DNA of 64,000 nt from Spirochaetia bacterium (GTDB taxonomy: Bacteria; Spirochaetota; Spirochaetia; DSM-2461), in the NCBI GenBank assembly GCA_963668315.1, contig OY764216.1, positions 1 through 64,000 of the forward strand. Direction: 5' to 3'. How positions within the stretch are numbered: position 1 is the stretch's first letter; every line of letters starts with the position of its first letter. Under the pieces are notes generated by a model. It worked only from the letters and a program-made list of their open reading frames with translations, did not search any database and was not told the DNA's origin. The translations under genes were made by a program, and so were the position numbers. This document shows positions 1 to 64,000 of this stretch, one piece after another.

Positions 1-477
1 GATGGAGAAGGGAAACTGCATAACCGCGTAGAGAACCCCCAGGGTAGAGAGGTTATTCAGAAGCCCCAGCCTGTTTATCTGCAGGAAGAGGGGAATCATG
101 ATATAGGTGGCCTGGATAAATATGGCCGAGACATAGACGCCCATCATCAGCTTGGAGCCGCGGAACTTAAAGCGGACCAGGCAGTAGGATGTGGGTACGG
201 CGAATACAAAGAGCACCGCCAGGGAGATCACCACGGTATAGACCGAGTTGAGTATGTTATCCAGCAGGCGGGACTTGATGAGGGCCCTGTGATAGTTGTC
301 CCATCGCAGCTGGGACGGCAGGGAGTAGGCATTTTCCAGAAACTCCGTATTCGATTTGAAGGAGGAGTAAAGGTTCCATATGAGGGGGAAGATCATGACC
401 ACCGCCACGGCGATGAAAATAATCCGGACCACCCATTCGGCGGAAATCCGCTTTATTTCAGGTTGATTCAATTCCAT
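1..477 (-). CDS. Carbohydrate ABC transporter permease (MalG-type); 3' end runs off the window
   Basis: Manual translation MELNQPEIKRISAEWVVRIIFIAVAVVMIFPLIWNLYSSFKSNTEF...LRWDNY...LNSV; GGAGG RBS before the ATG at 477; follows a MalF-type permease. Confidence 0.9.
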   Translation of the reverse strand, partial: MELNQPEIKRISAEWVVRIIFIAVAVVMIFPLIWNLYSSFKSNTEFLENAYSLPSQLRWDNYHRALIKSRLLDNILNSVYTVVISLAVLFVFAVPTSYCLVRFKFRGSKLMMGVYVSAIFIQATYIMIPLFLQINRLGLLNNLSTLGVLYAVMQFPFSI

Positions 478-490
478 TATGATACCTCCC

Positions 491-1366
491 TCAGTTTTCC
501 CGGTTCGTCAGTTTACGGCTGACGAAGGAGAGCACAATCGATATGGCCAGGGTGAAAACGGTAATGGCCATGGCATAGCCGAAGCTTCCGTTCTTGAAGC
601 CCTGCTTGTACATGTACTGGAGCAGCACGGATGAGCTCCCGCTGGGGCCTCCGTCGGTCATGATGGTAACCAGCACAAAGCTCAGATTGATGGTACCCGA
701 CAGGGCGAGCACGTAGGTGATGCCTATGATGTCCCTTAAAAGGGGGACGGTAATGCTGAAGAACTTTCGTATCTGACCGGCCCCGTCAATGGTGGCGGCT
801 TCGTACAGCTCCGGGGAGATTCCTCCCAGAGCGGCGATATACATGACCATATAGTATCCGGCGGCCTGCCAGATAAGGGCTACTCCGACGCACCACAGGG
901 CGGTTCCCTGCTCGCCCAGCCAGGCGTGCTTGAGGGATTCCAGGCCGGTCCAGTCCAGGAAGCTGTTCAAGAGTCCCATATTGGGATGGAAGAAGAAGGA
1001 CCAGACGATGGCGATAACCGTCATGGAGATAATGGAGGGGAAGAAGTAGATGGAACGGTAGATTCCCTTGTCCTTGATTTTCGTCTGATCCAGGGCGACT
1101 CCCAGTACAAGGGAGATTACCAGGGTGACGATCGGAACAACGGCCATCAGCTTAAGCGTATTCCCCAGGGCCTGGAGAAAGTAGCTGTCCCGGAACATAT
1201 AAGCGTAGTTTTCCAGGCCGATGAACCGGTTGTTCGTCAGATTCATGGACGTGGCGTCCGTAAAGGACATGAAGAGGGCCCTGAGTGTGGGAAGCAGGGT
1301 AAAGTAAAATGTCAGCAGGAAGGTAGGCACCGTGCAGAGGGCGATAAATAGTACCGGCTTCTTCAT
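491..1366 (-). CDS. Carbohydrate ABC transporter permease (MalF-type)
   Basis: FIGLENY motif, EAA loop 'ELYEAATIDGAG', several TM helices; start moved to MKKPVL, which follows GGAG. Confidence 0.92.
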   Translation of the reverse strand: MKKPVLFIALCTVPTFLLTFYFTLLPTLRALFMSFTDATSMNLTNNRFIGLENYAYMFRDSYFLQALGNTLKLMAVVPIVTLVISLVLGVALDQTKIKDKGIYRSIYFFPSIISMTVIAIVWSFFFHPNMGLLNSFLDWTGLESLKHAWLGEQGTALWCVGVALIWQAAGYYMVMYIAALGGISPELYEAATIDGAGQIRKFFSITVPLLRDIIGITYVLALSGTINLSFVLVTIMTDGGPSGSSSVLLQYMYKQGFKNGSFGYAMAITVFTLAISIVLSFVSRKLTNREN

Positions 1367-1492
1367 GGCTCCGCCTCTCCTGCCGGAGAGGTTCTGAGAG
1401 GGATTCATCTTTGTTAAGATTCCTTTGTGAGGCAGAAAACGATATCCATGGCCCCGGAGGACCATGGACAGAATACAGGGGATACTATCTGA

Positions 1493-2845
1493 TCAGTTCT
1501 TGTCGGCCCGGATCTGGGCGAAGGCTTTCTCAACGCCGGCGGCCCAGTCCTCTGCGGAAGCGTTCAGATTCATGATGGCCGAAACGGGGTTGAACATTTC
1601 GTCGTTGATGGAAACTCTCGAACCCTTGGGAAGGGCGGACCAGCCGACAACCATGGATACGGCTCCCTCGTAGGCGGAGAACATATCATAGACACCGTCG
1701 GAAACGATCCCCTTCACCAGTTCGTTGGCGCCCTTGACGGCGTAGATGCCGTTGGCCTTCTCGGCGAAGAGCTTGATGGACTGGTCGGAATAGAGGAACC
1801 GGAGGAAGTCCTTGGCCAGTTCGGGATTCTTGGCGGCGGCGGGTATGCTGAACTGCTCGACGCTGGTCATGATGTAACGGGGATCGTTCTTCTTCATAAC
1901 CGGGGCGGGAGTCATACCGAAGCGGAAGCCTTCGGAACGGGGCGCATCGGCCATTTCGTTCTCGATCCAGACGCCGTTGGGAATGAACAGGGCTTTGTCG
2001 TTCATCATGTCCGTCTGAGACTGGGTATGGTTCAGAGCGACCGTACCGGGCAGGAGATAACCGTCCTCGGCGATTTTGCGGATGTTGGCCAGAACGGCTT
2101 CCACATCGGAGTTGGCGAAGGAGCCCTCTTCGTAATCCATGATCTTCTGGAAATCATCAAGGCCCACCGTGCTGGCGATGGCCGGATAGAGAAAACTTTC
2201 CAGGTAGCCCGGATAGATTCCGGCGTAGGTGAACAGGGAGTATCCTTCGGCCTTGGCTTTGGCGCCCAGGGCAAAGAAGTCATTCCAGGTCACGGGAACG
2301 TCCCAGCCCTTCTTCTCGAAAAGGGTCTTGTTGTAGACCATGCCCATGGGGCTGGAGTTAAAGGGGGCGAGGTAGATTTTTCCGTCGCCGTAGGGAGAGG
2401 CCTTGGAACTCTCCAGAATCCCATCGAGGATCTGGTCTTTCAGGGTCATATCCGAATCCCACGCTTTCTGATCGAAGGCGTCGGTAATATCCAGCAGGGT
2501 TTTCTCCTTTATCATGGCGGCGATGAGACCGGACTGGTCGTTATCGTTCATGCTGATAAAGTCGGGCACGGAACCGGACACGATCTGGGGTCTGATGATG
2601 TCGCCGATACGGGGGCTGATCTGCATATTCACGGTAACACCGGGATTCGCCTCTTCATAAGCGGCGACGATTTCGTTCCAGTAGTCCGGACCGTAACCGC
2701 CCTCGAAAACGGCGATGTTCAGTGTCTGCGATTCGGCGGACGCCTTTTCGGTATTTGCATCATGGCTGCCGTTGGCAAACAGGGCCGCGGGAAGCACAGC
2801 GGCCGCCAATAATAGGGATATGAAAAGATTTTTCGTTTTAGTCAT
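1493..2845 (-). CDS. Carbohydrate ABC transporter solute-binding protein
   Basis: Signal peptide ending 'ALFANG'; 'FEGGYG', 'YNKTLFEKKGW', 'AKNPELAKDFLRFL' are typical of family-1 SBPs; upstream of two permeases. Confidence 0.9.
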   Translation of the reverse strand: MTKTKNLFISLLLAAAVLPAALFANGSHDANTEKASAESQTLNIAVFEGGYGPDYWNEIVAAYEEANPGVTVNMQISPRIGDIIRPQIVSGSVPDFISMNDNDQSGLIAAMIKEKTLLDITDAFDQKAWDSDMTLKDQILDGILESSKASPYGDGKIYLAPFNSSPMGMVYNKTLFEKKGWDVPVTWNDFFALGAKAKAEGYSLFTYAGIYPGYLESFLYPAIASTVGLDDFQKIMDYEEGSFANSDVEAVLANIRKIAEDGYLLPGTVALNHTQSQTDMMNDKALFIPNGVWIENEMADAPRSEGFRFGMTPAPVMKKNDPRYIMTSVEQFSIPAAAKNPELAKDFLRFLYSDQSIKLFAEKANGIYAVKGANELVKGIVSDGVYDMFSAYEGAVSMVVGWSALPKGSRVSINDEMFNPVSAIMNLNASAEDWAAGVEKAFAQIRADKN

Positions 2846-2981
2846 AAGGACCTCCTCGTTATGATAGACTGATTATAGAGCGACGTCCACAGAACGGGCT
2901 ATAGAGCATATTGCAATCTATATGGACAATATTGACTTTACTTAATTCCAACCCCTTGGTAAACTCTTCCGGGAGGCAGCC

Positions 2982-4823
2982 ATGATACTCCGTTTTCTCC
3001 GTGCGGCAGACACAAGGATCATCTCGCTCCAGCGCAGATACAGGATACAGTACCGGCTTCTCGCGGTCTTCCTCATTCTGTCCCTTCTCCCCATCTCCGG
3101 CATCGGTTTCTATGCCTACCGCATCAGCTCCCAATCGCTTAACACAAGGATCGGGGAATCCACCCGGCAGGCGATGAAACTTCTCGGCCAGAATCTGCTT
3201 ATAGAGATGTCCACCTTTTCCAGCTACGCCAATACCCTCTCCATTACCGATGAGCTGCAGTCGGTTCTAAAACGGATCTACCAGGCGGAACAGGCCGCCG
3301 GAAACGGCGGAGAAGCTGACGAGCAGCTTTATGACTGGGGCGCCCAGACTCTCCATTCCGCCATAGACACAAGCCTGGTAAACTCCCGCTATCTGAGCAA
3401 TATACAAATAGCCGACAGCACGGGAAAAATCGTCTACGACCTCCTGTACGGGGAGAATATTTCCGGGACGGCCCGTATCCTCAAAGAGGTGGACCGAACC
3501 TCTCCCCACGACTCCCTCCAGTACGGCGGCCGGGCGCGGAGCCACGATACGGTCATACTCGGGCGCAAGCTTCACAATCTTTACGGCCGGAACGAACCGA
3601 TCGGCTATCTTCTCTTCTACATAAACCAGCAGCTTTTCGAAGAGAAACTCTTTCCCCAGGTCTCCTTCGGGCCTGATTCGGCCCTGGTCTTCATCTCCTC
3701 CGCCAACAGCTCCGTTATCAGTTCCTCCCGGCCCGAACTGTCGGCGGACAGAGCCTTTTCCCGAATCCTCTCCGAAGATCTGAACAGAAAGCTTCCCCGG
3801 TCCAGCGGAGTATTCAATACCAAAATCCCCCTCCTCGGCGACTGCCTGGTGGTGGCGGAATATCTGCCCGATTTCGACGACTACATGACCGTACTCATCT
3901 CCGGGGATTACATTAAAGCCGATATCATCAGCCTCTCCCACCGGCTGATTCTCTCAGGGCTCATCCTTTTCGCCGTTACCCTCAGCCTGACCCTGCTCAT
4001 CTATCACAGCATCATATTCCCCATAAGAAGGATGGCCCATTTCTGCGAGAAAATCGCCGTAAACACCATCCCCCTCGATTCACGGCTGGACGACACCGGC
4101 TCCGATGAATTCCGACTTCTCTCCGATACGATTGACTCCATGCTGGGCGATATTCAGGGGTACCTCAAACGTCAGGAGCAGGATGAGAAAAGAAAGAGGG
4201 AACTGGAGCTGGAAAGGCTTCAGTACCAGATCAATCCCCACTTTCTTTTCAATACCCTGGACACGCTCAAGTGGATCGCCGACGGCCATGACGTCCCCGT
4301 CCTGAAAAACGGAATTGGTTCCCTTTCCAGTCTTCTGAAAAGCACCCTTATGAATAAAAGCGAATATATAACCCTCGCCGAAGAGATTCAGACTCTGTCC
4401 AGCTATATAGAGATACAGAAGATACGCTACGCCGACAGCTTCTCCGTCAGATTTGATCTGGAAGAGGGAACGGAAGCCTGCGATATTCCCCGGTTCACCC
4501 TGCAGCCCCTGCTGGAAAACGCCATCATGCACGGAACATACGACACGGGTGAAGAGATCGAGATCCTTATTGGAGCCGCATTTGACGGCAGGGATCTGTG
4601 CCTCACCGTGCGGGACAACGGACGCGGCTTTTCACCTGAGACCGCTTCGCCGCCCGTCCGAAGGAGCAGCCACGGCATCGGCCTGGCCAATATCCAGGAA
4701 CGGCTGAAACTGCACTACGGAGGGGGAACCGATTTTTCCATCGACAGTACTCCCGGAGAAGGTACCATCTGCAAGATAAGACTTCCCGCGAAGGGATGGG
4801 AGACAAAGGAGCCCCCGAAGTGA
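2982..4823 (+). CDS. YesM/LytS-type sensor histidine kinase
   Basis: Two TM segments, HAMP, 'QINPHFLFNTL' H-box, 'LQPLLENAIMHG', 'DNGRG', 'GIGLANI'. Confidence 0.93.
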   Translation: MILRFLRAADTRIISLQRRYRIQYRLLAVFLILSLLPISGIGFYAYRISSQSLNTRIGESTRQAMKLLGQNLLIEMSTFSSYANTLSITDELQSVLKRIYQAEQAAGNGGEADEQLYDWGAQTLHSAIDTSLVNSRYLSNIQIADSTGKIVYDLLYGENISGTARILKEVDRTSPHDSLQYGGRARSHDTVILGRKLHNLYGRNEPIGYLLFYINQQLFEEKLFPQVSFGPDSALVFISSANSSVISSSRPELSADRAFSRILSEDLNRKLPRSSGVFNTKIPLLGDCLVVAEYLPDFDDYMTVLISGDYIKADIISLSHRLILSGLILFAVTLSLTLLIYHSIIFPIRRMAHFCEKIAVNTIPLDSRLDDTGSDEFRLLSDTIDSMLGDIQGYLKRQEQDEKRKRELELERLQYQINPHFLFNTLDTLKWIADGHDVPVLKNGIGSLSSLLKSTLMNKSEYITLAEEIQTLSSYIEIQKIRYADSFSVRFDLEEGTEACDIPRFTLQPLLENAIMHGTYDTGEEIEILIGAAFDGRDLCLTVRDNGRGFSPETASPPVRRSSHGIGLANIQERLKLHYGGGTDFSIDSTPGEGTICKIRLPAKGWETKEPPK

Positions 4824-6349
4824 GCCGAACCGTTCTGATCGTCGATGACGATACCATACTCAAAACGACCTTAAGGGATTTCCTGGAAGGGGGAGAGGGG
4901 GATTTTCTTCTCTCCGGCAGCGTTTCCAATGGGCGGGAAGCTTTGGATTTTCTGGAGAAAATGCCCGTCGATATTATCATTACCGATCTGGTCATGCCGG
5001 TCATGGCCGGCCTGGAGCTGATCCGCAACCTGAAGGAGAGAAACTTCCGGGGCATCATTCTCGTGCTCAGCAACTACTCCGATTTCGCCCTTGTCCGGGA
5101 GGCCCTTCTGCTGGGAGCGGCGGACTATCTTCTGAAGACCGATCTCGACCGGGAAGATCTGTTAAAACGGCTCAGAGACCTTTCCAGGAATCTGAATGAA
5201 GAGGCGGACAAGAGCCTCTACCTGGAGGAGGTGGATCGGAAATTCCAGCGAAACCTCCTCAGGGATTTCCTTGAAACGCCCGCCTTTTCCTACTCCGACT
5301 TCCGTGAAGAGGCCCGCGGTATAGACGATCAGTTCTCCCGGGGTGTCATTCTCTGCCATCTCAGCTGCCGGAGCGGCACAGCGAGCAAAGTCCCCCCCAT
5401 GGACAAGCTGGCGGGCATGATCAGAACGGTCTACGAATCGGTACCCGATCTGGTTCTGATCCGCACGGGAGAGAACCGGCTGTCCTGGTTCCCCCCTCCT
5501 CCGGAGGAAGGCCGTTCTCCGGGGCTTCTTCTCTCCCGGATCAGGCGGCAGGCAAAGATCTACTTCTCCCTGGAAACCCTGATTATCCACAGCGTCCCTA
5601 TGACCGATCTGCAGGAGATCAGAACAGCCTACGGAGGCATAAGGGAAAAGGGGACCCTCCTCTTCTACGGAGAGGGAGGCCTGTTTCCCTCGGAGGAGCT
5701 GGTACTCTCATCCCTGCCGCCGGACTGGTCGGCCAAGGATTATGCCATCGCCCTGGGGCAGGAGGGGGAGAGAGCCGAGGAGAGACTGAGGGAAGAGATC
5801 GAATGGCGCATAGACTACGCCGCCCGGGAGCGGATCTCACCCGCCCAGCTGATCGCTTTCTTCAGCAGCACCCTGGAGTATCTGGGATTTGTGGAAAAAG
5901 CCAAGACTGATGCCCTCCCCTTTCCCGAATCAAGGGAGGAGCTTCTCCTTATGTTCGAAAGAGAAGCCCTCCGCCTCCTCTCCGGAGACAAGGAAAGGCT
6001 CTTTTCGGTGAAAAGCCGGGAAATACAGCGGGTACTCAAGTATATAAACGATAATTACCGCAGCCGGATCTCCCTGGAAGAGCTGGCCCTCATAGCCAAT
6101 CTCAACAAAAGCTATCTCTGCCGCCTTTTCAAGGGCGAAACCGGCTCATCCGTGGTGGATTACATAACCGATCTGCGCATAAACAGGGCTCTGGCCCTTA
6201 TGGAAGAGGGGCAGACCTACATAAAGGGCATAGCCGAAGCGGTCGGCTTTGAAGATCAGTTCTACTTTGCCCGGGTGTTTAAGAAAAGGACGGGAATAAG
6301 TTCCTCCGAATATATCAAGGGCCTTTACCAAAAGAACGGGGCTCCCTGA
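4820..6349 (+). CDS. YesN-type response regulator (REC + AraC HTH)
   Basis: REC 'LIVDDD...ITDLVMP...K'; C-terminal AraC 'YLCRLFKGETG...VGFEDQFYFARVFKK'; GTG start overlaps the kinase TGA (GTGA). Confidence 0.92.
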   Translation: MSRTVLIVDDDTILKTTLRDFLEGGEGDFLLSGSVSNGREALDFLEKMPVDIIITDLVMPVMAGLELIRNLKERNFRGIILVLSNYSDFALVREALLLGAADYLLKTDLDREDLLKRLRDLSRNLNEEADKSLYLEEVDRKFQRNLLRDFLETPAFSYSDFREEARGIDDQFSRGVILCHLSCRSGTASKVPPMDKLAGMIRTVYESVPDLVLIRTGENRLSWFPPPPEEGRSPGLLLSRIRRQAKIYFSLETLIIHSVPMTDLQEIRTAYGGIREKGTLLFYGEGGLFPSEELVLSSLPPDWSAKDYAIALGQEGERAEERLREEIEWRIDYAARERISPAQLIAFFSSTLEYLGFVEKAKTDALPFPESREELLLMFEREALRLLSGDKERLFSVKSREIQRVLKYINDNYRSRISLEELALIANLNKSYLCRLFKGETGSSVVDYITDLRINRALALMEEGQTYIKGIAEAVGFEDQFYFARVFKKRTGISSSEYIKGLYQKNGAP

Positions 6350-6393
6350 GTCGGCATCAAAAAATCATGTCCCCCTCTGACTTCCGGGTCAGG

Positions 6394-7239
6394 TCAGGGC
6401 AAATACTCCCTCTGATCCTTATCCCAGCGGAATGACCTCCCCTTGGATAAACCGGAAGGGGTCACGGAAATGTCACGGTATCCCTCGGTAAAGGAGTCCT
6501 GGAGGAGGAGGATTCTGGAGTCTTCGCAGATAGAGTGCTGCCTGGTTCCGTCTTCATTCCAATCCCCCGCATAGTCGGTAAAAGAGAATACCGGCTGGGC
6601 AAGGATTCTGACAATGTCCCCATCGAGGGGCAGGAACAGCAGCAGGGCCTGGTACTCGGCGCCTCCCCCCGCATAGCCCTCAAACCAGGATACCCTGATG
6701 CCGAAGGCGGCAGCCTCATCGTTCAGTTCGTAGTCGCCGAAGTCAAAGCGGTCAAAAGCCATGGGCTCCCATCCCTCATCTCCCGAATAATCTACGGGAC
6801 CGGCCAATTCCGAATTATTCCAGCTCACCCTAAGATCAAGGGGATAGGTATTGCGGGCCAGGACGGAAAAAACGCCGTCTCCTTTATACTCGAGGAGGGC
6901 CAGAAACAGCTCTTGCCCATAGTCTTCCTCCCCGTTTAAAAGAGTAATCCCGATAAACTGGTTTTCCCTCTGAGGCCAGGGTTTCAGACCGACAAGGGAA
7001 ACAGAGCGGCTTGTATTATCCGGAGCGATAAGGCTGATGAGCTCCGCCTCGCCTATGCACGGGGGAAGAGAAGTCCCGAAACCGTCGGGTCCCTCTTTTC
7101 CGAGCATCTGTTCGTTCCAAAAAGAGAGACCCTCTTCCGTCTTCAGAATACCGGGCACTTCAGACAGGGAGTTCACCATCTGCGCCTGCAGAGGCAGGAA
7201 TATAAAAGGGAGAAGAAGAATTAAAACACCTTTTTTCAT
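6394..7239 (-). CDS. Hypothetical exported protein
   Basis: Signal peptide MKKGVLILLLPFIFLPLQA; acidic beta-rich body with 'FDFGDYELND..AFGIR...GYAGGGA'; no function recognised. Confidence 0.7.
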   Translation of the reverse strand: MKKGVLILLLPFIFLPLQAQMVNSLSEVPGILKTEEGLSFWNEQMLGKEGPDGFGTSLPPCIGEAELISLIAPDNTSRSVSLVGLKPWPQRENQFIGITLLNGEEDYGQELFLALLEYKGDGVFSVLARNTYPLDLRVSWNNSELAGPVDYSGDEGWEPMAFDRFDFGDYELNDEAAAFGIRVSWFEGYAGGGAEYQALLLFLPLDGDIVRILAQPVFSFTDYAGDWNEDGTRQHSICEDSRILLLQDSFTEGYRDISVTPSGLSKGRSFRWDKDQREYLP

Positions 7240-7497
7240 TCAGTTCCTTTCCGGCAATTTGAGCAGGAACATTATAGGGATGATGAACTTAACGATTCAA
7301 GCCTCTCTTGAGAGATACAGCAGAGCCGGGATATTTTCCATGGGCTCTTCGAACAGGGGGGAAGCAATTGCCTATGAGAAGCTGATTGGAAACGCCCGGC
7401 TTGCCGGCTTTTCAAAAAATAACATACATTCTCAAATAAATAGTGGACGCCTCACCGCCGGCAGACTGGTACAATAGGGTTCTCAAGGAGTTACACA

Positions 7498-8865
7498 ATG
7501 ATTGAAAAAGCCAGAGATTGCAAATTGATAGTCCGCCCCATCATCGGCTGCCTTACCCACTCCCACTTCTGGGAAGGCCCCTGCCGTGCCGGGAAAAAAG
7601 AAGATATGACCGTAGAAGCCGAAACCGCCGCCGCGGACAAATCTTTCGCCGCCGCCGTAAAGCAGCTTGAAGCCCTCACCGACAAGGTGGAGCTGCTTCC
7701 CCCTGTGGACGCCCGCTATGATGAGAAATTCGTCGTGGGCCGGGATGTCTTCGAAAAGATAGAGGAGGACATGGACAGGGTGGATTTTTTCCTGTGCCTG
7801 AACTGGCGCATCCCCAAGCTCGAACGGTACAGAAAGCCCATCGTCATCATGCAGAACGGCAATGAGGGAATCGATTTCGCCGCCTACTGCCGCTCCCTGG
7901 GAGTGGAAGCCCATGTGGCCATGGATATGCAGGACCTGAACGAGATCGCCCATCTCCTCTGGACCCGTAAAGCCGTATCCAAAACGAGAGCCCTGGTCCT
8001 GACGGCGGGCAGTCAGCCCACCTTCGGCATTCAGAGCCTCATCAGAGACCCGGACATCATCAGGCAGAAATACGGTATGGAGATCGTCAAGCTGCCCTTC
8101 CGGGATATTTTTCCCTATATGGACCAGATCTCCGATGAAGAGGCCCAACCCATTGCCGACAAGATGATAAGCGGCTCCGGCGAAACGAAGGTCAACACCG
8201 CATGGTTCCTGAACGATATCAAGTACTACCTCGCCGCCAAGAAGATGATGGAAGTGTACCAGTGCAACGCCTTCTCCACGACCTGCCATGAACTCTGCAC
8301 GTCCGAAATCCCCCAGGAACGGAAGTTCACCCCCTGCGTCTGCCACTCCCTCATGAAGGACGAAGGTATCCCCAGCGGATGCGAGGAGGACCTGAACGCC
8401 CTTCTGGCCATGACCATCATGCAGTACGCGGCGGACAGGCCGGCTTTCATGGGCAACCCCAATTACGAGGCCGATGAGCTCCTGCGGATTCACCACGCCG
8501 TTCCCGCCCTGTGCATGAACGGATTCGGCACAAAGCCCCTCCAGTACAAACTCTGGGCCTTCACCGGCCAGGGATTCGGGGGAAAGCTCCAGGTGGACTT
8601 CACCGAAAACAAGGAGGACGAGGTCACTCTGGCCCGGTTCAATCCCGCCGGTGATACGGTTTGCGTGAAAGTGGGCGAAGTCATCCGCTCCGAATATGAC
8701 GAAGTGTACTGCAGTCCCTACTACTTTATTAAAATGGATGACGCCAGAACCTATATGCATAATCTGGCGGGCTTCGGCCACCATCAGGTACTGCTCTTCG
8801 GAAACCATATGAAACTGATGAAAGAGATGTCCCGGGTCATGGGCTTTACCGTCCTGGAAGGATAA
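7498..8865 (+). CDS. L-fucose/L-arabinose isomerase (FucI/AraA) superfamily protein
   Basis: 'TCHELC', 'GIPSGCEEDLNALL' and C-terminal 'GFGHHQVL' metal-ligand motifs; AAGGAG RBS. Confidence 0.78.
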   Translation: MIEKARDCKLIVRPIIGCLTHSHFWEGPCRAGKKEDMTVEAETAAADKSFAAAVKQLEALTDKVELLPPVDARYDEKFVVGRDVFEKIEEDMDRVDFFLCLNWRIPKLERYRKPIVIMQNGNEGIDFAAYCRSLGVEAHVAMDMQDLNEIAHLLWTRKAVSKTRALVLTAGSQPTFGIQSLIRDPDIIRQKYGMEIVKLPFRDIFPYMDQISDEEAQPIADKMISGSGETKVNTAWFLNDIKYYLAAKKMMEVYQCNAFSTTCHELCTSEIPQERKFTPCVCHSLMKDEGIPSGCEEDLNALLAMTIMQYAADRPAFMGNPNYEADELLRIHHAVPALCMNGFGTKPLQYKLWAFTGQGFGGKLQVDFTENKEDEVTLARFNPAGDTVCVKVGEVIRSEYDEVYCSPYYFIKMDDARTYMHNLAGFGHHQVLLFGNHMKLMKEMSRVMGFTVLEG

Positions 8866-8875
8866 TCATAGATTT

Positions 8876-10021
8876 ATGATCTATCTGAATAACGGCGCGA
8901 CGTCTTTTCCCAAACCTCAAATCGTTAAGGAGACGTACGCCGCTTTTCTAAACTCCGTCCCCGGAAGCCCGGGCAGGAGTTCCGGCCGGAACGGAAAGGT
9001 TTTCCGGGAATGCCGGGAGAGCCTGGCCGAACTTTTCGGGATCGGGGAGGCGGATCGGATGTTCTTCACAAGCGGAGCGACCGATTCGTTCAATTTTCTT
9101 CTGGCCGGACTGGATCTGTCCGGTAGAAAGATCATAACCACCGCGACGGAGCATAACAGCGTACTCAGGCCGCTTTTCAATATGAAACAGCTGAGCGGCT
9201 GTCAGGTGGAGATCGTTCCCTGCGACGAAACGGGCCGGGTCGATCCGCGGGATATTATCAGCCGGCTGGATTCGGATACGGCCGCGGTCATCGTCAACCA
9301 CTGTTCCAACGTGACCGGTGCCGTTCAGGATCTGAACGCCATTGGGGGTATCACCCGGGAAAGGGGTGTTCTCCTCCTGGCCGATGTCTCCCAGAGCGGC
9401 GGATGTCTGCCCGTCAAGGCCGATGCCTGGGGCGTGGACGCTCTTGTTTTCACCGGCCACAAAAGCCTCTTCGGACTCCAGGGAACGGGAGGCTTCTACC
9501 TGAGGAAGGGGGTTTCCCTCGAACCGTTCCGCTTCGGAGGGACAGGCTCGGACGGACGGCGCCTCAGCTACGGACCGGGGGAAGCCCCCTACGAAGTGGG
9601 GACCGGGAACGAGGGAGGAATAGCCGCCCTGAACGCCGGCGTCCGCTATATCCTGGATAAGGGAGCGGCTTTAATCACCCGGAAGGAGCAGGAGCTGCTC
9701 GACAGGCTCAGAAAGGGATGCGAAGGGCTGCCCGGGGTAAAACTCTATGCCCCCCCCTCCGGGGAGAGCGGTCCGGTCGTCAGCCTGGCCATGGACGGCA
9801 TGACTCCCTCCGATCTGGGCTATATCCTCTACAATGGCTACCATATGGTGACACGCACCGGATACCACTGCTGCCCACTCATTCATGATTATCTGGGAAC
9901 GGCCGAAAGGGGAACCCTGCGGTGCAGTTTTTCCTGGTTCAACGATTCTGCCGATGTGGATGCTCTCCTGGCAGCTCTCAGGGACGTGCAGGATTCCCTG
10001 GAAGGAGCGCCGCCGAAATGA
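8876..10021 (+). CDS. PLP-dependent class V aminotransferase, cysteine desulfurase/selenocysteine lyase-like
   Basis: 'IYLNNGATSFPKP', 'FTSGAT', 'EHNS', 'SNVTG', PLP lysine 'TGHKSLFG', catalytic Cys loop 'RTGYHCCP'. Confidence 0.88.
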   Translation: MIYLNNGATSFPKPQIVKETYAAFLNSVPGSPGRSSGRNGKVFRECRESLAELFGIGEADRMFFTSGATDSFNFLLAGLDLSGRKIITTATEHNSVLRPLFNMKQLSGCQVEIVPCDETGRVDPRDIISRLDSDTAAVIVNHCSNVTGAVQDLNAIGGITRERGVLLLADVSQSGGCLPVKADAWGVDALVFTGHKSLFGLQGTGGFYLRKGVSLEPFRFGGTGSDGRRLSYGPGEAPYEVGTGNEGGIAALNAGVRYILDKGAALITRKEQELLDRLRKGCEGLPGVKLYAPPSGESGPVVSLAMDGMTPSDLGYILYNGYHMVTRTGYHCCPLIHDYLGTAERGTLRCSFSWFNDSADVDALLAALRDVQDSLEGAPPK

Positions 10022-10305
10022 ACGTTGTGAAGATCGAACCCTCCACGGAACCCTGCGCCGAAGCGGGCTTCTACGGTTATGATTTTTTCCTGGAAAATGA
10101 AATCGGCGATGATTTTATAAATTCCCTCCGCCCCCTCGGCTCCCTTATGTATCTGCCCATGCTGAAAAAGCCCTTTTTCAAGGTGGAATCGGATTATTAC
10201 TTGCTGAAAGGACTTAAAAGTGATAGTTTTTTCCGTATGGCGGTACATGGCGATTATTTGCATGAAATAGACAGAATCAAAGGATTTGTGGAAAGCCTTC
10301 CATGA
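10018..10305 (+). CDS. Small hypothetical protein (95 aa, MNVVKIEPSTEPCAEAGFYGYDF...)
   Basis: ATGA overlaps with both neighbours (10018-10021 and 10302-10305); GGAG RBS upstream. Confidence 0.75.
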   Translation: MNVVKIEPSTEPCAEAGFYGYDFFLENEIGDDFINSLRPLGSLMYLPMLKKPFFKVESDYYLLKGLKSDSFFRMAVHGDYLHEIDRIKGFVESLP

Positions 10306-11156
10306 TCCTGACCCGGGATAGTGTCCGCCTCACTCCCGACTTTCCCTTCAGAGCCTACGACGTCACCCTGAAAAAAGAAGATAATAGAGAAGACAGCTAT
10401 CACTGGCACGATTTCTGCGAGATAACCTTCATCAACGAAGGCGGGGGGTTCTACTTTGTCAACGGCCGCCGGTATCCGGTAAACGCCGGAGACCTTATCA
10501 TATTCAACAATACCGAACCCCACGGCTGGCAGGTCTCGAGCCAGGCCCTTCGCCTGACGGTGGTGGTTTTTTCCCTGAATTTCATACCCGATATCCACGA
10601 CGATTATCTGAATCCCTTTATCAGTCGGGGCAGCAACTTTCAGAATAAAATCGGCCGGGAAGAAGCGTATGCAGCGAATATCATCGCATCGATCAAAGAG
10701 ATTTATGGGGAATACGCCGAGAAGAAGCAGGGCTACAGACTTATGATAACGGGAAATATGCTCAGGCTTCTGACCTTCCTGACGCGGCACTACGAAAAGA
10801 ACGAGGGTGATACCATGGGAAACGCGACGTTCGTGGATAAGAAAAAATCCATGAGGCGCATAGAAGAGGCTCTCAACTATATCCGCTGCCATTACTCCGA
10901 TAAAATCACCCTGAAGGAAGTCGCCGGGGAAGCCTGTATGAGCGAAAGCTACTTCAGCACCTATTTCAAGAAAATCACCAATATGAACTTCATGGATTAC
11001 GTAACCGATCTGCGAATCCAGAAAGCCCGGGAGCTGATCAATACCACCGACCTGACCCGTACGGAAATCGCCCTGCAGTGCGGCTTCAACAATATGTCGA
11101 ATTTCTATAAAATGCTGAAAAAACATACCGCCGATCCCTCCGCAGAAGTCCTATAA
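10302..11156 (+). CDS. AraC family regulator with N-terminal cupin domain
   Basis: 'YHWHDFCEI...EPH' cupin; 'MSESYFSTYFKK...IALQCGFNNMSNFYK' HTH. Confidence 0.92.
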   Translation: MILTRDSVRLTPDFPFRAYDVTLKKEDNREDSYHWHDFCEITFINEGGGFYFVNGRRYPVNAGDLIIFNNTEPHGWQVSSQALRLTVVVFSLNFIPDIHDDYLNPFISRGSNFQNKIGREEAYAANIIASIKEIYGEYAEKKQGYRLMITGNMLRLLTFLTRHYEKNEGDTMGNATFVDKKKSMRRIEEALNYIRCHYSDKITLKEVAGEACMSESYFSTYFKKITNMNFMDYVTDLRIQKARELINTTDLTRTEIALQCGFNNMSNFYKMLKKHTADPSAEVL

Positions 11157-11179
11157 CAGCCGAGCATCAGGAGATCATC

Positions 11180-12562
11180 ATGAACTGGATTGAGAGAATC
11201 ATTGAGCCGAAGAACCGGATAGACGAAAAGAGACAGATATTTTCCAACCGAAGGCTCCTCTCCATCATCATCCCTCTGTTCGGGGAGCAGTTCTTCATTA
11301 TGCTGGTCGGAATCGCCGACACGCTTATGATCAGCTATGCGGGAGAAGAGGCCGTATCGGGCGTGTCCCTGGTCAACATGTTCATTACCGTTTTCCTCTT
11401 TATCTTCTCAGCCTTCGCCTCGGGCGGTGCGGTTATCATAAGTCAATACATAGGCAACAGGGACAGGGAAAGCGGTCAGAACGCCGCGGGGAAACTGGTC
11501 GGCATAGCCGCTGCGGTATCGGTCATCGCCATGATTTTCGTGCTGATTTTCACAAGGCCGATTCTCGGAGCCCTTTTCGGCCGGGTCGATCCGGGTGTCA
11601 TGGATGCCTGTATCACCTACCTGAGGATCACAGCCTACTCCCTGCCGGCGGTGGCAGTCTATAACGCCGGCGCAGCTATCTACCGGAGCATGGGGAAAAC
11701 AAAACCCATCATGCACATATCCATCGTCTCCAACCTCCTCAACGTGGGGGGTAACGCCATAGGGATCTTCGTTCTCCATGCGGGCGTGGCCGGAGTGGCC
11801 TGGCCCTCACTGATCGCCCGGACCTTCTCGGCCATGACCATAATGATCATGTGCTTCGACAAAAGGAATACGGTATACCTGAAGATCCGTGAGATTCTGG
11901 CCGTCGACAAAGCCATGATCAGAAGAATCCTGAACATAGCCATTCCCAACAGCATAGAAGGGGGCATCTTCCAGATGGCCAAAGTCGCCCTGGGTACGAT
12001 CACCGCCATGTTCGGAACCAGCCAGATCGCGGCCAACGGCATAGCCCAGAGCTTCTGGAGCCTCTCGGCCCTGGTCGGAGTGGCCATGGGACCTACCTTC
12101 ATCACCGTCATAGGTCAGACGATGGGAGCGAAAGATAGGGTGGCGGCGGATTATTATATGATCAAAATCCTTAAAATGGCCTATGCGGCATCGATCATCT
12201 GGAACGGGTTCCTCCTGCTCATTGTCCCCTTCGCCCTCCGACTTTACGACATCAACCCGGAAACCAAAAACCTGGTCGTGATCCTGGTCATCATCCATAA
12301 CGTTCTCAACGCCCTTGTTTTTCCCCTCTCCTCCCCTTTCGCCAACGGGCTGCGGGCCGCGGGGGATGTGAAATACACCATGATGGTCGCCGTTCTATCA
12401 ACGGTTCTGGGCCGTGTGGTTCTCTCCGTCATTTTCGGCATCTGGCTGAATCTGGGTGTCATCGGCATCGCCCTGGCCATGGTGGCCGACTGGTGTTTCC
12501 GGGCTTTTTTCTACCTGTCCCGCTACCGCGGCGGCAAATGGAAAACCTTCAAACTCATCTGA
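11180..12562 (+). CDS. MATE family transporter
   Basis: About 12 TM segments; 'VGIADTLMIS..GEEAVSGVSL', 'RSMGKTK.PM', 'LRAAGDVK'. Confidence 0.92.
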   Translation: MNWIERIIEPKNRIDEKRQIFSNRRLLSIIIPLFGEQFFIMLVGIADTLMISYAGEEAVSGVSLVNMFITVFLFIFSAFASGGAVIISQYIGNRDRESGQNAAGKLVGIAAAVSVIAMIFVLIFTRPILGALFGRVDPGVMDACITYLRITAYSLPAVAVYNAGAAIYRSMGKTKPIMHISIVSNLLNVGGNAIGIFVLHAGVAGVAWPSLIARTFSAMTIMIMCFDKRNTVYLKIREILAVDKAMIRRILNIAIPNSIEGGIFQMAKVALGTITAMFGTSQIAANGIAQSFWSLSALVGVAMGPTFITVIGQTMGAKDRVAADYYMIKILKMAYAASIIWNGFLLLIVPFALRLYDINPETKNLVVILVIIHNVLNALVFPLSSPFANGLRAAGDVKYTMMVAVLSTVLGRVVLSVIFGIWLNLGVIGIALAMVADWCFRAFFYLSRYRGGKWKTFKLI

Positions 12563-12572
12563 GGTTTCCCGT

Positions 12573-13712
12573 TCAATCTGTACGGACAGGACTGAGACGT
12601 CTCAGCCGGGCATCCGCTCTGTCTTCCAGAACCCATATGGCGCCGTCCGGCCCCTGCTCCACCTCCCGAATCCGCTTCTTCATATCAAATCGCTCCGCCT
12701 CGCCGGCTCTTCCCCCTTCGCCTATCGCAACGCGAACCAGGGATTGGGATGCCAAGCCCCCGATAAATCCGCTTCCCTTCCACTGGGGAAAAAGTTCCCC
12801 GTCGTAGATGATCAGTCCCGAAGGGGCGATGGTGGGAACCCAGTACTCCTCGGGAGCGTGGAAATCGGGGCGGGTGTCATGGTCGGGAATATCCTCACCG
12901 GAGTACTTATTCCCCCAGGAAACGAGGGGCCAGCCGTAATTGTCCCCTTTGACAATAAGATTGAACTCGTCCCCGTGCCGGGGCCCCATCTCGTGGGCCC
13001 ACAATTGTCCCCGGTCATCAAAAGCGATCCCCAGTAGATTCCGGTGGCCCAGAGTCCAGAACGTCTTAGCCAGTTCCCCCTTATCTTGAAAGGGGTTGTC
13101 CGGGGGAACGGTACCGTCCTCATTCAGTCGGATAATCTTTCCCAGATTCTGATCCCAGCTCTGGGCAGGAGAGCCCTTCTGGCGCTCGCCGGAGGTTATG
13201 TAAAGAGATCCATCCGGTCCAAATACCATTCTGTGGGAGTAGTGACCGTTTCCCGGAACCTTGGGAAACTGCCTCCATATCACCTCGGGATTTTCCAGCA
13301 CGGCACCGTTTTCATCTCTGACCAGGCGCGCTCTGGCTACGGCCGCCCCTCTTCTATCCTCCCGGCCCTCCTCGGCATAGGAAAAATAGACTAGGCCGTT
13401 GCTTTCAAATCGGGGATGGAGGATAATATCACCGAGGCCGCCCTGCCCTCCGTACGCTATTTCGGGCACCCCTCCCACGGCCTGCCGTGAACCGGTCTCC
13501 GGGTCAAATATGATGATGCGCCCCGATTTTTCCGTTATCAACAGCTCCCCGCCGGGGAGAAAAGTCATGGCCCAGGGCTCATTGAATTCTCCGTAGTTCT
13601 CTGCAAGAAGAAAAGATCCGTCGCTTCCCCTGACCCTCTCTTCTGAGAGGGGCTGTGAAAAAAGGGGAACCATCAATATCAAAAGGATTATTATCCTCAG
13701 TGTTTTTTTCAT
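12573..13712 (-). CDS. PQQ-dependent aldose sugar dehydrogenase (YliI/Asd-like), exported
   Basis: Signal peptide; 'PWAMTFLP', '[11 protein letters not shown]', 'GERQ', 'LGHRN', 'EMGP..GDE.N', 'IAPSG'. Confidence 0.9.
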
Positions 13713-13987
13713 TTTATCACCTTCCGTTATTTATAACTTACATTATTAGTCATACAAAGTAAAATTAATAATGATAAAACGCTTTCAGGCCGCCCCATCC
13801 ATGCTCACGGGAGCCGGTTCCATTACCTGATAATTTCTCCATAAGAATTCCTAATGACGCCATATATATAACTCGTTTTATTTTTTATATCCTTATCGAT
13901 ATAATATTATCAATTCTCTCTGTCTCGTGTGCTGTTACTGTCTTCAAAAGACCCGGAGAGATCCAATACAACGGAGGAAAAGTGATC

Positions 13988-16336
13988 ATGAAAAAACTCA
14001 AATCGCTAATGATTCTATTTATCCTGTCCCTTCTTACCCTCGGCCTGATCGGTTGCGGAGGAGATAAAAGCGGAATGCAGGACGGCAGCTATAGTGCCAC
14101 CCAGAAAGGTTTCGGAGGAGATGTAACCCTATCTCTAACCGTTTCACACGGAAAAATCAAAGATGTGGAGATCACCGGCAAGGATGAAACTCCTGCGGTC
14201 GGTCAGGCAGCCATGCCCAAGCTGGCCGAAGAGATAAAGAAAAATCAGAGTGCCCGGATTGAAGCCGTTTCCGGTGCCAGCTATACCAGCAAGGCTGTTA
14301 TAGCCGCTGCGGAACAGGCTCTGGCTGAAGCCCGGGGAGAAGAATTAGCCCTGGCAGAAGTGAAGATGGCCGACGGGACATACACAGCAAAAACCTGGTC
14401 TTTCTCACCGAGCTTCCCCCTCGAAGTGGAAGTGACAATTGCCAATAATGCCTTCAGCGCCATCAAGGTTGTCGGCGGTAACGATACGGCTCCCATTCTC
14501 CAGAGCGCCCTGGATCTTCTTGTCCCCCGCATGATAGAAGCCCAGTCCGTAGCCCTTGATGCGGTTACCGGAGCCACCTCTTCCAGTAACGGTATCAAAG
14601 CGGCCACCGAAGACTGTCTCCTGCAGGCTATCAGAGCGGCAGGCGGCGACGAAGCGGCAATTAAGAACTTCTATGCGGAACCCGCCAAAAAAGCCGAGAC
14701 GGTAACTCTGGATACGGATGTACTCGTCGTAGGTATGGGCGGTTCGGGAATCGCCACGGCTGTCCGCGCCGCCGAAGAGCTGTACGCGGCCAACGGCAGC
14801 AATGCCGGGGCCGTGAAGGTTCTGGGTATAGAAAAGGCCGGAAAATACGGCGGAACCAGCGCGGTCACCTCCTCTCCCATGTCCATCAATCCCCCCTCTT
14901 TCGTAGCAGGCAACGGCGGGAAACCCTATGTGGACGTGGATGTTCTTAAAGCGGCATGGATTGATTACACCGAAGGGGACGCCAAGGAGTGGTCCATCGA
15001 CTACATGATGAACGATTCGGGAAAGGCTTCCGACTGGCTCATGGAGAGAGGATTCGACTTCGGCGCTCCCATGCAGGGTCTGGCCCAGCCCTATCTGGCT
15101 GTTGTCGCTTACGGCGGCGGTTTCGGAACCAGCAAAGCGGTCGTTCAGACCTACTTCGACACCATCATGAAGCACTACGAAGAGATCGGCGGTAAAATCA
15201 TGCTGGAAACGGCAGCCGAGGACCTTATTACCGATGCAGACGGAAATGTCACCGGCGTTATCGCCGAAGGCAGCGACGGCACCCGCTACGAGATCCATGC
15301 CAAGGCGGTCGTTCTGGCCACCGGCGGATTCGCCGGAAGTTCGGAAATGACAGAGAAGTACCTCAAAACCGATTATTACCCCCTTACCGGTGCTCCCTAC
15401 AATGTGTACGGTATGCGCCAGAACGACGGTACCATGCTCGAAGCGGCCATCCAGAAAGGCGCGGCCACCTATAACATGAGTGTTCCCCCGGTCAGCCATA
15501 TCGGCGGCGCCGCGGCCATTATGCACGACTTTGACACCACCGTTCTCGAAGGAACCTTCGACATGTGGTCCGGCCGTGAAATGACCCAGTCTCTCAATGA
15601 CATTCCCATGATGCTCGCCGTGGCTCCCAATGCCCTGGGCGTTAATGCTTCGGGTAAAAGGTTCACCGACGAAACCGCCCTCGGCTCCTACGGGAACTGG
15701 CAGGCCGGTCCCCGGTACTATACCATCTGGTCTTCTGAAATGATCAATGAGATCAAGAATGAAGGACTGACCTTCGGCACCAACGGACTTTTCGTAAATC
15801 AGGGCGGTTGGCCCCTGCATCAACCGATTCCCAATATCGAAGACGTGCTGGCAAAAGCGGAAGGCCACGGCATTGTCGTCAAGGCCGATTCCCTTGAAGC
15901 TCTGGCCAAGGCCCTGAAGATGGATCCGGCGGTTCTCACCAATACGGTTTCCCAGTACAACACCTACTGCGATACCCGGGAAAATCCGGCTGACGGCATC
16001 GTTAAGAGCGCCGTGATCTACGATCTTTCCGGACAGCCCCTGCAGGGTGATTACGACACATTCCATAAAGTGGAAGGCGACGGCCCCTACTACGCCGTTG
16101 TCGGTTCGCCCTGGATCTACTCCACGGCGGGCGGTCTTGATATCAACAGCGACTTCCAGGTTCTCGGAACCGATGGAACGGCTATCGGCGGACTCTATGC
16201 GGTAGGAACCGACTCTCTGGGAGTTCTTCTTACCGAGAAGAAAGAGTATGTCGGATACGGCGGCGCCGCACAGGGCTGGGCTTTTACATCCGGCTATCTG
16301 ACGGGAGCCATTGTGGCAGAAGCAGTTAAAAAGTAA
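13988..16336 (+). CDS. Lipoprotein flavin reductase: two FMN-binding domains + flavocytochrome c/fumarate reductase-like FAD domain
   Basis: Lipobox 'LIGC'; flavinylation motifs 'AVSGAS' and 'AVTGAT'; FAD motifs 'VVGMGGSG', 'VVLATGGF', 'GLYAVG'. Confidence 0.88.
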   Translation: MKKLKSLMILFILSLLTLGLIGCGGDKSGMQDGSYSATQKGFGGDVTLSLTVSHGKIKDVEITGKDETPAVGQAAMPKLAEEIKKNQSARIEAVSGASYTSKAVIAAAEQALAEARGEELALAEVKMADGTYTAKTWSFSPSFPLEVEVTIANNAFSAIKVVGGNDTAPILQSALDLLVPRMIEAQSVALDAVTGATSSSNGIKAATEDCLLQAIRAAGGDEAAIKNFYAEPAKKAETVTLDTDVLVVGMGGSGIATAVRAAEELYAANGSNAGAVKVLGIEKAGKYGGTSAVTSSPMSINPPSFVAGNGGKPYVDVDVLKAAWIDYTEGDAKEWSIDYMMNDSGKASDWLMERGFDFGAPMQGLAQPYLAVVAYGGGFGTSKAVVQTYFDTIMKHYEEIGGKIMLETAAEDLITDADGNVTGVIAEGSDGTRYEIHAKAVVLATGGFAGSSEMTEKYLKTDYYPLTGAPYNVYGMRQNDGTMLEAAIQKGAATYNMSVPPVSHIGGAAAIMHDFDTTVLEGTFDMWSGREMTQSLNDIPMMLAVAPNALGVNASGKRFTDETALGSYGNWQAGPRYYTIWSSEMINEIKNEGLTFGTNGLFVNQGGWPLHQPIPNIEDVLAKAEGHGIVVKADSLEALAKALKMDPAVLTNTVSQYNTYCDTRENPADGIVKSAVIYDLSGQPLQGDYDTFHKVEGDGPYYAVVGSPWIYSTAGGLDINSDFQVLGTDGTAIGGLYAVGTDSLGVLLTEKKEYVGYGGAAQGWAFTSGYLTGAIVAEAVKK

Positions 16337-16370
16337 TTATTTAATACTTTCTCACTCTTATAACAGAATT

Positions 16371-16404
16371 TTCCGCCCGTTCAGCTTTGCCCGAACGGGC
16401 GGAA
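16371..16404 (+). terminator. Stem-loop after the flavin reductase gene (probable terminator)
   Basis: TTCCGCCCGTTC / GAACGGGCGGAA perfect 12-bp inverted repeat followed by tcctttt. Confidence 0.6.
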
Positions 16405-16442
16405 TCCTTTATAATGGGCTTATTGGAGAAAGGAAAGCCCCT

Positions 16443-17330
16443 ATGGACATGGTTGGATTAAAATATTTTCTCAGTGCGGCCCGACTGCTGAACTTCACAA
16501 GAGCGGCGGAAGAGTGCTGCATAACCCAGACAGCCATGAGTCTCCATATCGCCAAGATGGAAAAGGAACTCGGCTTTCAGCTTTTCCACCGGAACCACAG
16601 GACTGTCAGCCTGACTCCGGGTGGTTCGGCCTTTCAGAAGGAGGCCGAGACCATTCTGAGCCTTTACAACGAAGGCGTACAGAGGAGCGCGGCTGTTGCA
16701 TCCGGCTACGAGGGAGTACTCAGAATCGGCTTTACCAACTATATAGAGTGTTCCTTTCTCCCGGAGCTGATAAACTCCTTCAGAGAGCGCTATCCCCATA
16801 TAGAGATCATCCTCAATAAAAATCCCCAGCCTGAGACCCTGGCCGACCTGAAAAGCGGACGGAACGATATCACCGTCGTCTTCCCCTACGATACCATGGA
16901 CAACGACGATTTGAACTCCATCTCCATAGGATCCTACGATATCTGCGCCGTTCTCCACCGAAGCCATCCCCTGGCGGGCCGTAAGAAAATCAGCCTGAAT
17001 GAACTCAGTGACGATACGTTCATCCTCTACGGCAGCAGCAAGGCCCCCAAACTCTTCAGACAGGTCCAGAAGGACTGGCAAAGCTGCTCCTTTTCGCCCC
17101 GGTCGATAATGGAAACGGACAGCGCCGACGGCATTCTCTTCCTGGTGGAAGCCGGATTCGGCAACTCCCTCCTGCCTTCCTATATAAGGCAGATCAGGAA
17201 CGACCAGATACGGGTGATAGACCTGGAGGACAGCCACTTTTCCGTCGAAATCACGATCGCCTACTCCCGGAACAATACCAATCCCTCCCTGGAGCTCTTT
17301 CTCTCGGCCCTGGAAGAATTTCCCCGGTAA
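16443..17330 (+). CDS. LysR family transcriptional regulator
   Basis: 'LNFTRAAEECCITQTAMSLHIAKMEKELGFQLF.R...LTPGG' HTH plus substrate-binding domain; start placed after GGAG/AAGGA. Confidence 0.93.
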   Translation: MDMVGLKYFLSAARLLNFTRAAEECCITQTAMSLHIAKMEKELGFQLFHRNHRTVSLTPGGSAFQKEAETILSLYNEGVQRSAAVASGYEGVLRIGFTNYIECSFLPELINSFRERYPHIEIILNKNPQPETLADLKSGRNDITVVFPYDTMDNDDLNSISIGSYDICAVLHRSHPLAGRKKISLNELSDDTFILYGSSKAPKLFRQVQKDWQSCSFSPRSIMETDSADGILFLVEAGFGNSLLPSYIRQIRNDQIRVIDLEDSHFSVEITIAYSRNNTNPSLELFLSALEEFPR

Positions 17331-17412
17331 AAGAAGCCCTGTTTTTGACAGGCCCCGGCTTTTCGATTAAAATTTAGAAGTAGCTTTCCTTGAAAGGGGA
17401 TGTAAAAAACTG

Positions 17413-19320
17413 ATGGCCGACCACAGGAACAGCAAAGCAGATCTATATGAAAAGATGATAGCCAACATGGGCGAAGTCATCGTTATAATCGACTCCCTCA
17501 GCAGGATTAAATACGAAAGTCCCAATGGAGAAAAGTTTTTCGGCTGGAAGCAGGAAGAACTGATCGGCAGGGACTACCTCTGCCACATCTATCCGGAGGA
17601 TATCCCTCGGTTTCAGGAATTTCACGACAGGCTTCTGGAAGATGCCGATAGTGAAGCCTGGATCGAATGCCGTTATCTATGCAGAAACGGTGATGTGAAA
17701 TGGATAGAATTCACCGGCAAGAATATGTTTTCCGATCGGGACATCCGGGGTATCCTGGGAAACTTCCACGACATATCAATACGGAAAAGGACCGAGGTCT
17801 CCCTGCAGGAGAGCGAAGAACGGTTCAAGGCCCTCCATAATGCCTCTTTCGGGGGGATAACCATCCATGACAAGGGAGTCATCCTTGACTGCAACAAAGG
17901 GCTTTCCGATATCACCGGCTACACCGTCGAGGAACTGATCGGCATGGACGGGCTGCTTCTTATTGCCGAGCATTCCCGCGACCTGGTGATGGGGAATATC
18001 CTGAATGGGTATGAGGAACCCTACGAAGCGGTGGGGCTGAGAAAAAACGGGGAAGAGTATCCCATCCGGCTGGCGGCGAAAAACATCCCCTATAGGGGCA
18101 AACCGACGAGAGTCGTGGAGTTCAGGGATATCAGCGACCAGAAAAAAGCGGAAAAGGAAAAAAAAGAACTGGAAGACCAGCTGATGCAGGCGCAGAAACT
18201 GGAATCGGTGGGGAGACTGGCCGGGGGCGTGGCCCACGATTTCAATAATATGCTGGGAATTATCATCGGCTTTTCCGAACTGTCCCTCAATTCCCTGGAA
18301 GAGGATTCCCCCCTGCGGGAGTACCTGGGAGAGATTCTCGATGCGGCGGAAAGGTCCATGGAGATATCCGCCCAGCTTCTGGCTTTCGCCCGGAAGCAGA
18401 CGATCAAACCATCGGTCATAGACATAAACAGAACCATAGAGAACATGCTTAAGATGCTGAAGCGTCTGATAGGCGAGAACATAAGCCTCAACTGGCACCC
18501 GGGCAGCGGCTGCCGTCCCGTCCGGATAGATCCCGCCCAGATGAATCAGATTCTGGCCAACCTGAGCGTCAATGCCCGTGATGCGATCTCCGATGTGGGC
18601 GTCATCACCATCTCCACGGAGAATGTCCTTCTGGAACGGGAAAAATCGGGAGTTCCCCCGGGAGAGTACGTCAGACTGACTTTTACCGATTCGGGACAGG
18701 GTATGACCGAAGAGGTCCGTCAGAATATTTTCGAGCCTTTCTATACAACCAAGCAGGCCGGCAAAGGCACCGGTCTCGGCCTCTCCACGGTCTACGGAAT
18801 CGTGAAACAGAACGGCGGCTGCATTGGGGTGGATAGTTCTCCCGGAAAAGGCACCACTTTCAGCATCCACTTTCCTCCCGCGGAGAGTATTCCGGACAGT
18901 GAAACGGTCCCGCCCCCCTTGCGGGAGACGCCCCGGGCTTCAGACCATGAACTCATCCTTCTGGTAGAGGATGAGCCGGGCATGCGCTCCATGGTCTCCG
19001 CCATGCTCCGGGAACTGGATTATGAGGTTCTGACGGCGGAAACGCCGGAGCATGCCATAGAGATGGCAGCGAAGGAAGGCTCCCGCATCGATCTTCTTCT
19101 AACCGACGTGATCATGCCCTCCATGAACGGCCGGGACCTGGCACAGAGGATTTCCGCTCTGCTGCCCGGCATGAAAGTTCTTTATATGTCGGGCTACACA
19201 TCGGATGTTATCGGCAAAGACGGAATCATAGAGGAGGATATCCTCTATATACAAAAACCCTTTTCCCGCCAGCATCTGGCGGTGACTCTCTGGGAAATCC
19301 TCCAGAAGGACCCGCCCTGA
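17413..19320 (+). CDS. Cytoplasmic PAS-PAS hybrid histidine kinase with receiver domain (CckA-like architecture)
   Basis: Two PAS domains; '[10 protein letters not shown]', 'FEPFYTTK..GKGTGLGL'; REC 'LLVEDE...LLTDVIMP...KPF'. Confidence 0.93.
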   Translation: MADHRNSKADLYEKMIANMGEVIVIIDSLSRIKYESPNGEKFFGWKQEELIGRDYLCHIYPEDIPRFQEFHDRLLEDADSEAWIECRYLCRNGDVKWIEFTGKNMFSDRDIRGILGNFHDISIRKRTEVSLQESEERFKALHNASFGGITIHDKGVILDCNKGLSDITGYTVEELIGMDGLLLIAEHSRDLVMGNILNGYEEPYEAVGLRKNGEEYPIRLAAKNIPYRGKPTRVVEFRDISDQKKAEKEKKELEDQLMQAQKLESVGRLAGGVAHDFNNMLGIIIGFSELSLNSLEEDSPLREYLGEILDAAERSMEISAQLLAFARKQTIKPSVIDINRTIENMLKMLKRLIGENISLNWHPGSGCRPVRIDPAQMNQILANLSVNARDAISDVGVITISTENVLLEREKSGVPPGEYVRLTFTDSGQGMTEEVRQNIFEPFYTTKQAGKGTGLGLSTVYGIVKQNGGCIGVDSSPGKGTTFSIHFPPAESIPDSETVPPPLRETPRASDHELILLVEDEPGMRSMVSAMLRELDYEVLTAETPEHAIEMAAKEGSRIDLLLTDVIMPSMNGRDLAQRISALLPGMKVLYMSGYTSDVIGKDGIIEEDILYIQKPFSRQHLAVTLWEILQKDPP

Positions 19321-19359
19321 TCACTGGATTTTTCTTTGCCAAAAAGGTATTCTTCCTTT

Positions 19360-20541
19360 ATGACGATAGGTACAGCTCCCGCGAAAAACGCGACGAAGGT
19401 TCTTCTCCTCGGTTCGGGCGAACTGGGGAAGGAAGTGGCCATAGAGGCCATAAGGTTAGGGTGCCGGGTTGTGGCATGCGATAAGTACGACAACGCTCCG
19501 GCCATGCAGGTGGCCCAGGAATCGCGGGTGTTCGATATGCTGGACCCGGCGGCTCTGGAAAGGACGGTAAAAGAGGTCAAGCCCGACTATATCGTGCCCG
19601 AAGTGGAGGCTATCGCCACGGAGACCCTGCTCTCCCTGGAAAAGGAAGGGTTCAATGTCGTTCCCAACGCAAAGGCGACCGTCCTTACCATGAACCGGGA
19701 AGGCATACGCCGCCTGGCGGCAGAGGAACTGAAAGTCGATACGACCCCGTACCGTTTTGCCGAAACCTTCGAAGAGTTCGAAGACGCCGTGAAAGAAATG
19801 GGTTTGCCCTGCGTGGTCAAGCCGATTATGAGTTCCTCCGGACGGGGCCAGAGCGTCATCCGGAAGGATGAACATATAAAAGCCTCATGGGATATGGCCC
19901 AGACCGAAGGACGATCCGGGGCCGGCAAGGTCATCGTCGAAGCCTTTATCGATTTTGACTATGAAATCACCCTGCTTACCATACGCCATAAGGGGGGAAC
20001 CGCTTTTCTTGACCCCGTCGGTCATCTGCAGAAAGACGGGGATTATCAGGAATCCTGGCAGCCCCAGCCCATGACTCCCCTACTGCTCGAACAGGCGCAG
20101 GAGATAGCCAGGACCGTTACGGATGGTATCGGAGGCTGGGGAATTTTCGGGGTGGAACTGTTTATCAGGGGAGATAAGGTCTTCTTCAGCGAAGTTTCGC
20201 CCCGTCCCCACGATACGGGAATGGTCACCATGATCTCCCAGAATCAGTCGGAGTTCGAACTGCACGTCCGTGCCTTTCTGGGCCTTCCCCTGGGAACGGT
20301 CAGGCAGTACGGACCCGCCGCATCGGCCGCCGTCGGCGTCAGGGGCGATTCTACGGACATCAGTTACGGGAATTTAGAGAAAGCTCTGGCCGCCCCGGAT
20401 ACCTCTTTGAGAATCTTCGGAAAACCCGCGGTAAGCGGCCACAGACGAATGGCCGTTACCCTCGCGCTAGGCGAATCACTGGAGGAAGCCCGGGAAAAAG
20501 CCCGGAACGCCAGGGACGCCGTGGAGATCTCACTTAACTGA
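19360..20541 (+). CDS. purT: Formate-dependent phosphoribosylglycinamide formyltransferase
   Basis: '[14 protein letters not shown]', 'APAMQVA', '[11 protein letters not shown]', '[10 protein letters not shown]', 'GHRRMAV'. Confidence 0.96.
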
Positions 20542-20551
20542 GAAGAGACGG

Positions 20552-23230
20552 TTACCCCAGTTCATATCTGACGGTATAGGATCCCGATCCGGCTTCCGCT
20601 TCGGGATTCCCTTCACGGTCTGTAAACGTCAGCCCGTCCGATTCCAGAACCGAGGCGTTATCCATCAGGCGGATCAGGGCAGCGGCATTTGCCGGAATAC
20701 AGACTTGCAGCCGGATAATTTTTCCGCCCTTTTCCGATACCCCTTCAACATCCCATCGGACGGCAACCCGCCCGTATACCGACCGATAGCTGCTCTCAAC
20801 ATATTCCAGCTCCCCTCCTATCCTCGGGGCCACAATCGTGCGGGCGTATCCGGGGGCCCTTTCATCAATCTCTAATCCGGCGGCGACCCGGTACAGCCAC
20901 TCCCCTATCGCTCCGTAGGCATAGTGATTGAAGGAGTTCATATCGGGGCTCCACATGGAGCCGTCCGGCCTGATGCCGTCCCAGTGCTCCCAGATGGTGG
21001 TGGCTCCCTTCTTCACCTGATACAGCCAGGAGGGGAAGTCCTCCTTCAATACAAGGTCATAGGCCTCCTTCAGGCATCCGTGGGAACTGAGGGCATGGCA
21101 GAAATTGGGAGTCCCCACAAATCCGGTGACCAGGCAGCCGTTATGTTCGGCCAGGAGCTTCTTCAGCGCTTCGATCGTCCGGGGGACATACTCTTCGGGG
21201 GCGAGATGAAAGTGCAGAGCCAGGATATGGGCTGTCTGGGTTTGGGCCGTCATGTTCCCCTGATTATCGAAAAAGGTTTCCCGGAAGGTCCGGACAATCT
21301 CGCGGTGATACCCTTCATACTCTTCGGCCAGCCTCTCTCTGCCCAGAACGCGGGCCGCCTTCACAAAAAGCTCCGTGGAATGGGCGAAATAGGCCGTGCA
21401 GGTCAGCTCATTGGGGGTGGCGCCGAAATAGCTCCCCTCCTCGGCGTCCAGGGCGACCCAGTCTCCGAACTGCAGCCGGTAGTTCCATATGTTTCCTTCG
21501 GCGTGGCTTCTCATGAAATCGATCCACCCCTTCATGCTGTCGAACTGGGTTTCCAGAATCGTCCTGTCCCCGTAGGTGAGATAGAGATCCCAGGGGACAA
21601 TGACCGCCGCATCACCCCAGGCGGCCGCCGAATGGGTCCCCCTGTTCAGAAGCCAGTCGTCAAAGGAGTACTTGGCCAGAACGTCGGGAACGACATGGGG
21701 TACGCCCCCCTCCTCCGTCTGATCCAGGGCCAGATCCCTCAGCCACTTGCTGAAGAAATGATAGGTGTTCCCATTGAAATCGGCGGTGCGGGAAAAAATC
21801 TGGGCATCCCCCGTCCATCCGAGTCTCTCGTCCCTCTGGGGACAATCGGTCGGCACATCCACGAAATTGCTCTTCATTCCCCAGCGGATATTCTCCTGCA
21901 GCCGGTTAATACCGGGGTGGGAACATGCGAAGCTGCCGGTTCTCTCCATATCGGAGTGGACGGCATAGGCGCCGAAGTTATCCAGATCGGCCCGGCCGCA
22001 GAAGGATTCCACTTGGATGAACCGGAATCCGAAGAAGGAGAAACCGGGCCGATAGCAGAAGGGCTCAGAGTCCCTGACCGTATAGCTAATCGTCTGGGCG
22101 GCCTTCCTCAGGTTCTCCCTATAGACATTGCCGTCCCTGTCGAGAACTTCAAAGCATCTCAGAACGATCTTATCCCCCGCCTTTCCCTGTCCCCTTATCT
22201 CGGGGAGGGCCGACATGTTCTGCCCGAAATCGATAACCCTTTCTCCCTTTGGCGTAAAGAAAGCCAGCTTGGGGGCCACATAGTCATTCAGACAGACGGG
22301 AGAGCCCGTCTGGGGTTCGATTCTCTCCGAAGTGCAGGGACAGGCCCGGGCCTGCTTCCAGGACGAATCATCAAGGCCCGGAAGGTTCCAGCCGTCCTGC
22401 TCAAGGAAAGCATCATAGGTCTCCCCGTCATAGATCTGGGCATGGACAACGGGGCTGTAAGTTCCCCGCCAGCTTTCATCGGTATAAAGAGTCTCCCCCG
22501 TTCCGTCCTCGTAGGTCAGATCCATCCGGAGGGAAAGGGAAGCGTAATCGCCGTAGAAATTGTGGATATGGAGGAAACTTATGGTACCCTTGTACCATCC
22601 CGCTCCCAGGTGGGCTCCCACCGCGTTGACTCCTTCCCGGACATATTCCGTCACATCATAACTCTGATAGAGCAGCCGACGATCGTAGCTAGTCCAGCCC
22701 GGAGCCAGCTCGTCTTCCGATACTTTCTGACCGTTGAGGAACAGCCTGTACAGTCCCTGAGCGGTGGAGAATATCCGGGCAGACCGGACCGGTTTACCGA
22801 CGGAGAATTCCTTTCGGAGATAGGTTCCCCGGGATTTTTCAATATCCCCCTCCCCTTCCGCCGTAATGAAATGGGTCTTCAGTTCTCCGGGCTCCTTCAG
22901 ACCTCCCAGCATGGGCACGGCCCGGCTGAATCCGGTGGTAACGGTCCCCTCGCCATCCGCGTCGGTCACAGCCCTGACCCGGGCGTAACAGAGCATACCT
23001 TCCTCCGGGACGAATCCGTCGGCCCGCACGTAGGCCGATCGGCTTGAATCGACAAGGCCGGAGTCAAAAAGAAGATCGCCGAAAGATCCATCCCGCCCTA
23101 TCTGCAGCTGATACTGCTTTTGACGGCAGTTGCGAAAGGAGGAGCCGATGGTCCAGGAAAAGCGGGGCGACTCGGTGATACCGGCTATCCTGTCCAGATA
23201 GTTTGCTTTCAGACTCAGTATTTCAGACAT
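20552..23230 (-). CDS. Alpha-L-rhamnosidase, GH78
   Basis: 'PTDCPQRDERLGWTGD', 'DFGQN', 'GATTIWEHW', 'MNSFNHYA'. Confidence 0.93.
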   Translation of the reverse strand: MSEILSLKANYLDRIAGITESPRFSWTIGSSFRNCRQKQYQLQIGRDGSFGDLLFDSGLVDSSRSAYVRADGFVPEEGMLCYARVRAVTDADGEGTVTTGFSRAVPMLGGLKEPGELKTHFITAEGEGDIEKSRGTYLRKEFSVGKPVRSARIFSTAQGLYRLFLNGQKVSEDELAPGWTSYDRRLLYQSYDVTEYVREGVNAVGAHLGAGWYKGTISFLHIHNFYGDYASLSLRMDLTYEDGTGETLYTDESWRGTYSPVVHAQIYDGETYDAFLEQDGWNLPGLDDSSWKQARACPCTSERIEPQTGSPVCLNDYVAPKLAFFTPKGERVIDFGQNMSALPEIRGQGKAGDKIVLRCFEVLDRDGNVYRENLRKAAQTISYTVRDSEPFCYRPGFSFFGFRFIQVESFCGRADLDNFGAYAVHSDMERTGSFACSHPGINRLQENIRWGMKSNFVDVPTDCPQRDERLGWTGDAQIFSRTADFNGNTYHFFSKWLRDLALDQTEEGGVPHVVPDVLAKYSFDDWLLNRGTHSAAAWGDAAVIVPWDLYLTYGDRTILETQFDSMKGWIDFMRSHAEGNIWNYRLQFGDWVALDAEEGSYFGATPNELTCTAYFAHSTELFVKAARVLGRERLAEEYEGYHREIVRTFRETFFDNQGNMTAQTQTAHILALHFHLAPEEYVPRTIEALKKLLAEHNGCLVTGFVGTPNFCHALSSHGCLKEAYDLVLKEDFPSWLYQVKKGATTIWEHWDGIRPDGSMWSPDMNSFNHYAYGAIGEWLYRVAAGLEIDERAPGYARTIVAPRIGGELEYVESSYRSVYGRVAVRWDVEGVSEKGGKIIRLQVCIPANAAALIRLMDNASVLESDGLTFTDREGNPEAEAGSGSYTVRYELG

Positions 23231-23258
23231 GGAGATTCTCCTTAAAGTGCTGGGGACG

Positions 23259-24098
23259 TCAGCCCTTGACGGCGCCGCCCATCATTCCCGAGACAAGCTG
23301 CCTCTGGAAGAAGATGAAGATAACCAGCGGGATTATCGTGATGACCACCACATTGGCGAACAGCAGATTCCACTGGGAGCTGAACTGACTGATAAAGGAG
23401 TAGAGCGTCAGGGGAGCCGTGATATTCTTCGCACCGGGAAGGAAGTAAAGCGGTCCGACGAAATCATTGAAAATATTCACCGAGCTCGTGACGACGACTG
23501 TCACGATGGAAGGTTTGAGCAGAGGAAGAATCACGGAGAAAAAGATCTTCAGCGGCGTGGCCCCGTCGATAAAGGAAGCCTCGTCCAGGTCCCGGGGTAT
23601 GGCGGTCATGGCCGTTCGGAAGATCACCGTCGCAAAGGGCATGAAGCAGGCCACATCGATCAGGATCATGCCGAACATGGTTTTGTATATGCCCAGACGG
23701 CGCAGCAGGAAGACGGTGGGTACCACCGACGGGGGAATCATGAGCCCCGCCACCAGAACGGCCATGAGAATTGTCGCCGCCCTGTCATCCTTCCGCTGGG
23801 CGACAAAGGCGAAAAGGGCGGCGAAAATAACGATCAGAATGACGGACCCGACGGTCAGCAGGGAGCTGTTCATAAGAGCCCTGAACATCCGGTAATCCCC
23901 GTAGGCGATAACCTCCCTGAGGTTCTGCCAGAGCATGAAGTTCTCGGGCAGGCTGAATTTCAGCAGAGCCGCCTCCGGACCGGTTTTGGAGGCCATCAGA
24001 AGGATATAGATGAAGGGGATGATAAAGACAACGGCCATGACGGCGAATACGAGGAGATTGGCCAGGCTGCCGGTTATACGGGATTTCATGCTTTTCAT
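23259..24098 (-). CDS. Carbohydrate ABC transporter permease
   Basis: 'IPRDLDEASFIDGA' EAA loop; C-terminal 'QRQLVSGMMGGAVKG'. Confidence 0.92.
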   Translation of the reverse strand: MKSMKSRITGSLANLLVFAVMAVVFIIPFIYILLMASKTGPEAALLKFSLPENFMLWQNLREVIAYGDYRMFRALMNSSLLTVGSVILIVIFAALFAFVAQRKDDRAATILMAVLVAGLMIPPSVVPTVFLLRRLGIYKTMFGMILIDVACFMPFATVIFRTAMTAIPRDLDEASFIDGATPLKIFFSVILPLLKPSIVTVVVTSSVNIFNDFVGPLYFLPGAKNITAPLTLYSFISQFSSQWNLLFANVVVITIIPLVIFIFFQRQLVSGMMGGAVKG

Positions 24099-24973
24099 AG
24101 CTCAATCTCCTTGCTGTTGAAAAATCGCCGCAGGGGATAGATGAGGATCGTCACCATAAGGAAGAGAATCACGTTCCCCGCCGTGGACAGTCCGTAGAAT
24201 CCGGCCTGGTACTGTTTGTAGATAACGGATGTAAGGACGTCGGAGGCGAAGCCCGGACCTCCCCCGGTCATGGCCCATATGAGATCGAAGGTCCTGAGAC
24301 CGCCGATGAATGACAGAAGAATAACGGTAAAAGTGGAGTTTCTCGACAGGGGAATAATCACGTGGCGGAATTTTATCCAGAATCCCCCCTCCAGTTTGAC
24401 CGCGTCAAAATAGTCCTGGGGTATGGCCAGAATTCCGGCCATAAAAATCACCGTGGCGATTCCCAGGCCCTTCCAGACATCCACAAAAATAACCGAGAAA
24501 AGGGCCAGCTTCGGGTTCCCCAGCCAGTCGGGCCCCTTTATCCCCAGATGTCCCAGAACCACATTGATGACTCCCGTATTAGGCTGCATCAGCATGGAGA
24601 AGGTGATTCCCACCGCGATGGTGCTTATCAGAACGGGAAAGAATACCACGCTGCGGTAAAACCCTTTGAACCTGATGCCCGAAGTCAGCAGCACGGCCAC
24701 GGGAAGGGCGATAATCGTCTTGAAACCGCTGGTAAGGATCGCATAGATAAAGGTGTTTTTAAATCCTATGGAGAGCATGGGATCGGAAAGGAAAGAGATA
24801 TAGTTCTCCAGACCGATAAAGTCCGCGTCGAATATGGTCCAGCGGGTCATACTGTAATAGAAGGCCGATAAGGTGGGCAGTATGAAAAAAATGCCGAATG
24901 TCAGGATGGCAGGCAGATAAAACCAGTTCGGATAGGCACGTACGAGAGTCTTTGACTTTGCTTTGCTTTTCAT
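24095..24973 (-). CDS. Carbohydrate ABC transporter permease
   Basis: 'FIGLENY', 'YFDAVKLEG', 'MTGGGPG'; start placed at MKSKAKS. Confidence 0.9.
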   Translation of the reverse strand: MKSKAKSKTLVRAYPNWFYLPAILTFGIFFILPTLSAFYYSMTRWTIFDADFIGLENYISFLSDPMLSIGFKNTFIYAILTSGFKTIIALPVAVLLTSGIRFKGFYRSVVFFPVLISTIAVGITFSMLMQPNTGVINVVLGHLGIKGPDWLGNPKLALFSVIFVDVWKGLGIATVIFMAGILAIPQDYFDAVKLEGGFWIKFRHVIIPLSRNSTFTVILLSFIGGLRTFDLIWAMTGGGPGFASDVLTSVIYKQYQAGFYGLSTAGNVILFLMVTILIYPLRRFFNSKEIEL

Positions 24974-25000
24974 AATTCTCTTCCTGGATATGAACGGATA

Positions 25001-25025
25001 CCCCGCAGACGGGCTGTCTGCGGGG
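25001..25025. other. Intergenic hairpin between the SBP and permease genes
   Basis: CCCCGCAGAC-gggct-GTCTGCGGGG perfect 10-bp stem. Confidence 0.7.
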
Positions 25026-25049
25026 AAACGGTGTGATAGAGGCAGAATC

Positions 25050-26354
25050 CTACCAGCCGGCCAGCCCCAGCTGCTTGGCCTGATTGGCCACGTCCTTGTC
25101 ATAGTTGGCGGCGGCCTCTTCGGGGGACATCTGTCCCGTTCCGACGGCAACGCAGAACTGCTCAAGCCGGGGCCCCTTAACGGGAGAGAGGAACTCCAGG
25201 GCGGGAGCGGAATTGCCCGCGTCGATATAGGAAGAGATATCGATAACCGCGGGCAGTACGGATGCGGGCATCTTGGCTCCTTTCACAAGATAGGGACCGG
25301 AGGGGGGAATCTTGCTGTTAAGAGCATCGATGCCTTCGGGAGAAACGGAGAAAGCCAGGAATTTCTTGGCCGCCTCCAGCTTGGCCCCGGTAGTTGTCCG
25401 GGGAACATAGTTGGCAGAAAGCATCCAGATGGTCGCCCCGTTCTTGGCGGCGCTGCTGCCGGGCTGGGCGAAGAAACCGATGTCCTGGGCTTTATCGGGC
25501 CAGTTGGTCACGATGTTGGTCAGGGCAAAGGAGAGCATGGGATAGTGGGCGCCCTGACCGTTGGCCAGCATATCGAGCCCCTGGTTGTACTTGGCTGTGG
25601 CGAATCCATCCTGATACCAGCCCTTGTCAAAACCTTCTTTGAGGTGTTTGAATCCGGCCAGGGCGGCGGGAGTCGTGGCGAATTTCACCTTGTTGGCCGT
25701 ATACTGCTCGGCGAAGTCCGCATCGGCGGCCTGAATATTATAGTAGTCGGCCAGAACAAAAAGCTGGGAAGTCCAGGTATCCCCGTAGGTGGCGATAACG
25801 GGAGCGATGCCGGCAGCCTTGATCTTCTCATTATTGGCGGCGAATTCGGCCCATGATTTGGGAATGCTCAGTCCCAGTTCCTCATAGACCTTCTTATTAT
25901 ACAGGATTCCTCCGCCCATGGCGGTCTGGTTGGGAACGCCGAATACCTTATTTCCCTGGGAAACGGTCATTTTGAAAGCGTCGTCCACAACATCCATAAA
26001 GGATTCTCCGGAAAGATCGACCAGTGTTTCCGAAGGGTTCAGAGCCTGAAGCAGAGAACCGGCATTATAGTAGAACATATCGGTCATCTCTTCGGTGGCC
26101 AGACGGGTTTTTACGATATTGTCACCGTCGCTTCCGCCGGCCCGGAGCTCCATTTCAAAAATGATATCCGGATTCCGGGCGGTAAAAGCATCGGTCAGAG
26201 CTTTGGCCTGCTCCTGGTCGGTTCCGCTGGCTACCAGGTAGGTCATGGTGATGGGCCCCTGGGGTTCAGCGGATTTGGCGTCGTTTTTTCCATTGGCAAA
26301 CAGCAATGAAACAAGCATCATAACGAATACAATCAAAACCGATTTTCTCATCAT
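25050..26354 (-). CDS. Carbohydrate ABC transporter solute-binding protein (likely rhamnose-containing oligosaccharides)
   Basis: 'LLFANG' signal peptide; 'GGILYNKKVYEELGL.IPKSW'; in an operon with GH78. Confidence 0.9.
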   Translation of the reverse strand: MMRKSVLIVFVMMLVSLLFANGKNDAKSAEPQGPITMTYLVASGTDQEQAKALTDAFTARNPDIIFEMELRAGGSDGDNIVKTRLATEEMTDMFYYNAGSLLQALNPSETLVDLSGESFMDVVDDAFKMTVSQGNKVFGVPNQTAMGGGILYNKKVYEELGLSIPKSWAEFAANNEKIKAAGIAPVIATYGDTWTSQLFVLADYYNIQAADADFAEQYTANKVKFATTPAALAGFKHLKEGFDKGWYQDGFATAKYNQGLDMLANGQGAHYPMLSFALTNIVTNWPDKAQDIGFFAQPGSSAAKNGATIWMLSANYVPRTTTGAKLEAAKKFLAFSVSPEGIDALNSKIPPSGPYLVKGAKMPASVLPAVIDISSYIDAGNSAPALEFLSPVKGPRLEQFCVAVGTGQMSPEEAAANYDKDVANQAKQLGLAGW

Positions 26355-26574
26355 AAAGTATCTCCTTAACTTTCAATTGTTTTCGTTTTAATATGTTTTT
26401 GCGAATCTGTCAAATTCTTTTTTGTTTATTATTGACCGCTCCGGCAGCGATCATTGTCTCATTTGGACCTAATTTCCCCTTCGATCCGGGCTAAGGAAAG
26501 GGGGTGATTCATACATAGGGATCTTTCTTTTTTCTATAATTACTACTTTTTTTATAGTTTTTACTTCCCTTTAT

Positions 26575-26589
26575 TACTAATTAGTAGTA
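26575..26589. promoter_or_regulatory. Putative repressor operator upstream of wrbA
   Basis: TACTAATTAGTA palindrome, also reads TACT-N7-AGTA; about 37 bp upstream of the ATG. Confidence 0.45.
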
Positions 26590-26625
26590 TATTCGGTTCA
26601 TAAGATTTCCAAGGAGATATCAAGT

Positions 26626-27231
26626 ATGAAAATAGCAGTAGTTTTTTATTCGACCTACGGACACATATATGAAATGGCAAAAAAAGCAGCAGAAGGGGCC
26701 AAGGAAGCCGGGGCTGAAGTGGACCTTCTCAAGGTGCCCGAGACTCTCAGCCCTGAAATAGTCGAGGCTCTGGGTGCGACGGAAGCGCAGAAAGTCTTTG
26801 CCGATGTAACGGGAGCCAAAGTAGAGGAACTTCCCTCATATGACGGGTTCATCTTTGCCTTCCCCACAAGGTTCGGCAACATGCCCGCCCAGTTCAAGGC
26901 TTTCCTTGACGCCACAGGCCAGCTGTGGGCCCAGGGTAAACTGACGGGTAAACCCTTCGGTTTGATCACGTCCTCGGCAACCCAGCATGGAGGGCAGGAA
27001 ACCACCCTGCTCACATCTCTGGTTCCTTTCATTCATCACGGAATGATTTTTGTCGGACTACCCCAGACCGATCCGGCCTTATCCGACGTGACGGCGGTGG
27101 GAGGAGGTTCCTATTACGGAGCATCCACCATTACCGGTGGAGACGGCTCGCGGATGCCCGATGAGAGGGAAAAGGGCCTGGCGGCCACCCTGGGAAAAAG
27201 AGTGGCCGTTGTCGCCGGAAAGTTAAGATAA
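26626..27231 (+). CDS. wrbA: NAD(P)H:quinone oxidoreductase WrbA
   Basis: 'FYSTYGH', 'VPETL', 'PTRFGNM', 'TQHGGQETT', 'GGSYYGA'. Confidence 0.95.
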   Translation: MKIAVVFYSTYGHIYEMAKKAAEGAKEAGAEVDLLKVPETLSPEIVEALGATEAQKVFADVTGAKVEELPSYDGFIFAFPTRFGNMPAQFKAFLDATGQLWAQGKLTGKPFGLITSSATQHGGQETTLLTSLVPFIHHGMIFVGLPQTDPALSDVTAVGGGSYYGASTITGGDGSRMPDEREKGLAATLGKRVAVVAGKLR

Positions 27232-27248
27232 CTCGCCCCCGACTATAT

Positions 27249-27280
27249 AAAAAGAGCGGCATAAGGGCCGCTCTTTTTTT
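27249..27280. terminator. Bidirectional intrinsic terminator between convergent wrbA and MATE genes
   Basis: AAAAAGAGCGGC-ataagg-GCCGCTCTTTTT; A tract on one side and T tract on the other. Confidence 0.85.
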
Positions 27281-27296
27281 GTGCTGTACTCTTTCC

Positions 27297-28652
27297 CTAG
27301 GAAGCCAGCTCGACCGATTCTACCCGGTTCCACATCCGCCTGTTAATGCGGAAGAAAAGAAAAGCCGCCATAAAAAGGGAGAAGAAGTCGGCCACGGGCT
27401 GGGCAAAGACAATCCCGGTCAGTCCCAGGGTTCTGTCCAAAATAATCAGCATCGGCAGGAAGACGAGACCCTGTCGGCTCACGGAGAGGATGAGGGATTC
27501 CTTGGCCGCTCCGACGGCCTGAAGGGCGTTCATAAAGACAAAAAGAATTCCGAGGACAGGACCGGTGAGAAGGAGTACTTTCACAAAATCCGTACCAAAA
27601 CTGTAAACTTCGGGGGAATCGATGAAGGCCCTGACAATGACCCCGGCGCTGATCCGGCAGGCAACCGTAAGGACAAGCCCCATACCGACCGTATAGAGGA
27701 GTGAAACTTTGAGAATGGACATGAAGCGTGCGCGGTTTCTGGCTCCGTAATTAAAACCGAAGAGGGGCTGAACCCCCACGCCCAGTCCTATCTGCAGAAG
27801 GGCCACGATCATGGCGACCTTCATGGCCACTCCCATGGCCGCCACCTGGATATCCCCGTAGTGCACCAGGAAATTATTGAGGATGATATTGGAAGCACTC
27901 ATGAGGACATTATTCAGGGCTGCCGGTATGCCTATGGCCAGAACGCCGGTGAGGATCTTATCCCCCATTTTAAAATCCCGGGGAGAAAGGGAGAGGACCG
28001 TCGTTTTCCTGAGGATATAGTAGACAAAATAGACGCAGCCCGCCACATTTCCGATGAGCGTCGCCCAGGCGGCTCCCGCGACACCCATATCCATGGATAA
28101 AATCATGATGGGATCGAGGATGATATTGACCACCGTACCTATCATCATACCCACCATGGCCTCCTTGGCTTTGCCCTCGGCTCTGACGATATTGCTGAAA
28201 GCCGTGGAAAGGATGACAAAGGGGGCGCTGGGCGCCACAACAACCAGATAATCCCGGGCAAAGGGCGCCGTATCGGCACTGGAGCCGATTAATTTGAGAA
28301 TGATGGTCATGAGTCCCAGAAAAAGGGAGAGCATCACGACGCCGGCGACCAGGGAGGCATAGAAACAGAAAGACGAGACATGTTTGGCATATTCCGGCCT
28401 TCTGGCCCCCAGAGCGCGTGAGATAACCGAAGTCCCGCCCACGCCGATAAGGTTTCCCGTCGCCATGAACAGGAGGAACACCGGCATGGTCAGCGAAACG
28501 GCGGCCACCTGGAGGGGATCCCCTATCTGGCCGACGAAATAGGTGTCGGCGATGTTGTAGATGAGTACAACGACCATTCCGATGATGGTGGGAATGGCGC
28601 TCTTCAGTATGGCCTGGGGAACAGGCATTTTTTCAAAAATATGATTTTCCAT
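27297..28652 (-). CDS. MATE family efflux transporter (MepA-like)
   Basis: 'IYNIADTYFVG', 'NIILDPI', 'GVAGAAWAT', 'QPLFGFNYGA'. Confidence 0.92.
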   Translation of the reverse strand: MENHIFEKMPVPQAILKSAIPTIIGMVVVLIYNIADTYFVGQIGDPLQVAAVSLTMPVFLLFMATGNLIGVGGTSVISRALGARRPEYAKHVSSFCFYASLVAGVVMLSLFLGLMTIILKLIGSSADTAPFARDYLVVVAPSAPFVILSTAFSNIVRAEGKAKEAMVGMMIGTVVNIILDPIMILSMDMGVAGAAWATLIGNVAGCVYFVYYILRKTTVLSLSPRDFKMGDKILTGVLAIGIPAALNNVLMSASNIILNNFLVHYGDIQVAAMGVAMKVAMIVALLQIGLGVGVQPLFGFNYGARNRARFMSILKVSLLYTVGMGLVLTVACRISAGVIVRAFIDSPEVYSFGTDFVKVLLLTGPVLGILFVFMNALQAVGAAKESLILSVSRQGLVFLPMLIILDRTLGLTGIVFAQPVADFFSLFMAAFLFFRINRRMWNRVESVELAS

Positions 28653-28658
28653 CTTCAG

Positions 28659-29087
28659 TTAATCCTTAAAATTTTCATAGACTTTCTCGAGAAGGCGCAC
28701 AAGCTCTTCCTTCTCCTGCTTATTGAGCCCCTCCATCAGAAGGGTCTCCATCTTTTCCCTGAAGAATTTCATATCCTTGTGGATTGCCTTCTCCTTCGGA
28801 GCCAGCTCAACGATTTTCATTCTCCGGTCCCCGTCATCGGTCCGGGTGGTAATAAGTTCCTTCTGTTCGAGCCTCTTAATTATCCCCACGGTGGTGGGGT
28901 GGGTTATTTCAAAATAGGCCTGCAGGTCCTTCTGCGTCGTAACAAGCCCCTCCCTGTCGTGGAGGTATCCCAGAAAGCGTCCCTGCTTTACGGTTATCCC
29001 GTGATTTTCCAGTTCATAATTCGCTTTTTTCTTGATTTTATTATTGATCAGACCGATCAAGTACCCCACGTCACCATGTTTCCCCAT
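28659..29087 (-). CDS. MarR family regulator
   Basis: 'TQKDL...ITHPTTVGIIKRLEQKELI...DGDRR'; directly upstream of the MATE gene. Confidence 0.92.
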   Translation of the reverse strand: MGKHGDVGYLIGLINNKIKKKANYELENHGITVKQGRFLGYLHDREGLVTTQKDLQAYFEITHPTTVGIIKRLEQKELITTRTDDGDRRMKIVELAPKEKAIHKDMKFFREKMETLLMEGLNKQEKEELVRLLEKVYENFKD

Positions 29088-29100
29088 GGAAACCTCTTTT

Positions 29101-29144
29101 ATGTAGCATGCTACATTAATAGAAAAAACCCGCCATTAAGTCAA
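29101..29144 (-). promoter_or_regulatory. Promoter and palindromic operator of the marR-MATE operon
   Basis: Perfect 16-bp palindrome ATGTAGCATGCTACAT (29101-29116); minus-strand TTGACT-17 bp-TATTAA immediately upstream. Confidence 0.7.
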
Positions 29145-29185
29145 GCCTGATGAAAAGGGGACAGCCGATCCTCCCGGGATCCGGC

Positions 29186-29806
29186 CTACTCCACCCTGAG
29201 AAACTCTTTCCTGTCCTTATCGTAGTTGAATACTTCTCCCGTTTCGATGATGTAGTACCATCCGTAAATATTGATGCTCCTTTCGCGGTATTTCTCTTTG
29301 ATGTAGGGATAGGTAATGAGGTGATTCATCTGCTCGATAATGTTCAGCTGCTCGGTCATCCACTCCCTCTCGCGGGGGTCAGTGATTCCGCTGGCTTCGA
29401 TCTTCTCCTTGACCCGGCCGGATAGCTCCAGCCAGTGCTTTGTGTGGGGCAGACGGTCCAGATTCTTCTCATTTTCAAAAAGGGCGTTGCACCCGCCGCA
29501 ATTGGAGTGACCGCATACAACGATATTGTCGACTTCCAGCACCTGCACAGCGTACTCAATGGCCGACGTGGTGGCCAGATACTCTTCGGCAAGACGGTAG
29601 TAGGGAACGACATTGGCGATATTTCTGACAATAAACAGTTCTCCCGGCAGGGTTTTCGTGATAAGAGAGGGGACGACCCGGGAATCGGAACAGCCGATAA
29701 AAAGCGTATGGGGCGTCTGTTTCCTGCCGATTTTTTCAAAAAGATCCTTATGCTCGTGAAAATCTTTCGTATTAAATTCTTTAATCCCGTCAAATAGTTC
29801 ATCCAT
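29186..29806 (-). CDS. Beta-class carbonic anhydrase
   Basis: Zn motifs 'GCSDSRV' and 'CGHSNCGG'; 'PGELFIVRNIAN'. Confidence 0.94.
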   Translation of the reverse strand: MDELFDGIKEFNTKDFHEHKDLFEKIGRKQTPHTLFIGCSDSRVVPSLITKTLPGELFIVRNIANVVPYYRLAEEYLATTSAIEYAVQVLEVDNIVVCGHSNCGGCNALFENEKNLDRLPHTKHWLELSGRVKEKIEASGITDPREREWMTEQLNIIEQMNHLITYPYIKEKYRERSINIYGWYYIIETGEVFNYDKDRKEFLRVE

Positions 29807-29971
29807 AGTTCTATTTTTCTCTATTCTTTCCTTTTTTTCAATATCCTACCGGGATACTGGGAAAGGGAGAAGACAAGTCCGGCCTTTTCCTTGCATTTCC
29901 CCCCGCAGTCTTCTATTATTCAGATATATACAAAATATATTTCAATTTATGAAATGAAGGTTTAGACATCA

Positions 29972-31165
29972 ATGAAAATTTCCCTGAAGGAATACTTCCT
30001 GTCACTCTCCTCCCTGCTTGACTTTCTGGAAGTGGAGCTCCACTCGAAACCGACAAATCATTGCAAACGGGTGTCTCTCTTTGCCCTGGCCGTGGGGAAC
30101 CGCCTTGGTCTCTCCGAATTCGATCTGGTCACCCTCGGAGCCCTTTCCCTGCTCCATGACCTGGGCGCCTCCCACGCGAAGATCATCCAGATTCTGGAAA
30201 AGCAGCAGAATCCCAACGTGGAAGTATTTCCCGACCACTGCCGGGCCGGAGCGAATCTGATTGACCGTATGCCCTTTCTGGCGGCCTACTCCGATGCCAT
30301 CCTCTATCATCATGAACGTTATGACGGAAGGGGGTTCTACGGCTTGAATGAAGAGATTCCCCTTTTCTCACAGATTATCGCCCTTTCCGACCGGATTGAC
30401 CTGGGGATGACGAATATCGGTCTCTCCAAGGAAAGAATGATGGAAACCCTGAAGAAGGAGAGCGGGAAGAGCTTCTCTCCCGACCTGGCAGAAGTCGGGC
30501 AGTCGCTTCTGAATGAGGACTCAATGGAAGTGTCTTACCTGGACGCCAATATTGCACATGCCCTTTCTGAACGCTTTCCCGACTTTACCCTCGATCTGTC
30601 CTACGAAGAACTGACGTCCATGACGGGCGCCTTCTCTACGATAGTGGATGCCAAATCTCCCTTCACGAAAAACCATTCAAGCGACCTGGCATCAAAAACG
30701 GCGGTTATGTGTAATTATTACGGGATGGACAAAATCAGGACCCACCGCATGATCATTGCGGCGAATCTTCACGATATCGGCAAATTATCCGTTCCCAACA
30801 GAATCCTGGACAAGAACGGAAAACAGACTAAGGACGAATTTGCCGTCATCAGGCAGCATACGTTTTATACCAGGCAGGCCCTGTCTCAGATAAGCGGCTG
30901 GGAGGATATTACAAACTGGGCCTCCGACCACCACGAGAAACTTAACGGGACGGGATACCCCATCGGCAAGGACCGCAAGGAGCTTCCCTTCGAATCGCGC
31001 CTCATGGGCTGCCTGGATATCTATCAGGCCTTAAGTGAAAGCCGGCCCTATAAGGAGGGGTTCTCCACGGAGAAATCCTTTTCCATAATGGATGAGTGCG
31101 TCGGTTCCGATGAAATAGACGGCGATATCACCGCCGACCTGAAAAAGGTTTTCGGCCGGCTCTGA
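29972..31165 (+). CDS. HD-GYP phosphodiesterase with tandem HD domains
   Basis: Domain 1 'LLHDLG...HHERYDGRGFY'; domain 2 'LHDIGK...HHEKLNGTGYP...RPYK'. Confidence 0.88.
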   Translation: MKISLKEYFLSLSSLLDFLEVELHSKPTNHCKRVSLFALAVGNRLGLSEFDLVTLGALSLLHDLGASHAKIIQILEKQQNPNVEVFPDHCRAGANLIDRMPFLAAYSDAILYHHERYDGRGFYGLNEEIPLFSQIIALSDRIDLGMTNIGLSKERMMETLKKESGKSFSPDLAEVGQSLLNEDSMEVSYLDANIAHALSERFPDFTLDLSYEELTSMTGAFSTIVDAKSPFTKNHSSDLASKTAVMCNYYGMDKIRTHRMIIAANLHDIGKLSVPNRILDKNGKQTKDEFAVIRQHTFYTRQALSQISGWEDITNWASDHHEKLNGTGYPIGKDRKELPFESRLMGCLDIYQALSESRPYKEGFSTEKSFSIMDECVGSDEIDGDITADLKKVFGRL

Positions 31166-31179
31166 TCCGGGAAGGGCTC

Positions 31180-32448
31180 CTACCCGCGAATATTGTTCCG
31201 CCCGCCCTCTTTGGCCTCGTACATGAGATTGTCCGCTCTCTGGAGCAGTTTGGCAGGGTCGTCCCCCTTCCACTCCACCAGTCCCCCGCTGAAGGACATT
31301 CTGAGCCCGGAGTCTATATCGGGAAAGGCCAGACGGCTGAATCGATCACGGATCCTCTCTGTCTTCTCCTTTGCCTTATCCAGGGGGAGCCCGGGCATGA
31401 CAAAGAGAAACTCCTCACCGCCGTAACGCCCGAAGATATCACTCTCGCTGCATTTATCATGAAAAAGCCGGCATATCTCCTGCAGGATCCGGTCGCCCTT
31501 GTCGTGACCGTAGGTATCGTTGACCCTTTTGAATTTATCGATATCAATCAGCATGACCGAGAGGGGGGTACCCTTCTCTTCGGCCAGAAAAATCTCCTTC
31601 CTGAGAAGCTCAAGCACATGGCGCCTGTTGCTCACCCCCGTGAGAGGATCGGTAACCGCCAGCTTTTCCATTTCGCTGCGCTTCTCTTCAAGCTCTTTCA
31701 TCACAAGGAAGTGGCGAAAACTGCTTTTCAGCCGGGCTGTGAGAACTTCCGAATCGAAGGGTTTGAGAATGTAATCGTCCGCTCCGGACTCCATCACATT
31801 GAGTATGGATTTACGGCTTTCCAGGGAGGAAATCACGATGATGACCGAGAGGGGATTCTCATTGCGCAGCCTCATCACCAGCTGCTTTCCCGAAATGCGG
31901 GGGAGGACCATATCGATCATATAGATATCATATTTCTTGCCCGAATCAATCAGCTCCTGCGGATCGCTGTACAGATCGAGGTGGGTGATATTCTGAAAGG
32001 CGAGAATGTTCCTGATAACTTTGAGGATAAAGTGGCTGTCGTCAACCACCGCGAAGGAGGCCTCCCTCATTTTTTCCGTCAGGGCGTCTTTGCGTCTGAT
32101 GTTGTGAATATGCTCGTTCAGTTTATCCAGGGTGAAACCGTTTTTGGGAATGATATCTATGACACCCAGCTCAAAATAGGTTCTCCGCGCCTCTATCGTG
32201 TCGGCGGAGGAGAGCATGATGACAGGAATATCCTTATATGCCGAATCTCCCAGCTCTCTCAGAAAAAATTCGGAAGATCCGTCTTCCAGCTCATGGCCTG
32301 TCAGGATAAGTTCAATATCCTCCCGATCAAGGATTTCCCGGGCCTCTTTTATGGAAGAACAGCCGAATATCTGTTCATTCTGAAGATCCGACCCCTTTTT
32401 TATCACCTTCTGGAAAAACTCGCTTCTGTCCAAATGAAGAATTCTCAT
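31180..32448 (-). CDS. REC-REC-GGDEF diguanylate cyclase
   Basis: Degenerate first REC; intact second REC (VVDDS, MIDMVLP, KPF); 'DIDKFKRVND.YGH..GD', 'RYGGEEF'; start placed at MRILHL after GGAGG. Confidence 0.9.
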   Translation of the reverse strand: MRILHLDRSEFFQKVIKKGSDLQNEQIFGCSSIKEAREILDREDIELILTGHELEDGSSEFFLRELGDSAYKDIPVIMLSSADTIEARRTYFELGVIDIIPKNGFTLDKLNEHIHNIRRKDALTEKMREASFAVVDDSHFILKVIRNILAFQNITHLDLYSDPQELIDSGKKYDIYMIDMVLPRISGKQLVMRLRNENPLSVIIVISSLESRKSILNVMESGADDYILKPFDSEVLTARLKSSFRHFLVMKELEEKRSEMEKLAVTDPLTGVSNRRHVLELLRKEIFLAEEKGTPLSVMLIDIDKFKRVNDTYGHDKGDRILQEICRLFHDKCSESDIFGRYGGEEFLFVMPGLPLDKAKEKTERIRDRFSRLAFPDIDSGLRMSFSGGLVEWKGDDPAKLLQRADNLMYEAKEGGRNNIRG

Positions 32449-32540
32449 GATTCCCTCCCCTGCTGTCCATCCGTGCCTGAAAATATGCCGATAGGAGCTG
32501 TTATTCATCAATAATAATACAGAAAAGTCGGGAATACCAT

Positions 32541-32599
32541 AAAAAAAAGCCGCAGGGATAACTGGTAAAAAGATCAGGGGCTGCAAACATCCCCGCGGC
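32541..32599 (-). terminator. Probable terminator of the atp operon
   Basis: Minus strand GCCGCGGGGAT...ATCCCTGCGGC (11 bp, one G-U pair, long loop) followed by T8, 12 nt after the HTH-EIIA stop. Confidence 0.65.
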
Positions 32600-32611
32600 G
32601 GTGTAAATGAC

Positions 32612-33301
32612 TTAGTAAAGAATGCCTATCTCCCTCTCCATAAAAAAGCGGATCAGCTCCGTGGGAGATTTCATGTCCGCCACGACGGAAAGAAGCTGCG
32701 AGTCGCCGGCGATTCTTGTGAGCAGAGAGAGGACCCGCAGATGCACGGGATCCGAACTGGAAGCGATTGTGATGAAAAGATGGGTTTTTTCCCCGTCGAT
32801 GGCGTTGAAGTCGATCCCCTCGGGGCAGTATCCCACGGCGAGGGCGCTGTACCTGACGGGCGAAAGGCCCGACTGCCTGGGATGGGGCAGAGCGATACCA
32901 TGGCCGATCCCGGTGGACATGAGCTTTTCCCTCTCCAGGAGCTGCTGCAGATAGGAGTCCTCCTCGGACAGGGCGCCGCTCTGCTTCAATGCATGGCTGA
33001 GCGTCCTGAGAAGATGCTCGGGAGTAACGGCGGGAAGATCAAGAAAAACGCAGGAGGGATCGATCAGTCTGCCCAGGGAGATGGCGTCTTTCTGCGCATG
33101 AAGGGCATCGATGTAATCCTTCTGGGGAATAACATTCATCTGGGACTGGAGCCATCCGTCCAGCATGGTCTTCATAAAACGCCACTGGCCGCCAATCTTG
33201 GCGCAGGGGATGGCATTGTCCTCTATCATTCTGTGAATCGTCTTCTCGGAAACTTTCAGATACCGGGCCGTTTCGGCCAGAGTGAGTACGATGGATTCCA
33301 T
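32612..33301 (-). CDS. Excisionase-type (HTH_17/MerR-like) DNA-binding domain fused to PTS EIIA (Fru/Ntr-type)
   Basis: N-term 'LTLAETARYLKVSEKTIHRM....IP..KIGGQWRF'; C-term 'EREKLMSTGIGHGIALPHPR...GIDFNAIDG....LF......HLRVLS'. Confidence 0.9.
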   Translation of the reverse strand: MESIVLTLAETARYLKVSEKTIHRMIEDNAIPCAKIGGQWRFMKTMLDGWLQSQMNVIPQKDYIDALHAQKDAISLGRLIDPSCVFLDLPAVTPEHLLRTLSHALKQSGALSEEDSYLQQLLEREKLMSTGIGHGIALPHPRQSGLSPVRYSALAVGYCPEGIDFNAIDGEKTHLFITIASSSDPVHLRVLSLLTRIAGDSQLLSVVADMKSPTELIRFFMEREIGILY

Positions 33302-33307
33302 ATGATC

Positions 33308-33568
33308 CTATTTCCCCTCCGTCGCCACGACGATGGAACAGACATTATCTTCAAAGAGAAACGTCCCCCAGGAGACGGAAAGGGTGTGCTCCGCTCCCCG
33401 CCCATCGGTATACTCCACTTCAGACCCGGGCATGAGTATGCCCGCGAAGCCCTCATGACGGGGCTCGAATCCGAGGACGCCCCCGGGAGTCGTGATGCGG
33501 CAGTACCGCGCCTGTCCCTCGAAGGGGATTTTATTGTCCTCTGCAATGGTCAGCTTGAAGGTTTCCAT
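33308..33568 (-). CDS. atpC: F1 ATP synthase epsilon subunit, beta-sandwich only (86 aa)
   Basis: Directly after atpD; 'FKLTI.......FEG......TPGGVLGFEPRH', 'VSWG'; no C-terminal helices. Confidence 0.82.
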   Translation of the reverse strand: METFKLTIAEDNKIPFEGQARYCRITTPGGVLGFEPRHEGFAGILMPGSEVEYTDGRGAEHTLSVSWGTFLFEDNVCSIVVATEGK

Positions 33569-33570
33569 TG

Positions 33571-34986
<1,416 letters not shown>

Positions 34987-35853
34987 TTATCCCTTTAATG
35001 CTTCCTTACCGGATACGATTTCGATGAGCTCGTTGGTAATCGTAGCCTGGCGGGCATGATTCTGCATGGTGACATACTTGTTTATAAGGTCTTCCGAGTT
35101 GTTCGTGGCGTTCTCCATGGCCGTCAGCCGGGCGGAATGTTCGCTCAGAGCGGAATGGATGAGAAGAGCGCGGAGCTCGTCCTTAAGGTAGTTTTCCCCG
35201 TAGCCGGCGGCCAGCTCGTCACCGGACGGCTCGGAATCGAGAAAACCCGCAGGCTGTTCCTCTCCCTCATACGCGGGAAGAGGCAGCAGTCGCCGGCGGT
35301 CCGTATAGTGCTGGAGGGTGGATACGAACCGGTTTCCCAGAACCCAGACCTCCTGAATCTCTCCGGAAAGAAACCGCCGGTAAACCGATTCGGCAATTTC
35401 GGAAAGAACTTCGCGCGTCATAACCCGCTCGTGGTTCTCCTCCTTTCTGAGGATTTCCCAACCGGCCCTGCGGGCATGGTTGATTCCCTTGATACCGATG
35501 CAGGTGAACTCCAGTTCGACACCCTTTTTCTTCATCCGGGCGGCAAAAGAGTCGGCCGCCTTGAGAATCGCGCTGTTATGGGTGCCGCAGAGTCCCTTAT
35601 CGGCGGAGAAAATGATCATATGCGCCCGGGAAACCTTCCCGTAACCCCGGATAACCGGATGGGAAGAGTCCTTGAGCAGAGCGCTGATCTCCCGGAAGAT
35701 CCGGTCCGTCTCCTTCTGAAACAAAGCCGCCGAATTCTGAAGGGCCAGGAATTTTCTCAGCTTGATGGATGAGATCATATTCATGGCCCGGGTCACCTTC
35801 TGCATATTCTGCAGAGAGTGAATCTTCCGGCTTAAGTCTCTAACGTTACTCAT
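34987..35853 (-). CDS. atpG: F1 ATP synthase gamma subunit
   Basis: '[10 protein letters not shown]', 'ADKGLCG', '[15 protein letters not shown]', '[15 protein letters not shown]'; ATG overlaps the atpA stop (ATGA). Confidence 0.96.
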
Positions 35854-38027
35854 AATTCGCCCATTATATCCTTGACGATACGGCGGAGATCCGCAGGATT
35901 CTTCGCTTCCATCCACTCCTTCTCATAACGGGGATGCTGCACAATGCGGGCCAGAGCCGACAGAACAACCAGATGAAAATGCCTCTGATCCTGCGAACCG
36001 GCCAGGAAGTAGATGGAGTGAACTTCGTTCATCATATCACAGAAGTTAATCCCCTTCTTCGACCGGACGACAAGTAGTTTGAAGGTATCTTTCTGATCCA
36101 CCACAATATGGGGTATGGCGAAGAAGGGACTCAACGCGGTGGAACTGGACTCTTCCCGTTTGATAAATCGGTCGTACATCTCGTCCTTATCCAGGCCGGA
36201 ACCGTCCAAATGCTCAACGGCTTTTCTGAAAAGGTCCTCCATGGAGTCGTTCTTCTCGTAATCGATAAATTCGCAGGAATCAATCAGTCTGGCGAAGCGG
36301 TCCGCCTCGGTCTCGTCCTTGCCGGTCATGATCTCCTCGATCTCCGTTTCAAGGGAGGGAGAAGCGAACTCCCGGGCCGTCAGCCTTTCGACAAGCTTGA
36401 GCATGTCCCGGTTGATGGTGGAGGAGCCCTGACTCATGGCCAGGGAGATATTCAGGTTGAACCCGGAATCCACGCCGGAGACGGCCGAATCGGGCCGGAA
36501 TGTCTTCTCGAAGCGGTCGAATAGACCATTCAGCTCCTTATCCATCTCCTTATCGAAAGCCGCCCGGGAGCGAAGTTTGTCCATAAAAGCGGACTCTTCC
36601 CTGTCCAGAAAGGCAAAAAGTTCCTGCTGGTAGTTCAGAAGTTTCTCCGTGGGGTACTTATCCAGCCTTCCCAGGATGCCGGCCTTGAGAATCATGACCT
36701 GTTTGAACACGTCGATGGGACTGTACTGGGGCTGCTTGAGAATCTCTGTCAGTCCCTCTCCCCGGTGAAGCTGATTCTTCGTCGCCTCGTCCAGATCGGA
36801 GGAGAACTGCATGAAGGCGGCGAGCTCCCGGAACTGGGCCAGGTCGATACGGAGCGAACCGGCGGTCTGCTTCATGGCCTTGAGCTGGGCGTCTCCTCCT
36901 ACACGGGAAACGGAGATACCCACATTGATGGCGGGGCGCAGACCGGAGTTGAACAGGTTCGTTTCCAGGAAGATCTGACCGTCCGTTATGGAGATGATAT
37001 TCGTGGGAATATAGGCCGAGACGTCCCCTTCCTGGGTCTCTACGATGGGAAGAGCCGTCAGGGAACCGCCTCCCTTTTTATCACTCATTTTCGCCGCCCT
37101 TTCCAGAAGGCGGGAGTGGAGATAGAAAATATCGCCGGGATAGGCTTCCCGGCCGGGTGAGCGGCGCATCAGGAGGGAGAGCTCCCGGTAGGCCTGTGAA
37201 TGCTTGGTTAAATCGTCGAACACGACGAGGGCGTGCCGGCCGGTATCGCGGAAGTACTCCGCCATGGCCGTAGCGGCATAGGGCGCCAGGTACTGAAGGG
37301 ACGCGGGATCGGAGGCCGTGGCGGCCACGACGGTGGTGTACTGAAGAACCCCGTGTTTCCTGAGCGTCTCGATCAGCTGTACCACCGATGAGCGTTTCTG
37401 TCCGATGGCTACGTAGAAACAGTAGACCCGGTCTTCGTCGGTGGAGTTTTTCTGATTGATGATGGTGTCCACGGCGATGGTGGTTTTTCCCGTACGCCTG
37501 TCGCCGATGATCAGCTCCCTCTGCCCGCGGCCGATGGGGATCATGGAGTCGATGGCTTTGAGTCCGGTCTGCATGGGCTCATCGACGTTTTTCCTGTCGA
37601 TAATGCCGGGACCTTTGACTTCCACCCGGTTCCACTGGACCGGCTCGATGCCGCCCAGACCGTCGATGGGATTTCCCAGGGGGTCAACGACACGGCCGAG
37701 AAGAGATTCCCCCACGGGGACCTCGGCGACTTTCTGGGTCCGGCGCACCCGGTTGCCCTCTTTTACCTGGGCGTAGTCGGAGAAGAGGATGACGCTCACC
37801 GTCTCCTCTTCCAGGTTCATGACCATACCGTTCACGACGGCGCCCGATTCCAGATCAATTTCCACCAGCTCGCCCATGAGAATGTTATCCAGTCCCCAGA
37901 CCTGGGCGATACCGTCGCCCGCCTGGAGAACGCGGCCCGTTTCCACGGCGGCCGCTTCGGGGGCGAAACCGGAAATTCTGCTTTTCAGGACTTCCAGAAT
38001 CTCCGACGGTTTTATTTCTTCTCTCAT
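35850..38027 (-). CDS. atpA: F1 ATP synthase alpha subunit with C-terminal linker and PTS EIIA domain (725 aa)
   Basis: Alpha core aa ~1-510 ('GDGIA', '[17 protein letters not shown]', 'PGREAYPGD', 'SITDGQI'); aa ~578-720 EIIA '[18 protein letters not shown]...GINF...[12 protein letters not shown]'. Confidence 0.95.
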
Positions 38028-38569
38028 ATCGTTTTCCTCTTTAGGATGGCTTTGAAACTGTTCAGTCTTCCCCGCAGGGACATATCCAGGAATAGATTAT
38101 TCCACTGAAAGGTCAAACCGCCCAGCAGTTCACGGCGAACGCGCCAGACAGGGCGTATTCCGCCGCCGATGCGTTTTTCCAGTTGTTTTCCGATCTCTTC
38201 TTTCGTCTCGTCATCCTGCCCGGATGCACTCTCTATAACCACGGCGGTTATATTATTGGCCCGGTCCATCTCCTCCTGCAGCGCTTCCGCCAGGTAGGGA
38301 AGAGCTTCAAGACGATTGTTGCGAAGAAGCTCCCCGATGGTCCTGCCCGTATAGTAGCTCAGGTAGGGCAGAAAGGCCGTTTCGACGAAGATACGGTTTT
38401 TCCCGTAAGAATCGGAAGGATTCAGGCAGTACGGCCTTAACTCGGGCAGTTCCGAGAAAAGCCGGTTGAGCACGGCAATGTCCTCTTCCAGTTCCTTCAG
38501 CCGGGAATCTTCCCGGCTGGTCTCGTAAAGAGCCCGGGCATAGCGCTTAATTACCAAAAGCCCTTTCAT
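38024..38569 (-). CDS. atpH: F1 ATP synthase delta subunit
   Basis: 'KRYARALYE', 'LLRNNRL', 'ELLGG.......DMSLRGRL'; located between b and alpha. Confidence 0.9.
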
Positions 38570-39048
38570 AGTTCCTTAACCAATTCCCGGGTGAGTTCCC
38601 TCTCCCGGTCCCCCACGAAAGAAAATCCAGCCACCCTTTCCGAAGCATCGCATACAAAATCGGCCAGATCATCCTGCAGCTGTTCCATAACCGCCTGCCT
38701 TTCTCTGCCGGCCTGTTCCCGGGCCTGCGCCAGAATTTCCTGGGCTTCGGCCCGGGCCTGTTCGGTCAGGGCTCTCTTAAGCTCATCCGCCTGCTTCCGG
38801 GTTTCCAGAAGCATATCGTCCGCTTCCTTTCCGGCCTTTTCCAGTATTTCGGCCCTTTCCTCTTCTATCTCTTTGAGGCGGGCTTCCACCTTTGCCGTCT
38901 TATCTACGGAGGAGCTGATATAATCCTCTCTCTCCTGCAGATTTTTCAGGATAGCCGGTATGACAAACTTGGCGAGTATGAAAAAAAGGATGCCGAAAGT
39001 TATCCAGGTCCAGATCGCCAGACCCGGCTCAAGTTTAAATAAATCCAT
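38566..39048 (-). CDS. atpF: Fo subunit b
   Basis: Single N-terminal TM 'PGLAIWTWITFGILFFILAKF', then 'LQERE..I' and a long charged coiled coil. Confidence 0.93.
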   Translation of the reverse strand: MDLFKLEPGLAIWTWITFGILFFILAKFVIPAILKNLQEREDYISSSVDKTAKVEARLKEIEEERAEILEKAGKEADDMLLETRKQADELKRALTEQARAEAQEILAQAREQAGRERQAVMEQLQDDLADFVCDASERVAGFSFVGDRERELTRELVKEL

Positions 39049-39053
39049 CGTTC

Positions 39054-39281
39054 TTACTGAAAAATAACCAGCAGGGCGAGAATGGCTCCGAAGAATGCCA
39101 GACCTTCAACAAGGGCCGCCACAAGAATCATATTGGTTCTTATGTCCTTCTTTTCAGCGGGCTGACGGGCGATAGCTTCCAGAGCCCGACCGCCGACGAG
39201 ACCGATTCCGATACCTCCGCCGCAGATACCCATGCCGGCGCCAAGAACGGCCAATGCCTTTGCTAATAATGTCATGTCCAT
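39054..39281 (-). CDS. atpE: Fo subunit c (predicted proton-coupled)
   Basis: Gly-rich 'GAGMGICGGGIGIG', 'ARQP' loop, ion-binding Glu59 in 'AALVEGLAFF'. Confidence 0.96.
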   Translation of the reverse strand: MDMTLLAKALAVLGAGMGICGGGIGIGLVGGRALEAIARQPAEKKDIRTNMILVAALVEGLAFFGAILALLVIFQ

Positions 39282-39310
39282 AATGTTCTCCTTATCATAA
39301 ACAAATCTCT

Positions 39311-40156
39311 TTAATGGGAACTTGCCATTGAGATAAAAATACAGCTGAGAAGAGTGAAGACCATCGCCTGAAGAAAGGCTATCAACACTTCCAATAAATA
39401 GGTAAACGCGGCAAAGGGGACCGCCACGAAACCGAAGAAGGGGCTGATGATGAAAATCAGCACCAGAAAAGACAGAATGGCCATATGTCCGGCGAACATA
39501 TTGGCGAAAAGCCGGAGCCCCAGGATCAGCGATTTGGTAAAGACGCTCAGGAACTCCAGGAGGGCGACGAATATCCCTATGCCGAAGGGAGTATCGGAGG
39601 GATAGAGGTTCTTGAAAAAGGCAGCCACGCCGATCTCTTTTATGCCCACCACGAAAGTCAGTATGAGAATGAGCACAGCCATTGACATGGTCACATTGAT
39701 ATTGCCCGTCGCCGTCTTGAAGGCGGGAATGAGTCCCAGAAAATTCACGGTTATAAGAAAGAGGAACATGGTGGAATAGAAGGGAATCCAGGGACGCCCT
39801 TTCTCCTTGCCCATGACGGAGTAAACAATGTCGTCCCTGACAAAGAGCACAATTGTCTCCAGAGCCAGCTGCGTCTTCTTAGGCTTCAGGACCTCCCTCT
39901 TGGAGAAGAGGCTGTACACGACCGATATGAGAAGAACGCTCAGGATCAGCATGAACTGATGCACGGTCATCCCGAAGGGAAGCGTGATGGAGGGGACATA
40001 GGGGAAAAGATCCAGTTCCGTGCCGTTGGCCACATGGTGAAACAGAGTACCGGATACGTCATTTTCCTGGGCGGACAATGACGGTCCGGCGAGCATCAGA
40101 CCGGGAAAGGCGAAAGCTCTCAGATATGATCCTTTTCTGTTTTTCACTCTTTTCAT
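39311..40156 (-). CDS. atpB: Fo subunit a with signal-peptide-like N-terminus
   Basis: 'NFLGLIP', 'TATGNINVT', essential Arg 'LGLRLFANMFAGH', 'LEVLIAFLQAMVF'. Confidence 0.94.
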   Translation of the reverse strand: MKRVKNRKGSYLRAFAFPGLMLAGPSLSAQENDVSGTLFHHVANGTELDLFPYVPSITLPFGMTVHQFMLILSVLLISVVYSLFSKREVLKPKKTQLALETIVLFVRDDIVYSVMGKEKGRPWIPFYSTMFLFLITVNFLGLIPAFKTATGNINVTMSMAVLILILTFVVGIKEIGVAAFFKNLYPSDTPFGIGIFVALLEFLSVFTKSLILGLRLFANMFAGHMAILSFLVLIFIISPFFGFVAVPFAAFTYLLEVLIAFLQAMVFTLLSCIFISMASSH

Positions 40157-40175
40157 CTTATTTTCCTCTGATTTG

Positions 40176-40243
40176 AAAATAGTCTCTCCTGTCCTGAATA
40201 GTCAAGTTAAAATACCATATTGACCATCTTTGTCCATCTTTGG
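40176..40243 (-). promoter_or_regulatory. Candidate atp promoter(s) with a 10-bp tandem repeat
   Basis: Minus strand TTGACT-18-TATTTT (40205-40176) and TGGACA-16-TATTTT with TGn extension (40236-40209); plus-strand repeat TGACCATCTT/TGTCCATCTT/TG at 40221-40242. Confidence 0.45.
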
Positions 40244-40437
40244 CTACTCAACTTATTTCTTTTTTACATCTTTTCCGGTATTTTTTTATCTATTCCTGAT
40301 TTTTCGATGCCCTTTCCCGCAGGATTTTTCTCTCCCGCCCCCCCTTTATTCTCACCCTTTGCCCCCCCTCCCGGCTGTTGTTTTTTCCATTTTGTGTTAT
40401 AATCAGACATACTTTTACAAACTGAGGAGTTTCTATA

Positions 40438-40866
40438 ATGGAAAAAGATGTCAACTGCGGTTATTGTTCCGGGGGAAAAGCTCTGGACGCCTTTGGAATT
40501 AAAATCTGTGATCTGGATTCATCGGTCATCGTGCTCTTTAAAGAGCAGAGTCATCCGGGAAGGATCATTGTGGCCTATAAGGATCATGTCAGAGACCTAA
40601 CCGCTCTTTCCGATGAACAGAGAAACGCCTTCTTCGCCGACCTGAATAAAGCCGCCCGGGCCGTGGAAAAACTCTACAGCCCCGATAAAATCAACATAGG
40701 CGCTTACGGCGATACAAGCGGCCATCTGCATTTCCATCTGGTTCCCAAGTACAAGGATCAGTTCGAATGGGCCGATACTTTTGCCATGAACCCGGGAAAG
40801 ACCTATCTCTCCGACGGGGAATACGCAAATATGATCGAAGAGTTCAAGGGAGAGCTGCTGGGCTGA
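40438..40866 (+). CDS. HIT family hydrolase
   Basis: 'CGYC', 'PDKIN...YGD...HLHFHLVP' histidine triad. Confidence 0.9.
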   Translation: MEKDVNCGYCSGGKALDAFGIKICDLDSSVIVLFKEQSHPGRIIVAYKDHVRDLTALSDEQRNAFFADLNKAARAVEKLYSPDKINIGAYGDTSGHLHFHLVPKYKDQFEWADTFAMNPGKTYLSDGEYANMIEEFKGELLG

Positions 40867-40883
40867 TCCGGCGGAGAGAAGAG

Positions 40884-42038
40884 ATGAGAGAAGAGTTTAC
40901 CGAAGACTTGACGGCGCTTCGCCATGACCTGCACCGTATTCCCGAATGCTCGGGGCAGGAAGAAAAAACATCAATCACCATCCTCTCATTTCTCGAAAAC
41001 TGCCGTCCGGACAGCATTCTGACCGGGCTGGGAGGCTACGGTCTGGCCGCGGTATTCGAAAGCGGGAATCCGGGACCGACGGTAATGCTCCGGGCCGAGA
41101 CGGACGCCCTGCCCATTCCCGAGACGGCGGATTTCCCCCACGGCTCGCAACGGGAAGGGGTCTCCCACAAATGCGGCCATGACGGCCATATGGCCGTTCT
41201 GGCCGGGATCGCCTCCTGCCAGAAAGACAATAAAATCCAGCGGGGCCGCCTTATCCTTCTCTTCCAGCCGGCGGAGGAAACGGGAGAGGGGGCCCGGAGG
41301 GTTACGGAGGACGAACGGTTCAGGGAGATTACCCCCGATTATGTTTTCGCCCTGCACAACTGGCCCGGCTTTGCCCACGGTGCCGTAGTGATAAGGGAAG
41401 GCAGCATGTTTGCCGCGTCCACCGGACTCGCCATAGCCCTCACGGGCAAATCCGCCCACGCCATGGCTCCCGAGGAGGGAATCAGCCCCGCCGAAGCCCT
41501 CAAGAAGATCCACAGCCGGCTTAAAGATCTGTATAATCAGGACAAATCCTCCGACGGCTTCAGCCTCGTCACAACCGTGGGGATGCAGCTGGGGGGAGAG
41601 GATTACGGAGTTTCTCCGGGCCGGGGCTCCCTTTACCTGACAGTAAGAGCTTACCGGGACGATATTCTTGCATCCCTTTTGGAAAAGGTCAGATCCCTGG
41701 CATCGGAAGTTGCCCGGGAGGAGTCTCTGGAAATAGATTTCCGCCTCTGCGACACCTTCCCGGCGGCGATGAACAGTAGGGAATGCGCCGAACTGGTTCG
41801 TCTGGCGGCCGATAAAAACCATAATGCCCTCCTGACCCCTATCCAGGGAATGGCGAGCTCCGAAGATGTGGGTTACCTTTTTCGCGCTTCCCGTATGGGC
41901 GGGGCGGTATTCCTTATAGGCTCGGGAGAGAACGCTCCCGCCCTGCACTCCTTCAACTACGACTTTGACGACAGCCTGATCCCCTGCGGAGTGGATATGT
42001 TTCTTTCACTCATAGAGCTTCTTTCGGAACGGAACTAA
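40884..42038 (+). CDS. M20D family amidohydrolase
   Basis: 'LRHDLH..PE.SGQE', 'RAETDALP', 'HKCGHDGH', 'FQPAEE', 'SED', 'ALH'. Confidence 0.9.
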   Translation: MREEFTEDLTALRHDLHRIPECSGQEEKTSITILSFLENCRPDSILTGLGGYGLAAVFESGNPGPTVMLRAETDALPIPETADFPHGSQREGVSHKCGHDGHMAVLAGIASCQKDNKIQRGRLILLFQPAEETGEGARRVTEDERFREITPDYVFALHNWPGFAHGAVVIREGSMFAASTGLAIALTGKSAHAMAPEEGISPAEALKKIHSRLKDLYNQDKSSDGFSLVTTVGMQLGGEDYGVSPGRGSLYLTVRAYRDDILASLLEKVRSLASEVAREESLEIDFRLCDTFPAAMNSRECAELVRLAADKNHNALLTPIQGMASSEDVGYLFRASRMGGAVFLIGSGENAPALHSFNYDFDDSLIPCGVDMFLSLIELLSERN

Positions 42039-42094
42039 TCCCCCTTCCCGTCATATAGATCAACCTCCCCCTTTTCGGTTATAGTATCTGCCAA

Positions 42095-42442
42095 ATGAAA
42101 TACTTAGTCCAATTAATGATCATTCTGGCGGCCTACCTCATCGGCCTGATGCTGGAATATGTTTTGAATTTTCCCGTCCCCGGGGTCGTATCGGGGCTGA
42201 TAATACTCTTCCTGGCTCTCCTCTCGGGATTATTGAAACAGGAGAGCATCCGGGATGTTGCCGATTTCCTCCTCTCCCACATGTCTTTTTTCTTTCTCGC
42301 CCCCGGAGTGGGACTTATGACGACTGTAGACGTGCTCAGGGGAAACATTCTCCCCTTTACAGTTATTATTCTGGTTACGACCGTCATCGTCTGGTCCGTA
42401 ACGGCCTTCACGGTCAAAATGTTAAGGAGAATTATCAAATGA
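42095..42442 (+). CDS. lrgA: CidA/LrgA family membrane protein
   Basis: 115 aa, 4 TM, 'PVPG.V.GL', 'MSFFFLAPGVG'; ATGA overlap with lrgB. Confidence 0.88.
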   Translation: MKYLVQLMIILAAYLIGLMLEYVLNFPVPGVVSGLIILFLALLSGLLKQESIRDVADFLLSHMSFFFLAPGVGLMTTVDVLRGNILPFTVIILVTTVIVWSVTAFTVKMLRRIIK

Positions 42443-43131
42443 GAGAGTTTCTCACATCCCCGGTCTTCGCCGTATTCCTGTCCCTTCTGACCTTCCAGGC
42501 AGGAGTCCTGGTCAGGAAAAAATCAGGATTGTCCTTTCTGAATCCCCTGCTGGTGGCCCTGCTGCTGACCATCGCGGCCCTGATAGTACTGGATATTCCC
42601 TATGAGGCTTACAACCGGGGCGGTTCAATTATCACCTTCTTCCTGGCTCCCGCCACAATCGCTCTGGCCCTGCCCCTCTACAGGATGTTCCACCTCTTCA
42701 GAAAGAACGCCCTGCCCATCCTCATCGGGATTCTTTTCGGTTCCGCCTCGGGCATACTCTCCGTCATCCTCCTGGCCAGGTTCTTCGGGCTATCCGAGGA
42801 GCTGACCGTCTCCCTGATTCCCAAGTCCATCACGACACCCATCGGCATGGCCCTTTCCGAGCAGCTGGGGGGGATTACGCCCATCACGGTGATGGCTATT
42901 GTCATTACCGGATTGGCCGGTTCCGTTATCGGGCCTGTACTGCATAAGATCTGCCGTCTCAACGATCCCGTGGCCATGGGTATCGCCATGGGATGCAGCT
43001 CCCACGCGGTAGGTACGGCCAAGGCGATGGAACTGGGAGAAACGGAGGGCGCCATGAGCGGCCTTACCATCGCCTTAGCGGGAATCATCACCGTTTTTCT
43101 GGCACCGCCGATCTGGCAGATTTTCTCCTGA
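42439..43131 (+). CDS. lrgB: CidB/LrgB family membrane protein
   Basis: 'LNPLL', 'PATIALALPLY', 'PKSITTPIG', 'SHAVGTAKA'. Confidence 0.92.
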   Translation: MREFLTSPVFAVFLSLLTFQAGVLVRKKSGLSFLNPLLVALLLTIAALIVLDIPYEAYNRGGSIITFFLAPATIALALPLYRMFHLFRKNALPILIGILFGSASGILSVILLARFFGLSEELTVSLIPKSITTPIGMALSEQLGGITPITVMAIVITGLAGSVIGPVLHKICRLNDPVAMGIAMGCSSHAVGTAKAMELGETEGAMSGLTIALAGIITVFLAPPIWQIFS

Positions 43132-43197
43132 GGCCCGACGGGATATTCGGGGCGGTGCATTTTCCGTCCCTTTTTATGTAAATATGCCAGTTCTCTA

Positions 43198-43226
43198 TTG
43201 ATACTTATTTATCTAGTTAATACACT
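43198..43226 (+). promoter_or_regulatory. Sigma70-like promoter, probably giving a leaderless fsa transcript
   Basis: TTGATA-17-TACACT; ATG 6 nt after the -10 box. Confidence 0.55.
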
Positions 43227-43232
43227 TTAGGT

Positions 43233-43898
43233 ATGGAATATTTAGCAGATACAGCGAATTTAGATGAAATCAGAAAGCTTTATGACAGTTTTCCTCTGAA
43301 CGGCGTGACCACCAATCCCACCATTCTCAAGCAATCGGGCATGAAGCTCTCCGAAGCGGTCAACGCTATCGGAGATATTATCGGAAACAGTCAGATCCAC
43401 ATCCAGGTGAGAAGCACCGACTGCGACAGCATCGTCAGCGAAGCCCGCAAATATAAAACCTATTTCGAGCTGGGAGATAATTACTATACAAAGATCCCCA
43501 TCACCCTGGATGGGCTCAAGGCGATGAGCATCCTCAAGGACGCCGGGATCAATGTCACGGCGACGGCCATATTCACCCAGCAGCAGGCTCTCATTGCCGC
43601 CAAGGCGGGGGCCGATTACGTTGCTCCCTATGTGAGCCGGCTCGACAATATCTCCTCCCACGGCATTGATGTGGTCCGGGATATCACGCAGAACATGACC
43701 CATTACAAACTGGATACAAAAGTACTGGCCGCCAGCTTCAAAACGGTGGATCAGATCCATCGCATCAGCATGCACGGATGCCATGCGGCCACGGTCAACC
43801 CGGAACTAATCATGCAGCTCATTACCCATCCCATGACCGACATCAGCATCAATACCTTTCTGGAAGACGCCAAAGGGGTATACGACATTTCCCTTTAG
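43233..43898 (+). CDS. fsa: Fructose-6-phosphate aldolase (TalC/MipB family)
   Basis: 'LADTAN', 'GVTTNPTI', Schiff-base Lys 'KIP', 'KVLAASFK'; Gln in 'HIQV' and Tyr in 'VAPYVSR' favour aldolase over transaldolase. Confidence 0.8.
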   Translation: MEYLADTANLDEIRKLYDSFPLNGVTTNPTILKQSGMKLSEAVNAIGDIIGNSQIHIQVRSTDCDSIVSEARKYKTYFELGDNYYTKIPITLDGLKAMSILKDAGINVTATAIFTQQQALIAAKAGADYVAPYVSRLDNISSHGIDVVRDITQNMTHYKLDTKVLAASFKTVDQIHRISMHGCHAATVNPELIMQLITHPMTDISINTFLEDAKGVYDISL

Positions 43899-43907
43899 CA
43901 GACGGGC

Positions 43908-43934
43908 GGCGGCATTCAACCTGCCGCCGTTTTC
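43908..43934. terminator. Hairpin between convergent fsa and DUF2892 genes
   Basis: CGGCGGCA-ttcaacc-TGCCGCCG followed by tttt. Confidence 0.6.
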
Positions 43935-44139
43935 ATTCCTCCTGCTTGTCCCGGGTGCTGATTTTCAAGGGAACATAGAGCGGACAGAAGGCTATGCTCC
44001 CCGTAAAGACCATGAGAAGCCCGGGAATTCCCAGCCACCACAGTTGTCTCGCTGAAACCTGCAGAATAACGGCCAGTACGATTAGAATGGTCCCTGCGGC
44101 CAGACGTAAGGTTCTATCAGTTTTTCCCATATTTTTCAT
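43933..44139 (-). CDS. DUF2892/YgaP-like small membrane protein
   Basis: 'KNMGKTDRTLRL...TG...FCPLY.PL.IST' signature; GGAG RBS. Confidence 0.88.
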   Translation of the reverse strand: MKNMGKTDRTLRLAAGTILIVLAVILQVSARQLWWLGIPGLLMVFTGSIAFCPLYVPLKISTRDKQEE

Positions 44140-44236
44140 TGTCAAACTCCTTAATATATATTTTTTAATATATTAAAATCCCGTGCAGTCGTCCAGAAAA
44201 ATATCCCTAAATATTCCCTTCCCGGCTCCCCCGGTA

Positions 44237-44270
44237 TTGACGCCAAAATACTAGTACAGTATAGTACAGC
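44237..44270 (+). promoter_or_regulatory. uxuA promoter with an overlapping direct-repeat operator
   Basis: TTGACG-17-TATAGT; TAGTACAG occurs twice, 10 bp apart (44252 and 44262), across the -10 box. Confidence 0.7.
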
Positions 44271-44349
44271 ATGGCTAAACCTGAGACAGGTTGACAATGC
44301 CTATAAAAACCGGATTTATCAGGCGTATAAAAAAGGAGAATTTATAAAC

Positions 44350-45567
44350 ATGTTTGCAATGGAAGAATCATTCAGATGGTACGGTCCCAACGACCCGGTT
44401 ACCCTGGATTTTATTAAGCAGGCCGGAGCCACTTCGGTCATCACCAGTCTCCACCAGATACCCTACGGGGAGAGCTGGCCCCTGGAAGCCATTCTGGAAC
44501 GGAAAAAGATCCTGGAAGAAAAGGGTCTTGGATGGGCGGCTGTTGAGTCCGTACCGGTCCATGAGGATATTAAAACCAGAACGGGAAATTACAAAGAGTA
44601 TATAGAGAATTACAAGATCAGCCTGGAAAACCTGGGAAAGGCCGGAGTGGAAGTGGTAATCTACAATTTCATGCCCGTTCTGGACTGGGTCAGAACCGAT
44701 CTCGCCCACAAACTGGAGGACGGCTCGGAGTGTCTCTACTTCGATCCTGTCCAGTTCGCCGCCTTTGACATGAATCTTCTTCAGAGAAAGGGAGCCGAGG
44801 AGGACTATACTCCGGAGCAGAGGAAACAGGCCCAGGCCTTCTTCGACAGCCTTTCCGATGAAGAGAAGAAAACCTTTGAACTGAATCTGATCGATGTATT
44901 CCCCGGCACGAAAATGGGCCTCTCCATCGAAGACGTGAGAGCCATGCTCGCCAAGTACGACGATATCGACCGGGAAACCCTCAAGAAGCATTACCGCCTC
45001 TTCCTGGAGGAAGTTATCCCCGTGGCAGCCAAAGCGGGAGTCCGCCTCGCCGTTCATCCCGACGATCCGCCGTGGAATATCATGGGTCTTCCCCGCATCG
45101 TAAGCTGCGCCGATGATATCCGCGACCTTCTGACCATGGTGGACAATCCGGCCAACGGCCTCTGTTTCTGTACCGGAAGCTACAGCGCCAGCCTGGACAA
45201 CAACCTTCCCGAAATGATCCGTCAGTTCGGAGACAGGATTCACGTAGCCCACTTGAGAAGCACACAGAAGAACACCGACGGCAGTTTCTACGAAGCCAAC
45301 CACCTGGAAGGTTCGGTTAACATGTACGAGGTAGTCAAAGCCCTTCTCGAGGAAATGGCCGCCCGCAAAAAAGCGGGAAGAGCGGACTGGAGACTGGCTT
45401 TCCGTCCCGACCACGGTCACACGATGATGGACGACCTGGCCAAACCGCCGGCGGACAACCCGGGATACACGGCCATCGGACGTATGCGCGGCCTGGCAGA
45501 GATACGGGGAGTGGAATACGGCATTCTCGGTTCCGATCCCGCTCTGGCTGAATCCCTGGGAAACTAG
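44350..45567 (+). CDS. uxuA: Mannonate dehydratase
   Basis: 'FRWYGPNDPV', 'VESVPVHEDIK', 'YNFMPVLDW.RTDL', 'HPDDPP', 'RPDHGH', 'PGYTAIGR'. Confidence 0.96.
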   Translation: MFAMEESFRWYGPNDPVTLDFIKQAGATSVITSLHQIPYGESWPLEAILERKKILEEKGLGWAAVESVPVHEDIKTRTGNYKEYIENYKISLENLGKAGVEVVIYNFMPVLDWVRTDLAHKLEDGSECLYFDPVQFAAFDMNLLQRKGAEEDYTPEQRKQAQAFFDSLSDEEKKTFELNLIDVFPGTKMGLSIEDVRAMLAKYDDIDRETLKKHYRLFLEEVIPVAAKAGVRLAVHPDDPPWNIMGLPRIVSCADDIRDLLTMVDNPANGLCFCTGSYSASLDNNLPEMIRQFGDRIHVAHLRSTQKNTDGSFYEANHLEGSVNMYEVVKALLEEMAARKKAGRADWRLAFRPDHGHTMMDDLAKPPADNPGYTAIGRMRGLAEIRGVEYGILGSDPALAESLGN

Positions 45568-45626
45568 TCTGATAACAGGGGGGATTTTCCCATATTACGG
45601 GAGATTCCCCCAAAGGGGAGTCCATA

Positions 45627-46604
45627 CTGAAAAATCTGACCAAACACCGGATAATCATCAACGATCTTAAGGAGAAAATCGCCGCCGGGCAAATTCTGCC
45701 GGGCGATCCCCTTCCCTCCATCAACGAGGTCAGCGGACGGTTTCAGGTGGCCAGGGAAACGGCGGTAAAGGCCTATAAGACTCTCAGACAGGAAGGTCTC
45801 ATTGATTCCGTTCCCGGCAAGGGATTCTTCCTCCTCACCGACCGGATAAGCGATTCCCCCCGGGTTATGCTTGTTCTTAACACCTACAACAGCTACATGC
45901 AATCCCTCTACCATGCGTACATGGGAGAAACAGGACAGGCGGCCACAACAGATATCTATTTCCATAACAACAACATAGATATTTTCAGAAACCTTATCAC
46001 GGCCTACAGCGGCCGTTATACCCACCACATCATCAAGCCCCCCTTCCACAGGGAGGTTCCGGAACTCCTGGGCACGCTGGATAAATCCCGGCTCCTTCTT
46101 CTTGACCGCGACGAGTATAAAGATCTGATGCGCCACTATCTCTGCCAGGATTTCCAGGATGGATTCAGCAGGATTCTCAGACAGATCAAACCGAGGATCC
46201 TCAGGTACGAGGGGCTTTATCTCATACGTTCCCAGAGCAATCTCCACCCCCAGGCGACATTCGACGCTTTTACCGATTTTCTTGAGGAAGAGAAGATTCC
46301 CGGCGGCATACTCCCCCGCATAGACGAAGGGGAGCTTCTGCCCGGAAGGGGGTACATCGTCAACTCCGATGAAGACATGGTGCGCCTGCTGCAGATTTTC
46401 AGGGAAAAATCCTGGATTCCCGGCAAAGACGGCGGAGTTATCGTTTATAACGAAACCCCTATCCTGGAGTTCATAGGCAGGGGCATCTCATCCATTTCCG
46501 TGGATTTTCCCCGGATGGGCCGCCTGGCCGCCCGGTTCGTAACAGGGCAGCCCGATTCCCGGGTAACCCTCCATCCCGACTATATAGAAAGGCACTCCTT
46601 CTAA
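45627..46604 (+). CDS. GntR family regulator (wHTH + periplasmic-binding-protein-like effector domain), probable CTG start
   Basis: The frame upstream of GTG 45747 reads LKNLTKHRIIINDLKEKIAAGQILPGDPLPSINEVSGRFQVARETAVKAY, a complete GntR HTH; GGGGAG ends 6 nt before CTG 45627. Confidence 0.85.
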   Translation: MKNLTKHRIIINDLKEKIAAGQILPGDPLPSINEVSGRFQVARETAVKAYKTLRQEGLIDSVPGKGFFLLTDRISDSPRVMLVLNTYNSYMQSLYHAYMGETGQAATTDIYFHNNNIDIFRNLITAYSGRYTHHIIKPPFHREVPELLGTLDKSRLLLLDRDEYKDLMRHYLCQDFQDGFSRILRQIKPRILRYEGLYLIRSQSNLHPQATFDAFTDFLEEEKIPGGILPRIDEGELLPGRGYIVNSDEDMVRLLQIFREKSWIPGKDGGVIVYNETPILEFIGRGISSISVDFPRMGRLAARFVTGQPDSRVTLHPDYIERHSF

Positions 46605-46786
46605 AAGAGCCGGACACACATCCTCTTCCCCGGGGAGAAAGGGTCCTTTTTTTTGCCATCCCTTTTTTTTACTACTTTTTTACTTGTTTTTTTCACTCTC
46701 TTTCAATTACAATCACAAAAAGTCCCGTTCTTCATGTTCCGGGACAATCTACTCATTAAGAAAATATGTGTCCCAGAGGAATTACC

Positions 46787-48907
46787 ATGAAGAGAAGAAA
46801 AAGATCTTTTGCCACTCCCCTTATTTTATTGACCATCGGAATCCTTATCATCTGCTTCCTGAGTCAGTTTATCCTTATATCCCAGAAAATAGACCGGGAG
46901 ATAAAAAAGACTCAGTCATCTAACTTCACATCCATAGCCCAGTCCCTGGCCGATCTTCTGGAACTGGAGCTCGATTCCAACGAAGCCGTGATGATTTCCT
47001 ATGCAAACGATCTGAGCCGATATATCACCATGGCCGACGTCCCTCTGAAGAACAATCCCGTATCCCATCAGATTATCAAGGAGCTTCAGGAAAGCAACTC
47101 CTTCTTCGAATCCGCCTTCATACTGAGCGACCAGGGCATCATTCTCGACTCGACATACTCCGATTCCGTCATCGGAATGGACCTTTCAGACAGGGATTAT
47201 TTCAATGCCATCGTCAGGGAAAGAAAATCCTCCTTCATCACGCCGAATGTCCTGGAGTCCAACGTAACCCACAACCTGACCGTCGTTCATGCAGCGCCCA
47301 TCTACCGGAACGGGACGCTCCAGGGAATTCTGGGAATCTCACTGAACCTGACGGCCCTGGGGAATAATTTCATACTGTCACAGAAGATCGGCGACACAGG
47401 CTATCCCTTCGTACTGGACCAGGAGGGGATATTCATCATCCACCCTTCGGATGAACTTCTCTTCACCTCATCCCTTGGCATTGACCCTTTCTTTGAGAGG
47501 GTGGTCAACAGCAGCGGGACGCTTCTCGAGTCGGACTACTATCTCGAGGGAATTCAGAAGAGGGGCGTGTTCGTCAGAATCCCCGAAACCGGCTGGATCG
47601 TCTGTTTTGCCATCAATTATGAAGAATCCCACTACTCCATTTATATACTCCGCGTCCTGCTGATCATTACGGGCACAGTTTCCCTCGTTCTCATATCCCT
47701 CATACTGGCGCTTTACGTCAGCCGGATGCTGGTCCTGCGGCTCAAGGGAATAGAGGAGATCATGCACGATGCCTCCGAAGGAAATCTTACGGGACGGGGA
47801 AATTCCCGGGGTTCCGACGAGGTGTCCGCCCTGATAGGCGATTTCAATCTGCTCATCGATTCACTGAGGGATTTTTTCTCCTCCTTGAACGGCAATCTGG
47901 AAGAGCTGGATGAAGTCGGTCAGGATCTGTCGGCCAATATGGAGGAGACAGCAGCTGCCGTACACCAGATAAGGACAAACGTCACCAATTCCCGGAAGCA
48001 GATCACCAGCCAGGAATCCATAGTGCGTCAGACCGATGATGCGGTTAAGAGGATTCTCGGCAACGTGGATAATCTGGACCGGATAATCGACTTGCAGAAT
48101 CAGAACCTCGATCAGGGTTCGAGCGCCGTAGAAGAGATGATCGTCCAGATAAAAAATGTTTCCCAGTCCACTGAACGCTCGGAGGATCTGATGATCGAAC
48201 TCCGCCAATCCTCAAACGCGGGAAAGGAGAAACTCGACGAGGTAACGGGCCTTATCGATTCTATCGCCCAGAAATCCCAGAATCTGGAAGAAGCGAATGC
48301 CCTGATTTCCGGGATCGCCAGCCAAACCAATCTTCTGGCCATGAATGCCGCCATTGAGGCGGCCCATGCGGGAGAAGCGGGAAGAGGATTCGCCGTTGTT
48401 GCCGATGAAATACGAAAACTTGCCGAGCAGTCAACGGCCCAGTCCCGGGAGGTAAAGCAGAGCATCCTTGATATATCCTCCTCCATAGAGGCCGTCGTCA
48501 ATGGTTCTACGGCGTCCAACCACTCCTTCATGGATATCCTTTCACGGATCGAAGACATCAGCCGCCTTACGGGAGAGATTAAATCCTCCATGGAAGAACA
48601 GGTGGCCGGCAGCTCCCAGGTTCTGGAATCCCTCAAGGAGCTGAAGTCGACGAGCGGCGACGTAACGGAAGCCTCCCGGGATATGAAGCGGGAGAGCAGC
48701 GCCATTGTTCAAACGATCAACTCCCTGAATCAGATTTCCGAGGAAGTGACGATGGCCATCGGTGAAATAGGGAACGGCATGGATGAAATAGGCCGCTCCG
48801 TTTCAAGCATAAAGGATATAACGGTCAAGAATAAAGACAATATTGATATGGTCAGAAAGGAAGCCCGCCGTTACAAAATAGAGGAGGATGACCTCGGAGA
48901 AATCTGA
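46787..48907 (+). CDS. Methyl-accepting chemotaxis protein with Cache-type sensor
   Basis: TM-Cache('DLSDRDYF', 'IGDTGY.FV.D..G....HP')-TM-HAMP; '[35 protein letters not shown]'. Confidence 0.95.
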
Positions 48908-49015
48908 GGAAGTCCCTTCACAGGATAAAAAACAGGACTTTCCCGGCGGAAATCCTTCGCCGGGACTATCCCCAAAGAACCATACCTGCTATTCTACTCC
49001 TTCCATAGGAGTAAT

Positions 49016-50203
<1,188 letters not shown>

Positions 50204-50693
50204 CGCCGTCCGGATCCAGAACATAGAGAAAGCGGACGCCCGGCATGGGCTCGAAGGGTCCCCCGAAAAGGGGGATTCCTTTCTCTTCCAGAACGGTCTG
50301 AATCGCATCCAGGGAGGAGACTTCAAAACCCAGGGAAATATCTTTCCCGTAAACCGGCTCATCCTTGTCCGCCGATAGGATCAGCTCAAGCTTCGTCTCA
50401 CCTTCTCCCAGAAACGCAATTTCCATCCCCGGGGCGGGAGAGTTTCTCCGCTGCAGTTTCAGTCCCACCAGTCCTCTGTAAAACTCCAGGGATTTTTCCA
50501 TATCCCTTACATAAAATGTCGTCCAGCAGTATTTCATGACGATACCATCTCCTCCATAGAACGCGTTCTGCCGCTATTTCCCTCGGCTTCACCCGGTTTA
50601 GCATAAAATAATATCACTTTCTTGAAAACAGAGCCATAAAAAATTTGAGTTCCTCCCCCCCGCTCCTTATGATTATAACAGATCGGACCATTG

Positions 50694-52256
50694 ATGATGA
50701 CAAAGGAAACACGGAAAAAGAAAAATACCCCCTTCCTCTTCTATTCCATACAGACGAAACTTCTGGCTCTGTTCTTCTCCTTCTTTCTCATTCTCATGGT
50801 GATTATGCTTGTATTATCCCAGAGAAGCCTGACATCCATCATTGACGAGAGCCAGGGGGATCTGTACAGGGAGAGACTGGATTTTATTATCGATGAGTTG
50901 GAAGAGGCTGACTCTTTATTAAAGGAGATGCCCCGTTCGGTAGCGGGGCAAAGGGTCGGAGAGATCCAGAAGGAGGTTCTCGCGGTCATAAGGGAGAAAT
51001 ACTACAAGACCCCCCTCCTGGACCATTACCCCTTCATCATCGACCCCGATATCCTCATAATCCTCCATCCGACCATGGCCCGGGGAACGGACAACAGGGA
51101 GAATATCCCCTGGAGCCGGAATTTCCGGGAGGGCAAGGAGGGGGATTTCACGGAAATCTTCTTCGGGACGGAGAAATGGTATCTCTATAAATGGTACGAT
51201 CCCTGGAACTGGATTATCTGCTACACCGTTCCCCTGGACGTTAAGTACAAAGACGTACAGCTTTTTCAGAAAAGCCTGGCCTTCTTTATGATTCTGATAA
51301 CACTGATTTTCACTCCCCCCATTATCACTTTGATAAGAAACATAACCATGCCTCTGGGGAAGCTGACGGAGATCACGGGGAAGATCTCCCGGGGGGATCT
51401 TGATCAGTCCATTCCGATCAGCGGCAGGGATGAAATCAGCGACCTGTCCAGAAGCATCAAGGCAATGCAGGACTCGATTAAACAGAAAATCGAAGCGTTG
51501 AACAGGGAGATGAAGGATAAGACACTTATGAAAGAACAGCTGGCGCAGAATCAGAAACTCGATGCCATCGGCCAGCTGGCGGGAGGAGTGGCCCATGATT
51601 TCAACAATGTGCTGGCAGGAATATCCGGAGCCGCCCAGCTGCTCGCCTCCCTTCATGACGATACGGAGAGCCGTCTTTATACGAATATGATCATCCAGTC
51701 GGCTGACAGCGCCGCCGAACTGACGACCAAGCTGCTGGCTTTCGGCAGAAAATCCCAGCTGATAAAGAGGAGCACCGACCTGCACAAACTTATCCATGAC
51801 ACACTGCTCATCCTGAACCGGACCCTGGATAAAAAGGTCTGCCTCAGCCTGTCCCTTAACGCGGAGCCGGCCCTTATCTGGAGCGATGCCGCCGCCATAC
51901 AGAACAGTATCATCAATATCGCCATCAATGCGGCCCACGCCATGAAAGGAGGAGGTGACCTGACCATAGAAACGGCGGGGGTATCCCTATCCGAAGAGGA
52001 GTGCCGCCGGAGTTCCTTTGACCTGAAGCCGGGGGACTACATAAAACTGACCATTGCGGATACGGGCACGGGAATCCCGCCGGAATACCTCAGCCGAATA
52101 TTCGAGCCCTTCTTTACAACAAAGGAAAAGGATAAGGGAACCGGCCTGGGGCTCGCCTCGGTTTACGGAACGGTTCTGGACCATAAGGGTTCCATAACCG
52201 TTCACAGTACACCGGGACAAGGAACGTCCTTCACGCTCCTCCTCCCCTGCCCCTGA
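50694..52256 (+). CDS. Membrane sensor histidine kinase (Cache-like, HAMP, HisKA, HATPase); no receiver domain
   Basis: '[10 protein letters not shown]', '[16 protein letters not shown]'; ends immediately after the HATPase; start codon uncertain. Confidence 0.9.
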
Positions 52257-52267
52257 TCAGAAAAAAA

Positions 52268-53308
52268 TCAGCGGGGAAAATCAATCATGATTTTGATTTC
52301 GTCATCGGGCAGGGTCGCGGCATATTCAAAGGCCTTGACGCCCTCTTCGAAATCGTAGGTTTTCGTCACAAGGGGGGCCACATTAAGCTTTCCCGAAGCA
52401 ATGAGTTTAATAACCCGCGGATAGATATTCACGTAGCGGAAAATCGTCTTCAGCTGGATCTCCCTGGCCTGCAGGGCGACCACATCCATGGGCACCGGGG
52501 CGGAAGGCATGCCTATGAGGACGATGGTGCCGCCGGGAGCGACATAGGAGGCGATCCCTTCGTAAGCCTTGACGCTTCCGCTGGCTTCGAAAACAATATC
52601 CACGCTGGAGAGTCCCGATTCCCCCAGGACACCGGCTATGGACTGGGATTTCAGATCAATCGCCGTGATTTTTCCGGCATAATTCTTCTTGACGAAATCC
52701 AGTTTCTCCTTTTTGATATCGGCGATGAAAACCTGAGAACAGCCGGATGACTCGGCGGCGAGGGCCGTGACGATACCGATGGTTCCGGCGCCCATGACAA
52801 GAGCCGTATCCCCCGAGGAGATATTCGCCTTATTGGCCGAATGCATGCCTATGGCCACCGGCTCCACCAGAGCCCCTTCATGGAAGGAGACGTTATCGGG
52901 GAGCTTGAAAGTAAGGCTTCCCGGATGCACCACCGACTCCCTCATGCAGCCGTGGACGGGAGGGGTGGCCCAGAATGAGACGGCCGGATCCAGATTGTAC
53001 ATGCCGTGAAGGGTCTCATCGCTTCTGAAATCGGGGATTCCCGGCTCCATGCATACCCGGTCGCCCACCTTGAGGTGGCTTACCCGGGAACCGACTTCGG
53101 TCACGATTCCGCTGGCCTCATGGCCCAGAATCATCGGTTCTTTAACGATAAAATCGCCGATATTTCCTTCCCGGTAGTAGTGAACGTCGCTTCCGCATAT
53201 CCCCACCGCCACCGGTTTTATCCTTACATCATCGGGAGAGAGCTCATCGTTCAGCTCATAATCCCTGAGAGTGACCTTACCTTTTTCTTCCAATACAATA
53301 GCCCGCAT
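52268..53308 (-). CDS. Zn-dependent polyol dehydrogenase (xylitol/sorbitol dehydrogenase-like)
   Basis: 'GICGSDVH', 'GHEASG', 'ATPPVHG', 'GAGTIG', 'IFRY'. Confidence 0.88.
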
Positions 53309-53504
53309 ATACTCACCTGCCTAATATGAAGTTGGTGAAAATTATCCCACAGCCTCAGCCGCCCGTCAACTAAAAACAGGAACGGGAAGAGACAAATAGA
53401 ACAAAAGAAAAAGATTTGCATTGACTGTAATAATACTCTAAGATTAAAAGTGAACTGCCGTGCCCCCCATAGACTGATTCATCGGCGGTAGAGAAACAGG
53501 GATA

Positions 53505-55952
53505 ATGAAGAGAAAATCGATCGGTTCAAAAATAATGCTCCTTTTCATAGGGGCCCTCCTCTTTAATATTCTGTTCCTGATCTCCTTCATAGGTATCAGC
53601 GGATCAAAATTCCTCTACTCCCTGGGAGACCGCTTTCTGGGGGATATATTATTTCTGACGGAACATCCCATAACCCACAGCCTGGAAGAGGGCGACTACC
53701 GGTCCATCAGCCTTCTCATTGAAAGCCTGGTGGAGCAGGAACCCTGTATTGAGCAGCTATACGTCTATAACGAAATGGGAAGTCTGGCCGCGATGGCCGT
53801 CAGTCCCGACCAGACGGGACCTCCCTCTCCCCCCGAATGGTTGGATCTGACGTCGTCCCTGCAGGAAAATGAGGATTTCCCGGTGACCCGTTCGGGCATT
53901 CTCCGCATAACCCGTCCGCTTCAACGGAACGGGGATATTGCCGGGGCCGTCATCCTCTTCTACAACCGCAATCTTCTGACGGGACAGGTCAACCGTGTTC
54001 GAACGCTGTTTCTCATCCACTCCCTGACGATGCTGCTTATCGGCGGAGCTCTCTTCTATCTGGGGATAGGAAAGTTCACCCGCGCCCTCTCCGATCTCTC
54101 CCGTCTGACAAGCCAGTTCGGAACGGAGGACTACGATTTCCATTACGAATACGGGGGAAACGACGAGATCAGCGACCTATGCGCGTCTCTGAACGAAATG
54201 ACAAGCCAGATTAAAAGCAATTTCGATCTTCTGAAAAAAAGCGAAGAGCGCTTTGACCTGGCCGTGCAGGGCTCCCATGACGGGATCTGGGATTACACCC
54301 CTTCGGATGACAGCTTCTACGCTTCTCCCCGCTGCCTCGAAATACTTGCCAGGGAAGACAGCGTGCCCCGGACATTGAAAGAGTGGACGGCTCTCACGAC
54401 CGAAGCGGACAAGGACATGATGGAAAGGGAGGTAAACCGGCTTCTCGCAGGCGAGCTGGAAGACATGCAACTGGAACTACGGGTGAATATCCCCGGGAAT
54501 GCCACTAAATGGATTCTCCTCAAGGGTAAGGGCATTTTCACCCCTTCGGGCCGCTGTATTCGCCTGGCCGGTTCCCTTTCCGATATAAGCCGCCAGAAAG
54601 AAGCGGAGGATAAACTGATTAAAGCCGCCATGTACGACTCGCTGACGAACCTCCCCAACCGGGCCTTTCTGGCCGAACGTCTCAAGCTGATCGTCAACAA
54701 GAAGAAAAGGTACTCGGATAAACATTTCGCCCTGCTCTTTCTCGACTACGACGGATTCAAGAAAGTCAACGATACCTACGGCCATTCCATGGGTGACAAG
54801 ATTCTTAAGATGATAGCGGGACGCCTTAAGCTCTGCCTGAGGCCGGAAGATCTGATAAGTCGGATCGGCGGTGATGAATTCATTCTTCTTCTGGAAGACT
54901 GCGGCGAGCATGACGATATAACCCGTATTGCCCAGAGGGTTCTGGAAGCCTCGGCCAGGGAGTTCGAGGTGGAGGGAGAGAGCATCTACCTCTCTGTCAG
55001 CATCGGAATCGCAACGGACGGAATCCCCTACAACAACCTGGAAGAACTTATCCAGTACAGCGACATTGCCATGTACCATGCAAAGAACAAGGGGAAGGGA
55101 ACATTCTGCTTCTTCAAAGAAGAGATGCAGTCCCGCATCAGAAATCAGTGGAGAATTCAAAACGATCTCCACAAGGCCATCAAAAACAATGAACTCTATC
55201 TGGTATTCCAGCCCATTCTCTCCCTTCGGGATTTCCATATCAAGGGGGCTGAAGTACTCATGCGATGGAACCATCCGATAAGAGGCCCCATATCCCCGGT
55301 GGATTTTATCCCCACCGCAGAAGAGTCCCATATCATCACTCAACTGACCGGCTGGCTTCTTGATGAGATCATCCGGATTAATCCCCTCTCCCTGCGGAAC
55401 AGGCTGGATGAGCCCATCAGAATCAGCTTCAACCTCTCCTCCCGGGATTTCCTGAGCAACCCCTCCATCATGAAAAAGATACGGGATGCCATTCCCTACG
55501 GCTCCCCCCTCTTCTCCTGTCTTGATGCGGAAGTGACGGAGACGACCCTTATCGAGAATTTCGAAATGGTGAACTACCAGCTCAGCCAGCTGAGGGCGAT
55601 GGGCATGAAAATCAAGCTGGATGATTTCGGAACGGGATTTTCCTCTCTCAGTTACCTCCACAGCTTTCCCCTGGACGAGCTGAAGATAGACCGTTCCTTT
55701 GTCTCCTCCATACCGACAAACCACGCGAAGGTCAGCATCGTCAGGCATATCATCAATCTTGCCCACGACTTGAATCTTAAAGTCATAGCCGAAGGAATTG
55801 AAAACAGGGAACAGCTCCAGTTTCTCATTGACGCCGGATGCGACATGGGCCAGGGGTACTTCTACTCCCCTCCCTTGAAATTCGATGAATTCCTTATCTT
55901 TCTAGAAGAGATGAAGAGTATAACTCAGCTCCCGGAGCATTCGGGGATTTGA
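53505..55952 (+). CDS. Membrane HAMP-PAS-GGDEF-EAL protein
   Basis: 'RPEDLISRIGGDEF' (I-site RxxD present); 'FQPI...AEVLMRW', 'DDFGTGFSSL', 'KIDRSF', 'AEGIE'. Confidence 0.93.
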   Translation: MKRKSIGSKIMLLFIGALLFNILFLISFIGISGSKFLYSLGDRFLGDILFLTEHPITHSLEEGDYRSISLLIESLVEQEPCIEQLYVYNEMGSLAAMAVSPDQTGPPSPPEWLDLTSSLQENEDFPVTRSGILRITRPLQRNGDIAGAVILFYNRNLLTGQVNRVRTLFLIHSLTMLLIGGALFYLGIGKFTRALSDLSRLTSQFGTEDYDFHYEYGGNDEISDLCASLNEMTSQIKSNFDLLKKSEERFDLAVQGSHDGIWDYTPSDDSFYASPRCLEILAREDSVPRTLKEWTALTTEADKDMMEREVNRLLAGELEDMQLELRVNIPGNATKWILLKGKGIFTPSGRCIRLAGSLSDISRQKEAEDKLIKAAMYDSLTNLPNRAFLAERLKLIVNKKKRYSDKHFALLFLDYDGFKKVNDTYGHSMGDKILKMIAGRLKLCLRPEDLISRIGGDEFILLLEDCGEHDDITRIAQRVLEASAREFEVEGESIYLSVSIGIATDGIPYNNLEELIQYSDIAMYHAKNKGKGTFCFFKEEMQSRIRNQWRIQNDLHKAIKNNELYLVFQPILSLRDFHIKGAEVLMRWNHPIRGPISPVDFIPTAEESHIITQLTGWLLDEIIRINPLSLRNRLDEPIRISFNLSSRDFLSNPSIMKKIRDAIPYGSPLFSCLDAEVTETTLIENFEMVNYQLSQLRAMGMKIKLDDFGTGFSSLSYLHSFPLDELKIDRSFVSSIPTNHAKVSIVRHIINLAHDLNLKVIAEGIENREQLQFLIDAGCDMGQGYFYSPPLKFDEFLIFLEEMKSITQLPEHSGI

Positions 55953-55977
55953 CAAGCGGGCCCGGTAGTTCTACCAT
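55949..55977 (+). promoter_or_regulatory. Sigma70-like promoter, probably giving a leaderless araC transcript
   Basis: TTGACA-17-TACCAT; ATG 5 nt after the -10 box; no SD. Confidence 0.6.
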
Positions 55978-55982
55978 GGGCT

Positions 55983-56747
55983 ATGCTCTATTACTGCCAG
56001 ACAGGAAAACGTAACTACGGGAACAGCCCGGTAAGAATCTATATGCGGCCCTATTGGGAATTCATGATTTTCCTCAAGGGAAAAGCCTGTCCCTCCTTCT
56101 CACGGGAGGAAAGGACCAATGAAAATCATAACTTCTGGATATTCCGGCCCGACTGCTCCCATGGATGGAACGACGAAACAAAAAAAGAGTGCGAAGTGGC
56201 CGTCTTCCACTTCGCCTCCGTTCCCCCGGCACTGGAAGAGAGGATGAAACTCTCTCCCCGCCTCTCCTGTGAACTGAGCGCCGATTTACGGGAGGAGATA
56301 AAAAACATCGCCCTGTCGGTCAAAGATCAGGTTAAAAAGCCCGGTCCCAACAGTCAGATGCTTTTCCAGCTCACGCTCCTCCGTCTGACCTATCTTTTTC
56401 TGGAAAACAGCGATCTCTCCCCCGTCCCGGCCAGCCGTGAGGAACAGATCGTAAACGCCGCGGTGGCCTGGTTCAGCTCCCATATGGAAGAGGGGGTCGG
56501 GGTAAGGGAAACGGCCGAGAAAATGGGCTATGATGTGAGTCACCTGCGAAGAATGTTTCAGAAGGTGAAGGGCCGATCCCCCCGGGAAGAGCTGCTCGAT
56601 GTGAAGATGGCCCGGGCCCGGGGGCTGCTCAGACAGGGGTCATCCGTTCTTGATACGGCTCTGGCCTGCGGATTCAACAGCCACTCCAGTTTTACCAGAG
56701 CATTCACATCCTTTACCGGCAAGCCCCCCCGGTATTATCTGACGTAA
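55983..56747 (+). CDS. AraC family regulator
   Basis: 'SHLRRMFQKV.G.SP', 'TALACGFNSHSSFTRAF...TG.PP'. Confidence 0.9.
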   Translation: MLYYCQTGKRNYGNSPVRIYMRPYWEFMIFLKGKACPSFSREERTNENHNFWIFRPDCSHGWNDETKKECEVAVFHFASVPPALEERMKLSPRLSCELSADLREEIKNIALSVKDQVKKPGPNSQMLFQLTLLRLTYLFLENSDLSPVPASREEQIVNAAVAWFSSHMEEGVGVRETAEKMGYDVSHLRRMFQKVKGRSPREELLDVKMARARGLLRQGSSVLDTALACGFNSHSSFTRAFTSFTGKPPRYYLT

Positions 56748-57403
56748 TCTCCGATAGGGGGAATATTTTTCAGCTCCTCCGCAATAAGCGAAGCGATCTT
56801 CTGCGCCCCCTTTACGGAGAGGTGGGTATTATCCTCTTTCCCCTCGGGATAATTCTCATACTCTCCCGGCGCTAGGATGAGAAAGTAGGAACGGGACTTC
56901 TCATCCCCCTCCTCTTCCAGCCAGCTGCGGGTAATCTCAGTCATATCGATTACGGGAATATTCTCCCTCAGGCCCAGCTCCTTCACCGCCGCCGGATAAT
57001 CACCGTGGCAGTCCGGATCCAGTTTATCGCCCAGGAAATGGCGGCGGTAGATGGAGGTAAGGAGAAGAGGATGGGCCCCGTTATCCCGGGCGACCCGGAC
57101 GAATTCAAGGAGCTTCTCCTGGTAGCTCCCGAAGGGCTCGGTATGCCTGTCGGGCTTGGGTTTCTGATCGTTATGGCCGAACTGAATAAACAGCCAGTCC
57201 CCCGGTTTGATCCGTGTCTCAATCTCGGCAAGCCGCCCTTCATCGATAAAGGATTTCGTACTCCGCCCATTCATGGCATGATTGGAAACGTGGACATCTT
57301 CCCGTAAAAAACCGGGAAGCGCCTGTCCCCATCCGGTTTCGGGATAAACGTCGTCCGTCTTATTAGCGCAGGTGGAATCACCCGCCAGATAGATGGTCAT
57401 CAC
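56735..57403 (-). CDS. Rhamnogalacturonan/pectin acetylesterase (SGNH, CE12-like)
   Basis: 'LAGDST', 'GWG', 'NGRSTKSF', 'QFGHND', 'DNTH'. Confidence 0.9.
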   Translation of the reverse strand: MMTIYLAGDSTCANKTDDVYPETGWGQALPGFLREDVHVSNHAMNGRSTKSFIDEGRLAEIETRIKPGDWLFIQFGHNDQKPKPDRHTEPFGSYQEKLLEFVRVARDNGAHPLLLTSIYRRHFLGDKLDPDCHGDYPAAVKELGLRENIPVIDMTEITRSWLEEEGDEKSRSYFLILAPGEYENYPEGKEDNTHLSVKGAQKIASLIAEELKNIPPIGDYVR

Positions 57404-58941
57404 TCATTACCTCCATTAATTTCAACATAAGACACTTCAAGAACCGGACGGGACGTTTCCTTAGTCCCCAGGCAGTAAAGGCCGAACCGGGCTCCGATCC
57501 AGCGTCCCTCCTTTGCCTGAAAGGGAGGTCCCATATAGCGGATCTGTCCCTCCTCTACATAACCGAACCGGCATAATCCTCCGGCATTCACAGAAACAAA
57601 GAGAACGGTCATCGCTCCTTCCAGGGGCTGCCTGTTCAGGATTTCCTCTCCGCGCCTGTAGGCAAGAAAGAGACCTTCCTCACCGCAGCAGATTCCCAGC
57701 CTTGCCGACTCCAGCCCGGTGACGGCAATCCCAGCTTCGTCTCCCGGGGAGAAATCCAGAGCCTCCATCGCAACCCGGGCGGTAAATTCGGGGGCATTGA
57801 TCTTCTGTCCGAGGATGCGGGGATACACACCAAAGGCCTCCATCCCCTCTATTTCCGGTTTATCCCCGCCGTAGAGTCCCCCCTTCAGCATAAGAGATGA
57901 ACCGGTCAGTTCATACCATTCTCCGGAATGATTGGCGTTCCACTGCCACTGGAGCCCCAGAGACTTTCCGGAAAAATTATCCGACGCAGCGGGGGCGCAG
58001 GGCTTGACCGGCGGGCCGGCCGGCTTCTTCCATGACGGAACGGGCTTGCCCACGCCGTCGCCATCCTGCTCAGTCCCCATCAGGGGCCATCCGTCTTCCC
58101 AGCGTACCGGCTGAAGATGGACGATCCTCCCCCAGGGCTTATACTCCTGAAAATGGATAAACCACCAGGCCCCCTCTCCGTCGTCCACGAGAGCGCCCTG
58201 GTGGGGGCCGTTTGTCAGGCTGCCCCTCTGGGCCAGTACGGTTTTTTCCTCATAGGGGCCGTATACCGAATCGGATCGGAAGATCATCTGCCATCCCTGG
58301 GCCACTCCTCCCGCGGGGGCGCTGATGTAGTAACGGCCATCGAATTTATGGAATTTCGGGCCCTCCAGGGTAGGGATACGCCCCATGGCATACACGGAGT
58401 CCTGCCCTTCTCCGAGAACGTTCCGCAGATCGGGAGAAACGGGAATAATATGGAGAATACTCTTCTTCTTCGCCCGGGAGTAGGCATACCCGTGAACGAT
58501 ATAGGCCTTCCCGTCGTCATCCCACAGGGGACAGGGATCGATCAGCCCCTTTCCCTCCAGCAGAAGCCGCGGCTCCCCCCACTCTCCCGCGGGGTCCCGG
58601 GTCTCGACGACATACAGCCCCTCATCGGGAGAAGGAAACACAATATAGAACACCCCCTGATGATATCTTATCGCCGGCGCCCATACGCCGCATCCGGGAC
58701 GGCAGACATCATACCGTTCATGGGGAAAATTTCTGATGCCGTGGCCGATAAGCTCCCAGTTCACCAGATCGGGGGACCTGAGGATCGGGAGTCCCGGTGT
58801 GCAGTTAAAACTGGAAGCGGTCATATAAAACCACTCGCCTACGCGGATAACATCGGGATCGGAATAATCGGCGAATAGAACGGGATTCCGGTAGGTCCCG
58901 TCTCCCCGGTCGGCCTTCCAGAGGGTGCTTTTATTTTTCAT
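57400..58941 (-). CDS. Glycoside hydrolase family 43 with C-terminal beta-sandwich
   Basis: 'YRNPVLFADYSDPDVIRVG', 'S.DLVNW', 'GVWAP', 'IDP', 'EGPK', 'PHQG'; start placed at MKNKST. Confidence 0.9.
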   Translation of the reverse strand: MKNKSTLWKADRGDGTYRNPVLFADYSDPDVIRVGEWFYMTASSFNCTPGLPILRSPDLVNWELIGHGIRNFPHERYDVCRPGCGVWAPAIRYHQGVFYIVFPSPDEGLYVVETRDPAGEWGEPRLLLEGKGLIDPCPLWDDDGKAYIVHGYAYSRAKKKSILHIIPVSPDLRNVLGEGQDSVYAMGRIPTLEGPKFHKFDGRYYISAPAGGVAQGWQMIFRSDSVYGPYEEKTVLAQRGSLTNGPHQGALVDDGEGAWWFIHFQEYKPWGRIVHLQPVRWEDGWPLMGTEQDGDGVGKPVPSWKKPAGPPVKPCAPAASDNFSGKSLGLQWQWNANHSGEWYELTGSSLMLKGGLYGGDKPEIEGMEAFGVYPRILGQKINAPEFTARVAMEALDFSPGDEAGIAVTGLESARLGICCGEEGLFLAYRRGEEILNRQPLEGAMTVLFVSVNAGGLCRFGYVEEGQIRYMGPPFQAKEGRWIGARFGLYCLGTKETSRPVLEVSYVEINGGNE

Positions 58942-59782
58942 CGCGGGTTTCCTGCCTGAACATGTCCTCAAGCCAGCGGCCGCTCAGGTCCATCCAGGTG
59001 GCCACGTGGGAATCTTCATGAACCGTCTCGGCCGTATTCGTTTCGGCCGTTGCCAGAGAAGCCCCATGGGCCCCGAAGGGGTAAACATGAAGTTCATGGG
59101 TCACACCCGCCCGTCTCAATCCCATGGCAAAAAGATAGCTGTTCTCCACGGGAACGGAGCCGTCATTTTCCGTATGCCAGATGAAGCAGGGGGGGGTCCC
59201 GGGGGTTATCTGTTTTTCCAGAGAGTGGTATTCCCGGGCTTCGGTACTGTTTTCCTCTCCCAGGAGATTATCGAAGGAACCGGCATGCCTGTACTCTCCC
59301 CCCGTAATGACAGGGTAGCAGAGAATCATAACGTCGGGACGGTTCATCCCCCTCTCGGGGCAGCACTCTTCCCTCAGCACGGGTTCATCCCAGTGAACAG
59401 CCAGACTGGCCGCCAGGTGCCCCCCCGCGGAAAATCCGCAGAGAGCGATATTCTCGGGGATGACACCCAGATCCTCCGCGCAGGAACGGACCAGAGCCAC
59501 CGTGCGGGAGACATCCCGAAGTCCTTCGGGATAGCGGTGGGGAGCCACACGGTAATGAAGCACCAGAGCATGATATCCCCTGCCATTGTAAGCCCGCGCC
59601 ACCGGAGCCGATTCCCGGGGAGAAGTAAAGCCGTAACCCCCGCCGGGACAGATAACCACGATGGGCCGGGGGTCGTCCCCCCCTATGAAGAAAGGTTCCA
59701 GCAGAGGCTTATCGTCCTCTCCGTTTCCGGCCAGGCGGCTCAGCTCATTCTGAATCCATACTACTCTCTCTTCCCTGTTCAT
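58931..59782 (-). CDS. Alpha/beta hydrolase (acetyl esterase-like)
   Basis: 'CPGGGY', nucleophile 'GFSAGGHLA', 'D.SVP..NS', 'HG.SL'. Confidence 0.88.
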   Translation of the reverse strand: MNREERVVWIQNELSRLAGNGEDDKPLLEPFFIGGDDPRPIVVICPGGGYGFTSPRESAPVARAYNGRGYHALVLHYRVAPHRYPEGLRDVSRTVALVRSCAEDLGVIPENIALCGFSAGGHLAASLAVHWDEPVLREECCPERGMNRPDVMILCYPVITGGEYRHAGSFDNLLGEENSTEAREYHSLEKQITPGTPPCFIWHTENDGSVPVENSYLFAMGLRRAGVTHELHVYPFGAHGASLATAETNTAETVHEDSHVATWMDLSGRWLEDMFRQETRDEK

Positions 59783-60768
59783 CCAAGTACCTCTTTATAC
59801 CAGCGGATCATATCCCGCCCCTGAATTTCGTGCCCTCCCTCGGGCACATATGTAACAAAACGATCACCACAGCCGGCCTGATCGTAACAGGCCCCCATCC
59901 TCTCCATGGCGATCTGAGCTCCCTTGAACGGGAAGACACGGTCATTCAGACCGGCTTCTATGTAAAGGGGACGGGGAGCGACAAGATGGGCTATTTCCGG
60001 CTGATCCGCAAGGGTCAGCAGACCGGGAATATAATTATCCGGGCAGTGGGTCTGCTCAAAAATACTCTCCCCGAAGGTAGAGCAGTATCCTGCCAGTCCC
60101 AGGGCGCCGATTCTTCTATCCAGAGCGGTGAGCAGATATCCCAGGAGCCCCCCTCCGGAAAATCCGAAACAGCCGAGTCTCCCCATCCAGAACTGTCTTT
60201 CCATAAGATCCAGTGTTACGAGGAGCTGCCAGAGGCGCAAGCCAGTCAGTGAATATCCCAGGGGGAGGAGCTTCAAGGCCAGGGTCCGGCAGGAATTATC
60301 CCCCGGGGATTGGCGGTCCTCCTCCAGCCGGCAGCGGCCGAATCCGATAATCTCAGGCATTACAACGGTAAAACCCGCTTCTGCCAGAGTTCGCCCGAAA
60401 GAATGATGGCACTCTTCGGGTCTATACTCCCCCGTCATGGCGCTGACTCCCGGGCCATGGCCGTTCAGGGCCAGAATGGTCATGCCCGAATCGCGTTCAC
60501 CCGAAGGGGTCAGAAGGGTTAAGGGAAAATCCGCTTCTCCCCGGACAAGGAATTCCTCATGGCAGTAATGCTTCTCCTCTTTCCGGTTCAGGGTTTCGAT
60601 GTTTTCGATACGCCTGGAAAAGGGAGGAATCCCCAGCCCGTCCCTGAGAGCGCCGCGGAAAGTCTCTTCCCAGAGGGATCGGTCTTTCCCTGTGAAATAA
60701 CCGGGAGAAAAACGCGGGAGAGTTCCGGCCAGCAGCTTGTCGATCAAAGCCTCCGGAGAGTAATTCAC
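59779..60768 (-). CDS. Alpha/beta hydrolase (dienelactone hydrolase-like)
   Basis: 'NGHG', 'GFGR', 'GFSGGG', 'HCPDNYIPG', 'APRPL', 'GGH'. Confidence 0.85.
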   Translation of the reverse strand: MNYSPEALIDKLLAGTLPRFSPGYFTGKDRSLWEETFRGALRDGLGIPPFSRRIENIETLNRKEEKHYCHEEFLVRGEADFPLTLLTPSGERDSGMTILALNGHGPGVSAMTGEYRPEECHHSFGRTLAEAGFTVVMPEIIGFGRCRLEEDRQSPGDNSCRTLALKLLPLGYSLTGLRLWQLLVTLDLMERQFWMGRLGCFGFSGGGLLGYLLTALDRRIGALGLAGYCSTFGESIFEQTHCPDNYIPGLLTLADQPEIAHLVAPRPLYIEAGLNDRVFPFKGAQIAMERMGACYDQAGCGDRFVTYVPEGGHEIQGRDMIRWYKEVLG

Positions 60769-60786
60769 AGGATATATCCTCCGGGA

Positions 60787-61758
60787 CTACAGGGAGAGCG
60801 TCCGTCCCTCATCGGCGGACTGACGGCTCTTCAGGCAGATTCTTGTGACATAGAGGGCATGGTGGGCCCATTCGTCACGGTTTTTCTTCTCCCGGATATC
60901 CTTCATAAGGGAGGGGAATATCAGTGGGGGTTCCAGGAGGGGAAGCTCCCGGGTGCCCTTTTCATCAACCACGGTGACGCGTCCCTCCTTGGCCTCCACG
61001 ACGGCCCGGGTTCCCACCACGCGTGTTCGGTCATCCCCATGGGTCTCGGCTCCGGAAGGCCTGAGGAAATCGATAGTCAACGTCGCCAGGGCATCCCCTT
61101 CCAGCTTGTAGGAACAGACGGCCGTGGCTTCAAGGGAACCGTTTCCTCCGTTCGCCACAGTGGAGTGCCAGGCATTGATTTCACGGAAGGACTTCTTACC
61201 GTAGCGGTAGATCCAGTCAATCCCGTGGGCTCCCACCCAGGGGATGGTTCCGGTATAGGTGTCCCGTTCCTTGCAGAAATCGGCCCTTTTCCCCAGCTTG
61301 TAGGATTTCTGCGTATTGATAATACGGATATCCCCTATGTCATTGTTATCCAGATATTCGGAGAGGGTATAAAGGGGAGCTTCATAGGAGATCCCGAACA
61401 TACCCGAAAGGTAGACACCCTTCTCTTTCCAGAGGGCCTCCATCTCATCAAGCTCCTCCTCCGTTCCGGTCAGGGGTTTTTCGGCGAATACATGGCAATC
61501 CTTTTTCAGGGCGTACAGGGTAATCGGCGCGGCCAGGCCGTACCAGGTATTGTTAACCACCATCTCGGGCTTAGCCTCATCGATGAGAACTTTCCAGTCG
61601 TCGTAATACCGGGCGTTTTTCATGGAAGGATGACCCGCCAGGGACGAGACATCCTCATCCGGCGTACCGGGGGCATAGGCGACGATTTCGTCACAATCAT
61701 CCAGTGTATCAAGAACGTAATTTTTATGGCCCGATGAGCCGATAAGGGCGATTTTCAT
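60787..61758 (-). CDS. Gfo/Idh/MocA family oxidoreductase
   Basis: 'KIALIGSSGH' Rossmann start, 'HVFAEKPL', 'WVGAHGID'. Confidence 0.88.
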   Translation of the reverse strand: MKIALIGSSGHKNYVLDTLDDCDEIVAYAPGTPDEDVSSLAGHPSMKNARYYDDWKVLIDEAKPEMVVNNTWYGLAAPITLYALKKDCHVFAEKPLTGTEEELDEMEALWKEKGVYLSGMFGISYEAPLYTLSEYLDNNDIGDIRIINTQKSYKLGKRADFCKERDTYTGTIPWVGAHGIDWIYRYGKKSFREINAWHSTVANGGNGSLEATAVCSYKLEGDALATLTIDFLRPSGAETHGDDRTRVVGTRAVVEAKEGRVTVVDEKGTRELPLLEPPLIFPSLMKDIREKKNRDEWAHHALYVTRICLKSRQSADEGRTLSL

Positions 61759-61850
61759 ACAGTTTACTCCTTAAGTCAACTTCTCGTATTATAGGAGAAA
61801 GGACCGACGGTCATCTTGACAGATAACATCGCCCCATTTGACATAATCGC

Positions 61851-62468
61851 TCATTTTGAAAAGTAGGTTGTAATACCCGTCAGCAGCATCTGTATGGACA
61901 TTGTGGTCAAAATCATCCCCATGAGTTTCTCTATGGCTCTCAAAACCTGAATGCCCAGTATCTTTCTCAGGCAGTCGGACAGAAGCAGAATGGTCGTGCA
62001 GATCAGGCTGGCGGAGAGAAGAGCCAGAGTGAGCATCATCCTCTGCGATGAATACTGGGTTGAGGATAAAATGACAAACGCCATGGCCGAAGGCCCGGCC
62101 TGCATGGGAACGGCCAGTGGAAAGAGAATCGGATCTTCCGGTTCCTTTTTACTTACCGGTCTCTCTTCATCACTGCTGCTGCCCAGATTCTTCTCAGGAC
62201 CGGGAAATATCATCTTGATGGCGATAAGAAAGAGGATAATTCCCCCGGAAATGCTCAATGCCGGTTGGGAGATATTGAGCCCCATCAGGAAATACTGCCC
62301 GAAGAACAGAAAGAACACCAGAATCAGAAAGGCGAAAAAGCTCTCCCTTAGTATGATGGCTCTCCTTCTTTTAGGAGAAAACAGTTCCAGAGTTGTCAGA
62401 AAAATGGGTATATTTCCGAAAGGATCCATGATAAGAACAAGCGTTATAATCGCTGTGTAGAGATTCAT
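61851..62468 (-). CDS. MarC/YhgN (NAAT) family membrane protein
   Basis: 'IMDPFGNIP.F', 'ISGGIILFLIA..M', 'PLAVP..AGP', 'EKLMGMIL'. Confidence 0.92.
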   Translation of the reverse strand: MNLYTAIITLVLIMDPFGNIPIFLTTLELFSPKRRRAIILRESFFAFLILVFFLFFGQYFLMGLNISQPALSISGGIILFLIAIKMIFPGPEKNLGSSSDEERPVSKKEPEDPILFPLAVPMQAGPSAMAFVILSSTQYSSQRMMLTLALLSASLICTTILLLSDCLRKILGIQVLRAIEKLMGMILTTMSIQMLLTGITTYFSK

Positions 62469-62489
62469 TATTCTATCCTCCGGCGTTAA

Positions 62490-62517
62490 AGTGTACCAGA
62501 GAGAGGGGGAATGTCAA
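62490..62517 (-). promoter_or_regulatory. Sigma70-like promoter of marC
   Basis: Minus strand TTGACA-16-TACACT followed by a GGAGG RBS. Confidence 0.55.
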
Positions 62518-62521
62518 GAGC

Positions 62522-63283
62522 TCAACGAAAACCTGCTCTCTCCAGATAGGAGTCGATATGGCCTCTGTCGGGCTGACTTCCTTTTGTGCTCTTCCTGGGA
62601 TAGGAAAACCAAGCCCCGAACAGATAGTCCAGATAGTGCCTGAACCCTTTCTCCTTCCAGTTTCCGATCATGCCGTACCGGGGATCTTCCGTATCGTAAA
62701 GATCGATCATCCTGTCCAGCTCATCCTCGGATAGACTTCGGTATTTTCCCGGATGAACGACTCCTTTTCCATTCAGCCGCCCCCTCCGGTGATCCGGTTC
62801 CTTCAAGGGATACCCCAGAATAACAGCCATCACGGGAACGCAGAATTTTTCCGGGAGATCCAGCACATCATAGAAAAGGTCCGGATCTTTTCTGTGCGGA
62901 GCATTGGTTATGAGACTGTCTATTCCCAGGGATTTGGCGGCGATTACGGCGGTCTGGGCCGCCAGAACCGTATCGCTGTGGGCCGTCACGTAATCCTGTA
63001 ACGTCCGGGGATCAAAAACGTACCCCAATCTGTCCGCCAGGTCGACCATGCGGTTATGATCGGCGCAGAAGAGAAGTGCCACACTGCCCTGGTAGCCGAA
63101 GAGACGGTGCATGACAGGCCTGTCCCTTATCACGACAACCGAGTAACTCTGCCTTCCCGACGCGGTGGCGGCCCTTGTCATATGGCCCAGTATTTGGGAC
63201 AGGTCTCCCGCCGAGACAGCCTTTTCGGAAAAATCCCCGTGGATCGACCGCAGACTTTCAATGGTACGCAGAACTTCATTCAT
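62522..63283 (-). CDS. Nitroreductase (NfsA/FRP-like)
   Basis: 'RSIH.DF', 'RAATASGRQSYSVV', 'D..LAAQ...IAAKSLG', 'LGYP'. Confidence 0.88.
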   Translation of the reverse strand: MNEVLRTIESLRSIHGDFSEKAVSAGDLSQILGHMTRAATASGRQSYSVVVIRDRPVMHRLFGYQGSVALLFCADHNRMVDLADRLGYVFDPRTLQDYVTAHSDTVLAAQTAVIAAKSLGIDSLITNAPHRKDPDLFYDVLDLPEKFCVPVMAVILGYPLKEPDHRRGRLNGKGVVHPGKYRSLSEDELDRMIDLYDTEDPRYGMIGNWKEKGFRHYLDYLFGAWFSYPRKSTKGSQPDRGHIDSYLERAGFR

Positions 63284-63702
63284 ATTTTTTCCTCCAGATG
63301 TATCCTGATTTTTTCCAGAAGCTCATAAAGCAGCTGAACCTCCTCGGCGCTCAGTGATCCAACAGGATCGATATCAAGGGGATTCATTTTTCCGAGGGAA
63401 GATTCCAGGGCGGTCTTTCCTTCCTCGGTTAACCTGATGAGCCATTTTCTCCTGTCATGATCGTCCCTTTCCCGACTGATCCAGGATTTCTTTTCCATAT
63501 TGGAAATGATAACGGAAACCGTCGGCCTGTCGCAGAACAGCATCTCGGCTATTTCGGCAGGATAAAGCGCTCCTTTCGCCTTAAGCCTCTTTAAGAGGTA
63601 AAACTGCTTGATAGTGAGCCCCTCTCTGAGAAGGGGCGCCTCCAGATACCGTTTCCAGGCCAAATGCAGATGGCTTATCCGGGGCATGATTTTATCTTTC
63701 AT
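63280..63702 (-). CDS. MarR family regulator
   Basis: 'LTIKQF', 'DRPTVS.II.NMEKK.WI.R..D..DRR....LT..G'; ATGA overlap with the nitroreductase. Confidence 0.92.
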   Translation of the reverse strand: MKDKIMPRISHLHLAWKRYLEAPLLREGLTIKQFYLLKRLKAKGALYPAEIAEMLFCDRPTVSVIISNMEKKSWISRERDDHDRRKWLIRLTEEGKTALESSLGKMNPLDIDPVGSLSAEEVQLLYELLEKIRIHLEEKI

Positions 63703-63715
63703 GAAACCCTCTCTT

Positions 63716-63750
63716 GTTAGAATTCTAACTATTCTAATTAGAACTCTAAC
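63716..63750. promoter_or_regulatory. Tandem palindromic operators upstream of marR
   Basis: GTTAGAATTCTAAC (perfect, 63716-63729) and ATTAGAACTCTAAC (63737-63750), 21 bp apart. Confidence 0.72.
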
Positions 63751-63772
63751 TTATAAGACCCATTCTGTCAAC

Positions 63773-63801
63773 AAAAAAGGGACCGCCTTCCGGCGGTCCC
63801 T
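63773..63801 (-). terminator. Intrinsic terminator of the partial cstA-like gene
   Basis: AGGGACCGCC-ttcc-GGCGGTCCCT 10-bp stem with a T tract on the minus strand. Confidence 0.85.
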
Positions 63802-63823
63802 GCATTATCTCTGAATATTTACC

Positions 63824-64000
63824 TTATACGGCTTCGGTCAGCGATTCAGAATTCTGCTTGGTAAACAGAACCTTGTAAGACTCTTTGATAAGAATAAGAG
63901 AGAGGATGAAAAGTACCACCGCAAAGAATACCAGAATATAGTTACCCGATACGATATTTGCCTGTGCCACAAAAACCAGAGCTGTCAGAGTCACGAGAAA
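63824..64000 (-). CDS. C-terminus of a membrane protein, probably carbon starvation protein CstA family (5' end outside the window)
   Basis: Manual translation FLVTLTALVFVAQANIVSGNYILVFFAVVLFILSLILIKESYKVLF...EAV*; resembles the CstA C-terminal TM pair. Confidence 0.55.
   Translation of the reverse strand, partial: FLVTLTALVFVAQANIVSGNYILVFFAVVLFILSLILIKESYKVLFTKQNSESLTEAV

Follow-up and report, generated by a model that had tools for sequence, protein, structure and literature searches.

PtsN, the EIIA-Ntr protein, usually sits in an rpoN-hpf-hprK-ptsH gene cluster; it has no DNA-binding domain and works by protein contact. In E. coli its unphosphorylated form inhibits the K+/H+ antiporter YcgO (PMC11808508). 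BldC of Streptomyces is a 68-aa stand-alone domain that acts both as a repressor and as an activator (PMC6428758), and its Lys26 and Arg30 make base contacts on a head-to-tail direct repeat that contains GGACA and has a 9-bp period at whiI (PMC5859096). In the literature that we examined, the described controls of bacterial ATP synthases are nucleotide- or conformation-based, i.e., the epsilon C-terminal domain, zeta and the mycobacterial alpha hook, the last being ~30 residues (520-548) that engage a gamma loop and inhibit ATP hydrolysis (PMC8617483). Some APC-family permeases also end in an EIIA domain, which is preceded by a linker helix. The pairing of EIIA with a helix-turn-helix (HTH) domain has a probable chlamydial precedent. 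Annotated as a PTS IIA protein with an HTH DNA-binding domain (PMC5723314), the chlamydial protein has by name the same domain pair as the regulator described below, and the portions of the literature covered by our search gave no operator, target or ATP synthase link for it. The same search returned no description of an ATP synthase alpha-EIIA fusion or of the regulator, supplements aside, and tables in genome papers may mention them; the main text of a 2026 PTS-Ntr review (PMC13104625), searched by word, contained none of 'ATP synthase', 'ATPase', 'fused' or 'DNA-binding'.

The window, a 64,000-nucleotide stretch of a Spirochaetia genome (G000 below), carries on its minus strand a complete atpBEFHAGDC operon whose last gene is an ORF at 33301-32612 encoding a 229-aa regulator. 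Pfam matched HTH_17 (PF12728) at residues 5-54 (33140-33289; 54.6 bits versus a cut-off of 27) and PTS_EIIA_2 (PF00359) at residues 79-220 (32642-33067; 102.4 bits), and TIGR01764 also matched the HTH (46.9 versus a cut-off of 28.8). The EIIA domain contains the motif STGIGHGIALPH, with the His140 codon at 32884-32882, and its Arg124, Glu125 and His140 do not vary across the relatives aligned (50 of 50); the closest named relatives belong to the Spirochaetales. Translation is predicted to begin at an ATG 6 nt past the atpC stop (33310-33308), and the candidate ribosome-binding sites, which are purine-rich (GGAGG, and AGGA across the stop), sit within the 3' end of atpC. Beyond the gene, a hairpin (32599-32549) followed by T8 (32548-32541) forms a predicted intrinsic terminator (32541-32599) of -23.9 kcal/mol (z = -4.4), with 0 of 200 shuffles as stable; a consensus terminator scan missed it because of its large inner loop. 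The initial annotation had described a winged HTH fused to a canonical EIIA with His140, a start 6 nt after atpC with the ribosome-binding site inside that gene, and a hairpin plus T8, and each of these elements held up against the Pfam domains, the motif, the ORF coordinates and the shuffles. A promoter scan found no sigma70-like promoter in the interval from atpD to the regulator, and from the layout of the genes we infer that the regulator is probably co-transcribed with the atp operon. A candidate attenuator in atpC, a weak 6-bp hairpin with a T-rich tail (33377-33362), was rejected, as there were 10 such sites against a chance expectation of 10.4.

An alignment-based structure model of the regulator (pLDDT 89) replaced a single-sequence fold with a pLDDT of 37. 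Structural searches with it matched EIIA-Ntr (4GQX, Z 21.5) and, for the winged HTH, RdfS (8DGL, Z 7.2) and BldC (6AMK, Z 6.9, rmsd 2.0 over 51 aligned residues), the latter two Z-scores being middling; PDB sequence searches with the regulator did not reach BldC, which was found by structural search alone. In the model the winged HTH has a MerR-type fold without the coiled coil, as do BldC and the Xis/RdfS winged helices (PMC5859096, PMC6428758), and residues 3-53 superpose on BldC 9-60. If a single gap follows helix 2, an offset derived from these ranges and the helix boundaries, then Lys20 and Arg24 of the recognition helix would fall on the base-contacting Lys26 and Arg30 of BldC. The regulator thus resembles BldC in having a Lys and an Arg four residues apart in this helix and in its association with GGACA-containing direct repeats (PMC5859096). 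It differs in carrying a fused EIIA input domain and in having ion-moving membrane systems as its predicted targets, and the 229-aa fusion and 10-bp period exclude it from being BldC proper. By profile (PF00359), fold and Arg-Glu...His site the EIIA domain belongs to the Fru/Mtl/Ntr class, like that of PtsN, with which it also shares the lack of a sugar permease and a tie to cation/H+ antiporters (PMC11808508), although PtsN has no counterpart of the HTH. It is not a PtsN equivalog, as TIGR01419 gave 56.5 bits against a cut-off of 138.7, and its gene lies away from hprK and ptsH, which sit at 1.56 Mb with no EIIA match there. Human SLC4 transporters have cytoplasmic domains that matched the EIIA fold as well (Z 11-15), a further instance of this fold on an ion transporter.

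Profile searches of the genome located ten EIIA domains, one HPr, HprK and three Enzyme I genes above cut-off (one with a GAF domain), so that the EI, HPr and HprK sought in the initial annotation are all present. Five Enzyme I-like genes could be distinguished: a plain one, the one with GAF, one whose N-terminal extension had no match, and a near-identical pair within a duplicated block. The EIIB/EIIC families PF02378, PF02302 and PF03609 had no match in this 97% complete genome, in which the controls did match, so the PTS looks purely regulatory; with no cognate permease among these three families, we rejected the idea that the regulator is the EIIA of a sugar-transporting PTS. Apart from the two in the atp operon there are eight EIIA domains, six of them attached or adjacent to membrane transporters: three accompany Na_H_Exchanger-family antiporters, two are part of APC permeases and one goes with an ArsB/CitMHS-type permease. 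Of the remaining two, one belongs to an HTH-EIIA paralogue at 2.63 Mb, unlinked to the operon, and one stands alone.

The operon itself, all on the minus strand, begins with atpB (a subunit, 39311-40156) and continues with atpE (c, 39054-39281), atpF (b, 160 aa, 38566-39048), atpH (delta, 38024-38569), atpA (alpha, 725 aa, 35850-38027), atpG (gamma, 34987-35853, TIGR01146 above cut-off), atpD (beta, 33571-34983, TIGR01039 above cut-off) and atpC (epsilon, 86 aa, 33308-33568); atpB, atpF, atpH and atpA were assigned from profile matches, atpE from profile and ligand spacing, and atpC from ORF, Pfam and an epsilon length survey. With all eight subunits, the beta Walker A and the c-ring Glu in place, this is a standard F1Fo enzyme. 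N-ATPases are marked by the absence of delta and a long extension on b (PMC4154653), and that class was ruled out by the presence of delta, the 160-aa b and a TIGR03324 score of 580 bits versus a cut-off of 750.5. In Na+-coupled F-ATPases the c-subunit ligands are Gln/Glu32, Ser66, Thr67 and Tyr70 around Glu65 (PMC3692424); the positions matched by spacing from Glu59 are here Ile26, Gly60, Leu61 and Phe64, which excludes that class, and because Glu59 is without Na+ ligands the enzyme is predicted to be H+-coupled. Epsilon consists of the beta-sandwich only, with no C-terminal helices. Wherever it was located at fused loci (35 of 35) it is 82-96 aa long, against at least 107 aa at 31 of 35 plain loci; we rejected the notion that a short epsilon is special to fused operons, as the C-terminal half is missing from Chlorobi and Bacteroidetes as well (PMC4154653).

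What sets this alpha subunit apart is a C-terminal tail (approximately residues 540-725; 35850-36410) made of a linker helix and an EIIA domain (PTS_EIIA_2 at residues 592-720) with His640. The tail matched that of an APC-family permease (PF13520 + PF00359) at 33% identity over 178 aa (E 5e-31) and, linker included, clusters with the tails of APC permeases, away from the HTH-EIIA lineage (this and the other trees quoted are quick or FastTree trees). The initial annotation had taken the two EIIA domains of the operon to be independent, and their separate origins on the EIIA tree bear this out. Of 89 alpha-EIIA matches, 88 share the architecture (88 clusters), with His640 invariant in 88 of 88, and they were seen in Spirochaetota, Kiritimatiellota, Lentisphaerota and Fibrobacterota. 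The fusion occurs in 10 of 60 relatives, and among 401 genomes of the class an open frame of at least 726 aa was present in 24 of the 84 that carry atpA. All 43 fused alphas on the alpha tree form one clade (support 99) with one tail-less member inside, a topology that suggests a single origin. One genome has two divergent, back-to-back atp operons, of which the first encodes alpha-EIIA and the other a plain alpha (L221, G182:C150), and the alpha-EIIA gene of a Kiritimatiellota contig has no gamma or beta behind it (L025, 1246-3459). Two loci show decay: a fused alpha broken into 613 + 109 aa (L226, G222) and a fused-clade alpha of 560 aa without an EIIA match (L232, G196).

Based on the promoter data that follow, we consider it likely, with some reserve, that the HTH-EIIA protein controls its own atp operon via three GACA repeats, with PTS phosphorylation predicted to set its activity. 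The predicted operator upstream of atpB (40213-40250, minus strand), identified by a repeat matrix and by conservation, consists of three 10-bp-phased GACA-type repeats (40250-40221) and a weaker fourth unit. The repeats end 15 nt before the -35 box of a predicted sigma70-type promoter (TTGACT, 18 nt, TATTTT; 40176-40205, minus strand) found by promoter scan, the -35 box being conserved in six genomes. The training set of the three-unit matrix (3 x W) consisted of 20 Arg-type HTH-EIIA promoters, all from other genomes; as a guard against circularity it included neither the source genome nor genes inside atp operons. In a scan of repeat periods, period 10 totalled 337 versus 158 in shuffled sequence and period 9 totalled 188 versus 142, with periods 8, 11 and 12 at background. 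The consensus unit of the Arg-type genes is ATAAAGGACA, and the matrix scored at least 8.6 on 13 of 14 held-out Arg-type promoters; 19 Lys-type genes yielded the consensus TATAAAGGAA. At the genes' own promoters (L115-L141, L198-L214), a recognition-helix Lys in place of Arg accompanies GGAA- instead of GGAC-type 10-bp repeats, a correspondence that comes from essentially one Lys clade.

Among the 2,502 upstream regions of the genome (genes called with our own simple gene finder), the matrix gave rank 1 to the paralogue, ranks 2 and 9 to two EIIA-antiporter operons, rank 7 to a V-ATPase operon and rank 19 to atpB. Four of nine EIIA-bearing units were in the top 19 (hypergeometric 3e-7, or 2e-5 without the paralogue); the remaining five ranked 244-1659, and they include the genome's two APC genes (1293 and 1659), which, in contrast to the atp operon with its EIIA tail on a rotary ATPase, lack the repeat. 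Across four training sets, half of which omitted the family that the window belongs to, atpB ranked 11-19; with the genus or the whole family left out it ranked 11-16 and the V-ATPase operon between 4 and 34. The atpB site of the source genome is moderate (11.4 bits), and unrelated genes rank higher. The top 20 contained two PAS-LuxR genes (G000:C1 1582583-1583692 and 1592415-1593512), MsrAB (905982-906857), an SNF symporter (2204968-2206440) and a CoA-activase-type gene (2685383-2689732), which may be further targets or noise. Besides the F-type operon the genome has two V/A-type ATPase operons (G000:C1 575547-583374 and 2090783-2097854), with a repeat at the second only. The data did not support V-ATPases as a conserved part of the regulon, as an Arg-type site was present in 1 of 30 relatives and a Lys-type site in 3 of 30, including one Arg-type genome.

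Comparison between genomes tied the site to the regulator family. At a shuffle p of 0.02 or less, an atpB site was called in 4 of 4 genomes with the linked gene, in 7 of 17 with an unlinked Arg-type gene (leaving 10 of these 17 without one) and in 0 of 10 without an Arg-type gene; the Lys-type matrix gave 0, 3 and 0 in the same groups. The Fisher p of 0.005 is overstated because kin are not independent. The count leaves out G029 and G035, whose atpB is within a cassette, G064, where the regulator lies immediately upstream, G066, G196 and every metagenome contig, and its last group includes G063 and G065, which carry a divergent Arg-Trp type; the own promoters of two Arg-Trp-type members scored 10 and 14. 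Between the end of the site and TTGAC there are 15 nt in G000, G061, G059, G002 and G003 and 16 nt in G007, and in an ungapped alignment of these six genomes on the TTGAC box three CA dinucleotides stay in phase and the rest has diverged. Without the linked gene, the site still occurs in G002, G168, G225, G020, G032 and G045; G003 has it as well, and no linked gene was found there, although its atpC is unassembled. The linked gene is thus dispensable. The occurrence of the site in 7 of 17 genomes with only an unlinked paralogue indicates that control belongs to the HTH-EIIA family and not to the linked gene alone, and in the source genome too the paralogue at 2.63 Mb likely reads the atpB site. 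The initial annotation had proposed that the protein autoregulates atp transcription; the positionally conserved repeats at atpB favour that idea, and it needs amending in that the control is a property of the family.

The linked gene itself is uncommon. HTH-EIIA follows atpC in 4 of 28 assessable alpha-EIIA genomes (G000, G007, G059 and G061) and in 0 of 14 metagenome contigs, and these four operons, together with that of G002, form one alpha sub-clade (support 89). We therefore rejected the linked gene as a fixed part of alpha-EIIA operons, and the regular partnership that the initial annotation had envisaged did not survive the co-occurrence count. G002, of the same genus and inside the sub-clade, has lost the regulator gene. 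The distribution points to one acquisition followed by inheritance or transfer, and because of the single sub-clade and the loss within it the 4 of 4 linked operons with a site count as one event. The linked regulators group in a clade of their own (support 100), which comprises 14 clusters at no less than 54% identity and was found in 3 of 401 class genomes, every time after atpC. The regulator family as a whole was found in 43 of 66 genomes searched, and other members head the atp operon in G064 and, along with an EIIA and an antiporter, in G035. A third case of decay (L208, G020:C3) is an HTH-EIIA gene that a stop splits, ahead of an EIIA-antiporter pair.

Such arrangements raise the alternative that the gene is a passenger or spare copy that arrived in an HTH-EIIA/EIIA/antiporter cassette, the atp site being read mainly by the unlinked paralogue. 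G059, in which atpC, HTH-EIIA, EIIA and an antiporter stand in a row, and G035, with its cassette ahead of atpB, fit this account, as do the absence of the gene from 24 of 28 operons and the strong site (21 bits) kept by G002 without it. However, the gene is intact, with its invariant Arg-Glu and His, and its distinct clade lies after atpC in all four genomes where it was found. In addition, G059 and G061 have the atpC-linked gene as their only family member found at E <= 1e-22, and the sole other member in G007 is Lys-type, yet the atpB site there is Arg-type; as all three keep the site, with the linked gene the only (in G007 the only Arg-type) member found, they support autoregulation, and we regard the passenger account as unlikely.

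We give little credence to a second alternative, in which the repeats are read by another protein or serve as a bending or UP-like A-tract element and HTH-EIIA acts elsewhere. The genome does have nine HTH_17 matches in total, and the units are A-rich, in helical phase and adjoin the -35 box; against this, a matrix built from HTH-EIIA promoters selects EIIA operons, none of the ten genomes without an Arg-type gene has the site, and the conserved letters are G-CA and not A-tracts. PTS phosphate normally passes from EI to HPr, EIIA and EIIB, not from EIIA to EIIA. A third alternative, in which the regulator acts mainly at the enzyme through the binding or phosphate relay to the alpha-fused EIIA that the initial annotation had raised, is the least probable of the three, since, although the two proteins share an operon and both His sites are invariant, such a transfer, in itself unlikely, would run against that order, the tail is kept in 88 clusters and the linked clade in only 14, most fused operons are without the regulator gene, four genomes (G052, G394, G195 and G066, all incomplete) have a fused alpha with no regulator-family match at E <= 1e-30, and the tail belongs to the separate EIIA lineage of APC-permease tails.

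Returning to control of atp transcription by HTH-EIIA, the protein would bind the three atpB repeats head to tail, as BldC does on its own repeat, a mode that the 10-bp spacing supports indirectly, and this binding is predicted to modulate transcription; the feedback loop would be closed because the regulator is the operon's last gene. We lean modestly toward activation at atpB, since the site lies upstream of the -35 box. Of 36 own promoters of Arg-type genes, 23 were callable and 13 were not; in 21 of the 23 the site lies over the -35 box or downstream of it, a position that would fit repression there. HPr is predicted to phosphorylate His140 of the regulator and His640 of alpha in parallel, not one from the other, and our guess, only slightly better than even and made by analogy with PtsN, is that the unphosphorylated form is the DNA-binding state. 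Given that the enzyme is predicted to be H+-coupled and lacks the epsilon C-terminal domain, a role in pH and cation homeostasis together with antiporters is likely. The best reading of the regulator is as PTS-responsive control of an ion-homeostasis regulon that includes an H+-type F1Fo, i.e., PtsN-type control of ion transport read out via a BldC-type domain, and its distinctive feature is the membership of an F1Fo operon, one whose alpha bears an EIIA, in this HTH-EIIA 10-bp-repeat regulon.

As alpha has its own EIIA, the PEP/phosphate relay would likely set both the amount and the running of the ATP synthase. By analogy with the mycobacterial hook (PMC8617483, PMC5990651), the alpha tail may be a phosphorylation-gated brake that replaces the epsilon C-terminal domain. 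Both are C-terminal extensions of alpha near the rotor, in three copies, although the alpha tail has ~190 residues, a folded EIIA and a conserved phospho-His in place of the short gamma-engaging hook (PMC8617483). We offer only tentatively, as a doubtful whole, the combined scheme in which the PEP/HPr relay sets atp transcription via HTH-EIIA and activity via an APC-derived alpha EIIA tail replacing the epsilon brake, within a regulon of cation/H+ antiporters. If true, an ATP synthase would for the first time be seen to be switched via a phosphorylated histidine on one of its own subunits, and proton pumping would be coupled to PEP/pyruvate and nitrogen state by a PTS line that reaches both atp transcription and an F1 subunit. 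The comparison also supplies a testable operator, and a candidate residue for reading bases, for a regulator family that is widespread and uncharacterised. For the cultured Spirochaeta cellobiosiphila there are records of both proteins (WP_028975237.1 and WP_083963847.1), which places bench work within reach.
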